A stretch of 57,183 nt of DNA, filler included, from Perkinsus olseni (lineage: Eukaryota), in NCBI GenBank assembly GCA_013115125.1. It is 7 parts of 7 records of this genome, joined end to end, with 100 filler letters (N's around TTAATTAATTAA, not from the genome) between each part and the next. Parts side by side here need not be neighbours in the genome. Positions count along the whole stretch, not along the records: positions 16,468 to 24,574 come from JABANN010000984.1; 6 more parts are not named here. One strand, written 5' to 3'. Made by a program: the position numbers and the translations under genes. Of this stretch, positions 1 through 57,183 are shown piece by piece. The first letter of the stretch is position 1. Every line of letters begins with the position of its first letter. The notes under the pieces were generated by a model. The model was not told the DNA's origin. It did no database searches and was given only the letters and a program-made list of their open reading frames with translations.

Positions 1-134
1 CCCATGCCCCTAATAATTTTTTGCCGGGGGGCAAAAAACCAACCCCCACAACCCAAAAACCAAAATTCCCCAAAAAACCCCCCCACACCAAAAATATTTT
101 TGGGGGGGGGGGGCCCCCCCCCCCCCCCCCCCCT

Positions 135-1915
135 ACCAAAATCAACCAGCTTCAATGCCGCTCCCTGAGCATCATCTTGAAACATGAAATTTTCCGGCTT
201 GAGGTCTCGGTGCATGCCGCCTTGCGTGTGAAGGAAATTCGTGGCGCGCGAAATTTGCTCAAGAATGAAGGCGGCCTTCTCTTCAGCTGAAAGTGATGAA
301 AAGATATTCTTGGGTAACGAGAAATCCATGACCGCGCGCCACGAAATTGTCACACTTACAGACAGGACGGTTGCTGATAATGTAGTCGAACAGATCAGGA
401 CCGGTGTAAAACTCCATTACGATGTACATGCGATGAGAATCTTCAAGAAATTGGATATACCTAAAATGGGACAAGATATTCCACCCCTTAGCGGAGCGAA
501 GCACCCTTCGGACACCAATCGTCACTGCGCCACAAAATGGGTATACCAACCCGACCACAAAATGTTCAAAATGACCTCCCCTTCACCGACTACGGACCGT
601 CTCGGGAAAAAAGTCTGGAAAGTTTACGAAGCGTCCATGAATCGAGTAATCGAAGTATTAGCACCATGAGAACTTCTTTTTCCGAAAAAATTTCTCAAAA
701 ATGAAATCTTTACAAAAAAATCATTAATAATTACATCAGAAAGAAATATCCAGTAGTAAACTTTTGTACGAAAAATTTTCCCTTTCTCACAATCCTCCCC
801 TTCCCTAGTACCGAGTAATATTGGGATGCTTCGCAGCCAGAGCAGCGATGAGGAGCTTCGATCCGAATCGAGCTCGGAGGGTGTTGCCGGAGGACTTTTC
901 AATAACCTGCACAGATACGCCAGCCTGCTTCGCTTCGCCGACAATGTTTGATAATTTGATACTAACTTCCACAGCCGGTTGAAATCTCAGTCGCGCGCCA
1001 CGAAATTATCAGGAGAAATACAACCCTCCCATGAAAGTCGGAAAAAAATAGCGGATTTGGAAGCTAGCCCAACCGAATGGATCATCCCAATAAAGTGCGC
1101 CACTACAGCCCACTATAATTACTAGTACAAATATCCTACCGACTTGTATTCGCCCAGGATCAACCTAAGATACTCACCTTCACACACAGTTGTTGCTCCT
1201 GTTTGGTTGGATCAAACTCATAGGCATCACAGGAAGCGTTGTCCGGAGCAGAGCAGGTCCAAAAGCTCTGCAAAAGATGGTATAGCAATGAGCAACCGGA
1301 AAATCAATTTTCGAGCGCTACGATGAACAGCCCATCTGCCGAGCAGCGACTGCACAGTCGTAAAAAACGAGTCACAGATAACAAATCGCCGAAGACGAGC
1401 GAAATGTCCCTCTGGAGAAGAACACTGGTCGAAGATACTCATAAATTTAGGCATCCCCAGCATGACAGCACTAGTACCCTTCACCTCAACCTTCACTCGG
1501 AATTGCCGGCGTCCCCGAAGAAAAGAGGGCATGAGATCCACAACCCAAAAAAAGGACTTGAAAGTCATTCACGTTGCCTTGATTCCAAGCGATGGTCTGT
1601 TCTTTGATCCCAGAGAATTTTATAGCTACAGAGCCAGTCAGGAAGAGCTTATGCAGAGACCAAACTCACTCCACTTTATTCAGACACCCCTTCTCCCATC
1701 ACTACCCCTTGTCGCTTCGGCTGGCCTTGCTCCTGTTGTTGGTCCCCTTGTGGCACTGAGGTCTCCACCCTGCTGCATTTGTAGACGGAGCCGAAGCTGC
1801 CAGTTCCAACTCTATCCCCAATCTCAATATAATCAGATATAGTCTTTCCCGTTGGTATAACAACGAAATAATCATCCCAATGGCGTACGATCTCATCGTA
1901 TCTGGCCATGATCAA
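135..1915 (-). CDS. CDPK/CAMK-family Ser/Thr protein kinase, multi-exon, 3'-truncated at the contig edge; further 5' exons may lie up to about 2600
   Basis: Minus-strand exons give Gly-loop IGDRVGTGSFGSVYKC (about 1790-1840), YIVMEFYTGPDLFDYI (about 370-460), and a hand-translated exon at 135-286: EEKAAFILEQISRATNFLHTQGGMHRDLKPENFMFQDDAQGAALKLVDFG (HRDLKPEN and DFG motifs). Confidence 0.85.
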
Positions 1916-2739
1916 CCGATTCTGTCACTTGCATGCATCAACATAAGATACTAACAGCAGCCTTCAACTATTCTGAATTCCCAATTCCAAAATCACGCCG
2001 TTAACAAGCAAAGTGCCCTGTCCACAATTTTTCACCGACTTTTGCAAGTTCTCATTTTCATCCCGTTACAGTCAGCCCAACGCCCCTGAACCTCCCGGAT
2101 CCTATCATTATAAGGCCTTCCAGCGCACGGTTTATCATTCCAAGAAAATCCGTAGTTATATACTCCACAAATGCTGATAAAACCTTCGAATCTCCGCAAA
2201 CTAGCCAAGCGTAGCAGTGGCCAGCAGCCAGAGATATCACCTCTCATGAGAAGATAAAGCGATAACGACACGTCGCACCACGAAGATTCTTTCAGGGCAG
2301 ATTTTGATCATCATCCCCCCCCTTATCTGTACTGGCTAATACTACCTTGGGTCACCCTTCGGCCTGGTCATACAAAACTGGGCAAAGAAGGATGGGGACC
2401 TTGGAGATTGCTGTTGGAGTTGCTGCTGCCTTTCCTGGCGCTCCTTTAGAGTCTGCCTTCGCATGTCCTCCAGCATAAAGGACGACTTTCCATGCATCTT
2501 AGGTTGCCGATGAAAGTAGGCTCAACTGCTCCAGACAATCCCAGCTAGAACGGTATCCAAACACCCGAGTTCGATCCCTCCACCCAGCATTATTCCAAGT
2601 CTTTCCAACACAACCTGCTGCTGTCGTTGCTCGTAACGGTGGGTATAAAATCCGTGATAAAAGGCGGCACAACTTAGCTGATCTCAAAAGCACTGAAAGA
2701 CAGCTTCTCCGACACCCTAATTCGATTCTCGCAAGTGCG

Positions 2740-3225
2740 CTAATCGTCCTCAACGGGCACTGAGTCGCCGTAAAGGAATTCCCCGGTCATCACAACCTGA
2801 TAAGGGCAGTCCACTGCTGCTGGGCACTCCACTGCTTGCTTACTTCGCGCTTGCCATTGTCCAGAGTTACGATGAGGTAACCATGCTCGTCCATACCGGA
2901 ATGAACACCAGTGATTATTTTACCATCACCAACACTTACTCGTACCTTTTCCCCAACCATCACCTGAAGACAACAGCGATCTCGGTGCAGATGAGTATGG
3001 TCACGCCATCATGACTACTACTAGAAAAAACGAAAAAAACGAAAAAATGGGGAAATTGAAAAAAGAAGAAAAGGTAAATAAGCAGGAAAAAAGAGAAAAA
3101 TGAGAAAAAAATGAAAATGAGTGGAAAAAGAGGAGAGAACAGAAAGAAATAAGAGGGGCGTGCGAATTTGGGAGACTCCCACGGCGGTCGCGGACCGAGA
3201 AGTAACCAGGCCGCACAACGCCGAG

Positions 3226-3270
<45 letters not shown>

Positions 3271-5311
3271 CTGTCGGCCGATGACCTGCATGCTGACGGC
3301 AGGCGGTACATAGCATCCATTAGGAGCACACATCCACTGCTTAGCGTTGATGAGAAATTGATCGAGAATGGCGTTACGTAGGGCTGCTACGGTAAGCTCG
3401 GTCTTCCACTCGACCCCTTCACAGGATTTCTGACAACCGGAAAAATAGCCCGGCCAGCCCTTCCCACTGTGCGTAGTACCAGATTTCCCGCCGGCCACCT
3501 TGCTCTCTTGAGATCACCTAAGACTTGGTCACCGACGTCTACGTTGACACCAACGCCAATCACCACCGGCATCTTGCCGTTCTTCGACCCTAAAAACAAT
3601 CACCTCCGCGGACGTAGGTCGTCATTTCCATTACCAGCGACAACCTCGGCAAGGATTCCTCCGACCTTCTTCCCTTGGATGATGATATCGTTGGGCCACT
3701 TGAGCTGAGTCTTGCTGGCCGACTTGCGGCTGCTAAAAGCGGGCAAGACAACTCAGAATAAACGCCCTGAACGTCCTCATTGCTTCGCACGACAAGTATG
3801 AACATGAGTGCATAGCCAGCTGGCCTAAACCGTTCTTTCACAAAAGCAAAAAAAATTTCCCGCCCCACGGAATAACGGAATCACGGAGCTTCCCTTGTGT
3901 TCTGCTGCTTACCTCATGAAACTGTCAATCGCATTAGCGACTGAAACGGCCATGACCTGCGTCAAGCCGGGTACTCGCCGCACTTGAGATTCCTTCACGA
4001 AGAGCAGAATGCTTTGCATGGCGCATCCTGAAGGATGAAGCGCATAGCTGGGAAAACGTTTTTTGACGATGTGACCGATACTATCGAGCCTCTAATGGAC
4101 TCCGGACCTCGATTCAATCATGCCAGCTTCAATGCAAGACGCTAACTTAGCATTGCTGAGCGTTTCATTGAAGAATAGAAACTTTGATTGTTTTGTGTCG
4201 GGAAGCAGTAAAACTCGAGACTAGTCGCACAACTTCAAGGCACGCCACGTGCCGCCAAGTCGCGGGGCCGTGAGATTCACGACGTGTAACCGGTTCCTTC
4301 CAGGAAGGCCCTCCCCGAAAAGCCGGTAAGGTCAGGCGTAGTAGACGACGCGTACTAACGCGAAAAACAAGATGTAGATCAACGCGCAAGTTGCTTGAGA
4401 GCGTCGAGGCGTATCACAGCGTCTATGCTGTCGACATCGAGCAGCTGGATAACATTCTCGTTCTTGGAGAAGACGATACCATAAACACCAAACAAACCAT
4501 ACACCAACGAGGATTGTCGCCCTGGCCGATGTATCTCACCCCCGATCCCAGTACACGGGTAAACATGGGCAAGCATGCCTGAGTGACCCAAGTCCAGCCC
4601 TTCTGCCTGAACCCCTCGAAGCCTCGCTCATTCACACACCAGAAGTACTCGATGTCAAAGGCTTCCTTGGCTGTCACAAGCTCCCATTGCAGCTTCTCCA
4701 CACAGTCAGTCGAGCCCACATCGGTATGCAGCCAGGAAAGCTTCTGTGCTCGAATCAGCTACTTCTCAGCGACTCAGCGCACGACGTGTCGATGGTTGGC
4801 ATATGTGTGGCACACGTAGTGTGCTGTGGAACAAGCTGTGCGGGCGGTATATTTTCACAACATTCCTTTCTTCCACGTGTGCCGTTAAAACTCCCAACAG
4901 TGGGGAGTTCAGGTGACTAATGCTATGATCACCGCTGAGCCACGATGACTGTAGGAGGAACCGGTCATCATCATTCTCTCCACTACATCCGTCAACGGGC
5001 TGCATTTCCAACAACACGGCACTATGCAGGCACCTAAGATCCTACCAACTGGTGACTCCCAATGATGATTTCCTCTTCCTTTCCCAGTAGTCTGGACGTC
5101 CGCCGATACACAGTACATGTCCTCAACATTGATAGAATCTGATAGACTCTGATGTCAGGCCAAAGCGATCCCCAACCCCGGCCTGACCAGCGTTCTTGAG
5201 CATGTCCTTAACAACCAGCTGCGTAGAAGTGACTTCCTTGTGGTGCTCTCTGTGGACACTCCCCGGCCATGACGATGATGACGACGATGTGACAGGCCCG
5301 TTGGAAGCCAT
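2740..5311 (-). CDS. Biotin--protein ligase (BPL/holocarboxylase synthetase) paralogue A, multi-exon
   Basis: Exons encode EVTSTQ, ADVQTTGKGRGNHHWESP, CAMQSILLFV, LKWPNDIIIQGKKVGGILAE, VVIGVGVNVD and C-terminal SH3-like ITGVHSGMDEHGYLIV..GEFLYGD, with GT-AG junctions. These are BPL catalytic motifs. Confidence 0.88.
3228..3270. repeat. (TAC)n microsatellite at the 5' end of a BPL-A intron
   Basis: About 14 TAC units; on the minus strand it begins at the donor CAG|GTAGTAGTA. Confidence 0.95.
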
Positions 5312-5570
5312 GGGCAGGTGATCGATTCAAGCTCCCTAAAAGACCCGAAACCGCCATCTCCCTCTCAGTAGTGCGTGGCCAAGACACAACCTTAAGCACT
5401 GTCGCCCGGAGTGGGAGAACGCCGAACCCAACAAGGGCGATACCACTCCCCCACCAAAACACTACTCACTCCACCTCCGTGAAACATCGGTCGAATAGAC
5501 ACTACATGATGGCGCAAGAAACGGTACATTGCACAGGTAGACAATTAAAGCAATAGTAACCTCATAAAGC

Positions 5571-6992
5571 TCAAAGACATAAATTCATTCGAGTGTCTCC
5601 CGTTGGCTGGTCATCTCCGTATAAAAACTCGCCTCGCGCCAAAACCTGCGCCAAGAAAGCTAGATCTTCCGGCCACATCCACTATCGCATCGCAGTTCCA
5701 CTGCGACGAGTTCGCAGTCTAAATTCTCAGCTCTTTAACGCCTACCTCGCGCTTTCCTTCAGCCAGAGTCACGATGAGGTATCCATGCTCATCTACACCA
5801 GAGTGAACCCCACTCATTATCCTACCATCACCGTCGCGAACCCGTATCTTTTCCCCCACCATCACCTAGGACCGACCTTCCGAGTCGAGCACAGTGCAAT
5901 GCTCACCTGCCGGCTAGTGAGCTTCTGTAGCACGACTGGAGGTATATAACAGCTTTCGAGGTCCTCCCGCCATAATCTAGCATTGATGACGAACTGCTCC
6001 AAGATAGCTTCCCTCAAGTTGGGAACAGTCAAGTCGGCTCGCCAATCACAACCTTCACACGATCTCTGAAGGCATCGGTGTCTCGGCACAATCCCACGAA
6101 AGCGCCTGACGTTAGTCCCGTGCGGTGGCCGCCGAGTGTAGTTCCGGTCCCCCGTCGAGAACGAAAAAAAGCAATGATACCAAGCTCGTAGCAGGCCATC
6201 GAACTCTCTTGAGCTGCTCCAGTATTTCCTGCCCGACATCCACATTCACGCCGACACCCACCACGACTGCTACCTTCCCTTCCTTCGACCCAGCATCTGG
6301 AGGAAAGTGAATCTTGCGCTTCCCTTGCCGTTCTATGGACAAACTCGGGCTTCCAAGATCTCCCGCTATCACCAGTAATTGTTTCGGCTCTAAGGATTCC
6401 TCCGACCTTCATGCCGTTCATGATAATATCATTCGGCCATTTCAACTGCGTGTTGCGACAGGATCCTCGCCTGTGAAACGCCATGATCAACCTCGGATTC
6501 TTCGCCCAGCCCTGCCCCCCACCCCATAAAACCGTCTATAACCTCCGCCACCGATACGGCCATCACCTCCGACAGCCCCAAGCATCGCTCCGCTTGCGAC
6601 TCTTCAACGAAAATCAGTATGCTCTGCATGGCGCAACCTGAGATTCGCCTAAATGCTTCGGTCAAGCCCGGACTTGGAACCTCCACAAACGCAGAGATTC
6701 CACCAAGGTGATGATGATAATTCAGTTGTTATCTCGTGGAGATCTGACCCACCTCGCGAAGATATCCATCGCCGATTCCCCCGACCTTTTCCTTCCGTTT
6801 GAGTATCCGCCGATACACAGTAGACATCATCCACAGACAAGGAACCTACGCGTGGATGGTGACCGGCAGACGGCCATTGCTAGCCGACAAACCGAGATCT
6901 CTCAGCATATCTTTCACTATCGTTTGTGTCGAAGTGACCTCCTCGTAATGCTGCTTACGAACCTTCCACGGCCAAGACGCCGATGCTTCCAT
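5571..6992 (-). CDS. Biotin--protein ligase paralogue B, multi-exon
   Basis: MEASASWPWKVRKQHYEEVTSTQ, ADTQTEGKGRGNRRWIS, CAMQSILIFV, LKWPNDIIMNGMKVGGIL, VVVGVGVNVD, SGVHSGVDEHGYLIV, GEFLYGD; same exon order as paralogue A. Confidence 0.88.
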
Positions 6993-7166
6993 GGGGCTGC
7001 GAACCAGAACGACAGAAGAAGGGCGAAAACACGCTAGAAAATCCTCAGCACAACGCCTGAATGGGCGAGTGAAACAATCTGGGAACTTGACTGTCGGCTT
7101 TTATGCTAAGATACTGTTGATCGTCGAATTATCCCGGAAAATAGACCATACCACATCTTCCCCAAC

Positions 7167-7553
7167 TCACAATACGGTATAGGTGGTAGTGGTCGTAGTG
7201 GTGACGTACCTCGTCTCCCTCGTCCGCTGGGAGACCAGGCAGTTGACGCAGCACGCTATGCAAGCTAGCTCGAGGAGTTCCCCTGGCAGGCAGGTCGTAA
7301 TGAGCTCGTAGAGACAGATGCACTCGAGCAGCTCGCAGCAGTAGCTGGCGATGCAGCAACCGAAAATGATCAAACACACAGTGGCTGTAACGATACCAAT
7401 AATCGCGAAGATCGTAGTAGTGCTACTGTCCTGCAGGAGGTAGTGGTCCCCGGCCACGACCGAGGACAGGGCCTCCTCCCGAGGAGCTAGGAAGGTCTGG
7501 GAGACACAACTGGCGGCTAAACTGAGGGCGCTAGCTAGGAGCCGCAGTCGCAT
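7167..7553 (-). CDS. Small predicted membrane protein: signal peptide, TM helix, Cys-rich tail, poly-Thr end
   Basis: ATG at 7553 gives MRLRLLASALSLAASCVSQ; hydrophobic IFAIIGIVTATVCLIIFG followed by CCIASYCCELLECICLYEL..CIACCVNC. Confidence 0.6.
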   Translation of the reverse strand: MRLRLLASALSLAASCVSQTFLAPREEALSSVVAGDHYLLQDSSTTTIFAIIGIVTATVCLIIFGCCIASYCCELLECICLYELITTCLPGELLELACIACCVNCLVSQRTRETRYVTTTTTTTYTVL

Positions 7554-8145
7554 TAGAAAAACTGAAAAGGTCGAGCGGAGGTGTGACCATCCAGCTGCGC
7601 GAATCCACTGTAAGATGGTGAGGCTACAACCGTAAACGAACCCCGTTGGTCCAGCACCCTCACGGTTCACCTCACTCGGCACCGTCTGTGAGGGGTGTTT
7701 ACCTCATCCAAGCTTCCATCACAAACATCTACTACTTCGTTACCGGGTCAATCTCATGAGTGGGAGTGCAATTGTACACGTCTAGCATGGCGGATCATAG
7801 AGATCACAAGTGAAGCGCTTGTGAATGGCCTTAACCGGACGAGAGCGCCCACAAACAGCACAGGCCTATCAGTTTTTTTGAGTGAAAACGGTATTATACA
7901 AGTCTGACATGGTAGATTATACGGATCGCAAGTGACGAACGTTTATCAATGGCCTTAACCAGCCAAACAGACAGACAAACGCCCGCAGGCACAAGCCAAT
8001 CAATAGTAAGTAGTAATCAGGCCTATCAGTTGTACGCAGAAGGTTCCGGCTTGAGACCTGTCATCATCCTCCACTGCGTCGAATACTATGTGTGGTAAAG
8101 TGCGCACACGAAGTGTTGGGGTTCTAGTGGATGTAAATCACACAC

Positions 8146-8245
8146 NNNNNNNNNNNNNNNNNNNNNNNNNNNNNNNNNNNNNNNNNNNNTTAATTAATTA
8201 ANNNNNNNNNNNNNNNNNNNNNNNNNNNNNNNNNNNNNNNNNNNN

Positions 8246-8246
<1 letters not shown>
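8146..8246. other. Artificial contig linker (N-run / TTAATTAATTAA / N-run)
   Basis: The same linker (stops in all six frames) recurs at 16368-16467, 24575-24673, 32754-32853, 40920-41019 and 49059-49158; the contigs between them decrease in length. Confidence 0.98.
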
Positions 8247-8309
<63 letters not shown>

Positions 8310-8318
8310 CAACAACAA
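8247..8318. repeat. (AAC)n microsatellite at contig end
   Basis: More than 20 AAC units abutting the N-run. Confidence 0.95.
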
Positions 8319-8419
8319 AGTACATCATCATCATCATCCAGTGGTACTCACCAGCATCATCATCTTAGACGGCATCCTCATCCCTTCTAGACGTAGTCCG
8401 ACAAAAACAACAACATAGT

Positions 8420-9814
8420 ATCACACCATCACTCAGCCAAACGATGCTTCAGCCACTGCATGCTCACCAAAATGAGATGGATAAGGCCTTTCAGGACGAC
8501 ATAAGGTCATACTTCCACCACCACCATCTCCTGATTGTATTGGATATTAGTCGTCTACCCATTGCTCAACTGTGCTCTGTCACCGAGGAGAATGATTTAC
8601 TCAAAATACTCCGACCTAGGTAGTATCTCCGACCCAACTCATGATTGCCATCAGATGCCAATCATCATCATCATCCAGATACTCCGTAATAGTTGATCTG
8701 TGGGCGCTACTGCTCGGAAGATCATCAAATAAGCAAATCGTGAAGCCCACGGATGTGCTCACCTTGTTGCTGCTGGATGAACCTCAGATGATGAGCGGCA
8801 CCAACGGTACTATGAACCTTACACGTAACTCTATTGTAACGCATCTTTCCAGATTTCACTGGTATAGACTCCGCAGTTATTGCACAATGCTTGGACCAGG
8901 TGATGAGTAGTAGTAATGATGTTAATGATTACCTTTCAAGCCACACACCAGGTAGTGAGGAGGTATGACACTTTACCCAGAGGGAAGGGTAGTAGTCGAC
9001 CTATGCTCATCATGTACAATAGGTGAGGACAGGAATGGGGTGAGGAGTCGGGTTGAAGGGAAGAATGAGATGATGGAGTATAATGTTATGACCATGAGGT
9101 ACATGTTATGATCTCAATAAACCTGAAGGCCGTGGTGGCAGGCACACCTCCAGCAGCAGCAGCAGTAGTACAACAACTTCCTTCACACGTACCAAACTCA
9201 TCGAATCGATTATTCGCTTGGCGATAGTCATCGGCAAAACCGAAGAGCTATCTGTTGATAAATCCTTCGCAAGGTGTGTAGTACTTCGCATGGTGTAGAT
9301 GGATGTCTGTAAAGGTTCGTGGACTACTACATAGAGCCCAAGGTCCTGTATGCCACCGGCCTAACCCCCTTCCCTCGAAGACTTGTTCAATCTGATGAAA
9401 TTGAGAAGGTTCGGTCCAGAAGGCTCATCATTCGTACTACTACTACTACCATTCTTACTGTCACAGGTTTGTATTGATTACCTGCAACTAATCAGAAGAC
9501 TTCATACTCGCTACGGCGGCTGCCCTGAACAGTTCGTTGCCTTACCACAACTGCTACGTCTGATAGGCAAGAACTTCACTTCGAAGGATGCGAGGTCTAT
9601 CTTCATACTTTCCAAAGGCCCTGCCGTGGACAACGTGAGCAGTAGCTACCTCTCTATTATCGACAGTCACTTCCAATCAGAGCCGCCAATCCTTAACATA
9701 CGGACAGTTCATCGAAGCCCTTTGCCGACTAGCGGTAGTGTTGCGGAATCAACGATCCTCATCAGCAGCAGCAGTGAAGAGAGATACCAAACACACATAT
9801 GCGACAGCCGATGA
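8420..9814 (+). CDS. Hypothetical multi-exon protein, partial; boundaries uncertain
   Basis: Protein-like segments separated by GT..AG-like gaps, e.g. MDKAFQDDIRSYF, KLIESIIRLAIVIG, FVDYYIEPKVL, VCIDYLQLIRRLHTRYGG. No family recognised. Confidence 0.4.
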
Positions 9815-10197
9815 GGTGAGCAATTCACAGTAGGGGAATACTATTAACAAGGCTGCAACAGACGGATGATAGACTATCAACTCTCGCAGGTACGAACTGT
9901 TGATGATAAGATAAAACGAGCTACTGGTAGGTTGATAAAGATGATGACACATGAGAAGTGTGGTGAACTGGGTAAGGTCTGATTCAGTATTTTCTCATGA
10001 TTATGAGGATTTATCGCAGGGGGGGATGTCATCAGTAGCGTCTCGTTAAGCAAAAGCCTTCGTTATCTCATGCATGTTACCACATCAAAAATGGGTTAGA
10101 GATGAGTATATCGGAAGTTGTGTTCATTGAGTACTGTTGATACAACACGATGTATTATTAACAAAGAAAAACTCTGTTGTTCACTCTCTGCATTCCA

Positions 10198-11448
10198 TCA
10201 AGCAGAGGCGACTTGAGATAAGTTGGAGAAAGTTAGTCTCATGGCGTCGATATAGCCAACCTCATTATATTCCAGTTGATGCTCAGCAAAGAACTCACGC
10301 ACTCTCTTACTCACATAACCAGGGAACCTGAACTGTGGGCAAGCCGGAAATAGATGATGTTCTACTTGATAGTTGAGATAACTCATGAGCCATGTGACCA
10401 ATACATTACCAGTTGACACGTTCATCGTATGCTTAGAAGCATAATCTAACCAACTAACAACAGGAGTAGAAGCATTGGCAGTAGCATGACCTTGAATGAT
10501 AACCGGCAGATGTGTATGAGACACGGCAAAATGAATGAAGATGTACATACCACCAATATGGACGCTCATGATATAGCCCAAGACGACGGGTAGAGGCCCA
10601 TAGATCATAGCCAAGTATACAATTATTGAATATCTTATACTTATCCATACCGACTCCATCAATCGCCCTGTCCTTAAGATATGTCGTGGATGGAGATAGA
10701 ACTGCCAAAAGAATGATACCAGTAGAGTGGATACCGGGGCGAATAGGACTGATTGATATCTAAGCCATGTTGATGGCTGACGTCCACGTAAAACTGCCCT
10801 ATTGAAAGCTACTAGTGGTAGAGTCTCTAGATCAACATCTTTACCTAAATGTTGTGGGGCCGCATGATGCTTGTTATGTGCATTACGCCACCAAGCTGCA
10901 GACATACCACAACCAACACCGAAAAAGAACTCTTGTATGAATCTATCAATCTTCCAATGGCCAGTAAGTGAATGATGACCTCCTTCATGCATCAACCACC
11001 CAGCACGTCCTTGAGCTACTCCCAAGATAGCACAACCGATAAACACGTAATTAGTGCAGAGGGCGAGATAGAATCCCAATGCATACCACATTAAGGCCTC
11101 CAAACAACGATAGAGTACATGAACAATACTTGGCTCAAAGATACCCTTCTTGATGAGATCTTCTCTAAGTGACTTGAAATCCCTGAGTGCAGCTGCTGCC
11201 TGTTTATTAGGAACCATCATTGAAGACTCGTCATTCTTAGCGTCATATTCGCGCGATGGCAGAGAATTGAGAATCTTCTGTGCTCTGCTACTGCGAGCAT
11301 GAAACTCCCGAAACGCTTCAGTAGCATCGGTGCCAACTTGAAATAGGATAATCCTTCCACCTGGATGACGATCTACGAACTTCGATACATCATAGACACG
11401 ACCATCGATGAGCAGTTCCTGAACGGCAGTTGACGACGCTGATGACAT
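10198..11448 (-). CDS. Cytochrome b5-fusion front-end fatty acid desaturase, probably delta-5
   Basis: 416-aa intronless ORF with HPGG and His boxes HEGGHH, HNKHH, QVEHH. Regiospecificity inferred from its position in the cluster known from P. marinus. Confidence 0.92.
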   Translation of the reverse strand: MSSASSTAVQELLIDGRVYDVSKFVDRHPGGRIILFQVGTDATEAFREFHARSSRAQKILNSLPSREYDAKNDESSMMVPNKQAAAALRDFKSLREDLIKKGIFEPSIVHVLYRCLEALMWYALGFYLALCTNYVFIGCAILGVAQGRAGWLMHEGGHHSLTGHWKIDRFIQEFFFGVGCGMSAAWWRNAHNKHHAAPQHLGKDVDLETLPLVAFNRAVLRGRQPSTWLRYQSVLFAPVSTLLVSFFWQFYLHPRHILRTGRLMESVWISIRYSIIVYLAMIYGPLPVVLGYIMSVHIGGMYIFIHFAVSHTHLPVIIQGHATANASTPVVSWLDYASKHTMNVSTGNVLVTWLMSYLNYQVEHHLFPACPQFRFPGYVSKRVREFFAEHQLEYNEVGYIDAMRLTFSNLSQVASA

Positions 11449-11596
11449 GATAGGATGATAACGAAGGAAGGGAAGAGGCCTGAAGATAGCTACAAAGGAC
11501 GATAATCTACTATTGAAGAGACTGATAATACAATGATTATTAGTCGAAAAATGAGTATTATCAGCTTCTGAAAGATGTTTACAAGGTGATAGATCC

Positions 11597-12693
11597 TCAA
11601 CGCTGCTTCATGACTCCCTTGAACCTATTCTTCATGTTACGAAGTGCGTTGAACTCTAGCGTAGATACAGCACCCACTGTGCATTGGATGATGTTAGTCT
11701 CCTTGTACGGCAAACCCAGCTCCTTAGCCAACTCTTTTACTAATGGAGTGGTATTAGGTAGATTATGACGAGGCATTGTAGGGAAGAGATGATGCTCGAT
11801 TTGCATATTTAGCCCCCCAGTAAGATAGAACCATAGCTTACTCTCCCAGTAGGTGCCAGTAAATGATCCAATATTGATAGTAGTTAATAGGGTTTGACGG
11901 ATGAGAGAGAGTGATTCATGAGCTGGTATCCTTGGTTCATTATAGTGGCTCGCAAACACTACGATGGCAGTGAGGAATCCACTCAGCATATAAGAGAGAA
12001 TGATGGGCAGCCAATGTCCAGTTGAGTAGACAATATAGCCCATACCAAGGACATGAAGTATCATAGCCAAGGAATCCCTTCTAGCATGATGACGAGTATG
12101 CTTGTTGACAGATCTACTCTGTCTTATACATACTTCTATCGATTCATACGACCAATAGATATGTAATAGAGTCAATGCTGGTATATAGTATAGTGCTTGA
12201 TATCTTGTTATAGTGCCGATTCTGTAATCCTCAAAGAAATGGAATAGTGGTTGTGTGAGTATATCAGGATCATGTTCATATTGATTAGTTAATACATGAT
12301 GAGTATTATGACGAAGCTTCCACCATAATAGAGTATTCCCTCTAGCAACACCTGTGAACCATCCCAAATAATCATCAATCTTAGCCCATTTAGTGTTGGA
12401 TACATGAAGTGCAGTATGATGCGACCAATCATGTCCTAACCAACCAAGTTGATACCATCCAAAACCGATTAATAATACCGATGACCATAGACCTTTATGG
12501 CCATCATAAGCTGGCCATAGCATCAATAAACCAAGTCCAATAAGCAGCATGCCGAATGAGATCACAGCCTTGAGGATCTCATATGCAAAATTGGCTTTAT
12601 ACCATCCCTGAGCCTTGGCATCGGACTGCAGTCTATGATACATAAGCTGCTCCTTAGATAGTCTACGTTCAAGTTCATCTGCACTCGACCTGT

Positions 12694-12748
<55 letters not shown>

Positions 12749-13012
12749 GAAGCCAGACATGGAGAGTATGCGTTTGATGGCCTCTTCGGAATGCATAGCC
12801 ATAACAGCATCTGTGGCATCTTTGTTGTTGAACGCTCTCAGAACTTTAGATCCACCTGGATGGTCCTTCAACCAGTAGGTAACATCAACCCATTTACCAA
12901 ACAATTTGATAATCACCGTACTTCCAGACGAGGGTCGAGAAGGGGGACCACAAGGGGAAGCAGAAGGGGCGGGTTCAGCATCAGCAAGGACAGGAGTGGA
13001 GTATTCTACCAT
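11597..13012 (-). CDS. Cytochrome b5-fusion front-end fatty acid desaturase, probably delta-8
   Basis: Intronless; first ATG at 13012 (MVEYST); HPGG, HDWSHH, HNTHH, QIEHH. Regiospecificity inferred from cluster homology. Confidence 0.9.
12696..12748. repeat. (GTT)n microsatellite encoding poly-Asn inside the desaturase
   Basis: In-frame N-run between the b5 domain and the first TM segment. Confidence 0.95.
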
Positions 13013-13167
13013 TGTTAAAAAGGGGCCTGTAGTAGTACAACAGATAATACGTAGAAGCAGCACAAGCCTTGTCGAACTCAACAGGAAGCTCACTACTTTG
13101 GCAAAAAATGTGAGATACCCAATACCGTCACTTCATCATCATCATCAATACACTATGATTATAATGA

Positions 13168-14868
13168 TTATGCCTCCTCACTGGCTGAGGAGCTCTTATC
13201 ATGCGTGTTATCGATGATGATGTCATGAAGTGCTACCCAGATACACGAGTTACACTTAAAACCACTTCCAAAAGCCATTTGTAATATCCTATCTCCCCTC
13301 TTAATACGACCATCACGCTGAGCCCAAGCCAATTCATACCAAATACTGCTGCTACTAGTGTTACCTCTTTCATATAGTATATTACGGCTTGGGGCGATGT
13401 CATAATGAGATAGTTTGAGATTACTTTGTACAGCATCTAGTACTCCTCTACCACCAGCGTGTATGCACCAATGATCAACACCCTTCCTCAGGTCTGGTAC
13501 GTACATCTTGATACTAGTACTAGTAGCAGTGGTAGTAGTAGTATCATTAGTATTCTTAGACCACCACTTCAAACACTTCACCTTCAACATCGACCATAGT
13601 ACTTTGAATACCTCCCTGTAGGGTAAGATAAGTGGAGCTAGTTTGGTCAAGTTGTGTTGAATAGCCATACCAGCAACTTTTATGATACTCTTCTGTAATC
13701 TAAGAGTAACTATCTTCTTACTACTATCATCAGTTTCTATAATAGATTCAAAACTCTCTTTACCAATGACCTGTGTCCTAATACAATGTAATAGTTTATA
13801 CTTGGCTTTAGCATAATCTTGAGGTAAAGAAGTTAATAAGGCTGCTGATCCACCACAACGGAATAGAGTATTACCCATCAATGGCTCTCTATCATTACCA
13901 CGATAAAAGCATCTTGTAAGTATCTCAGTAGATACAACTAATGCTCGTCCTGGTGATTCACGCAATAAACGTCTAGCGAGATCAATAGATATGATACCAG
14001 CACTACATCCCATACCACTAATATTATATGTTATAACATCACTTCTCATATCCAACTCATTAACAATCATTGCAGCATGAGATGGTACTGGGGCATACAT
14101 AGTACAATTGACGATAACATAATCTATACTCTTCGGATGTATATTAGTAGCCTTCAATAACTTCTTTACTGTAGTAATAATAACCTCTCTAGCCTCCTCT
14201 CGAGTATTAGCAGCTGATGCATCAGCAGGAGTGTTAGTAGTGATAGATTCAACAACAGCAGGAGGGTATGCTGTTGACTTACTGGCAGATGTCCCTGACT
14301 TATGTAATAAACGGCTCATAAAGTGCATAGAGTCCTCAGTATAACAACCTTGAGCTCTCGCTATGGTCAAAATGTCATCATGACTAACCTTCCAAGAGCT
14401 AGGTGGATCAAACTGGGCATGATCAATACACAGTACGTGAGGTTCACCAATGAAGGGAGGGCTACAGTACCGTGAGATAGTTGCCCTCAAAATCAAAATC
14501 AACAGTAACACAGTTATGGTGCAGATGACGGATAATGTATTGACGGGTATCGGGATGTTCTCATGGAGTGGTATGGTGATAGGAAGGAGTAGCATAGTAG
14601 CAAGACCAATAATGATACCAATATAGTTGAATATCCATTGGTAGTGTATGAGAAATACCAGTATATTAGCAACTATACGCATACGTACAGTGCTGCTACT
14701 CCTGTTGGTTTCATCAACCTTTGGGAGGGTATAGTGATCATTATTATGGTCATTATGATGGCACATGATGAAAAAGGGGCCTGCAATGAAGAAATAACCA
14801 ATGGAATCACTGGAAAAGGCGATGATAATCATCACGATGAAAGCAAGCGTGGCTGTTGCAATGAGCAC
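13168..14868 (-). CDS. Plant FAE1-like 3-ketoacyl-CoA synthase (probable delta-9 elongase); true start likely an internal ATG (14832 or 14766)
   Basis: KCS/type III fold motifs YNISGMGCSAG (catalytic Cys), LFRCGGSAALL, HWCIHAGGRGVL (His), GNTSSSSIWYELA (Asn), QMAFGSGFKCNSCIW; N-terminal TM helices; intronless. Confidence 0.92.
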   Translation of the reverse strand: MLIATATLAFIVMIIIAFSSDSIGYFFIAGPFFIMCHHNDHNNDHYTLPKVDETNRSSSTVRMRIVANILVFLIHYQWIFNYIGIIIGLATMLLLPITIPLHENIPIPVNTLSVICTITVLLLILILRATISRYCSPPFIGEPHVLCIDHAQFDPPSSWKVSHDDILTIARAQGCYTEDSMHFMSRLLHKSGTSASKSTAYPPAVVESITTNTPADASAANTREEAREVIITTVKKLLKATNIHPKSIDYVIVNCTMYAPVPSHAAMIVNELDMRSDVITYNISGMGCSAGIISIDLARRLLRESPGRALVVSTEILTRCFYRGNDREPLMGNTLFRCGGSAALLTSLPQDYAKAKYKLLHCIRTQVIGKESFESIIETDDSSKKIVTLRLQKSIIKVAGMAIQHNLTKLAPLILPYREVFKVLWSMLKVKCLKWWSKNTNDTTTTTATSTSIKMYVPDLRKGVDHWCIHAGGRGVLDAVQSNLKLSHYDIAPSRNILYERGNTSSSSIWYELAWAQRDGRIKRGDRILQMAFGSGFKCNSCIWVALHDIIIDNTHDKSSSASEEA

Positions 14869-16293
14869 AACGCACGCATGTACAGTGACGCGACCAGTTC
14901 CGACTACGACGGGACAGTGATAGTAAGCTTGAAAGATTAGTACTACTACAACCAGAAGCTGTGATGATTCTGTTGTTGGATAGAACCTCGCAAGTTGACT
15001 ATTATTATAATAGGCTAAGCAATAGGTAATTACTAAGTGTGATGTACTTGTCGGTTACTGAGTATGCCGTTCCCTAGTATGTGGAGAGTAAACTGCACGC
15101 ACGCGTTAGGACTCGAGGCGGAGAAAGGCTCTTAACGTATGCGTGTCTTAACTGTGTAGGGAGCATAACTAATGGCGAGACAGTGCAACTACTGTAGAAT
15201 GAATGGTGTAAGGATAGCCATTCTCAGCCTCTCACACCTAATAGTAAGGAAGGAAGCTAGGCTCACACTGGGTGCAGCACTCAGAGTGACTTAGCCTTAA
15301 GAGACACAAGGCCTAACTACAGCCTATTACAAGTATATATATAACAGCGACCACCACGAGCAAGTACTAAACCCTTACTCGCCACCAGTACTCACAACTC
15401 AACAACATGATAATGTCTTCTACTACCATGAGCATCATAATGTTGAGTATCATGGCATATCATGTGTATATGGGAACAGCATAATTGTGATCACGATCAC
15501 GATTATCAGTCATAATCTTCCTTTGAGTAGTTACATACCCTGTTGTGATAACTGGTAGAGTGCTTGTAGTAGCAGCATGATGATAATCTTCTTCTTTATA
15601 TCGGTGATGCTGTTTCGAAATCTACAAAACGTTAGAGTGACCACAATCACTGTTATTATTATCAACTCACATAGCTATTGATACAACTCCTTGGACGATG
15701 ATGTTGCTGATGACGATGAAGTGATCCCCGAACATCCCCAGGAGGAACGGCAGCTGTGGTAGTGCATTTATATACGTCCATTACCGCATCTGATGCAGCT
15801 TCTCTCGTTTGATTTGATAATGGTATTCCATCTGGTGAGAGGAATACGGCCACTGTCCTATATGATACTGTTGGCATGATCTTTATACCTATCATCAATC
15901 ATCATCAATCATCATCAACAACAAGTTATATATGAACCATGTACTCACTGTTAGAGTGTGATGGACGAGTAGCCAGAGCATCAGGGTTGATGTTGATGCT
16001 ATTGATGTATATTAAAGCAAGGTAATCCTTATCGAGAGGGAGATCAGGAAGTGCTGTGAAGAAGAAGGAAGAGTTCGACAACAGAGTTGTATAGAGTGCT
16101 TAGTATTACTACCCTCTTCCTCGTCACATGATCCAAACAATAATCGTATTGTGAGAGGTTTCTCCATCTCAACCATGGACTTACGAATAGTCTTCGGTGT
16201 AGCAAAGTTGAATGCAGCAGCAGCAGCACGATGATGATGATGATGAGCATCGTCATCATAATCACTACTCTTACCTACAACAATACTACTCAT

Positions 16294-16295
16294 GG

Positions 16296-16367
<72 letters not shown>
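16294..16367. repeat. (GTT)n microsatellite at contig end
   Basis: More than 20 GTT units running into the N-run. Confidence 0.95.
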
Positions 16368-16915
16368 NNNNNNNNNNNNNNNNNNNNNNNNNNNNNNNNN
16401 NNNNNNNNNNNTTAATTAATTAANNNNNNNNNNNNNNNNNNNNNNNNNNNNNNNNNNNNNNNNNNNNCGGCGTCGGCTATTCTACGTTGGCTCCATAGCG
16501 CCGATGTCCCGGCCATGTCGGTGACTATACATTGCGAGCATGGCCATCGTTATGGAGAACCTCGAAGTGAGTGTACGGTCCTTCTCTGTTGTGCTCGTCA
16601 TGTCCAGCTTAGCGTCCATCGCATTATGCGTTTGTCCCGTGAGCGCCCTCTACGTCCTCGAGCTTATACCTGAGGTCACGGTTAACGAGGTCGGGAATGC
16701 GATCCGGATCGACAATTGTTAGCGAGGTGAAATCATCGCTCTGCGCTTCCGTCCAAATGCGATCTGCATTCCTACGTGTGCACTGGTGCGACGACAGTAC
16801 CACTGAGTGGTGTCAACTCATAGAGTGGGGGCGCACGATTCCGATTTGGCAACGCTCAATGGGCACCCCGGGCGTCCTGTCTAGCACGGCTTTTCTCGAG
16901 CGCGATCGAGTCGCA

Positions 16916-17228
16916 TACGGACCGTCCGTAACGGACGCAGTGAGCTCTCGATCTCGACGCTTGATCTATTCGAGTTGGAATTCCGTTATGGAATTCCGTG
17001 AATACATTCACAAAGATGCGGAGCCGAAGACAGCCTGGCATGGAAGTTCCATGAAAGCAGTTCCATGATGGAACTGCTTCCATCTAGACTAATAGTTTCA
17101 CTCAGTGAAACCATTAGTGAAATTCACTGGGCTTCAAGCCCAGAGTTACAAGAGTTCAAGAGTTACAAACTGCAAGTTGCAGTTTGTAACTCTTGAGTTT
17201 CTAGGTGTCACATGGTTTGACACCTAGA
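16916..17228. repeat. Dense array of short, chained inverted repeats, mostly with 1-nt spacers
   Basis: For example TCAAGAGTTACAAACTGCAA-G-TTGCAGTTTGTAACTCTTGA (17156-17196), AAGCAGTTCCAT-G-ATGGAACTGCTT (17055-17079), CTGGGCTT-C-AAGCCCAG (17127-17143). Confidence 0.9.
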
Positions 17229-17858
17229 TAGATGCGGCAAGTGACTCACATGTAGTTATTCCAACAGTTTACCGAGTTTACCGAATCCCCCCGGACTGGA
17301 TTGTCTTCAAGTGCATTGAATGGACTCTGATTCTTTTCACGCACGTGAAAGATTCGAGGCCGATCATAATTCAGGCCGATTCAGCATGAACTCAATGATT
17401 CGATAAGTGTTCCTCCGACAAGGCGACCATTTGAAATGGCCCATTCCGAATAGCCCCTGGTTTGATGCTCCAGTCTCTTTGCCAAGGCCTCCAGATCGTG
17501 CAACTGCTAATGTGGAAGGAACTCGTGTTACCTTCGCTCGCCTTTGTACTGGTGCAACGGTCCGCTCCGCCAAGCTATGTACTTGCGTGCCCCTAAGCTT
17601 GGGTTTTCTCCGGAATTGCAGACTTTCATTAGCCTTTTGATTTTTCCTCGTTCGAGCCTCCTTGACTCGAGGTTCGTTCGTCCCGCAGTGCGGGACCCGC
17701 ACTACTGCTATTACCTTCAAGCTCACCCACGGTTGTGTTGCGCACCTAGTTCGAGTTGTACGGCGACACTAAGGTATACCTCGCTCGCCCGGCATTATCG
17801 ATCACGCACAAATTTACCTTTCCCGCTTTCCTGTCGCATTTAAAGCTCTTCCGTTCAA

Positions 17859-18397
17859 ATGCGTCTCGGTATCGCCGCCATCGCCGTGTTCTCTGCTGTT
17901 GTTATCAGTCCCACTGAGGGGTCCTTCATCAAGAGGAGAGGCACCTGGAAGGACAAGGATGCACTCGCGGGTGTAATCGCCACGGGTGAAGTGGAGGAGA
18001 AAAAAAGAATGGGAAATCTAAGGATTCTTATAATGCGGCTAAAGAGCAGGAGAAGAGGGAGGAGCAGGTCAAGCTGAAGAAGTTCGTCACTGATAAATCG
18101 ACGTGGAAGGCCGCAGACTCAGACTGAGTCTGCAGACTCAGTCACTGAGAATCCCGGTGGCGAGTAATTGAGTTCTATAGCTGCTGGGCAATCGCAATTT
18201 ACATGTTTATCAATGATGATCACACGGGTGTTCAATCATCTTTCGAGTTGCGTTGCCCCAGTCAACCCAATTTGACGGTCCTTGTGGGAGCTTATCTGTC
18301 CAATGAGAGTGGATCCCTGCACACTGTGCGCAGAGAAACGCTGTCTAAGCGTTTGTGCCGAAGTGCGGTGCCCGTAAGTGAGACTGCGCCGTACTAA
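17859..18397 (+). pseudogene. Degraded secreted-protein gene (signal peptide, apparent frameshift in an A-run, palindrome disruption)
   Basis: MRLGIAAIAVFSAVVISPTEG signal peptide. After the A-run near 18000 an alternative frame reads KNGKSKDSYNAAKEQEKREEQVKLKKFVTDKSTWKAADSD* and stops inside the palindrome at 18113-18149. Confidence 0.45.
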
Positions 18398-19656
18398 GTG
18401 ATTGATCCCGATGGCCCATCGGCGATGGGCCTTCGGTCTTGCGAAACAACGAGTGACTTTTATCCATGGTTCTTCTCTAGCTCGCAGGCTCTAGCTGATA
18501 TCTTCCTGTATCGCCAGGTTGTTCTCGAAGAATGGAAACAATTGAGATGCAACTGGTCCTGTTGATGCCACTGCGCTCACGCTCGGCCGACACAATCTCG
18601 TATTATCAAGAATCGAGCACTCTTGGCAGAGAGGGGTGGACTGCAAGTCCAGGGGATGTAAATGCTCAAAGGAGCCTAAAGCAAAGTGCTTCATGGTTTC
18701 TGGCACTTTCAGAACTCGCGTTCATAAAAAAAACCCAAAACAAACAAACAGATACTTGGAGCCCGGCGATCCAGCAAGGACACAAACGATAGTGTAAAAT
18801 GTCCTGCGGGGAGGGCGTCTGATCGCGGGAGGTCTCAGGGAGTTCCATTGTAATATAGAGTTGTGACCCAGTGAATTCTTCGGGAGTCTGCGAAATGATC
18901 GGCTATTTTGTTATCTAACCTTGCAGACGTGGCAAGTTTTCTTGCCCTGGGTGGCAAAAAAACTACGAGAGGGATGGCACCTTCGAACCAATTTGAATTG
19001 GAGACGCGATTCCAATTGGACATACCTATTCCGCGAAGGTTATCTCGGTTTTCATGCATTTCGAGCGCTTTCACTAGTCTACTTTGGTCACGCATGGTAC
19101 GACTGGGGCATGGCTGAGTAATGCGTTAACGCTATGAACTTCACAGTTATAGCGAATGTTGTCTCCAACCACCTAAGCCTCAACTGGCGCAGAGAAATTA
19201 GTTTCTGGAGCTTAGTTTCAGGCACTTCTTTTCAGTTTTTTATTACTGGAACTTTATTATAGGATTTGCCGACGCTTGCGATACATACTTCCAGATTACG
19301 CAGAGTATCTCTCAACACCAGGGTGGCTGAAATATTTCAAAGTGAAATATTTCAAGAAAGTTTTTTGGAGTAAAACCCGCTAGGGTTCTACGCGGGTAAA
19401 ATCTCTGGAGGGGGATGCGTCGCTCCGCGATTCGCGCGTAGCCACACAAAAGGAGACAAGCTATAAAGCGAACGCGTCCTTTCATAAGGGAATCATTCAA
19501 GCGGCCGCAGACCTCAGAGAGCGGCTCCCCGCTCGATTTTCCTTGTCCCTATGAGGACTTGAAGGGCCTTGTCCCTTTGGAGCCCTTGTGCTTCGCGGAT
19601 CAGGGATAGATTCTCACTTCCTGAGCCTTCAGTTACCTTTTCTATTCCTCTCTTCC

Positions 19657-20724
19657 ATGTCTTCAGTCGCTAGCGCGTCATCTAATGGTTCAACTGAGGC
19701 TATCTCGGAGGTGATTGGTGTTGTGGTCCCCGATCCCAAGATTCATGAAGATATTCTACAAGGGCTCTTAAATTTCGGTTTTGGTTCACTGCGTTCCCTG
19801 AGTTGTATGTCGGATGTAGCTAAGGACACCTTGGTATCGAAGTTGATTCTCAAGGACCCCCTTAAGGGCTTGGGGGATGGTGTGGTATCCTCTTATGTGG
19901 CGGGTGTCTGCGAAGAGGCCAAGACGCAGCTTGCGTATGCGGCCAGAAGCTCGTCCGGTGTCGAGGGCGCGACACCTTCTTTAACCCCAGCGGTAAGGTC
20001 GACGTCTCGGTCCAAGGATTACGGTGCGAGTATCAAGGCGGTCAACTCGGAGCTCGGCCCGATTCCGGATGAGTGCATGCCTACCCAGCGCATGCTGGAA
20101 GCCCTCCGGGGCTCTCCCTGGACATACGTTGAATTGTCGCGTTTCTTCGTGGAGGACAGCGTCAATGGTAGGCGTGATGGCACTATCCTTGCTGAAAAGG
20201 CCGATGGTACACCCGTGATCATCAAAGCTCCTGAGAAGGAGTCCACTAGCAAGAATATGGTGCGCCAGTATGGCGCACATTGGACCCTGGCCTATCAGTC
20301 GCTGGGCTGGGCCATGCTGATTATTCAGCATGATGCCCAGCAAGGAGAACGCCATAAAGGCGATCTCTCCTTAGCTTCTATTGACGCTCACAGAGCTCGA
20401 ATTTTGAATCTAGCGATTCAATTTAATTGGTTTGCTGCGACGGCGGCAGATAAAGCCGTGCGTCGCAAAATTGAAGCGAGTGCTTCGTTAGGCATCGCCA
20501 GGCTTGGTGATTTTTACTTCAGAGGTGACCTCCTCTCGGAGGTGATACTGTCCGCCCTTGCGGTCTCTTCTCTGCAGGTGCAGACAAGGCCGGACGCGCC
20601 TAAGCGCCCTGGCCCCTCTCCCAAGCAAAGGGGGCAGAAGGGCGTGGCCGGAGGCCCGCGCTATGAGCTCAAGCAGGAAGCCCCTTCAGGCCCCCCCCTG
20701 CCGAAGCAGCAGAAGTCGGGCTGA
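19657..20724 (+). CDS. ORF1, gag-like protein of the YR retrotransposon
   Basis: Intronless ORF immediately 5' of RT; ATG at 19657 follows a pyrimidine tract; helical core (HRARILNLAIQFNWFAATAADKAVRRKI) and basic Pro-rich C-terminus. Gag call is positional. Confidence 0.7.
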   Translation: MSSVASASSNGSTEAISEVIGVVVPDPKIHEDILQGLLNFGFGSLRSLSCMSDVAKDTLVSKLILKDPLKGLGDGVVSSYVAGVCEEAKTQLAYAARSSSGVEGATPSLTPAVRSTSRSKDYGASIKAVNSELGPIPDECMPTQRMLEALRGSPWTYVELSRFFVEDSVNGRRDGTILAEKADGTPVIIKAPEKESTSKNMVRQYGAHWTLAYQSLGWAMLIIQHDAQQGERHKGDLSLASIDAHRARILNLAIQFNWFAATAADKAVRRKIEASASLGIARLGDFYFRGDLLSEVILSALAVSSLQVQTRPDAPKRPGPSPKQRGQKGVAGGPRYELKQEAPSGPPLPKQQKSG

Positions 20725-20739
20725 AGGGGACAACGAATT

Positions 20740-23022
20740 GTGTCTGTGTTTAGTCCAGCGTTTCCGACTGCCGCCTGGCTTTACGTTGAGGGGGAAAGCC
20801 CCGAGGCTCCCTCAGGGAGCCTCCCTGTGGGATATGTTTCTGGCCGCGTAGGTTTATCTCTGTCTGTGCTCACTATGGCGGTCTATTCCCCGGCGGCGCC
20901 AGAGGATCTGCGTTCCTCACTATCCCGGAACGTTCTTTCCCTCTCCTCCTTGCATGATGTAGCGATGTCGGAGCTTGGCTCCTCTACTTTTAAGTCCGGT
21001 TTCGGGCTGGACTTCCCTCCCCCTGGGTCCAGGTATCCTGGGTTGTCCGATACGCAAAAGACGGTTGTAAGAGCTATCGACGAGGTTATCGCTGGCGATC
21101 GCTTGCTTGATCTGGTCCGCGATGCTGGTGATGTGTTTCCGTTGTCGGAAACAGTTCAAGAAACCTTCGATCAGAGGTTTTCCAACGCCGCCGTCAACTT
21201 ACGGTTCTCCTTGTGCAGCCTACTGGGGTGCGAGGATCGTGAAGCGAAGAGCGGTGCCCCGTTCAGAGCACCTCTCTGGCGCGCCTTGGCACTCCTGGTC
21301 GGTGATGAGCAGAGTGATGAATCCATCTATGATATGTTGGACCTTCCTTATCCCGTTGGTATCAACGAGACCATCCCACTGGCCGGCAATCTACCTCCGT
21401 TCTCCTTGTCTGAGGCCAAGCTAGCGAAAGAGCCGGGTGACTTTCGGTCGGCCTTTCGTAATTACGAAAGCGCCGAGTCTATGCCGACGGTGGTGAGAGA
21501 GTATATCTCAGAGGAGCTACAAGCTGGCCGGATGGAGTTGGTTCCAGATGATGAGCTGCAAAGTGTGGTCGTTACTAGGGTTGCAGCGATAGCTAAGTCT
21601 TCGCATACCTCAACCACTCCGTCTTGGAGATTGGTGGAAGATTATCGCCGGTCAGGGGTAAATCGTAAGATTACCCCAGCTTCCTGCCCAGAAAGCTTGT
21701 CCCTGCCATCTTTACGAGATCTAAGGAGAATCCTAGTCACGATCGGCAGGAATGAGGCTACCACCGATTACCTCGGTTTCCAGATGGACTTCCGTAAGGC
21801 CTATCGCCATGTCAGATTCTCCCAGTCGGAGAGATCCTTCCTCTGTGTACGGTGTCCAGCGTTGGACCCTGGCAAATCATCTTCGGTGGTGGTGCGGCAC
21901 ACGGCCTTACCCTTTGGTCTGCGATCCGCCGGGCTTCTGTGGGTCCGGACTGCTTCGTCCTTGGGGCGTATAATCTTTCGCCTCCTGGACAACGGTGAAC
22001 AGCAGCTCCTGGGGTGTCTATATATTGATGATTTTACGCTTTGGATACCCAAAGCGATTTATGACCAGACAGTGTGCCGAATTCTTTTGTTGACCAAGAC
22101 CTTGGGTCTTTGGTTGAGCTGGAATAAGCTGGTTTTGCATGCGGAGAAATGGAAAGTGCTAGGTTTTTGGGTATCGCTCCCCTCTTTACAACTGGGTATT
22201 CCTTCTGACAAATTGACTTCCACCGTGGCCGATTTGCAGCGACTGCTAGAACAACCAGTAGTTAGGCTTTCGGAGATGCGGCGCCTAATTGGGCGCCTGA
22301 CTTGGTTTTCCCAGGTTCTAGTCCTGGTTAAGCCTTTCCTGCAAAGGCTTCACGGAGTTGCCGGGTATATGGAGCGTACAAGGTCCACTGCCAGGGTCGG
22401 CAGGGAACTCCGGTATGATGTTAAGATTTGGCTGGCTGCTCTTGAGAATGCCTCGGCGCCGGTCTATGTTTTCCCGAAAGCCTCGCCGGTGCTACGGCGG
22501 GTCCTGGTCGCGAGTGATGCCTGTATTCGAGGCATTGGAGGCCTGGTTTCTGTCTGCGAGGGGGAGGTTCACACCACGTGGTATTTCCGTCTCTCTTTGG
22601 ATCACATACCGGGTCCACTCCGGCGACTGTTACTGCGTGGCCGCAGCCCTTCTGCTAGGGACATGACAGTCCTGGAGCTTCTGGCCAGCGGTTTGGGGTT
22701 GGTGTTAGCCACCCAGTTGTCGCCTCCCAGTTCCCCTTTGGTATTGTTTACCGACAGTAGTGCGGCCGCTCATTGTTTGCGAAAGTGTTACTCAGCAAAG
22801 AAGCGTATGTCCCTGGTGATGAGGGCGATTGCGATTCATCTCTCCCGAGAAGGACGGGTCTTCGAGAGCCTAGAGGTGTTGAAGTTGTCTAGTGAGGCTA
22901 ATTTGGCGGCTGACTTCCTTAGCCGGTCGGAGAATGGTGACGTTCCGGCCGACTGGCGGCAGGTTGATGCTTTGACCTTGGTAGAGGCGTTCCCTTGGAA
23001 GGAGTTTGTAGGCCGGTCTTAG
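20740..23022 (+). CDS. ORF2, reverse transcriptase + RNase H (first ATG at 20875)
   Basis: RT motifs WRLVEDYRRSGVN, QMDFRKAYRHV, ALPFGLRSA, YIDDF, KVLGFW; RNase H D-E-D-D residues in ASDAC, VLELLA, LFTDSS, NLAADFLSR. Confidence 0.93.
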   Translation: MSVFSPAFPTAAWLYVEGESPEAPSGSLPVGYVSGRVGLSLSVLTMAVYSPAAPEDLRSSLSRNVLSLSSLHDVAMSELGSSTFKSGFGLDFPPPGSRYPGLSDTQKTVVRAIDEVIAGDRLLDLVRDAGDVFPLSETVQETFDQRFSNAAVNLRFSLCSLLGCEDREAKSGAPFRAPLWRALALLVGDEQSDESIYDMLDLPYPVGINETIPLAGNLPPFSLSEAKLAKEPGDFRSAFRNYESAESMPTVVREYISEELQAGRMELVPDDELQSVVVTRVAAIAKSSHTSTTPSWRLVEDYRRSGVNRKITPASCPESLSLPSLRDLRRILVTIGRNEATTDYLGFQMDFRKAYRHVRFSQSERSFLCVRCPALDPGKSSSVVVRHTALPFGLRSAGLLWVRTASSLGRIIFRLLDNGEQQLLGCLYIDDFTLWIPKAIYDQTVCRILLLTKTLGLWLSWNKLVLHAEKWKVLGFWVSLPSLQLGIPSDKLTSTVADLQRLLEQPVVRLSEMRRLIGRLTWFSQVLVLVKPFLQRLHGVAGYMERTRSTARVGRELRYDVKIWLAALENASAPVYVFPKASPVLRRVLVASDACIRGIGGLVSVCEGEVHTTWYFRLSLDHIPGPLRRLLLRGRSPSARDMTVLELLASGLGLVLATQLSPPSSPLVLFTDSSAAAHCLRKCYSAKKRMSLVMRAIAIHLSREGRVFESLEVLKLSSEANLAADFLSRSENGDVPADWRQVDALTLVEAFPWKEFVGRS

Positions 23023-23071
23023 CTCCAACTACTCTGCGTTTAGTCTCCGTTTCCCCGCCCTCGGTTCGCGT

Positions 23072-24304
23072 TTGGTTCAGCGTTTCTCCCGGGGGCTCTA
23101 CTGTCGCAGGGACGGGTTTTTCGGGCACCTCAGGACTTTGCGTGCCTACCTTGCCATGCGGTCCGGCAGGAGGGCATCGGCGACCCGTCACGGAAAGGCG
23201 CCTAGTTGGACACCGATTCGGGGTGTATGGCGCCCCTTGGGGTCTCTGAGGGGCTCAGTGCGTACGGAGCGGCATCCGAGGGCCTCGGTGTCTCGGGTAC
23301 CTAGGGTCTTGTCTATAGACCGGGCTCCTCGAAGTAGGAGGTCGGCATCTGCGCGAAGGCAGGAGTTGCAGGTAGCGGCAGCCGCGACGACACAGGCCCA
23401 GCTGGACGATTTCGTGGGAGAAGCCCTGTCGGTGTCCACGCGCCGTCAGAGGACCTCCGCTTGGAATTCGTATCAGCTGGCGGTGGAAGCTGCCGATATG
23501 AGTGAGGGTGACTTTGGGGTGACTAGTCTTGTGACCTGGGTGCGAGCCATGGCTGTTGGTGACTACGCCTTCTCCACCATCCAGAATTATGTGGGGCATG
23601 TTCGGAGGATGGCGAAGGAGAAAGGTTTACCTATTCTGGATGACCGGGATGAGCGTGTTTTGGAGCTGGCTTTGCGGGCGGGCCGGAAAATTGTTGGAGA
23701 TCCTGGCCCCCGGAAGGCGATAGCCCTGGACAAAGCTCGGGTTCTCGCGGTTGCCGCGAAGCTTAGCCCGCTTGATGCGGATATCCTCCTGGCCGGAGTT
23801 TTGGGAATGTGCCGGTGTTCGGAGCTCTTTGGTTTCCTCGCTGGTCATTTGGCTCCCACGGCAGGCGGAGTTAGTATGCTGGTTGCTATGTCGAAAACGG
23901 ACCAATTCGCGGCCGGTTCGCGCATTTATTTGGGCTGTACTGGTCATCGTAAGAAGAATGCGAATGTTTGCGAGGATGAATGGTGTGTAGCGCATCGTCT
24001 ACTTCGACGTTCGAGACAGGCTGAAGAACCGGATTCCCCTCTTTTCCCTACGGATAAAGTCTCCTTCGCGGAAAGGCTGCGAGCGGCGGTGACTGCGGTG
24101 GTGGGCTGTAGTCCCACGGAAGCGACCACTCATATGATGCGGCGCTCGGGGGCCTTGATTTACCATCGAGGTGGGGTTCCTCTGCTTGAGATTGCCGAGA
24201 TGGGCCGGTGGAAGGACTCTACTTGTCTGCAAGGCTATTTAAGGGCCGCCTTTGACGCGCCTAAGTACTACACTGACTTAACGGCGTCGATCTGGGCACA
24301 ATAG
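23072..24304 (+). CDS. ORF3, tyrosine recombinase (first ATG at 23156)
   Basis: Catalytic set present: R (GMCRCSEL), K (SKTDQ), HxxR (THMMRRSGA), W (MGRWKD), Y (LQGYLR); core-binding-like segment STIQNYVGHVR. Confidence 0.92.
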   Translation: MVQRFSRGLYCRRDGFFGHLRTLRAYLAMRSGRRASATRHGKAPSWTPIRGVWRPLGSLRGSVRTERHPRASVSRVPRVLSIDRAPRSRRSASARRQELQVAAAATTQAQLDDFVGEALSVSTRRQRTSAWNSYQLAVEAADMSEGDFGVTSLVTWVRAMAVGDYAFSTIQNYVGHVRRMAKEKGLPILDDRDERVLELALRAGRKIVGDPGPRKAIALDKARVLAVAAKLSPLDADILLAGVLGMCRCSELFGFLAGHLAPTAGGVSMLVAMSKTDQFAAGSRIYLGCTGHRKKNANVCEDEWCVAHRLLRRSRQAEEPDSPLFPTDKVSFAERLRAAVTAVVGCSPTEATTHMMRRSGALIYHRGGVPLLEIAEMGRWKDSTCLQGYLRAAFDAPKYYTDLTASIWAQ

Positions 24305-24673
24305 TTAAGGCCCGGACAATGCGTGTGGCTATCGTGATTGAGTAACTGTTTCAGAATGATCTCGCTTGAGCAGGCCCTGAGTTGTGATTTGGGGGATAGC
24401 TGGAGGCATTGCCTCCGAGCCTCCGAGCCTCGGAGTCCGAGGTAGACAACCCTCGCTTAGTGAACGAAGTATGGTCGGCGGTGCGGGTGACGGGTCGAGT
24501 TGGGTGGACACTTCACCTTGTCGTTCCTCCCGGCCTTGAGATCAAGGCAGTGTGGCTCGACAACGTGAGTGTCANNNNNNNNNNNNNNNNNNNNNNNNNN
24601 NNNNNNNNNNNNNNNNNNTTAATTAATTAANNNNNNNNNNNNNNNNNNNNNNNNNNNNNNNNNNNNNNNNNNN

Positions 24674-25920
24674 NGAGGAGGAGGAGTCATGTGAAGGTCG
24701 TCCTAGCAGCCACCGAAGCCAGCCGCTCCCGAATCAACGTTGAGAAGAGAGTGAGGATCGAAGCATCTGCTCGGTGCGAGTCCATCAATCTTACGGCATA
24801 CGCTTCTGAAGACCTGGTCTCATTTATCGAGATGTGTATTTCCACATCCAACTCGGTCTTAGTCGTTAACCTGATATTACGATACACGAACTTTTGTTCA
24901 GCGATGGCTCAATCATCGCCTGAGCTTCGGTAACGAGGAGAGTCAGGGTAACGCATTAGCCTTGCCATCGGGGAGCGCTACAAGGGAGGAGATCGAGGCG
25001 GTTCTGGAATGGATCAAATCTTGTGTCTTTTTCACTCCTCGGATGGTCGCGGAGAGCAAGGGGGTAAGATGACCTTTGAGGGCCGATGCTTCAGTTATTG
25101 GAATATACGAAAAAGTGGTATCGCCACTTCTTTCTTGCTCACTGTTTGTATTCCAGCGATATTTTGACTCGGAACATTTGTTTTCACGAGGAGCGCAAGG
25201 GGGCCAACGCTGCGGGCTCGCGCTCGTGTTGATTCCGAAGCGTTGTTCGCGACAGCTGAACATCTCAGGACATCGTACCAGACTTGGTGAAGTCCCTTCT
25301 CGGGAGATGGACCACCACTATGCTTGAACAGCATGGTTACGTGAACTGGTATGAATGCGATAGAGAGATCGTGATGCTACTGGAAGCAGGTGACGTGGCA
25401 CCTCCTAAGTCCGGTGCACCTTGATAGTTCTGTTCTTACAGGCTTCCCTCAGCTACGTCTAGAGCCCCAGCATGCGAGGCTCATGCGTCTTCAGGACTTT
25501 TACCAGGCAATTCTGCATCACTCAGCCGCCTGCGAAGCATATGCAGATCCACAGTCTACTGTCGAGGATGGTGAGAAGCCTTGGCAACTCGGATGCCCAC
25601 AAATGGTTCTCGTTTCAGTTCCAGAGCATCTCTCCGTTGCTGTCTCGAAGCTATCTCGCACGCCTCGCCAGTCTCCTACTCTCGCGATGCGAGTAAACTT
25701 TGGTCGGTGGCTTGGCCAATTCTTGGACAAGAGAGGGTATCAGTCTTGGCCGGGCTGGTTCTCCGATGGTCGAGTGATTCACGTTGTGCTGAGGAGCACG
25801 TTCCCTCCCCTGAAGCGGAGGAAGAGTGCTGCTCTTCGAAGCCTCGCGGTGCTTGCTGCTGCTTCTGCTGATAGAGCTGTGGGGAACGCAGTTCCGATGT
25901 GCGTAGGGGACTGTGTCTGA
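24674..25920 (+). CDS. Hypothetical protein family X, copy 1 (5'-truncated, multi-exon)
   Basis: Shares blocks with 28788-30295: ATREEIEAVLEW / ATADEIDEIIQW, PDLVKSLLGRWTT, FGRWLGQFLDKRGYQSWPGWFSDG..LRSTFPPLK. Confidence 0.65.
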
Positions 25921-26458
25921 GGGATGGTTCGGCAAACCTTCACGGTTGCCTTGCCAAGTATGTTTTCGCATAGTATGATGATACATATCATACTATTAAT
26001 TTACTTCTTCTCAGTTTTTTCATCTCTATGTAGCCATATCTCTCGCCAGGGATCATGGCAGCCGGAACAACGGGCCATACCGGCTCATGATTATGCTGGT
26101 CACTTTACTGTACGGATTACTATCGTCATACTTTATTACCTTTTCATTTACTCACGGTCGCATCGGTCCGGCAAGTGGATCCGATATTCAGCTGTCTTGT
26201 CGGCATTTCCCAGCTTATCCAGGCCCAGTGAACTATGCTAGCATCATGCTTTTCTCACCGGGGGGTTTGTGTTGATAATTCGATGGTTTCTAGGTTTGGT
26301 ATGGTCGAATAGCGGCTTGCATCGCGCATTGTTGCTGTAACGAAAAATGACTTCCTGTTTATTATTCTCGGGAATTTGGAAGCGCTGCGGTGTGCCATTG
26401 CTTCTGATCATTTGGCCTCTACTGGAATTTTAAGTCAGGGGACATTGGTAAACTTGGA

Positions 26459-26530
26459 AGGTTCTATCGGGATTCAAACCCGAGTCGCTGGATTCAAAGT
26501 CCAGAGTGCAAACCACTACACTATAGAACC
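26459..26530 (-). tRNA. tRNA-Gln (anticodon TTG)
   Basis: Reverse complement GGTTCTATAGTGTAGTGGTTTGCACTCTGGACTTTGAATCCAGCGACTCGGGTTTGAATCCCGATAGAACCT folds as a cloverleaf: 7-bp acceptor GGTTCTA/TAGAACC, anticodon arm CTGGA-CTTTGAA-TCCAG, T-stem TCGGG/CCCGA. Confidence 0.9.
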
Positions 26531-26839
26531 TTAGGTTCAGTAGCTGGTAGGAGCATGGATGCTCCTCTAGGACGACCAACGCCTCCTGCCAGGAAACAAC
26601 ATCGCCAAACAGGTGAAGCAAAGCACACGGCGCACTGTATTTAGTTGACGGAGGAACAGGACTTACGTTCGCTCCGTTTCGGAACGCACAAGCTGTTTTC
26701 TTCCAACTCTTGGGACCCGGGTTCACACCACTAAAGCGACGATGGTTTCTCTGATAACCACTTTAAGTTGGACCCCGCGCCGCCGCCCACGGTGCTCGTT
26801 GCTCTGTCACTGAGTGGTTGATCAGTTGTGCTGCAACTA

Positions 26840-28616
26840 ATGTCAACCGCTCGCCAAGGTACGAGTGAACGCCATCCTCTCCTATTGACGCCTCTGCGCA
26901 TCCGCGTCGACTTTCTCATCGGCTTCGTCTGCATCTTCGGAGACTTCCTTGGCGACAACTTGCTCGCTCCGTCGTATGAGATATTTATTCAACGTTATGG
27001 TCCACCAGGTGAGACGACCAATTTGCGCTCCCCAACATCCCATAGAAAGTTTTGATATCCAAGCTGGATGATTCAATCCCGGTGTGAGAGGCTCAATCTC
27101 ATCGTCTGTCAGGCATCAACTTTGGCCTGTCGACCTCTCTCATCACAGCCGCCTACCTCGCAGGGAGAGGCGTGGCCGCGTCTTGCTTCGGGAGTGCAAC
27201 AGATTACCTTGGAAGGTGGAACGTTTTGTTGTTTTGTACCATCGCCACAGCCATCGGGTTTCTCTTGCAAGTACGTTGTGGGGTCGAAATGATTGAGTCG
27301 CCGACGCATTCCTTCTCAGGCGCTATCTTGGAGTTTCTGGTCTTTAGTCGGGTTTCGACTCTTTACTGGCCTCGCGGGTGGCACTAGGGCGGTGGTTGTT
27401 GTGTAAGCCTGTCAAATGACTCCCTGAGGAGGGAGGAGACCCGATCGCTACTATCTCTAGGTACATGTGTGACTGGATAACGCAACCAGCTCTGCTGAAC
27501 TTTTGGATGTCACTTATTCCCGTAGTTTCCAGTAGCTCATCGTTCGTTGGGCCTCTGATCGGCGGAGTGGTGGCTCAAGTAAGATGCCTGTGATAGTGCT
27601 GATGGTATCATGCTATGCTGTTCTCGCCAGGCGGATGAAAGTAAGCCGCTCAACCCAGCCTACGTGGGATTCGCTCTGAACACCATGGCCTTACTTTTGG
27701 TTATCTTGTTTATGCGGAAGTCGCCTCTGGACAAGGACAAAGGGCTGAGGCGGCTTTTCCAACCCAGGTCGAGCAGCGCAGGATCGAAGGCCAGCGCGAA
27801 GCGGAGGATGAACTCTTCGGGCTCACTCGTTGAATGGTAGGACAGCTACCAACTCTGGCAGTCCTAGCCTCTGAGAAGCCGAGGAGTCAGCTTCCCAGTG
27901 CCACGGTCCAGGTCCGGCCTCGGCCTGCTCGCTCTTTGTACTGCCGCGTCCAGTGCGGGCACGCAGGGATGGTCAGTACTGCTCATCACAGTCCAGAAGG
28001 AGCTTGACCTATCCAGTATGGTGATAGGCCTTATAAGCGGTTGGTGTGGCCTCGCAGTCATTAGTAAGAGCTGTTCCGAAATGGCTTCATTCTGTGAGGC
28101 TCCTCATCTCAGTCGGGCAACTTCTTCTGCTCCCCTTCATGTTGCGGAAGTTGAAGTGGGGCGAAGTCCAAGTGATGTTGTTTGGATTTGCCATATCCTC
28201 ATGTATCTTGGCACTTGGTTTCATCTCCAATCTATGGGCTGTCCTCATCCTTGGATGGGTCTTCTCTCTTGGGCTGCCTCTTGTTATGACCGTGGTCTTC
28301 GCGGTGAGTCCTGCCTCTGCCTCGCTGCTGCTGACGCAGTGGGCTCGCTCCTCAGATGTTCTCGCGGCTCTGCGACCCTTCGGTTAAGGGGAGGGTTGTC
28401 GGACTGGTGGCGTTTGTGTCAAACATGACGAAGGTGTTCTCAGTACTTCTCTGCGGTGTACTGTACGACATCGCGAAATGGATTCCTTATACGATGGTGA
28501 GTAACAGTGGTTCCTCTAAGCGCACCGCTCGATGAGCTGTACTTCGAAGGGCATTCGTCCATTGCCGGATGATGAGCTGCGGGCTTGCCTACAGTACGCG
28601 CAATCTAAAGAGATAG
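26840..28616 (+). CDS. MFS transporter (DHA1/TetA-like), copy 1, multi-exon; end approximate
   Basis: TM1 LRIRVDFLIGFVCIFGDFLGDNLLAP; motif A-like GSATDYLGRWN; FRLFTGLAGGT; SSFVGPLIGG; multiple TM exons. Confidence 0.85.
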
Positions 28617-28787
28617 TTTCGTGTCCCCGGCATAACTTTTCACCTAGAGCTCGTATGGACCCGAAATTTCGGATATGAGCTCTCCTAACATTGTTCTATT
28701 GCTTAAACGTGTCACGGATCAAATTATCGAGCGAAAAATTTTTGGTGCATTATTCCAAAACTGACGTATGAGCCAGAGCCGATCGAG

Positions 28788-30295
28788 ATGAGCAATGATT
28801 TGCTTCCTATGAGAGGGGGGCTGCCAGCGTCGCGTACAGTCATGGGCTATGATTTGCCTGAGAGGACTCCTCTGACTAAAATGAGTCATGTCGATCCGGC
28901 AGCGTTGCTCTTACACCAGGCCAAATTTTCGCCGGGTTCTTCGCGACTTGGCTTGTTCTCGAGTGGCATCATCTTCCCTCTTCCTCGCAGTTGTTCGCAG
29001 TGGTGGTTTGTGGAATACTCGCGAGCATCGCGTTGATGAGGGAGCTTCCGCGGGCCTTGAGCAGACGAAGAAGCAAAAGGCTCCTCATTGCGGCAACAAC
29101 GAGTAAGACGGAAGGCGAAGAGCCTGTCCCTGTGGAAAAAGTAAGTTGAACTGCGGCATCTCTTGCTACTTGAAAATGCGGTTGCCGTCGCAGCTTCGCG
29201 GTGCCCCTGTGTACTCAATCCCGGGCTTGTGTCTCGCTACTGCCTCTGATCGAGGTCATTCCCATATTTTTTTCAAGAGATTTTTGAAGTGGGAGTTATC
29301 GCCTGGCCTTGCTAGTTCTCTCCTGTGTCTTCAGCACCGTGGCCTGCCTCATCGTTTTGGGTTTGATTATGAGGATGAGCGGCAGAGTACACTGGGCATG
29401 CCATATGGTCGAGCGACTGCTGATGAGATAGATGAAATCATCCAGTGGGCCAAGCTCGGATTCGAACGAAGGCCACGTCTGCCCCTCGAGAGCAAATCGG
29501 TGAGCGTCTCTGCGGGATAGCCGGAACGCGATTCCGAGATTCTGTTGGAGTTAATTCTGCTCTCGGTTTCGGTTTTCTGGCGGAAGGGCGGCGAATAAGA
29601 GTCCGTTAACGGGTACTGTATGTGGAGACGGGTTTCGCCGTGAATCGATCAGGTCCTCATTCCAGATTTGGTGAAGTCGCTCCTGGGGAGATGGACCACA
29701 AAGATGCTCGAAACACACGGTTATCGCAACTGGCTGCTCTGCATCGACGACGTCTTCGCACTGCTCGAGAACGGTAGGCTTGGTTGTCACTGTTGGCGTT
29801 TATCTTATTTAATTCCCAGGATTCCCCTCTCTGCGGGATGAAGGCTCCGAATGGCATCCCGATGAGCGCCGACTATTTGTTTTTTATAGCGCTCTGATGA
29901 AGCACTTGGCGGCTTGTGAGGGCCCCGACGGGAATGGCGGCCTGGCCGGGGAACAGGGTGAGCTGAGATCAGGCGAACTCCGCTAAGGAGTGATCACCAG
30001 GTGTCTTTTTGTTGTTGTTGTAGAACTGCAAGACGTTGCGTCTAGGGTATCTCGGCTGACCGCGCGCCCTAAAATTAAACCAACCGAGATGCACCGAATC
30101 ATGTTTGGACGCCGGTTGAGTGAATTCCTCGTCAACCGAGGGTACATGAGCTGGCCTGGCTGGTTCGCCGATGGCGAGAACCTGCACACCTTGCTCCGAA
30201 GCACCTTCCCGCCACTCAAGTCGAGAATGAAGTATTCTCTCCATAGCTTAGCAGTTCTCGCTACTTCTCCTGTTGAGGAGAAGAAAGTTTTTTGA
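28788..30295 (+). CDS. Hypothetical protein family X, copy 2 (multi-exon)
   Basis: GMPYGRATADEIDEIIQW, PDLVKSLLGRWTTKMLETHGY, FGRRLSEFLVNRGYMSWPGWFADG..LRSTFPPLK; homologous to copy 1. Confidence 0.65.
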
Positions 30296-30616
30296 CGACC
30301 TTGTGCTCCTATCCGCATCGGAACTTCTCGACGCCTCCGCGTGTCCCAGCTCATCGGTCTTAGACCAAGACCGCTTTCTCGACCGTTTCGTTTGGGTACG
30401 CCTGAAAGACTGATGGTCTCCGCTCGAACTACGATGTTCGACATTCGCTTGCTCGGGTAGCGGCAATTGTGGAATTATATCTTTCCCATATTTGCGTTGG
30501 TAAGCCTCTAAAAGCCACCTTAGACTGGATACGGTGAGGCCTGTATTTGTAGGCTCGTCATGGTTCTGTGCAATAATCACGTCCGGTCAACTATTTGTAT
30601 AAAAATCTTTCCGACC

Positions 30617-30713
30617 NNNNNNNNNNNNNNNNNNNNNNNNNNNNNNNNNNNNNNNNNNNNNNNNNNNNNNNNNNNNNNNNNNNNNNNNNNNNNNNNNNNN
30701 NNNNNNNNNNNNN
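30617..30713. other. Intra-scaffold assembly gap (Ns without linker)
   Basis: N-run lacking TTAATTAATTAA. Confidence 0.95.
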
Positions 30714-31193
30714 NCATCGGTGCTTTTTTCCAATGATGATAGGCTGTTGATTATAGTGCATTCAATCTGGGGATGGACAGCTTTGATATAGTGCATGGTA
30801 AAATTGTGATTCCTCCTGCAGCGGTTCTCCTCCCGCCGGGAGGAATCGCACCGCTATCTCGGCGCATGTTGAGAGAGCCCTTGTGTGTTCTCACGTAGCT
30901 GCGCAGTAGTTGAGCTCTTCGTCGCGTTGCCTACGAGTCGTAGGAGGACACGATTCTGAGCAGACGTTCGAACCAGCCCTGAAGACGCTCGTGCCAAGGA
31001 GGACGCGCGAGAGGGTCTGGCGCGGGAGGAAGGCACATACCTCCAGTGAAAGCGCGTTACGGTCATCGCGTTGTGGCCGCTTGCTTCGCCACCTCGTCGC
31101 GCGACTCGCACGGAGTGGCTTCCCGGAAGCGGCACTCTGAATGCAACCTTGCTTTGCCGCTCCATCATTTTTCACGGCCTAGCTTTTTTACCG

Positions 31194-32753
31194 ATGGCGC
31201 AAAAGGCCAAAGTATCAAACACGCAACTTTTCCGTGCCACCCCTCCGCGCCTGCGGGTGGACTTCGCGATCGCCATGATGTGCATCTTTACCGATTTCCT
31301 CGGTGATAATTTGTTGGCCCCCACTTACGAGCTCTTCATAAGGGAGCACGGTATCCCAGGTGAGGGGCACTCCGGGTTCGGAACCGCTATCCTATTCATG
31401 GATGTCAGGTATGGGCTTCGGCCTCGCCGTGTCGATTCTTACGATGTCATTCATCTTTGGGAGATGCTTCGGCTCGGCTATCATGGGGCATGTTTCCGAT
31501 CACGCTGGTCGCTGGAACACGATGATGGTCTGCTCGCTGTTAACTGCCTTTGGATTTTTGTTACAAGTAATCATCATACTGAGAGGCCGACGCTCTCGAG
31601 TTCATCGGTCTACCTCTCTCTGTTTCAGGCGCTGTCGTGGAGTTTCTGGTCCCTCGTCGGCTTCCGCTTCTTCACGGGCTTCGTTGGCGGAACAAGAGTT
31701 GTTATCATTGTGTGAGTGTACATGTATGTGGTTGAAGCGTCCGCCCTCTCCCCCAGCTAGATGAGGTTCCTGGCCCCCAGCAGTGCTATTCAATAGGCGC
31801 TAGCTGTCGATTTGAATGATAGGATAATCGCATCATCGTTCGTTACCGTCTTCTTCCTCACTACTGTAGTCTCCTGCCATTCTAGGTACATTACTGACTG
31901 GATGACCGAGCGGTATATGCTCACGTTTTGGATGTCCTTCATTCCCATCGTCTCCAGTGTCTCTTCCTTTGCTGGTCCATTTTTCGGAGGAATAGTCGCT
32001 CAGGTAGTGGCCCGGTGTACCGCAGGAGCCTCGCCCGTTCTAGGAAGTCTCTTCTCAGGCGGACCAATCTCATCCCTTGAACCCGGCTTACGCCGGCTTC
32101 GCCTTGAACGCGACGAGCTTTCTCCTGGTTCTGTTATTCATGAGGAAGTCTCCGAAGGATGCAGGGCTGCGTATTTGTATATCCAAGAAAAACGAAGTAT
32201 CTTCTAGCGCGGCTTCGACACCAAGCAGCGCCTTCGGTCCTCTGGTCGAGTGGTAAGATACCAGCCGCGTATTCGGAGCAGTTGGTTGCAGTAGTCTCTG
32301 TCCTCAGGAAAGCCGTCCTTCTCTGGTTCTTAGTCTGTGGCCTTTCAAGTGCAGGAACCCAAGGGTGGTCTGTCCTCCTTGTGACTATTCAGAAGGAGCT
32401 GGGCTTATCCAGCCTCGTGGTTGGATCTATCAGTGGATGGTGCGGTCTGATGATCATAGGTAGGGCTGGCAACTCCCTTTGAGTATACTAGCTACGTGAT
32501 TGTCCCTTCAGCCGGTCAGCTACTGGTTCTCCCCATCCTCTTCCATCGACTCAAATTTTCTGAAGGCGCTGTGGTCGTCTTCGGTTTCGCACTATCCCCG
32601 AGTATCATTATCCTTGGCTTCGTCGCTGACTTGTGGGCGACAGTTGCAATAGGCTCCCTGTTCTCTTTGGGCGTCCCTTTGATCATGACGATGGGCTTTG
32701 CAGTAGGAAGGGAATTAAGCGTCTCCTCGTTGTATTCCCATGATTATAAATCC
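31194..32753 (+). CDS. MFS transporter, copy 2, 3'-truncated
   Basis: LRVDFAIAMMCIFTDFLGDNLLAP; motif A GHVSDHAGRWN; FRFFTGFVGGT; SSAGTQGWSVLLVTIQKELGLS; same exon layout as copy 1. Confidence 0.85.
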
Positions 32754-34092
32754 NNNNNNNNNNNNNNNNNNNNNNNNNNNNNNNNNNNNNNNNNNNNTTA
32801 ATTAATTAANNNNNNNNNNNNNNNNNNNNNNNNNNNNNNNNNNNNNNNNNNNNACTCGCTAAATTGCTATCAAAATGGTTTAAACCGAACGAAAAAACAT
32901 TTTATTTGCTCGGGAAAAGGTGTAGTTGTATACGGTGGATGCGATTATGGTTGGAACGCCCGTGGGCGCCGCCTCTCGTTGAGCAACATGACACACGAGT
33001 TTCGTTTTCCAGTCCGTCAGCAATAACATGAGGCGCCACAAGAAGCACGGAACGTCGCATTCATGGATCAACAGAATGCCGATTTGGACTTTGGCCAAGT
33101 AGGTGTAAGCGCCACAACCACACAACACTTCGGGAGCTCGGATGGCTCATTCGGAACGATACTCAGGCAGAAGTGATCCACTCGACCTATGTCGCTAATC
33201 GGGCAGCCCAATTTGGGACAAATGGTACTGCTGCGCTAGTTGCATAACCGCTATAAGCTGCAAAGCGATTTCGAGTTTAAAAACATCTCGTACTTGCTAC
33301 TGGTAGCCGCCGTCAAGTTGAGGCTCGAACCGACAACGCCTGCCATCAGCTAGGTTCGAGCTTCGAGTCTAGCTCATTCCGCTAAGCTGAGGCCGACGGC
33401 GCTCACCTGGGGGAGTGGCCCCGCCAAGGCAGACGGTAGTAAGGATGAAGCGATTGTGATCTTCTACACGGAGTTCAAGGCATGCCTCAAGCATTGGAGC
33501 TACACGGCAAGAGACCATAACTACGAAGAACGGCCATTCAAGGTTAGACAGTACGCGCCACCACGGAAGCGTGCGCACGCGTGCCGAGCCTAGCGTCACG
33601 GTCGCGTCACGCCTCGAGAAACAGCTCCTGCGTTCCGTTTCACCGAGCAGAGTAATTTAGCTAAGCAGCATCACGAGTCAGGGTCCGTGACCGAACGGGT
33701 GGATTGTGGATCCCGTAACTAACCGAAACACCATGTTTGTGCGGACTTCAAGCCGAGATCGTCTTGCTTATACGCTACGTACGCAACGAGCGTAGGTAGA
33801 TTCTCTCGATTGGGTTCAGAGATTCGTTCAGAATCTTGTGCTTGATTATCAATGTTTTCCTTCAGCTAGAGTCGGGTTTGCTCATTGGCCGGAAAGCCCG
33901 TACGCCTGTCGAGGGTTGGTTTTGAGTTTCAGCAACCATCGCTGTACCTACGTCATAAAGCGTCACCGCAAAACTCTCGCGTTTAAGCGGCCAGCTAGGC
34001 TCAGTTCATGGGCTGGAATTGTCTCCACATATGAACGTGTACACAGTCCTGCATATAAAGCACTCAGTCTTCCTTTTTATTTTTCTTCCAGA

Positions 34093-34784
34093 ATGCGGAG
34101 CTCACGCAGGAGATCCAAGCAACGGAGAAATGCGAAATCTGCTAGCGCCTGCTCCCAAGCCGGGAGCTATTCAGAGCTTTTCCTACTGCCGCCGGTAGAG
34201 CTCTCTGACAAGCCAAGCCTTCTGGACCCTCCGGACCTATCACCCGATGTTCTCTTGTCTCCGATCCATCCATCGACCGCAGGCTCAATTTCTCAGCCGA
34301 GCCAATGGATTAGAGACCGTCTATTCAAGACCAAGGTTATAATTGAAGGATCCGGGGAGATTTCACGATGCTTCTCTACCTTCAGGTGTGCCGCTACTTC
34401 ATCAAAGGCCGGTGCAAATACGGTGATGCATGCACTTACGCTCATTGGAGTGATGAGCTACAGCCGAGGCCGGATCTGCATAAGACCAGAATTTGTAACA
34501 AGTTGGATTGCACAGCCGAGACTTGCCCCTTCGCCCATTCCATTTACGAGCTTCGAGATCCACCCATGAGCTCGGAACTTGCTCCATGTCGAGCGTTTCT
34601 CCAAGGACGGTGTGATGACAGCGCTTGTCCGCTGGCCCACAACAAGACGATGATCGATGAGATCGAGTTTACTACTGTTTTTCGAGATACGAGCAAAACA
34701 AGAGCTCTATCCGGAGTCGCTCCTATGCTAGCTTTAACGGCATCTCCCAAGGGGGATCTCCAACAACATCCAGCCTCAGCTTAA
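34093..34784 (+). CDS. Tandem CCCH zinc-finger RNA-binding protein (2 exons: 34093-34335, 34386-34784)
   Basis: Removing a 50-nt GT-AG intron joins LFKTK to VCRYFIKGRCKYGDACTYAH; two further CCCH units (KTRIC..C..CPFAH; PCRAFLQGRC..CPLAH). The ATG follows a polypyrimidine tract and AG. Confidence 0.88.
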
Positions 34785-37700
34785 CGTTCAGGCCCGAGGC
34801 TTGGTGGTGATGTGATGAGATTGCACACCAGGTGCCTTCATTCTTTATTCGGTGACGAATGGTCTCGCCGCCTGTCAACTTACATCAACGTTTAGTGGTT
34901 ACTATTGAGTTTAGAGTACAATGGGTGGTGTCTAGACACATCGTGGACGACACAGGAAAAAATACAGTAATTTAGTGGGACTCGCGAACACCGGAGTGAA
35001 CTTCAATGTGGTGGAAATTCAGAGCCAGAGAGTGAACGATTCAAAGAGACTTCCTGTCTGTTCTAGCCCGTGTGTGTAAGGAAACGAGCACAGTGGGCAG
35101 TAGAGAGGGTCCGATCGGATTTGCCATTGATGATGCCACCCTTGGGAAAGTCTATACGGTTTATACCGAGTGTAACGGTACTCCTCTGACTTGGAAAGCT
35201 ACCGATAGGTCGCTAGTGACGACTCAGAGCCTTACTTCGCCGTTAGGAATGGATCTGGTGCTCTGTCGAACGGTAAGAATGATAGTGCCTAGTGTATACC
35301 ATACCTCGGGTGAGACTCCAATATCGAAGATTTCACGTGCTTCGCGCGAATTGAGCTCCAAGTGAGAGCGAAGCTCCAGGGACTGCGCTTCTCACACAGT
35401 TCGTGGTATCCACACGACGAATCTCCGCTCGACCGTCTAGCAGGCTGTCCAATGCCCGATGTTTCGATCTAGTTAGGGAGAGCACCGACTCCTTTCAGGA
35501 GCTGTGTGCCATCTTTATGCTGGCCGAGAGAGCGCGGTCTTACGATACGGTATCGTATCGTCGATACCTCGCATATCCTCCGCTATCGCTAGCAGCGTTT
35601 CGACGATTCTAAAGCAGCTCGTTCGGCTCCGGCCACGGCCTCCTCTGACTCGCCGTGGAAGCAAGCCTGACCAACCACTTCGTGTCCCCGCATCCTTCCA
35701 TCGTCACTATTCACTGGATAGCCAGAATAACATACACATGACATCTTCCAACCATGTCCCCCAGCCGAAGAAATCGGTGCATCAGAGTGGCCAGACAGGA
35801 AGCATCATCGCTCGCCCCTCACCAACTGGAACGCGCGAAATATCCTTCGCGCAAGGCGACCACACTTCCGAGGACCGTGCCATCGTGCTCGCCATATGGC
35901 CATATGGTGCTGCCACCATACTTCCTCCTGATTCTGCGTCAACTCCACAGTAACAATCCCCGGTGAAGTATGCTCGGAATGCGCATGGTAGTTCATCATA
36001 GTTCTTTAAACACTCGATGGACCTATACGAACTGAGCGTTGCGAAATGAGCTCTAGACCAGTCATTGCGACATGAGTTTCGACCAGTCATTGCAAAATGC
36101 GCAGATGCGTGTATATAGTGTTCGGCTTAGGAATGCGGGGCGTCATGAACCCCACGACAGACCAATGTATCTGCGAGCGATGCTCCAGTGCTCTGCTTGT
36201 CGCTGTTTACGGTTATTGGAGCCACCTGAAACTCTCAGCAGGCTTCAAATCCGAGAGGCCATGGCTCGTGAGTCACTGCGACTCGAATCAACCCGTATTA
36301 TACGAGGCCGAAGGAGTGGAATACTATGTGTGCGCCAATTGCGCACCGCTCGTTAGGCACTGTCAGTCATATTGGATGCTGTATGCTCCTACTGTCGTTT
36401 CTATTATCCCTTGATCCGCTAACATGGCCAGCCTCTCCGCTCCTTCAATAATGCTGGCTCTGAGCTTCATAATGATAAACGAGCCCCATTCGTCGGCATA
36501 TGGGCAGGTAAATCAACCGTAGAATGAGAGTATTTTTTCCAGCTACGTTATCGTCCTGTCGTAGATGGAGGTGTCCGCTACGAGCTGCAGAATCATGAAT
36601 ACCATCGTGTTCATACACATGTCCAAGTTGTACGACGGTTGTTATGTTGCGCTGGGCTCCAACAAGCCTAAGAGAATGCAAACTCATTACTGGTGAGCTG
36701 GCGCTACACCTTCCATCACCGAGTGAATTTACAAACAATCCCGATTCAACGTAACCCATTCCATCCTCAGGAGCTACAACAATGGCAGTCTGCTCATGAG
36801 GTTCGAAGACTACGAGCGTCATCTTGCTGGAGAAATCGAGGCGGCGCAAGGGAGGAGAGTGCCGGAGAGAATCCTCACAGTACATCCTCACGTTCGTTTT
36901 ATCCCCATCATCGAAAGAGCATTCGAGCGGCCTATGAATGACGCCGCTTGCCAAAACCTGCTTTCTATAATTGAAAGATCGCCACCCGAGGGTTATCCGC
37001 AAAATATCTGGTGGGTTAGTCGTTTCCTCGGCCATAAGGCGGAGGAAGCAATGCAACTAGCTGAACGTCATGGACAGTCAAAAAATTTTACGGAGCTCGC
37101 CTTGTACCGTGACTATAGTATATTGCTTTTGATGTCAACGTTTATTTTTGTGTTGAATATGACGAATGGGGGATGGTGTTTTACACGCTGGCCATCGGAT
37201 GTATCACAGATTGTACCAAACATGCACTCCACCCTCACCACCAACCCGAGCACGTCGTGGCTCGAGTTACATAAACCACCATCGCCTTGTAGCGATTGAG
37301 AGGACGCAAAGCGTTTAAGAGGTATCGTCGAGGGACGATCGATGAACGAAGAATCTACCACAGCGCATGAACCATAGCCCGAACGATCGCTACCAATTTT
37401 TCGCCTTCCGAGATCCACTATCGTGATCATTGACGATGGAACCGTCGGTTCTCGGAGAACTCGGAGGTTCTCGGAGAACCGTTATCCAGCACTTCATGTG
37501 CTTGCCGTATCGCCACTGGTGCTGGCTCTCCCACACGTACTGGTGAGGAGGCTCAGTCCCTCACCACACTAGGGAACCATGAGTCTCAAAAGCACAGCAG
37601 TATTCTCTCATAACAAATAAATTATCATCTTACCACAGGTGACTTTCCGCGAGGATTCTTACAAATCTTTCGGTGCAGGTAGTTTGATGTGCATATCGAG

Positions 37701-38230
37701 AATGATAGAAGCTCATTGCTGGTGATGACAAATATCTGTTACCCGAGCCGCCGTCGATTCATCTTCCTCCACGCTGGACTTTAACGACGAACCCTGTGTC
37801 ATCGTCTGACGCACTCGTTGACCACCGAAGATTCCAGCGAAGCTAGAACTGATTCATTTCTTGGACTTCGCCACCATGTCAATGACTCGAGTGCGCGCAC
37901 AACTCCTCGCATTGCGTCTTCGAGCGGCTTTGCGAGGAGTTCAGAAACCCAGTTGCTCAACCGGACCAGCTCGGAATTTGGTGGAGCGGGGGAAAGATTG
38001 CATCATTTCGGGATTTCGCTCCGACCACAGCACGCGCAAGGCGGCATAACCTCGCTGAAGGGCTCGATGCCTGATTGCATCCAGCTGAGTGGCTCCAGGA
38101 GGAATCCCGCCCATCGAATTGATGCACGGATGTCCTCAGGCGAACCCTACGCGCAAGAAAGACAGAGGATGAGAAGAACAAAACGCGAAGCATGGTACCA
38201 AGTGGAAAGATATCTATGGAAAATTCAGTT

Positions 38231-39463
38231 TCAAACTACAGAAGGGTCGTCTTCACGCTTGGTCCATTCACCAGGGCACAACGCTGCAGCAAGCATAACT
38301 TTGTTGATGGCTGAGTGCTCAACTTCGCCGCAACCAACGGACATCTCCATTGGAATCAATCGCTCGATGAGATCACTGCACTCGTCAACGATGCTCGGAA
38401 CGCCGCTGATTCGGGCACCCAGGAGGGCACCGTACAAGCGGAATGGCAGCGACTTCGCATAGCGGCGGTCAATCGCATACGGGGCCATCTCTACCAGCGC
38501 TGCTCGCTCTCGCTCAGCCATAGGCCCTCGCAGGAACTGGTTCGTCCACCAGGTCAACCCATAGCTTAGGGGGTCACCTGAGGGTGGCGCACGCGAAGAT
38601 CTTGGGAACAATGAGCTACGTTGCCTATCCGACTTACTCGACACATGCTGATCCGCCACTTGCAAGTAAGCTCGGAAGGGTCCTGTCAAGTCCGCTATTT
38701 CTTTATCGACCTGTCCTGGACGAAGACCGTCCAGAAGGTTGTAGATGATGTACGCAGTCTCAGCGTCATGATTTGGATGAGCCTCCTCAAGACCAGCGAT
38801 CGGCTTCATGTCGGCATTCAGCTTCCAACGCACACCCTGGCCAGGGACGCAGAAATACGGATGAACGTTCGTAACAAGTCTGAGAGCATCATCAAGAGCT
38901 TCTGCCGACCTTGTCGCTTGGTGGTAGCGGATAAGTGCAAATAGCCACTTGTCGACGTAGTGCCAGTACATTCCGTCGAACTTCATGCCAGCATCACTGC
39001 TCGCGCGTGCGTGCAACTTGCCAATTCTCAAGCCTTTATAGTAGCCAGGACGATCAGGGTCGGTAAGCATGGGGAGCTCAATGCTCCGGGGAGTCCCTAG
39101 GGTCTCATGAACAGTCTTGATGAGTTTCCCCGCTGCGCCAAGAAATTCGCTAGATCTTCCGGGAAAGCCTTTTGACAGGCTGATGAAGTTGAGAACGCCG
39201 AATGCATCAGTCCAGAGATACCTGAGAAATCGCGAAAACATTCCTAGTGGGAGTAACGAGTTGGCGCATTCTCATAAGAGCATCCTCAGGACAGTGGTCA
39301 AGTACTACCTCCTCTGGTGACCATTATGCCCTCCCGGACCGGCCTCGTCAGGTGGCAAGGGCTTTGGAAAGAACTCAGCCTTCCAGTCACCGTAAACGTC
39401 TACCATGAGAGCTTCCGCTACTGCCGAGTATTTCGAACACACAGTTGGAGAGCTGCTAGCCAT
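38231..39463 (-). CDS. Conserved hypothetical protein of the RYLWTDAFG family
   Basis: Spliced GGHNGHQRR|YLWTDAFGVLNFISL, GLRIGK, DGMYWHYVDKWLFAL, WKLNADM, LPFRLYGALLG, INKVMLAAALCPG. I recall these motifs from an uncharacterised fungal/prokaryotic family; not verified by search. Confidence 0.75.
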
Positions 39464-41310
39464 CACATTTACATATGTCGAATTCAACTTGGAGACTCAG
39501 AAAAGCGCTCCGTGTTAGGAGCGCCCGATCGCGCCAAACGAGGTCAGTGAGAATCGCATTAACATAATATTCAGCGTTCGTCCAAAATTTATCGGTCACT
39601 AGCCACTCGTCCCCGCATATTCATCGCGGACCTCGCCGTTCAGCCCCATAGAGAAGCACCACTTCCACAGCCTCAGCATACTAGTGACAGCTGTGGAATG
39701 TTTTACTATTCCAATTCTTGGCAAAGTCACCTACCGGTCTCAGACATCGTTGATTCAATACCGAACCGTTCGAAAAGTCTATTCGCTACCCTTGGATTCT
39801 TTCGAAGAACATTCCCTGACCCAGTTTGTCCCTGTCGAAACCTTCAGTTTCATCTGTCACACGCCCACGCCAATCCACTTAGATACAACGGGCTCACCAA
39901 CGTGACGTCTCGTACGGGAAACTTACGCTTACGCTTGACCATAACGCGGCAACATGCATAAAAGGAGAAATGTGCAAGGTGTTTCAGTTGGTGAGAATAA
40001 CCCAGAGTAAAATGGCTGCAAGAATAAGGAAGAATCGCGAAGCAGCTTGCGCCGAGTCCTCAGCCCCCACTCGTCCCATGCCCATACGACTGCCTAACAA
40101 AGTTCTTTTCGTCAGATCAAACCCCGGAGCGCGTACCTTGCTCATGCCTGCTGTTGTAGCCCGCATATACAAAAGGAAAGAACGGGAATCCGGTTCCAAA
40201 ATGGAAATGAAATTGTGGTCCCTCAGTTTCTGAAAAGAAACGCAACATGAAACACTCCGCTCCGCTGAGGGCCGACCATTGCATGACCTTCTGAGTCGCC
40301 TCCCCAGCCGAACCAGTTCCTGCGTTGCTGCACAGGCGGCCTCTCTCCCTTGGGTCGAGCCCGCGGTTTCTTCCGAGGGTCTACAGGGTGCTCCTCGCTG
40401 CCTCCACGTCCATACAAGGGAATCACGTTCTCCCTGAACGAAGGAAGACCCTTTCGCAGATACTGTTCGCAACGGCATTGTCAGACCCGTCTTGAAACCA
40501 TGAAAGATAGCGAGGGAAAGAATGCTCTATCGGTTGACTGAGCTAAAGGGGCGAACGCTTTGCCACCGTCCCGGAGGCATCCCACGAGGTGCTCGCAGCG
40601 CACCGAATGAGGAGCAATGGCATCAACTCTACCAATTTGATGCAATCCCAACGGGAGGAAGGTCGGGTAACTCCCTCTATCGCGCGCTGGGGCCCTTCCT
40701 GCACTCACGACGCTCGAAATTTGCAAGCTTGTTTGAAAATTATAATTTCATATATAATGTGTTTGACATTCTCTTCCTTGCAGCAAAGCTCAGTTATACT
40801 CGAGTCGCCGAGTGCAGCCGAGGTTTGTATCGCACATGCCGCCCTTTAAAGGGAGTTTCAAAACTTCGTGAACAACTTTGAACTCTTGAAATTTCTCAAC
40901 GACCGACCGTACAAGACTGNNNNNNNNNNNNNNNNNNNNNNNNNNNNNNNNNNNNNNNNNNNNTTAATTAATTAANNNNNNNNNNNNNNNNNNNNNNNNN
41001 NNNNNNNNNNNNNNNNNNNACGGGTACGGAACCGTAATCGTACCCGTACCGTACTCCGTACCAAACCGTACCCGTACTCTCGCCCACCTCTAATGACGAA
41101 TGACGTGGTTGGCAGTCACCACGCTCACCTGCCTAGTAAGCTCCAGCTTCGCGAAAAGGGTGGAGAGATGCCGGTGATGCCCATCCCCACTTGATGAAGA
41201 AGCCAAAGTCGGCCAGTAGTGTGCAAAAGAGGTTAATTGATGCAAATGTGCATTAGAACATCATACATGCGGGGCGACCACTTCGCCAACTCCAATAATG
41301 GACAACTCCC

Positions 41311-41343
41311 AGGAGGAGGAGGAGGAGGAGGAGGAGGAGGAGG
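41311..41343. repeat. (GGA)n microsatellite
   Basis: About 11 GGA units. Confidence 0.9.
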
Positions 41344-41547
41344 CATCGCTTGAGGTTATATATAATCCATCAGAGCTCAAGCCTTCTCTTCAATGCTCGC
41401 CGACCGCTTGGATCATCGACGTCTCCTCTGTTGACATATTCGGAGAGCCGTCATCGCCTGGCCGTAATGGTGTGGATGACAACACCGACTGAACGTCTAC
41501 TCCCGCACCCGACGCGATTGCGCACCGGCAAGTTTCCTGAAGGAGCT

Positions 41548-44500
41548 TCAATCCTCCAGCAGCACTACGAAAAGCCGAAAGCAGAGAGCCCAGACACTCC
41601 GAGAGTTGAGTCGGAAATATAACAGGGCCCGTAGGGGTGAGGATGTTAGCAATCGAGAGAGCATGTTAGGTCCACACCGCAGTATGGGATTCGGCGAGCC
41701 TACCGCGAGTGTCTCAACAATGGTGACCCGAGGGTCGTGGCGTATGGGTAGATGCTGTCCGACTTTCCTTTGCAAGGGCTTTCCAACTTTGCCTCTCGAC
41801 TGTTCGTACCTGACGGTAGTACCTCTGCAGTAGCCATCGAGGAAGCATAACAGTTGACCAACGGTCAACTCAAAGGAAGGATGCCAGAAGCTGAGGCACC
41901 CGAGCAGTTCCATGAGAGGTTAGTAGAGTGAGCAATCAGCCAGAATCCTTCGCGGTGCGCTTCAGAACCATACTATCATTGCCGCTCATCAGACGTGAAC
42001 CAGCTGTTCTACTCTCCTACTACGACCGCTACGACTTTGACTCCCGTAGTTCCACCCTCTAGTCTCGAGGTGAGAGCGTGCGACAGTCGACTCAGTAGGG
42101 AGGCAATGACTTAGTAGGTGACTAAGCCCTACACGTAAATGCCCATGACCACGTTGTGCCAAGTAGGGATTAGCCGCGTGAGAACATCAAGCAGCTTCTC
42201 CGCCTCGGTCACTCGAATGAGTATGAAGATACCGTGATAGATGCTCCTAACAGAAAGAATCTCCACGAATCTCTCCGCGTCGTGCCACAGGCATCAAGTT
42301 TAAGACTAAGCACTATCATCCTACTTTCTCTTGCAGTACTTCATCATCCAGTGAACGAACGAGTCTATCGTTCGGTAACGCTTCACACGGAGTTGTTGGA
42401 ATTCGGGAACCTAGGAAGAACCATATGTCATGAAGATAGCGGCCAGTCAGGTAACGGGCAGATCGTATGAATACGAAACTGCTCCGGCAAGGAGATTTAA
42501 TGGGGCCGAGGAAAGTGCATTCGACTGACCACAGAGCCGTCCATAACTGAACGCCTACCATCAAGTACTACAGATAACCACCTCTAAAATTTGGGATCCC
42601 ACGACCAATCTAGCAGATGAGTTGCCCGCTGTGACAAGACGGAAGTAGACGAATTCTGCAATCTAGAATTGGAGGCCCTACATCAGTGTCGAACCAGGAT
42701 TTGAAAACGTTTCTGTCTATGCAGACGGTGACTGGCCGGGTGCCATCAAAGCTCGCCTCGGAGGCTACTGAGTGAGTACGCACGGACCTGAACGAGAAGA
42801 GCTTCATTCGTCTCAAATATACCCGCCCTCCGAACACAAGCAGATGATCTCTCCCCGTGCTAGCTCAGCAACTGGAGAGCATCTAGTGTACAATGCTTGG
42901 TCCACAGTTGCCCGTTTGGGCCTCAGAGTTGTGCCCTAGGAGACACGATCGCTCGGTATGCTTCACCACAGTAGTGTGTATCCAGGGTCCCGAGGTACTG
43001 AGGCGTATCCAACCTTCGAGGCGCGAGACTCATGCATGCCAATCACATGTGCCATCAATAACGAAAAATTTGGACGCCTTAATATAGTCCGCAAGGCGAA
43101 TATTACGAAAGAGAGCAGCCCCTTTCCGCAATGAATCGCCCTCGCAGTACACAAACCCATGCCCACCTCAAGCTCTGTGGCCCACTGGGCGGATGTGTGA
43201 CTGGCGGGCTGGGAGGTGGGCAGTCACTTCCTTCGATAAATGATCCACCATTATCGAACTGAGGTAGCGGGTAGCCACCAACCATAGGGACAGCCGGGGG
43301 GCCACCTTGGTGCCCGTTCGCCATAGGTACCTAATCAGCTGTCCATAGCGTGATGCACTATAAGCTTCGAGGCTGCTGCCGAGCAGCGCAGGGATGCCGA
43401 CACTCTTCCCCCTATCGTTATTACAAGTATGATGCTGGTGGTGTCCTGCGGGATGGGTGAAGTCGTGTATACTATCGTGGCTGTCGGATGTTGACGGATA
43501 TGTCCATACCTAGCCAGTATCACGAAGAAAGTCGACGATGTTCTTCCGTCGGGCGATGAGACCCTCACAGCAGAACTCAGTGGGAGAGGGGTCGGTTTCT
43601 CTGTACCAGCTCATTGAGTACACTACGGGTATCAGCAAGAGGCGGTGCGTTGCAAGATTCCCGATAGGCACCATTTCACAGCTCTAGGCCGTCTCCGGCT
43701 GAGTTAAGCTCACGTGCTACCAATCAGAACAGAAGCTGCTAAGCCGATTTCGCAGGCACGAAAAACTCAGGCGAGGAGCCGCACCCATTTGCCACTCACA
43801 TATGGGCCTGAGGTTGATAGGGCCCTAGCTGATGTCCAGCTGGTGTTGGGCCTCCCTGGTGCTGTTGATGCGACGATGAGTTGCCAGAACTCTTGCTGCT
43901 CCTTCCTTTTGTGGTATCCTTGTTGTCTTTCGAGTTCCTCTTCGGAGGTGTCCCATCTGGGACCCTCTCTCCAGTCTCATTGCCGCCGATCGGATGGTCA
44001 TACGGCGGTAAGTTGCCTAAGGGGAAGGGTGAGGAAAGCCAACCCCGGAGCCTCAGGCCCTGAGGAGCCAGTCAATATCATGAGCTGCGGGACTCCAGCG
44101 ACGACGATAATACGAGGTTGGTCAATCGTCGCGAGAGAGGACAAACATCGCGCTGCTCATAAGGGGTAGCCACCACGAAGTGAGGCGTGTCTAGACGATC
44201 TCACCCATCAATGGTCCGAAGCCCTGTGGGAGCATTGGTGCAATCATGGGCATGCCAGGATACGGGGCGGGGAAACCCGGTGGGAACATCATCATAGGTG
44301 GCACTGGGCCCGAAGGGTAGAAACCCGGTAGAGGGTGGAATTGACCCGCCGGTGGCATCTGATGAATCTTTCGACAAGTGCAGTGCGTCGAGCAATACCG
44401 TTCCCCAATGGGCCGTCTCCATGCTGTCCGCGCCATAGTCCACTTCACCCTCTTCGGGCACTGTCTCCATTTCGGCCCGCTTCTCTGGTCGAACCTTCAC
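41548..44500 (-). CDS. Hypothetical Pro-rich multi-exon protein(s); structure unresolved
   Basis: Minus-strand Pro-rich segments (PGFPAPYPGMPMIAPM; GGPPAVPMVGGYPLP) separated by intron-like gaps; no domain recognised. Confidence 0.35.
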
Positions 44501-44984
44501 CCGAGGACTCGTTTTTGAGTCGCCAAACTTCCGCCTCGTGGCGGCCTTCGCGGCAACGGGGACCGCGGCCTTCTTGCTGTTACTCCCGGTAGATGTAGCC
44601 CTGAGAATGTCGAGCTCAGCGGGTCATGCATTCCGCCGAAACTCTAGCGTCATTCAGCTAACCGAGAAAATCTCCGCGTCTACCTAGATGTCCATTGTAC
44701 TGATCCTGAGGCCCATGATGTAGCCCCGGCTCCGAGCTCGATCCGAAAAACGAAGACCACGAGAGAGTCAGATTCCGACGTGGAAAAAGCCAAGTCCCTG
44801 ACCGCGCATTAAGCAAGTGTTCCAGAGTTTATTAAGGGACAGCCGAGGCCACACTACGACCGAAACGAAAAATCCATGGGCGTATTTAGGCAACCGGTGA
44901 AGAATGAGCCATGTCGAGTAGCTGTGCGCAACTCCTAGATACCCATCCTACGAACTTATGGGGCTCCATCTTACCGTATGCATC

Positions 44985-46720
44985 TCACCTGCTGCTCCCT
45001 CGGGCAGAGTGGACGGCGGCTACACTCCCCTTGGGACTGGAGGCACCGTTGGAGGTGCTCGCTGGCGTTCCCGCTGTAGTGGCTTGTATCGCAACTCCAG
45101 CTGATTTCGTTGTAGGTGATGTGGATGGACTCGCCTCGCTGCCTTTCTTCCCACTACCTGACCCCCCCCACACCTGCTTCCGGCTGTTCTGCGGCCAATC
45201 CTACCAGAGAGCTTGAGAGGGACCTCCGGGGACACTGTCCTCCCCACTGGAGCGTTTGATTGATCTGCCGCTGGCTTGACCGCAGGTGCTTTGGGAGACC
45301 CTCCAGGCGAGATTGGTACACCAGGTGAATCAGCAACGGATGTCTTGGCACCACGAGCCGATTTAGCTGCGACAAGATCGATAAGATAACCCCGAAGAAG
45401 GCATGCCGAGCGACAGAGTGATTACGTGCGGTCCTTAATTTTCCTTTCGAACTCGATCCACCCGATGGCTGCTTTAACGGGCTCCCGGGCCTCGTAACCT
45501 TAGTCGGTGCGTCACAAGCAGCCGCTTTCTTCACCGGTCCACCAGCCACGACACTCGAAAATGAACGCCGGGGCGGTTCGAACTTCCGCAGCTTCGACGT
45601 TGTCGGTTCCGAATCTTCATCGCTGGTCATCTCTGACCATCGCCGCGATTGTATGATAGGCTTAGTCTGCTCTTGGCACCCGCCTGAATACCAACTACTG
45701 AGTCCGCTAATGCCCACTCCCGTCCCGACGTACCAGCTTGCGGACTCAGTGTCCGTGTCCTTCCCACTGTCGTTGTGGTTGTCGTGACCGCCGCCGACTG
45801 GGAGGGCGTGGTTACCGTAGGGCCTCCAATGGATTCTAGAACCATGCAAGTATCCAGCATGTCGTAACGCATACTTCCAACCAGGTTCTCCATCCTGATT
45901 TCCCGAGGCTCACCTTGTTGCGTGGCTACTCCACCCGAGAGCTGCTGCTGTTGCTGCGGCCCCGTACTAACACCTCTCTGCTGACGAACCTTCGACCTGC
46001 TAGTTCTCGCCGCTTCGGCTCTTGCTTGGGCAACCCTCGCAGCGCTACTCTGAACGCCATATAAAGAAAACAATACATGGAGACGTAAAGGGGCTCAAGC
46101 AAACGCAAGCGATTGAAGGACTGTGGAGTTCAAGGGAGCGCTGACAAGTGCTACTGTAGCAGTGCTACATGCATCTCCGTCCCAATCTACTGGTAGACCC
46201 AGCGAAGGCAATAGCACAGAAAAGTCAAACTTTATCACAGAACGCTCTATGATAGGAGGGGTCCATACAGCCCCCCGAGTGTCGGTCACCGAGCATCAGT
46301 TCCGTTCCTACCTGCTCCTTGCCGGTGCAAGTCGGCGCCGTCGCCGCCAGACTAGGTCCACTACCAGTAGCAGCAGCAGTCGCTGCAGTAGCCCCTTTCT
46401 TGGTCGCCCCTATTGCCGGGCCCTCCTGGCTCCCTCCATTCGGAGGTACGCCATCCACAGCCTGATCATGGATCAGCGTGGCCCGTTCAATAACGATCAA
46501 GTCACGAAGCACCTCGTCCTGCTGCCGAGGCGACGGCACCATGGGTGGGCTATGGTGTCCCATGGAACTGGCGCTACTACCACAGCTCCCGCCTGATGCA
46601 TTGGGCAGTTTTGTGCTGCTATTGGACTTGACCACTGAGGGGCCGATAGTCATAGACAAATACTGTCCGAGTCATCAGTATGTTCCGCAGCCGGCGGGGG
46701 CTCTTCTGACCCCCACATGA
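44985..46720 (-). CDS. Hypothetical Ser/Thr/Gln-rich low-complexity protein, multi-exon
   Basis: Consecutive minus-strand ORF segments (46225-46659, 45627-46073, 45154-45849, 44985-45173) with intron-like junctions. Confidence 0.4.
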
Positions 46721-46941
46721 CGACGACAATTCGCACTCACTCCGCATCAAGATACGGAATGCAGTCAGTGCTGGACACCCAAGCTCTGAAAGGGATATCG
46801 CCCCACTGCCGGATCCTCTGTTCGAGGGAGCAGAAGTTGGGACAGCCTAGTGACCATCCGACGTGGGCGCTGTGCCATCCGTTCCCTCTAAAAGATTGAG
46901 CAACAAAAGGCCCTGATGAATGGCAAAGTAGAAATAGCTAA

Positions 46942-48800
46942 TTATAAGCGCAACAATGAGCCTGTCAGCCAATGACATGCTAGTGGTTGAACCAGGTCAC
47001 AGCGATTCGACCATGTTAGCTGCATTTTCAGAATCTCCCGCTGCCATCGCCGCCGCTGGCGGTCGAAGCACCGCAAAGACGTCACCCGTGATGACATGTG
47101 AGCCCTGAGAAGACATACGAGCCCGACAAGACCGTATGAGAAGCACCGCCTGCTGGCAACTATTCTCTTCAACACGAGGAGCTCACACTTCGTGCGACGT
47201 TTTCTTGCCGTTCGCTACCCCTCCCTACCCACCTCCTGCTGGCTGATCCCCGATTCTTCCTGCTCACTATCATCACTTAAGGCGTTTTCGAGCTCCGCGA
47301 TCTCCCGGCGTTTCTCCTTAACTCGCGCCCTAACAGGGTTCAGCCCGTTGACAGCAGAAACCTCTCATAGAGCTCAACGTAATCTCAAACGATACAGGAA
47401 AAGTACTACGTTGAGGTAGGATAAACGAGAAGGGTGGTAGCCGATATCCGTTTTACCAAGTCTCCCTGATAGCTCGCTCCATCGCCTCCATCCTCTCCTT
47501 CTGAGGCCCTTCCCCATGCCTCGATGATTTAGCTGCAGTTCCTCCATCTCGCGGTGACCACGTTGGAGTGTCAATACGAACCTCCGGTGCCCTGAGGGGA
47601 TACCAACTTTCCGATACTTCGTAGTGCACGACACACTCCAAAAGCATTTAGTGAGCTAGAAAGCATATCAATCATTTAGTGACGCCAAGGACATGGGAGC
47701 CTCGTCAAGGCACATTAACAGTCACCGTCCTTCAGCCTACTCTTCACCCCGGGGCTAAGCGACTTCCGGTATTACAGCTCCTGTGATTGTAGGAAAAGTT
47801 TCGCTCGATCCTCAGGTAACCGCTTCCATGCGAGATCCATCTCAACCAATTGTGACTGAAGCAAGTTTGTCGTGCCCGCGGATCGAACCGGGGATCTACG
47901 CTCACTGCAGAGTTAACCTACTTGTAGGAATGAGAACTCGTTTCTCGCCTTTTCTAGACAGGACTTCATCGAACCCGCCGACAAGCTCGACAGATTGATG
48001 TCGGTTCTGAGGACAGCTGCTGACCCGAGTTCGATCCCTGGAGACCGTACTTAGCCAATCCTTGAACCCTCCTATCAATCTGATGTACGTTAGCCCTTTC
48101 ATGCCGCACCTGGCTCTTCCGCCTTTCCAAATCCCCACGTCGGGCCGCAACATCTGATCGCGAGGAAATGACATCATCTCACTAACCCCGTGCGTACCCT
48201 TCTCAATGATCCTCCGCCTCAGCGCCTCCTTGCTGGCCACCTCTCGCTCACTCGATCGTTTCGTAGCAATTTCCTGCCGCCTTAATGGTCGGGCAAAACT
48301 AGACGTACTGAACTCACCGCTTCTATCTGGGCCTGCCCCTCAGTGAACAGCCGCCGAGTCTCCACCTTCTCTTTCTTGGCGGTCTCCAGATTCTTGCCCA
48401 GCTCGTCACAGCGTTCTTCAAGACGCTTGATGCTCTCTAAAACGCCGCTCACTGTTATTTGAACCCAGACCTGTTGCACTCAAGCAACGCCCTCTACCAC
48501 TGAACCGCGGTTCCACTGCCAGCACTGATTCTATCCGCCGATTAACCTTCTCTGTCTGCTCATGACATCTGAAAAACCCGAGTCCACCCCGGACAGCATC
48601 CCAACACGTTACCGTATGTTGATCTGCTTCAGATCGTCGAAGGTCTTCTCACACCGCAATCGCGAAAGGGCGTCTTGCTGCAGAATTTTCTCGTGACCTG
48701 ACCTCGAGGTCGCCACGCTATCATGATGGTGCCATACTTTTCCTCTCAGCCGCTAAATGGCTCTCCTTCATGCTCACAACCTCCGCCAAGGACACACCTG
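46942..48800 (-). CDS. Hypothetical coiled-coil protein, multi-exon
   Basis: Charged heptad-like segments LESIKRLEERCDELGKNLETAKKEK, SKEALRRRIIEKG, QKERMEAMERAIRETW. Confidence 0.4.
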
Positions 48801-49158
48801 ACATGCAGCATCTTCACTGCGCCACGAAATTACCAATACTACTTCTTCTAGTAATGTCACCAGGTCTTATAATAGGGTTGCTCGGCAGAAAGTACTCTTT
48901 GGGCGGAGAGAGGTGGAAATCGTTGTAGCGTACCGATGTCGCCATTAATGTACAGCCCAATCGACACCAAAACCGACTGTAGTGAGTGAAGGTCCGGGCT
49001 TTGCCTGGAGCAAGTTCAAGCAAGCGTAGCAAGCATCGTTTGTGCGCGAGCTGTTCGCNNNNNNNNNNNNNNNNNNNNNNNNNNNNNNNNNNNNNNNNNN
49101 NNTTAATTAATTAANNNNNNNNNNNNNNNNNNNNNNNNNNNNNNNNNNNNNNNNNNNN

Positions 49159-49751
49159 GCTTCATTAAATTGCTCTGGGGATTTACTAATTTGGTCTGGG
49201 GTTTTACTAAGTAGGTCTGGAAATGGTGTAGTAGGGACCGGTGTCGTCCCGTTGACAGCCATGCTAGTAGGGACCGGGGTCGTCCCGTTGACAGCCATGC
49301 TAGTAGGGACCGGTGTCGTCCCGTTGACAGCCATGCTAGTAGGGACCGGGGTCGTCCCGTTGACAGCCATGCTAGTAGGGACCGGGGTCGTCCCGTTGAC
49401 AGCCGTGCTAGAAGGGACCGGTGTAGTATCGCTGTTCCAAGCCGTGCAGGTGCAAGGAATGTCAGTCTCGGAACAGACGCTAGGGGAAAGCCAGTTCTTA
49501 CAGAACGAACCAGTCTGGACTTGGTTACAACCAGCATCACATACAACGGGCAAAGGTGCAACAATAGCCACATCACAGGAACACGTGACGTTGGAGCCGT
49601 GACAAGTCGGTGGGTTCTGCCAGTACTTACAATAGGACCCAAAGGCTATAGAGGGGCATTCACTCAAGCATACGCTGATAGGCTTAGGGGCACCAGAGCC
49701 GAACACGGCAGGGGTGGCAAGGAGAACGATGACGCTGCGGGAGATGTGCAT
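49159..49751 (-). CDS. Secreted Cys-rich, mucin-like surface protein, 3'-truncated
   Basis: Signal peptide MHISRSVIVLLATPAVFG; two Cys modules (CLSECP..GSYCKYWQNPPTCHGSNVTCSC; CDAGC..GSFCKNWLSPSVCSETDIPCTC), then Thr/Pro repeats. Confidence 0.75.
49229..49424. repeat. 36-bp coding tandem repeat, about 5.4 copies (SMAVNGTTPVPT)
   Basis: Unit AGTAGGGACCGG(T/G)GTCGTCCCGTTGACAGCCATGCT. Confidence 0.95.
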
Positions 49752-50595
49752 GAGCGACGGATGTGAATGAACTGCAATGAACGTTTTCTCGGACGCTCCC
49801 AACGAAGACATCGGCGGAGTAAAGAGCATTCAATGATTGAACTACTGTGGACGGTGCGACCCAAAAGACCCACAAAACGGTTGTGCGTTTCGCAAGGGTA
49901 GAATCTTTCCTTGCGCCCGCCCGCTCACTGGCGATCGCTCGGTCGAGGCATTAGTAAGTCCCTAATGATCAGCCCGAATGTCGAAAGGACATCAGGTAGC
50001 GCGACAAGCACCGCGTCGTGCACAAGATCACTTCGTACAAACGCATGTGTGATCCAGGAAGTATGTTGGCGACACACCACCGATTCTCCATCCATCAGCG
50101 AGTAACTGATTCGTCAAGGTGACCAGTGCTGGCCACACCTCATCAAGAACGCTGAGCAGTTAGACACACCCAAGTCTGGCGAGCGCTGATTGCGGGAAGC
50201 CGGGTCAATCGTGAATCGATTTGACTACGACAAGCATCTCTACGCCACGGTTCTCAGAGCACAACCCGAACATTGTGCCTTCGAGCTTCAGGTCTAACGC
50301 CTAGAACCTGCTTTATCTGACTAACACCGAGCCGTACAACGCTTATGGTGTCCCAACCAATGTGTCTCTAGCCCAGAAAAAACTAACTCACGACTCGGTC
50401 AGACTAGCAGCAATTTGGACTACACTTCTCCTGTCCAACACCACAAGAGACTAGGTCTAACGTCAGGATACCTTGTAAACTTCCAGCTGTACCTCAGCAT
50501 GTGCTAATCATCTTAAGCATGCGCTCATAGCTGAGAATGCATCCCTTCTGAATGGGAGTTGGCACTCTTTCCCGTCTTGGGTTCGCTACACCACG

Positions 50596-50626
50596 CAACA
50601 ACAACAACAACAACAACAACAACAAC
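50596..50626. repeat. (CAA)n microsatellite
   Basis: About 10 units. Confidence 0.9.
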
Positions 50627-50896
50627 GGAGAAGCGACGAACTGCACAAACGCAACACTGTTGCGTCAACAGTGACGAAGGAGACTCGAACTCATGTAATC
50701 ATGAAGAGTCTACAACTGGGAGCCCGACTTTGCGGAACAGTGAGCTGGCTTATCACAAATTAACTTATTTCATCAACTTAACAACAAAATGAACCTGACC
50801 AGGCATTCCACAATGTCACGCCCAGAAGCTCATCTGTAACTCCTCCGTACCCGGGCCCATCCGGCATGCAGGCTGCATGGGCAGGACGCCACTCAC

Positions 50897-53800
50897 CTAT
50901 TCTTCGCTTTTCTCGTACTCTAGCGGTTGCTCTTTGTCCGACAGTGCGCGTCGGCGCATCGCTCGCACGCACAAGACGCCGAACCCCATGAAAATTGTGA
51001 TGATGACGGCGACAGCAAACCAGAGTTGAGGGCCGCCGTTCAAGCCCATGCCCTCCGGGGAAACCTGCAACAGCGATCAGCGTGACACATAATGAATTGC
51101 AATAACAGTCACTTTAGCCAACCTGCCTTCCTCTTCTTCGTAACCTGATCAACGTAATTTATCCCGATCCTGAGCTTTCCTCGTTCCTCACCAGATTCAC
51201 GCAGCCTCCTGGTTCCATTGCCAGTGTAACCAGTCGTGGTACTATGCACAGCAGATGATGTCACAGACGCGGTAGTCGTTTCTGCCGTGGTTGGATGAAC
51301 TCCATCAGTAGTCGTCGTCACGTCCATAGTAGTCGGAGCTTCAACTGCCGACCACACGGCCGTTGTCGTCGTGACGCCCACTGTTGTGATCGGTGTAGTC
51401 GTTGGCATCGTGACGAGCAGCTCCGTGGTAGTCCACGGCGCTGCATTAGTGCCGACCGTCGTAGAGGTGTTCCACCATGTCGTCGTCGTAGTAGTGGTGG
51501 TTGTGACTCCAGTCAAAGTAATCGCCGTTCGTGTAGGAGCTTCCGGCGTTGGCTTCTTGTCTCTCGGGTCTTCAGTGGTGGTGGTTATGGGAAGCTCCCT
51601 GATGACTTTCTCTACTGCTTCCCTCAGGTACCTCCACACGTTAAGATCCAACAGCCCGCCGAAGACGCAGAAGCCTTCACAGTGACCGCTACCGAGACTA
51701 TCCGACTCCTGGCCGAGGATGACCATACCACTCCTTCTCGGAATCCTGTCTGAAGGTACCATCACCTGGCCCCGGTGATTGGCCATCATCACCGATATCC
51801 ACATACCCCCGCCCAAGGCTCCTCCCATCCCCACAGCAGACAAAGCCGAACCGTTCAGGACTGCACACATCAGGCGACCATCACTGGGGTTCCACAACAA
51901 ATAACGAAGATCGTTGTCGCCCGCCACAAAATTCCCGCCGCAGTTCACAACACCGAAGGGAATTTCAACCTCCCGAGTGCTCTTTGCAGTCACCGACACC
52001 GGTGCCTTGCCCGCGGGGACTTCAAAGCTGGCTCTGGCTAGACCCGCCTTCAACAGAACGTCCACCGTATCGAAAGGTTCCACTCCGACCAGCATCGACA
52101 CTGTGACGAGAAGACCGTCCTCTGCCGAATTTACGTAGCCTCGCCCATCCAGCGCGAGCACCTCAATCAGCGTGTGGCCTCCATCACTCGACAGCGTCCC
52201 GTTGTCGTCCAACACGTCAGCATAGAGCAGCTCAGTACCGTACGCTGACACTTGATGGTAGTAGGCAGCAGAGGCCCCCGAGATGATGTTGATGTGGTCA
52301 CTCCAGACGAACTCAGAGGAGCTCTGATTAGCGCAGTCCAGACCATGACCACAGGAACCGTCGTACGCCCAACCGTTGGCGCCGAATGGTGGCCAGTGGA
52401 GGGTTGCATCCACGGTGACCACCTCCCCTGGCGGAACATCCACAGCAGTTGACGAAACTCTAGGGGTCCACAACAGCGCCATCGGGCCTGTGTTGTTGAT
52501 CCAGGACGCAAAGTTGGCATGACCAAGGCCAACGACCGCTGCCTCCGGCAAGTACGGCCGCTGTGCTGGATAGAGGAGGGCCACTCGACCATCGTAACGG
52601 AGTTGCAGCTGAACCGTCACGTTAGCCGCTGTTTCGACGCTATACAGATATCTCCACTCAACGACCAAGCCCTCCACGGTGACCAGATAGGAAACCCGAC
52701 AGCCCCTCTCGCCGTCGCACAGAGCATGATCAGGAGAGACCCAATAGGCCGCTATGAACCGCGAGGAACTATTCACATGTAATGGGCGATTGAAAGGGGG
52801 TATCATGACCAAACCACCACACAGGATACTAACACGGTCCACCTCATCGCCGTCATAGACAACACCACGGCCGAGTTGCACCACCGTCGGCTGCTGCTGA
52901 GTGCTGCAATCAATCCCAGTGCCGTTCAGATCCATATCTTCCTTCCAACCTTCCCCAATGGAGGTCAGCGGGAATGATACGCTCTCTGCCGCGACGGCCT
53001 CGAAGAGGTAGTATCTTTCTCGCGGCCTGAGACTAGCTCGGTGGGTCGTGTAGTTGGACGGGTTGCTGACATTCACCATCACAACAGATGATCTTTGACC
53101 AGCGGGCAGGGAGACGGTCGTGGGGCCACCGTAGACAACCAGCGGGTTCGGGACCACATGAGCGACTACTTGCATCGGGTCACAGCCACCGATGAGCGAG
53201 TCGATGGGGAATCGCAGCCATTCAACTTCGCGCGCCACCAAACTGATTTTAACTCTCATAGAGTCCCCACTGCGCAGAGCCACGGCCGTTGTGGGCTCCA
53301 TAACTGTCAGCAGGGGTGACCAATCAGCCAGGTTATCCGGAACGACCGACACCTCCATGTCGCCAGCATTGCGAATGTCAAATACCACACCACCTGCCAG
53401 ATGGCTTGGTTCGATCAATTCGACCACCATTAGTTCTCACTTTCCTGTCCGACCACGACTTGGCCGAAATCCAGCGTGCCGTTGTTGGAGAGTTCGCACT
53501 TAGCCGTCTCATCACCAGAGAATGAGCCACCGGTAGCTCGCACCTTGATGGAGATATCGACTAGGCTGCCACCGATAGAACCTCGAACGTCGTATCTGAG
53601 GAAGGCAGATGAACCCTGGCACGAGGCAGCGTATCGCTGATAAGCTCGACACGGTTGCATGATATAACTTTATGATCAGCCAAACGACTACCGAGGGTAG
53701 ACAGGACCCAGCGAGAACGACCAAAGCGAGATAACACCAGCAACGTGCAGAAGCACCGCAGTGACCAAAACCACGGAGACGGGTCCGCTACAGCAGCCTC

Positions 53801-56436
53801 AGCGCCATAGAGGAGATCGATATCCAATACCAAGAACGGTTATATTCCTACGTACTCTCTGTAGCCAATCGAAGTCTGCAATGAAGATACTATCACTGAG
53901 ACAGCCTTTGACTGATGTGGTCTCATCCTTATACGACTGATGGCTTTCCTGGGGTGACCAGCAGAAACGTATATCGTTCTGAAATGGATCATCTCCACAC
54001 TGCGAGCTGGAAGCTTCCCGTTGCGCACTTGCGCAGTGTCCGCCTTCCTGTAACCACCTCGAGAGACCGACTAGCATCAACGTGTCCAAACGCGGTGCCG
54101 CTGGGAGCCACGGCCGTAGTTGTGATCGCCACGACAATGTCGTCGAAGTGAAGCGGGAAAGGACGGCGAGCTGATCAGCAATCGCAGTGGATAAGCTTGG
54201 ACCTCGAAGCTGCAAAAACTCCGCCAAATGGTCCACGTACGACTCGGAATCGCCGAGAAGGCTCTGTAGCAGTCCTACCTCCAACAAGCATTGCGACGAC
54301 TCCTGCGATCTGCGCGGCCGCTACACTGGTTCCTGCCATGACATCACTGCCACCATCTATGGTCGTTGAAATAACATACGCTCCCGGTGCTGATACGTCT
54401 ACTACTGAAATGACTTCGAAGGTGCAGGGGTCACCGTGACTGTTGGCATTACCTCTCCCGAAGTTAGAAGCTGGAATGAGGCTCCTATCTGGTCCATGCG
54501 CGCCAACGCAGAGGACGTTGGAAGCGGCAAATCCACAGGGGTAGCTACCGCCGGTTTCATCAAGATTCATCCCGGAATTTCCGGCACTCGCCACGAAAAT
54601 ATGATGGTAATTCTTAGCACGTTCGACAGCCAAACGAAAGGCTTCTGAGTAGCCACCGACAACCCAGCTGATGCTGCTGATCTTGACGCCACGACTAACG
54701 GCGTAGTCGATTGCCCTTAGAGCGTCAGAGAGCTTGCCGTAGCCATCACCGCCAACATCAAAGATCTTCAGTGGGAGTACACGAGCATAAGACGAGCCCG
54801 TGCCGATGAGGCCATCGTTACCATTGGCGGCTATCAAACCTGAGGTCGAAAAATGAGCTGGCCGTTCTCGAAATAGATGGTACCAGCGCAGTGAGTTCCG
54901 TGACCAATATTGTCCATAACATTCCCGTTGTCAGCCACGAAGTTCCACCCCCGTACCTAGAGCAGCCAGCTCATTAAAGATGCCGCTGAACGACGGCTAC
55001 GTCATCAACGAAATCGTTATTGTCGCTGTCGACTCCTGTCCTTCCCTCACGCTCCGCTACGTTGATGGCGATTGACCCTTCCAAAGATGGATGCTCGAAA
55101 TCAACACCTTGTGAAAGGCACGCTGTTATGTAGCTCTGTAGCGAGTTGCCAAAGTGCCTCACCAGAGTCCAACACAGCCACAGCAACCTTGGAGCCCTCA
55201 TCAACACGCCATGACCCGATGCCCTTGGAGATACCGTCTACGCCAAGATCGACTAGCGACCATTGAGGAGCAGGCCGGCTGAAAACAACGATCGAGGCCT
55301 TCTCGATCCACGCTCGAGTGATAGAATTGGAGCCCGCCCGACAGCAGGAGGGAGATCGGTAGCTCAGATGATGGCGACGGAATTCTTGCCCGGTTACCGA
55401 AGATCGTTCTCTTGGCCATGATGGCTCTGTTCTGTGATAGACTCGGTGAGTTCAATCCACTTCACAGACTGTCCCGTTAACGTCAGTGGTAGGTCTGCTT
55501 CCACCACCAGCCCCAAGGATGCCACCTCTTCGATCACACTAGACCTGATGCAGTGGAAGCTACCTTCTCACTCTCTATGCACTCCTGTTCCGAAAAAAAG
55601 CAAACTTTTTTTCTTTTTTTTTCAGAAGAAAGCAGGTCCAGCTGGCAGCTCCGCGCCGGTGGGAGCGCTGATACCCTGTCGTTACATATTCGCGTCGGCA
55701 GCTGCTTGAAGAACACCGAGCTCCAACTTGTGCAAAATCATCGCTCTCTTCAGAGGGGCCGACAGCTGCTCCAACAACCTTAACACATCGGCTGGATCTC
55801 GGCCAGCGATGCTGAGGGAAATAAACGTCGCAGAGCTACGGGCGATGAGTCAACTTACTCGATGATAGCTCGGGTTGACTTGAAATCTTCTTCCCCGTCG
55901 CGGCCCTGAAGGGAATAGCAGGACGCTCAAACCTTAGGTCCCTAACGATCACCCTACCCGAGTGAAACCTTCCGTTCCTGCAACTCTCGAAGGTCGATCC
56001 ACCAGGGGCGACATCTGTGGAACATCATCCTCATTCTCATCTGGAGACTCTACTTTACGTTAGGGGCGGTGGGCTGATGCTCGATTATGTCCAGGTCTCG
56101 AGTGAGATCAGTGAAGTCCACCACCTCCACGCTCGGCCCTGTATTGGTGACGAGCAAGTTGAACTCATAATCAGTAGCATGGGACTCGTTGAGATGTCTG
56201 AGGTGCGAAGACGTTCGGGTTGGCAATTCGGGCGCGGATTACATCTCGACTTGAATGGAGTCAGGAGCAACTCGGATATAGTCGGTGGTCTGCAAAAATC
56301 TTCGACGTGGTTCGGCGCAGGTCTCTGGCCCTTCCCACTCGACGCCGTCCGCGTCAAAGTTGCCGTGACGGCAGTCAGAGTTGGACGATGCGACCGCTAG
56401 TAGTAACGCTAAGGTCGTCAGCAGAGGTGTTGTCAT
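50897..56436 (-). CDS. Large type I membrane subtilisin-like (S8) serine protease, multi-exon
   Basis: Signal peptide MTTPLLTTLALLLAVASS; triad motifs VAVLDSG|VDFEHP (Asp), DNIGHGTHCAG (His), MAGTSVAAAQ (Ser); oxyanion ASAGN; GWNFV; then a 773-aa exon with Thr-rich stalk and a final exon with TM LWFAVAVIITIFMGFGVLCV, RRR and stop at 50897. Assumes all exons form one gene. Confidence 0.8.
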
Positions 56437-57183
56437 TCAAGAAGTTGGCAGTAAAATAAACGACATCACACCTCTTAGCGTCGCGAGACGGCGACAGGGG
56501 CCACAATACGAAGAGCCTGCCCGTCGTCCAAGTGCTGAGGTTACTAAGTCGTAGAGCGTGGAAGCGGTGTGTGATCAGTGTGAGAAGAGGGCGACCGTGC
56601 CGTGTTCTTCGGCATAAGCAAAGCAAGACTTTCGAGGACGCTCTCGTCCCACAGGCGCAATGGGATACTGGTGATGACAGCACAGGGCTTTCAACGCGAA
56701 GTGCCTCTCGGCCGCGCGGCGAGAGAGTCTTCGACGAAAAATTCGCACTAAAAATCAAAGACGGCGCGGGAAAATGGCCTCAGCCGCACATGGGTTGATG
56801 ATACGGACGCGATGAGTCCTTAGGAGTAACCTGTTCGGCTTCTCAACCACATGATCGCGCAGAGCGCTCGATAGTGACACGACGCACCGCCAAGAGGAAT
56901 CTTTGTGACGGTATCGTATCTTCGTTTCGTATGAAACGCTCGGGCGACACTGAAAAGGTGGCTGAATTGGTGAGGCATACGACGGACTGTAGCTGTCTTC
57001 CCCGACTAGAGTGTCCTGCTGTTCATCTCAGCGAGAGTGGGACTTTGTGTTTCTCAGACGATCAGACTGACCCCAAATGGTTTCGAACTCCTGCTTCGCG
57101 ATCTTCTCCCTCAGTGCCCTCCAAGGCATCACATACGTGATGGGTTCTACCACTGAGTGCGACGCTGACTGTGCTGCTACTTA

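Follow-up and report, generated by a model that had tools for sequence, protein, structure and literature searches.

A probable Ngaro-type tyrosine-recombinase retrotransposon of Perkinsus olseni with putative splice acceptors ahead of its open reading frames

Tyrosine-recombinase (YR) retrotransposons of the Ngaro type, which belong to the DIRS order, have been described as four types in Cafeteria burkhardae (PMC8547959) and from fungi (PMC3783388), whereas PAT elements combine split direct repeats with a methylase (PMC7192593; this and the other PMC sources are drawn on in excerpt). Elements with A-B-A-B repeats have been described in Symbiodinium (SymbioDIRS, PMC5890265), and P. marinus is tabulated with DIRS1-like elements whose source is given as 'GenBank 2010' (PMC3266345, Table 1). 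No structure or family description of these P. marinus elements was found in the excerpts of that paper, the text of its four supplementary files containing no Perkinsus, and a literature search, with Repbase/Dfam and the P. olseni genome paper outside its scope, returned no description of Perkinsus YR families. An initial sequence-only reading of the present DNA supposed that such elements are little characterised in this group; this holds in practice, but the P. marinus tabulation (PMC3266345) and the A-B-A-B elements of Symbiodinium (PMC5890265) precede it. The literature surveyed does not settle by what route the second and third ORFs of YR retrotransposons are expressed, and the excerpted Ngaro descriptions (PMC8547959, PMC3783388) do not address the expression mode of ORF2 and ORF3.

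The window, that is the whole stretch of 57,183 nucleotides that was analysed, consists of contigs strung together with N linkers, and the element lies in the contig at 16468-24574, whose end at 24574 falls 270 bases past the YR stop codon. An ORF scan gives three stop-to-stop open frames, all on the plus strand (19555-20724, 20725-23022 and 23012-24304), whose first ATGs (19657, 20875 and 23156) were taken as starts; ORF1 and ORF2 occupy one frame and are separated by a single TGA. The features of the locus are:

19329..19363, no strand: host repeat of the left flank, AT-rich and palindromic, the apparent insertion site, with two GAAATATTTC motifs
19364..19544, plus: repeat A1, the left terminus, its first base uncertain by about 3 within a six-T run
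19631..19632, plus: CAG, a putative splice acceptor lying 24 bases ahead of the ORF1 start codon, inside the element's most pyrimidine-rich window
19657..20724, plus: ORF1, 355 aa, helical and comparable to Gag in its position only, 58% to FOL47_005492
20524..20526, plus: possible cis donor (AG/GT) of gene model FOZ62_031285; splicing from here to the ORF2 acceptor would fuse ORF1 and ORF2 in frame
20850..20851, plus: TAG, a putative splice acceptor lying 23 bases ahead of the ORF2 start codon
20875..23022, plus: ORF2, 715 aa, with an N-terminal region, reverse transcriptase (RT) and RNase H, without methyltransferase (MT)
22258..22314, plus: GT-AG intron of 57 bases, spliced in some transcripts (joint 22257>22315 in run X7, depth 10.1)
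23023..23155, plus: pyrimidine-rich spacer with candidate acceptors at 23044, 23081, 23110 and 23134, respectively 112, 75, 46 and 22 bases ahead of the ORF3 start codon
23156..24304, plus: ORF3, 382 aa, tyrosine recombinase (R-K-HxxR-W-Y), 53% to FOL47_005490
24502..24574, plus: first 73 bases of repeat B1, which runs off the end of the contig (last bin depth 164.7)

The acceptor-before-each-ORF layout and the RT intron had both escaped the sequence-only reading.

ORF2 matches Pfam RVT_1 above the cut-off (E 3.5e-08) and ORF3 matches Phage_integrase below it (E 7.9e-04), and for RT and RNase H a 62-sequence profile gives alignments with RT-RNase H structures from a caulimovirus and from Ty3 (E 3e-23 and 1.7e-22). 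The catalytic residues of RT (D305, YIDD 383-386), RNase H (D548/E601/D627/D680) and YR (R220/K247/H326/R329/W352/Y361) are kept, bearing out the earlier claim of three open ORFs with a full catalytic complement, and are invariant in the P. chesapeaki relatives (3/3 RT rows, 2/2 YR rows). Because only 35 residues follow D680, the last RNase H aspartate, ORF2 has no room for a methyltransferase; a Pfam search of the element likewise gave no Dam-type match, in agreement with what had been read from the sequence. ORF1 showed no Pfam family and no CCCH finger, its Atlas matches being unnamed Perkinsozoa clusters. Neither its whole model (pLDDT 66.7, best Z 7.8) nor its core model (pLDDT 79.6, best Z 5.3) had a Foldseek match at E<=0.001 in PDB or BFVD; the N-terminal 100 residues appear SAM/HhH-like at middling Z in the models, and a capsid fold is neither established nor ruled out by this structure search. 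Rfam gave no match within 16468-24574, and a viral-contig scan confirmed 0 of 34 pattern matches.

The order ORF1, RT-RNase H, YR on one strand recurs in the distant metagenome relative L001 and in P. chesapeaki, where a syntenic relative of 53-60% identity comprises the separate genes FOL47_005492, FOL47_005491 and FOL47_005490 (354, 718 and 368 aa). Named homologues occur in P. olseni, P. chesapeaki and P. marinus, supporting the perkinsid host, and YR is linked to RT in other copies as well, which the sequence-only reading had made a point to check; a contig of 12,270 bases carries the same proteins. We placed the RT in a tree of 93 rows, comprising P0004/P0005 as an arbitrary root and those 91 of 153 RT proteins whose core is nearly complete; it is a quick LG+G4 search with SH-aLRT only, leaves out 60 partial RT proteins, and holds database hits only, without a named Ngaro, DIRS1, PAT or VIPER sequence. 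In this tree the element falls in a large Perkinsus-rich clade, with 12 named RTs of the three species in one clade, among them the P. marinus RT Pmar_PMAR003789 (26% identical), while a Symbiodinium-labelled cluster and one C5-methylase-bearing RT lie in sister clades. The RT is 22-24% identical to its matches P0004/P0005, which are unnamed and which we take to be Ngaro-looking. Of the 91 full RT-RNase H cores, 84 end <=91 residues from the C-terminus, and 6 of the 7 others run into a YR-like stretch. These data point to a radiation of MT-less YR elements in Perkinsus, of which we found no description in the literature.

A repeat search within the contig alone did not find the termini, which had been said to be beyond view; public DNA contigs (4 of the 20 listed runs were compared, the 16 left out including all small-share runs) make A1, B1 and the A-B junction inferable and move the 5' end from the earlier 19350 to about 19361-19364. 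In DNA run X4, three contigs agree with the flank as far as 19363 and then continue with more of the GAAATATTTC motif. The X4 contig over A1 (19364-19509) has a depth of 208.6 against 88.9-94.9 for body and flank, or 2.2-2.3x body depth, both A copies being represented by this one 146-base contig. The X4 body contig starts at 19515 and ends at 24531; loose ends lie behind 19544 (52 letters) and before 24502 (14 letters), have 8 letters in common, and fit a 36-base A-B linker, the overlap being exactly the 30 letters that such contigs should show. Repeat A is duplicated and joined by 36 bases to a second B copy, which is the Ngaro split-direct-repeat layout; B1 and A2 would be contiguous in this copy. 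Since depth reaches 304.7 at 19514 and about 310 per base over B, a third, partial A-B copy is suggested, and the A-B junction could therefore belong to a solo repeat. The recovered repeats are direct, not inverted, the right end lying beyond the contig, and long inverted arms were found neither in the contig nor in L001, which closes on itself with a 123-base overlap, as would arise either from a true circle or from collapse of an A-body-B loop.

Based on the split direct repeats and the absence of MT, which uphold the Ngaro-like assignment first made from the sequence, we consider an intact YR retrotransposon of the Ngaro type, with the proposed structure A1-ORF1-RT/RNase H-YR-B1-A2-(36 bases)-B2, to be the very probable classification. 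The YR is last rather than between a Gag-like ORF and RT/RNase H as in VIPER. That a DIRS1-like or PAT-like element simply lost its methyltransferase is very unlikely: P. marinus is listed with DIRS1-like elements and PAT elements too have split direct repeats (PMC3266345), and RT trees resolve these groups poorly (PMC6681497), but the element has neither the methylase of PAT nor the MT after RNase H of DIRS1, the repeats recovered are direct rather than inverted, Dam-type MT is absent from 82/82 RT relatives scanned (152 retrieved), and the YR frame lies 3' of the RT/RNase H frame with an overlap of only 11 bases.

The earlier description of the element as recently active is favoured by its intact ORFs and termini and weakened by its body depth, which in X4 is that of a single copy (88.9 vs 94.6 for the flank), and by the finding, in three further named assemblies, of a shortened copy that breaks off after ORF2 residue 162, continues into a peptidase-like piece and differs at 2-3 residues. 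That the copy is a relic, intact yet no longer mobile, or a domesticated locus would agree with that depth, with a full RT being found on only 2 contigs, and with the loss of the RT thumb helix from some transcripts; we nevertheless regard it as rather unlikely, as the three ORFs and the termini are all intact, one 146-base contig is common to both A copies, and the cut copy looks more like part of a mobile family in decay than like a host gene. Contaminant origin was rejected on the equal depth of flank and body in X4 and the homologues in three Perkinsus species.

RNA cover is present for ORF1 and ORF2. In run X7, taken as RNA by guess and with two GT..AG joints that fit RNA, contig 29 aligns from 19631, preceded by 6 unaligned letters (it also carries 22 unexplained letters behind 20003), and contig 31 aligns from 20850, preceded by 5; these two AG-starting contigs fully account for the X7 depth in bins 19449-19719 and 20804-21074. 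Because the Perkinsus spliced leader ends in AAG (PMC9399869), a match over AG with a mismatch one base further fits such a leader. A YAG is the nearest AG at 18-30 bases upstream of 3/3 ORF-start ATGs vs 2/76 other ATGs, in a window picked post hoc; a search of the 5' leader region gave no GT donor with an AG-ending exon, and leader relics gave 0 matches in the window (0.13 expected). We propose, with a probability of roughly 55%, that the three ORFs are resolved as an operon-like precursor by host spliced-leader trans-splicing, and infer that the foreign letters at both AGs are leader. For ORF3, whose start no RNA contig marks, the acceptor would lie among the candidates in the spacer, where X7 and X10 RNA contigs from two studies end at 23056 and 23057, 34-35 bases past the RT stop, a weak hint. 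In L001 the three ORFs are separate and the two most pyrimidine-rich windows lie directly before the ORF3 and ORF2 ATGs, but two of the three nearest AGs are AAG and one is just 1 base before its ATG, which counts against the acceptor reading.

Expression of the ORFs from internal promoters, or by reinitiation along a single RNA, with the AG starts due to chance or to assembly tips, is quite unlikely. Assembled contigs cannot reveal RNA start, end, strand or level, the signal sits on only 2 of 8 listed X7 pieces, and pyrimidine-rich 5' UTRs need not be acceptors; yet both pieces with foreign 5' letters start at AG, a dinucleotide found at 6.4% of positions (0.064 squared, ~0.004), the two starts are nearly equidistant from a first ATG, and upstream ATGs at 19415, 19551 and 20834, the last out of place just upstream of the ORF2 acceptor, would hinder scanning. 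Readthrough of the TGA between ORF1 and ORF2 would suit their shared frame with its one stop and the hairpin covering that stop, but was rejected as highly improbable on shuffle and folding comparisons: the 50 codons from stop to ATG stay open in 18% of shuffles and folding of the stop region is not stronger than that of shuffled sequence (z -1.28). In addition, a Met precedes the first conserved motif by 36-44 residues in each of the 3 family RTs.

Ordinary cis-splicing, whether from donor 20524 to acceptor 20851 as a Gag-Pol fusion or from one 5' donor to several acceptors, is a further alternative. The 20524-20851 junction keeps the frame and occurs in one NCBI gene model (FOZ62_031285), its donor exon ends in AG and is also compatible with an alignment start at 20850, the annotation of sister families shows ORF1-RT fusions, and the element is cis-spliced at 22258-22314. 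We still judge it unlikely: an internal junction should leave ~28-30 upstream-exon letters on the contig where only 5-6 are present, no such joint is among the 3 listed whereas the RT intron is (side 28), two other named assemblies and P. chesapeaki annotate separate genes, and the AG start before ORF1 is left unexplained. Gaps in cover prove nothing alone, be it that of X7 from 20438 to 20849, across the donor, that of X10, which covers 13/30 bins, all within ORF1-ORF2 and none in flank or ORF3, or that of X11 past bin 21346-21616. Cis-splicing of the RT intron itself is observed: some transcripts lose the RT thumb helix via this 57-base intron, whose removal deletes ORF2 residues 462-480 in frame, including the near-invariant G473, while X10 contig 6 crosses 22258-22314 unspliced. 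L001 requires intron removal from ORF1 and ORF2, which also speaks for cis-splicing.

Under the trans-splicing proposal, the element would be transcribed as an operon-like precursor, the host leader would be joined to an acceptor 22-24 bases before each ATG, and 3' ends would form just behind the preceding stop codon, so that ORF2 and ORF3 proteins would not arise via frameshift, overlap or readthrough. In the standing model of the class, full-length unprocessed RNA would be reverse transcribed, the split repeats would allow the termini to be restored as a circle is formed, and the B-A junction so created would be what the YR recombines into the target, here an AT-rich palindromic repeat; the circular cDNA of the sequence-only reading accords with that model, but DIRS-1 cDNA is seen mostly as linear and single-stranded (PMC7192593). 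The RNA template would have to escape trans- and cis-splicing. More tentatively, and at somewhat under even odds, a Perkinsus-centred Ngaro-type lineage may be a eukaryotic operon in which leader addition and coupled 3' processing give separate ORF1, RT and recombinase messages while the copied RNA escapes all splicing; acceptors, and even obligatory introns as in L001, would therefore be inherited. If so, the choice of splicing would control both the proportions of the proteins and how often the element is copied, with the RT intron that deletes the thumb serving as a brake. With an intact, transcribed, low-copy element and defined putative acceptors, ORF expression is testable from existing RNA data. 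If trans-splicing holds, a retroelement would be using host leader machinery to resolve its own genes; if it does not, a well-anatomised new Ngaro family is what remains.

Among known systems, the element shares with the P. marinus DIRS1-like entries its YR retrotransposon nature and genus (PMC3266345). Like SymbioDIRS, from a sister host lineage, it has a separate YR ORF and probably A-coding-B-A-B repeats, but it lacks the DNMT domain and belongs to another RT clade (PMC5890265). VIPER/TATE of trypanosomatids resemble it in the absence of MT, in a leader-trans-splicing host and probably in their A1-B1-A2-B2 repeats and solo A-B derivative (SIRE) (PMC6681497, PMC5814959), but VIPER has the order Gag, YR, RT/RH (PMC5814959) whereas here YR is last; trans-splicing of single VIPER ORFs does not figure in the excerpts of PMC6681497 or PMC5814959. 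A retroelement with leader-resolved genes was not found in the literature searched, the closest precedent being Cer1 of C. elegans, whose subgenomic RNA takes a spliced leader while its full-length RNA skips all splice sites; unlike the present element, Cer1 is LTR/Gypsy, has one 5' trans-splice site, and makes Gag and Pol from unspliced RNA (PMC3315495). The nearest likeness is to Ngaro, in the order ORF1, RT-RNase H, YR, the absence of MT, the probable A1-[ORFs]-B1A2B2 structure, likely solo AB repeats and a size of ~5.5-6 kb (PMC8547959, PMC3783388), from which it differs in the 36-base linker between A and B, the putative acceptor before each ORF and the spliced RT intron.

The element is a real and intact Ngaro-type tyrosine-recombinase (YR) retrotransposon of a Perkinsus family for which we found no earlier description, its class being assigned from its features. 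It lies in the contig at 16468-24574, one of several window contigs of about 8 kb separated by N linkers, where an ORF scan finds three long frames:

ORF1: ATG at 19657, plus strand, 355 aa
ORF2: ATG at 20875, plus strand, 715 aa, reverse transcriptase (RT) and RNase H
ORF3: ATG at 23156, plus strand, 382 aa, tyrosine recombinase with the full R-K-HxxR-W-Y set

The RT of ORF2 has a Pfam match (E 3.5e-08), and a 62-row profile aligns with caulimovirus and Ty3 structures through RNase H. The relatives in P. chesapeaki keep every RT, RNase H and YR catalytic residue unchanged, and ORF2 stops 35 residues past the final RNase H aspartate; both the three open frames with complete catalytic residues and the lack of a methyltransferase behind RNase H, as claimed by the sequence-only reading, are borne out. 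Pfam, sequence-cluster and structure-model searches assigned ORF1 to no known family or fold, and a SAM/HhH likeness of its residues 1-100 (Z 7.8) lies inside the chance range. The sequence itself identifies P. olseni as host, since ORF1 differs from the P. olseni protein FOZ63_033144 at one of 305 common residues. In the adjoining contig, a 628-codon frame on the minus strand (13168-15054) is, by its motifs, a candidate ketoacyl-CoA synthase.

Three adjacent P. chesapeaki genes, FOL47_005492, 005491 and 005490, are 58%, 60% and 53% identical to ORF1, ORF2 and ORF3, respectively. Further relatives were drawn from the best 150 of 3,831 RT profile matches (E<=0.001); nine of the first ten matches looked up were named Perkinsus proteins. 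A tree of 93 rows groups the three family RTs in one clade (SH-aLRT 100), nested in a 34-row clade (SH-aLRT 97) with all 12 rows that were Perkinsus-named at labelling; P0058, another RT from P. olseni, and a cluster labelled Symbiodinium belong to sister clades. Since named Ngaro, DIRS1, PAT and VIPER rows are absent, this tree speaks for kinship among database matches rather than superfamily membership. Among 82 scanned RT relatives none carries a Dam-type methyltransferase, whereas a C5 methylase is present in one; CCCH fingers occur in several, and several extend into a YR.

Contigs of four of 20 runs were aligned to the window. In the DNA run X4 the element's body is a single contig (19515-24531, depth 88.9; flanks 94.6-94.9), whereas the contig at 19364-19509 has depth 208.6. 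There are loose ends of 52 letters behind 19544 and 14 letters before 24502, with 8 letters common to both. Their overlap yields a 36-base linker between repeats A and B, with 14 + 16 letters giving the expected 30-letter contig overlap; therefore a second A is joined to a second B and B1 begins at 24502, in line with an order A1-ORFs-B1-A2-B2. These data bear out the split direct repeats expected of Ngaro. The termini had been described as unseen at the contig end: the window contig does stop there, but the X4 contigs supply the A duplication, the A-B linker and the B1 start. At 19514 the depth is 304.7, and over B it is about 310 per base; although depth is no strict measure of copy number, both values suggest another, partial A-B copy (the third), and hence we infer the contiguity of A2-B2 with the window copy. 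On the left, three contigs match the window up to 19363 and continue with further stretches of an AT-rich palindromic motif, placing the element's start within the T run 19361-19366, inside a host repeat. L001, a distant metagenome relative with three ORFs, is self-closing with a 123-base overlap, and a search of it for long inverted arms found none; in its non-coding 582-1408 a 66-68-base unit is repeated in tandem about 11 times.

Palindromes, of which the left flank is one instance, also cluster at 17055-18431, a 1.4 kb stretch with nine of the window's 16 perfect short palindromes (arm >=8, loop 0-1; 1.55 expected window-wide), the longest with 20-base arms. Two short high-copy repeats lie at 16468-16671 and about 17510-17770 (X4 depth 1243 and 480-1860 vs 95), and a contig of run X11 skips 17502-17768, a possible empty site.

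The suggestion that the element was recently active is borne out in part: the window copy is intact, yet its X4 depth is single-copy, and three other named P. olseni assemblies hold a copy that breaks off behind ORF2 residue 162 (window 21360), where a peptidase-like piece follows. Over about 1,700 bases, an X11 piece that ends at 21361 shows 16 differences and 28 gap letters. These findings agree with a low-copy family decaying in some isolates. In the annotation of the three assemblies the cut copy (P0188-P0190, equivalent to 19807-21360) runs on into a peptidase A1-like tail, either a real chimera or a gene-model artefact.

ORF1 and ORF2 pieces are present in both X10, RNA on record, and X7, presumed to be RNA, with two GT..AG joints. 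Putative acceptors precede each frame:

19631, plus strand: putative ORF1 acceptor AG, 24 bases before the ATG; X7 contig 29 aligns from here, after 6 foreign letters
20850, plus strand: putative ORF2 acceptor AG, 23 bases before the ATG; X7 contig 31 aligns from here, after 5 foreign letters
22 bases before the ORF3 ATG, plus strand: candidate ORF3 acceptor CAG, from a sequence scan

We propose, at a probability of roughly 0.55, that the ORFs undergo operon-like processing by spliced-leader trans-splicing, the foreign letters being putative leader. According to PMC9399869, AAG is the end of the leader in P. marinus; that P. olseni has the same leader is an assumption. The nearest upstream AG is a YAG at 18-30 bases for all three ORF starts vs two of 76 other element ATGs, a pattern with a hand-calculated chance of 10 in 79,079 for a distance window picked after the fact; internal starts or mere chance are an improbable account. 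The element's two most pyrimidine-rich windows lie at the ORF1 acceptor and in the ORF2-ORF3 spacer, and in L001 the top two are found directly before the ATGs of ORF3 and ORF2. The contigs of X7 and X10, which come from two studies, end at 23056 and at 23057, respectively, and weakly suggest a 3' end 34 bases past the RT stop. Readthrough of the single TGA between ORF1 and ORF2, which share a frame that ORF3 does not, is very improbable. Counting against trans-splicing, contigs cannot show RNA ends, 22 letters of X7 contig 29 behind 20003 are unexplained, and ORF3 has no 5' end in the RNA contigs. Cis-splicing reaching the downstream ORFs is unlikely, if slightly less so than internal starts or chance; a donor at 20524, used by one gene model, likewise ends in AG and is in frame.

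The 22 letters adjoin a GTCGAC palindrome in ORF1 and may reflect a splice, a chimera or a fold-back artefact. L001 ORF1 is in frame only with a 43-base intron removed (2276-2318), and ORF2 likewise requires removal of an intron, a 44-base candidate (about 3093-3136) being one of several; L001 is a reverse-transcribed element, yet both frames appear to need such introns removed. In a part of the flank devoid of long ORFs, a 144-base GT..AG intron (18374-18517) is spliced in X7 (depth 20.6). Within the RT, an X7 joint (22257>22315, GT..AG, depth 10.1) deletes ORF2 residues 462-480 in frame, including G473, which is near-invariant across 62 RTs and aligns to the RT thumb helix; the spliced product is probably inactive. 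X10 crosses the site unspliced, and this intron, seen in one contig of one run, may be splicing noise.

In the open-access papers searched, the only mention of Perkinsus YR elements found was a P. marinus table row without family description, in the available part of PMC3266345, and no leader-resolved YR element was found. The operon-like processing is the part that deserves follow-up. The comparison also covered PMC6681497, PMC5890265, PMC5240408, PMC5814959 and PMC7192593. The element functions as Ngaro does and has three tested Ngaro features; its putative A1-ORFs-B1-A2-B2 layout is that of Ngaro in the sections seen of PMC8547959 and PMC3783388, and Cer1, as far as the excerpt of PMC3315495 goes, is a partial precedent for a leader-resolved retroelement.
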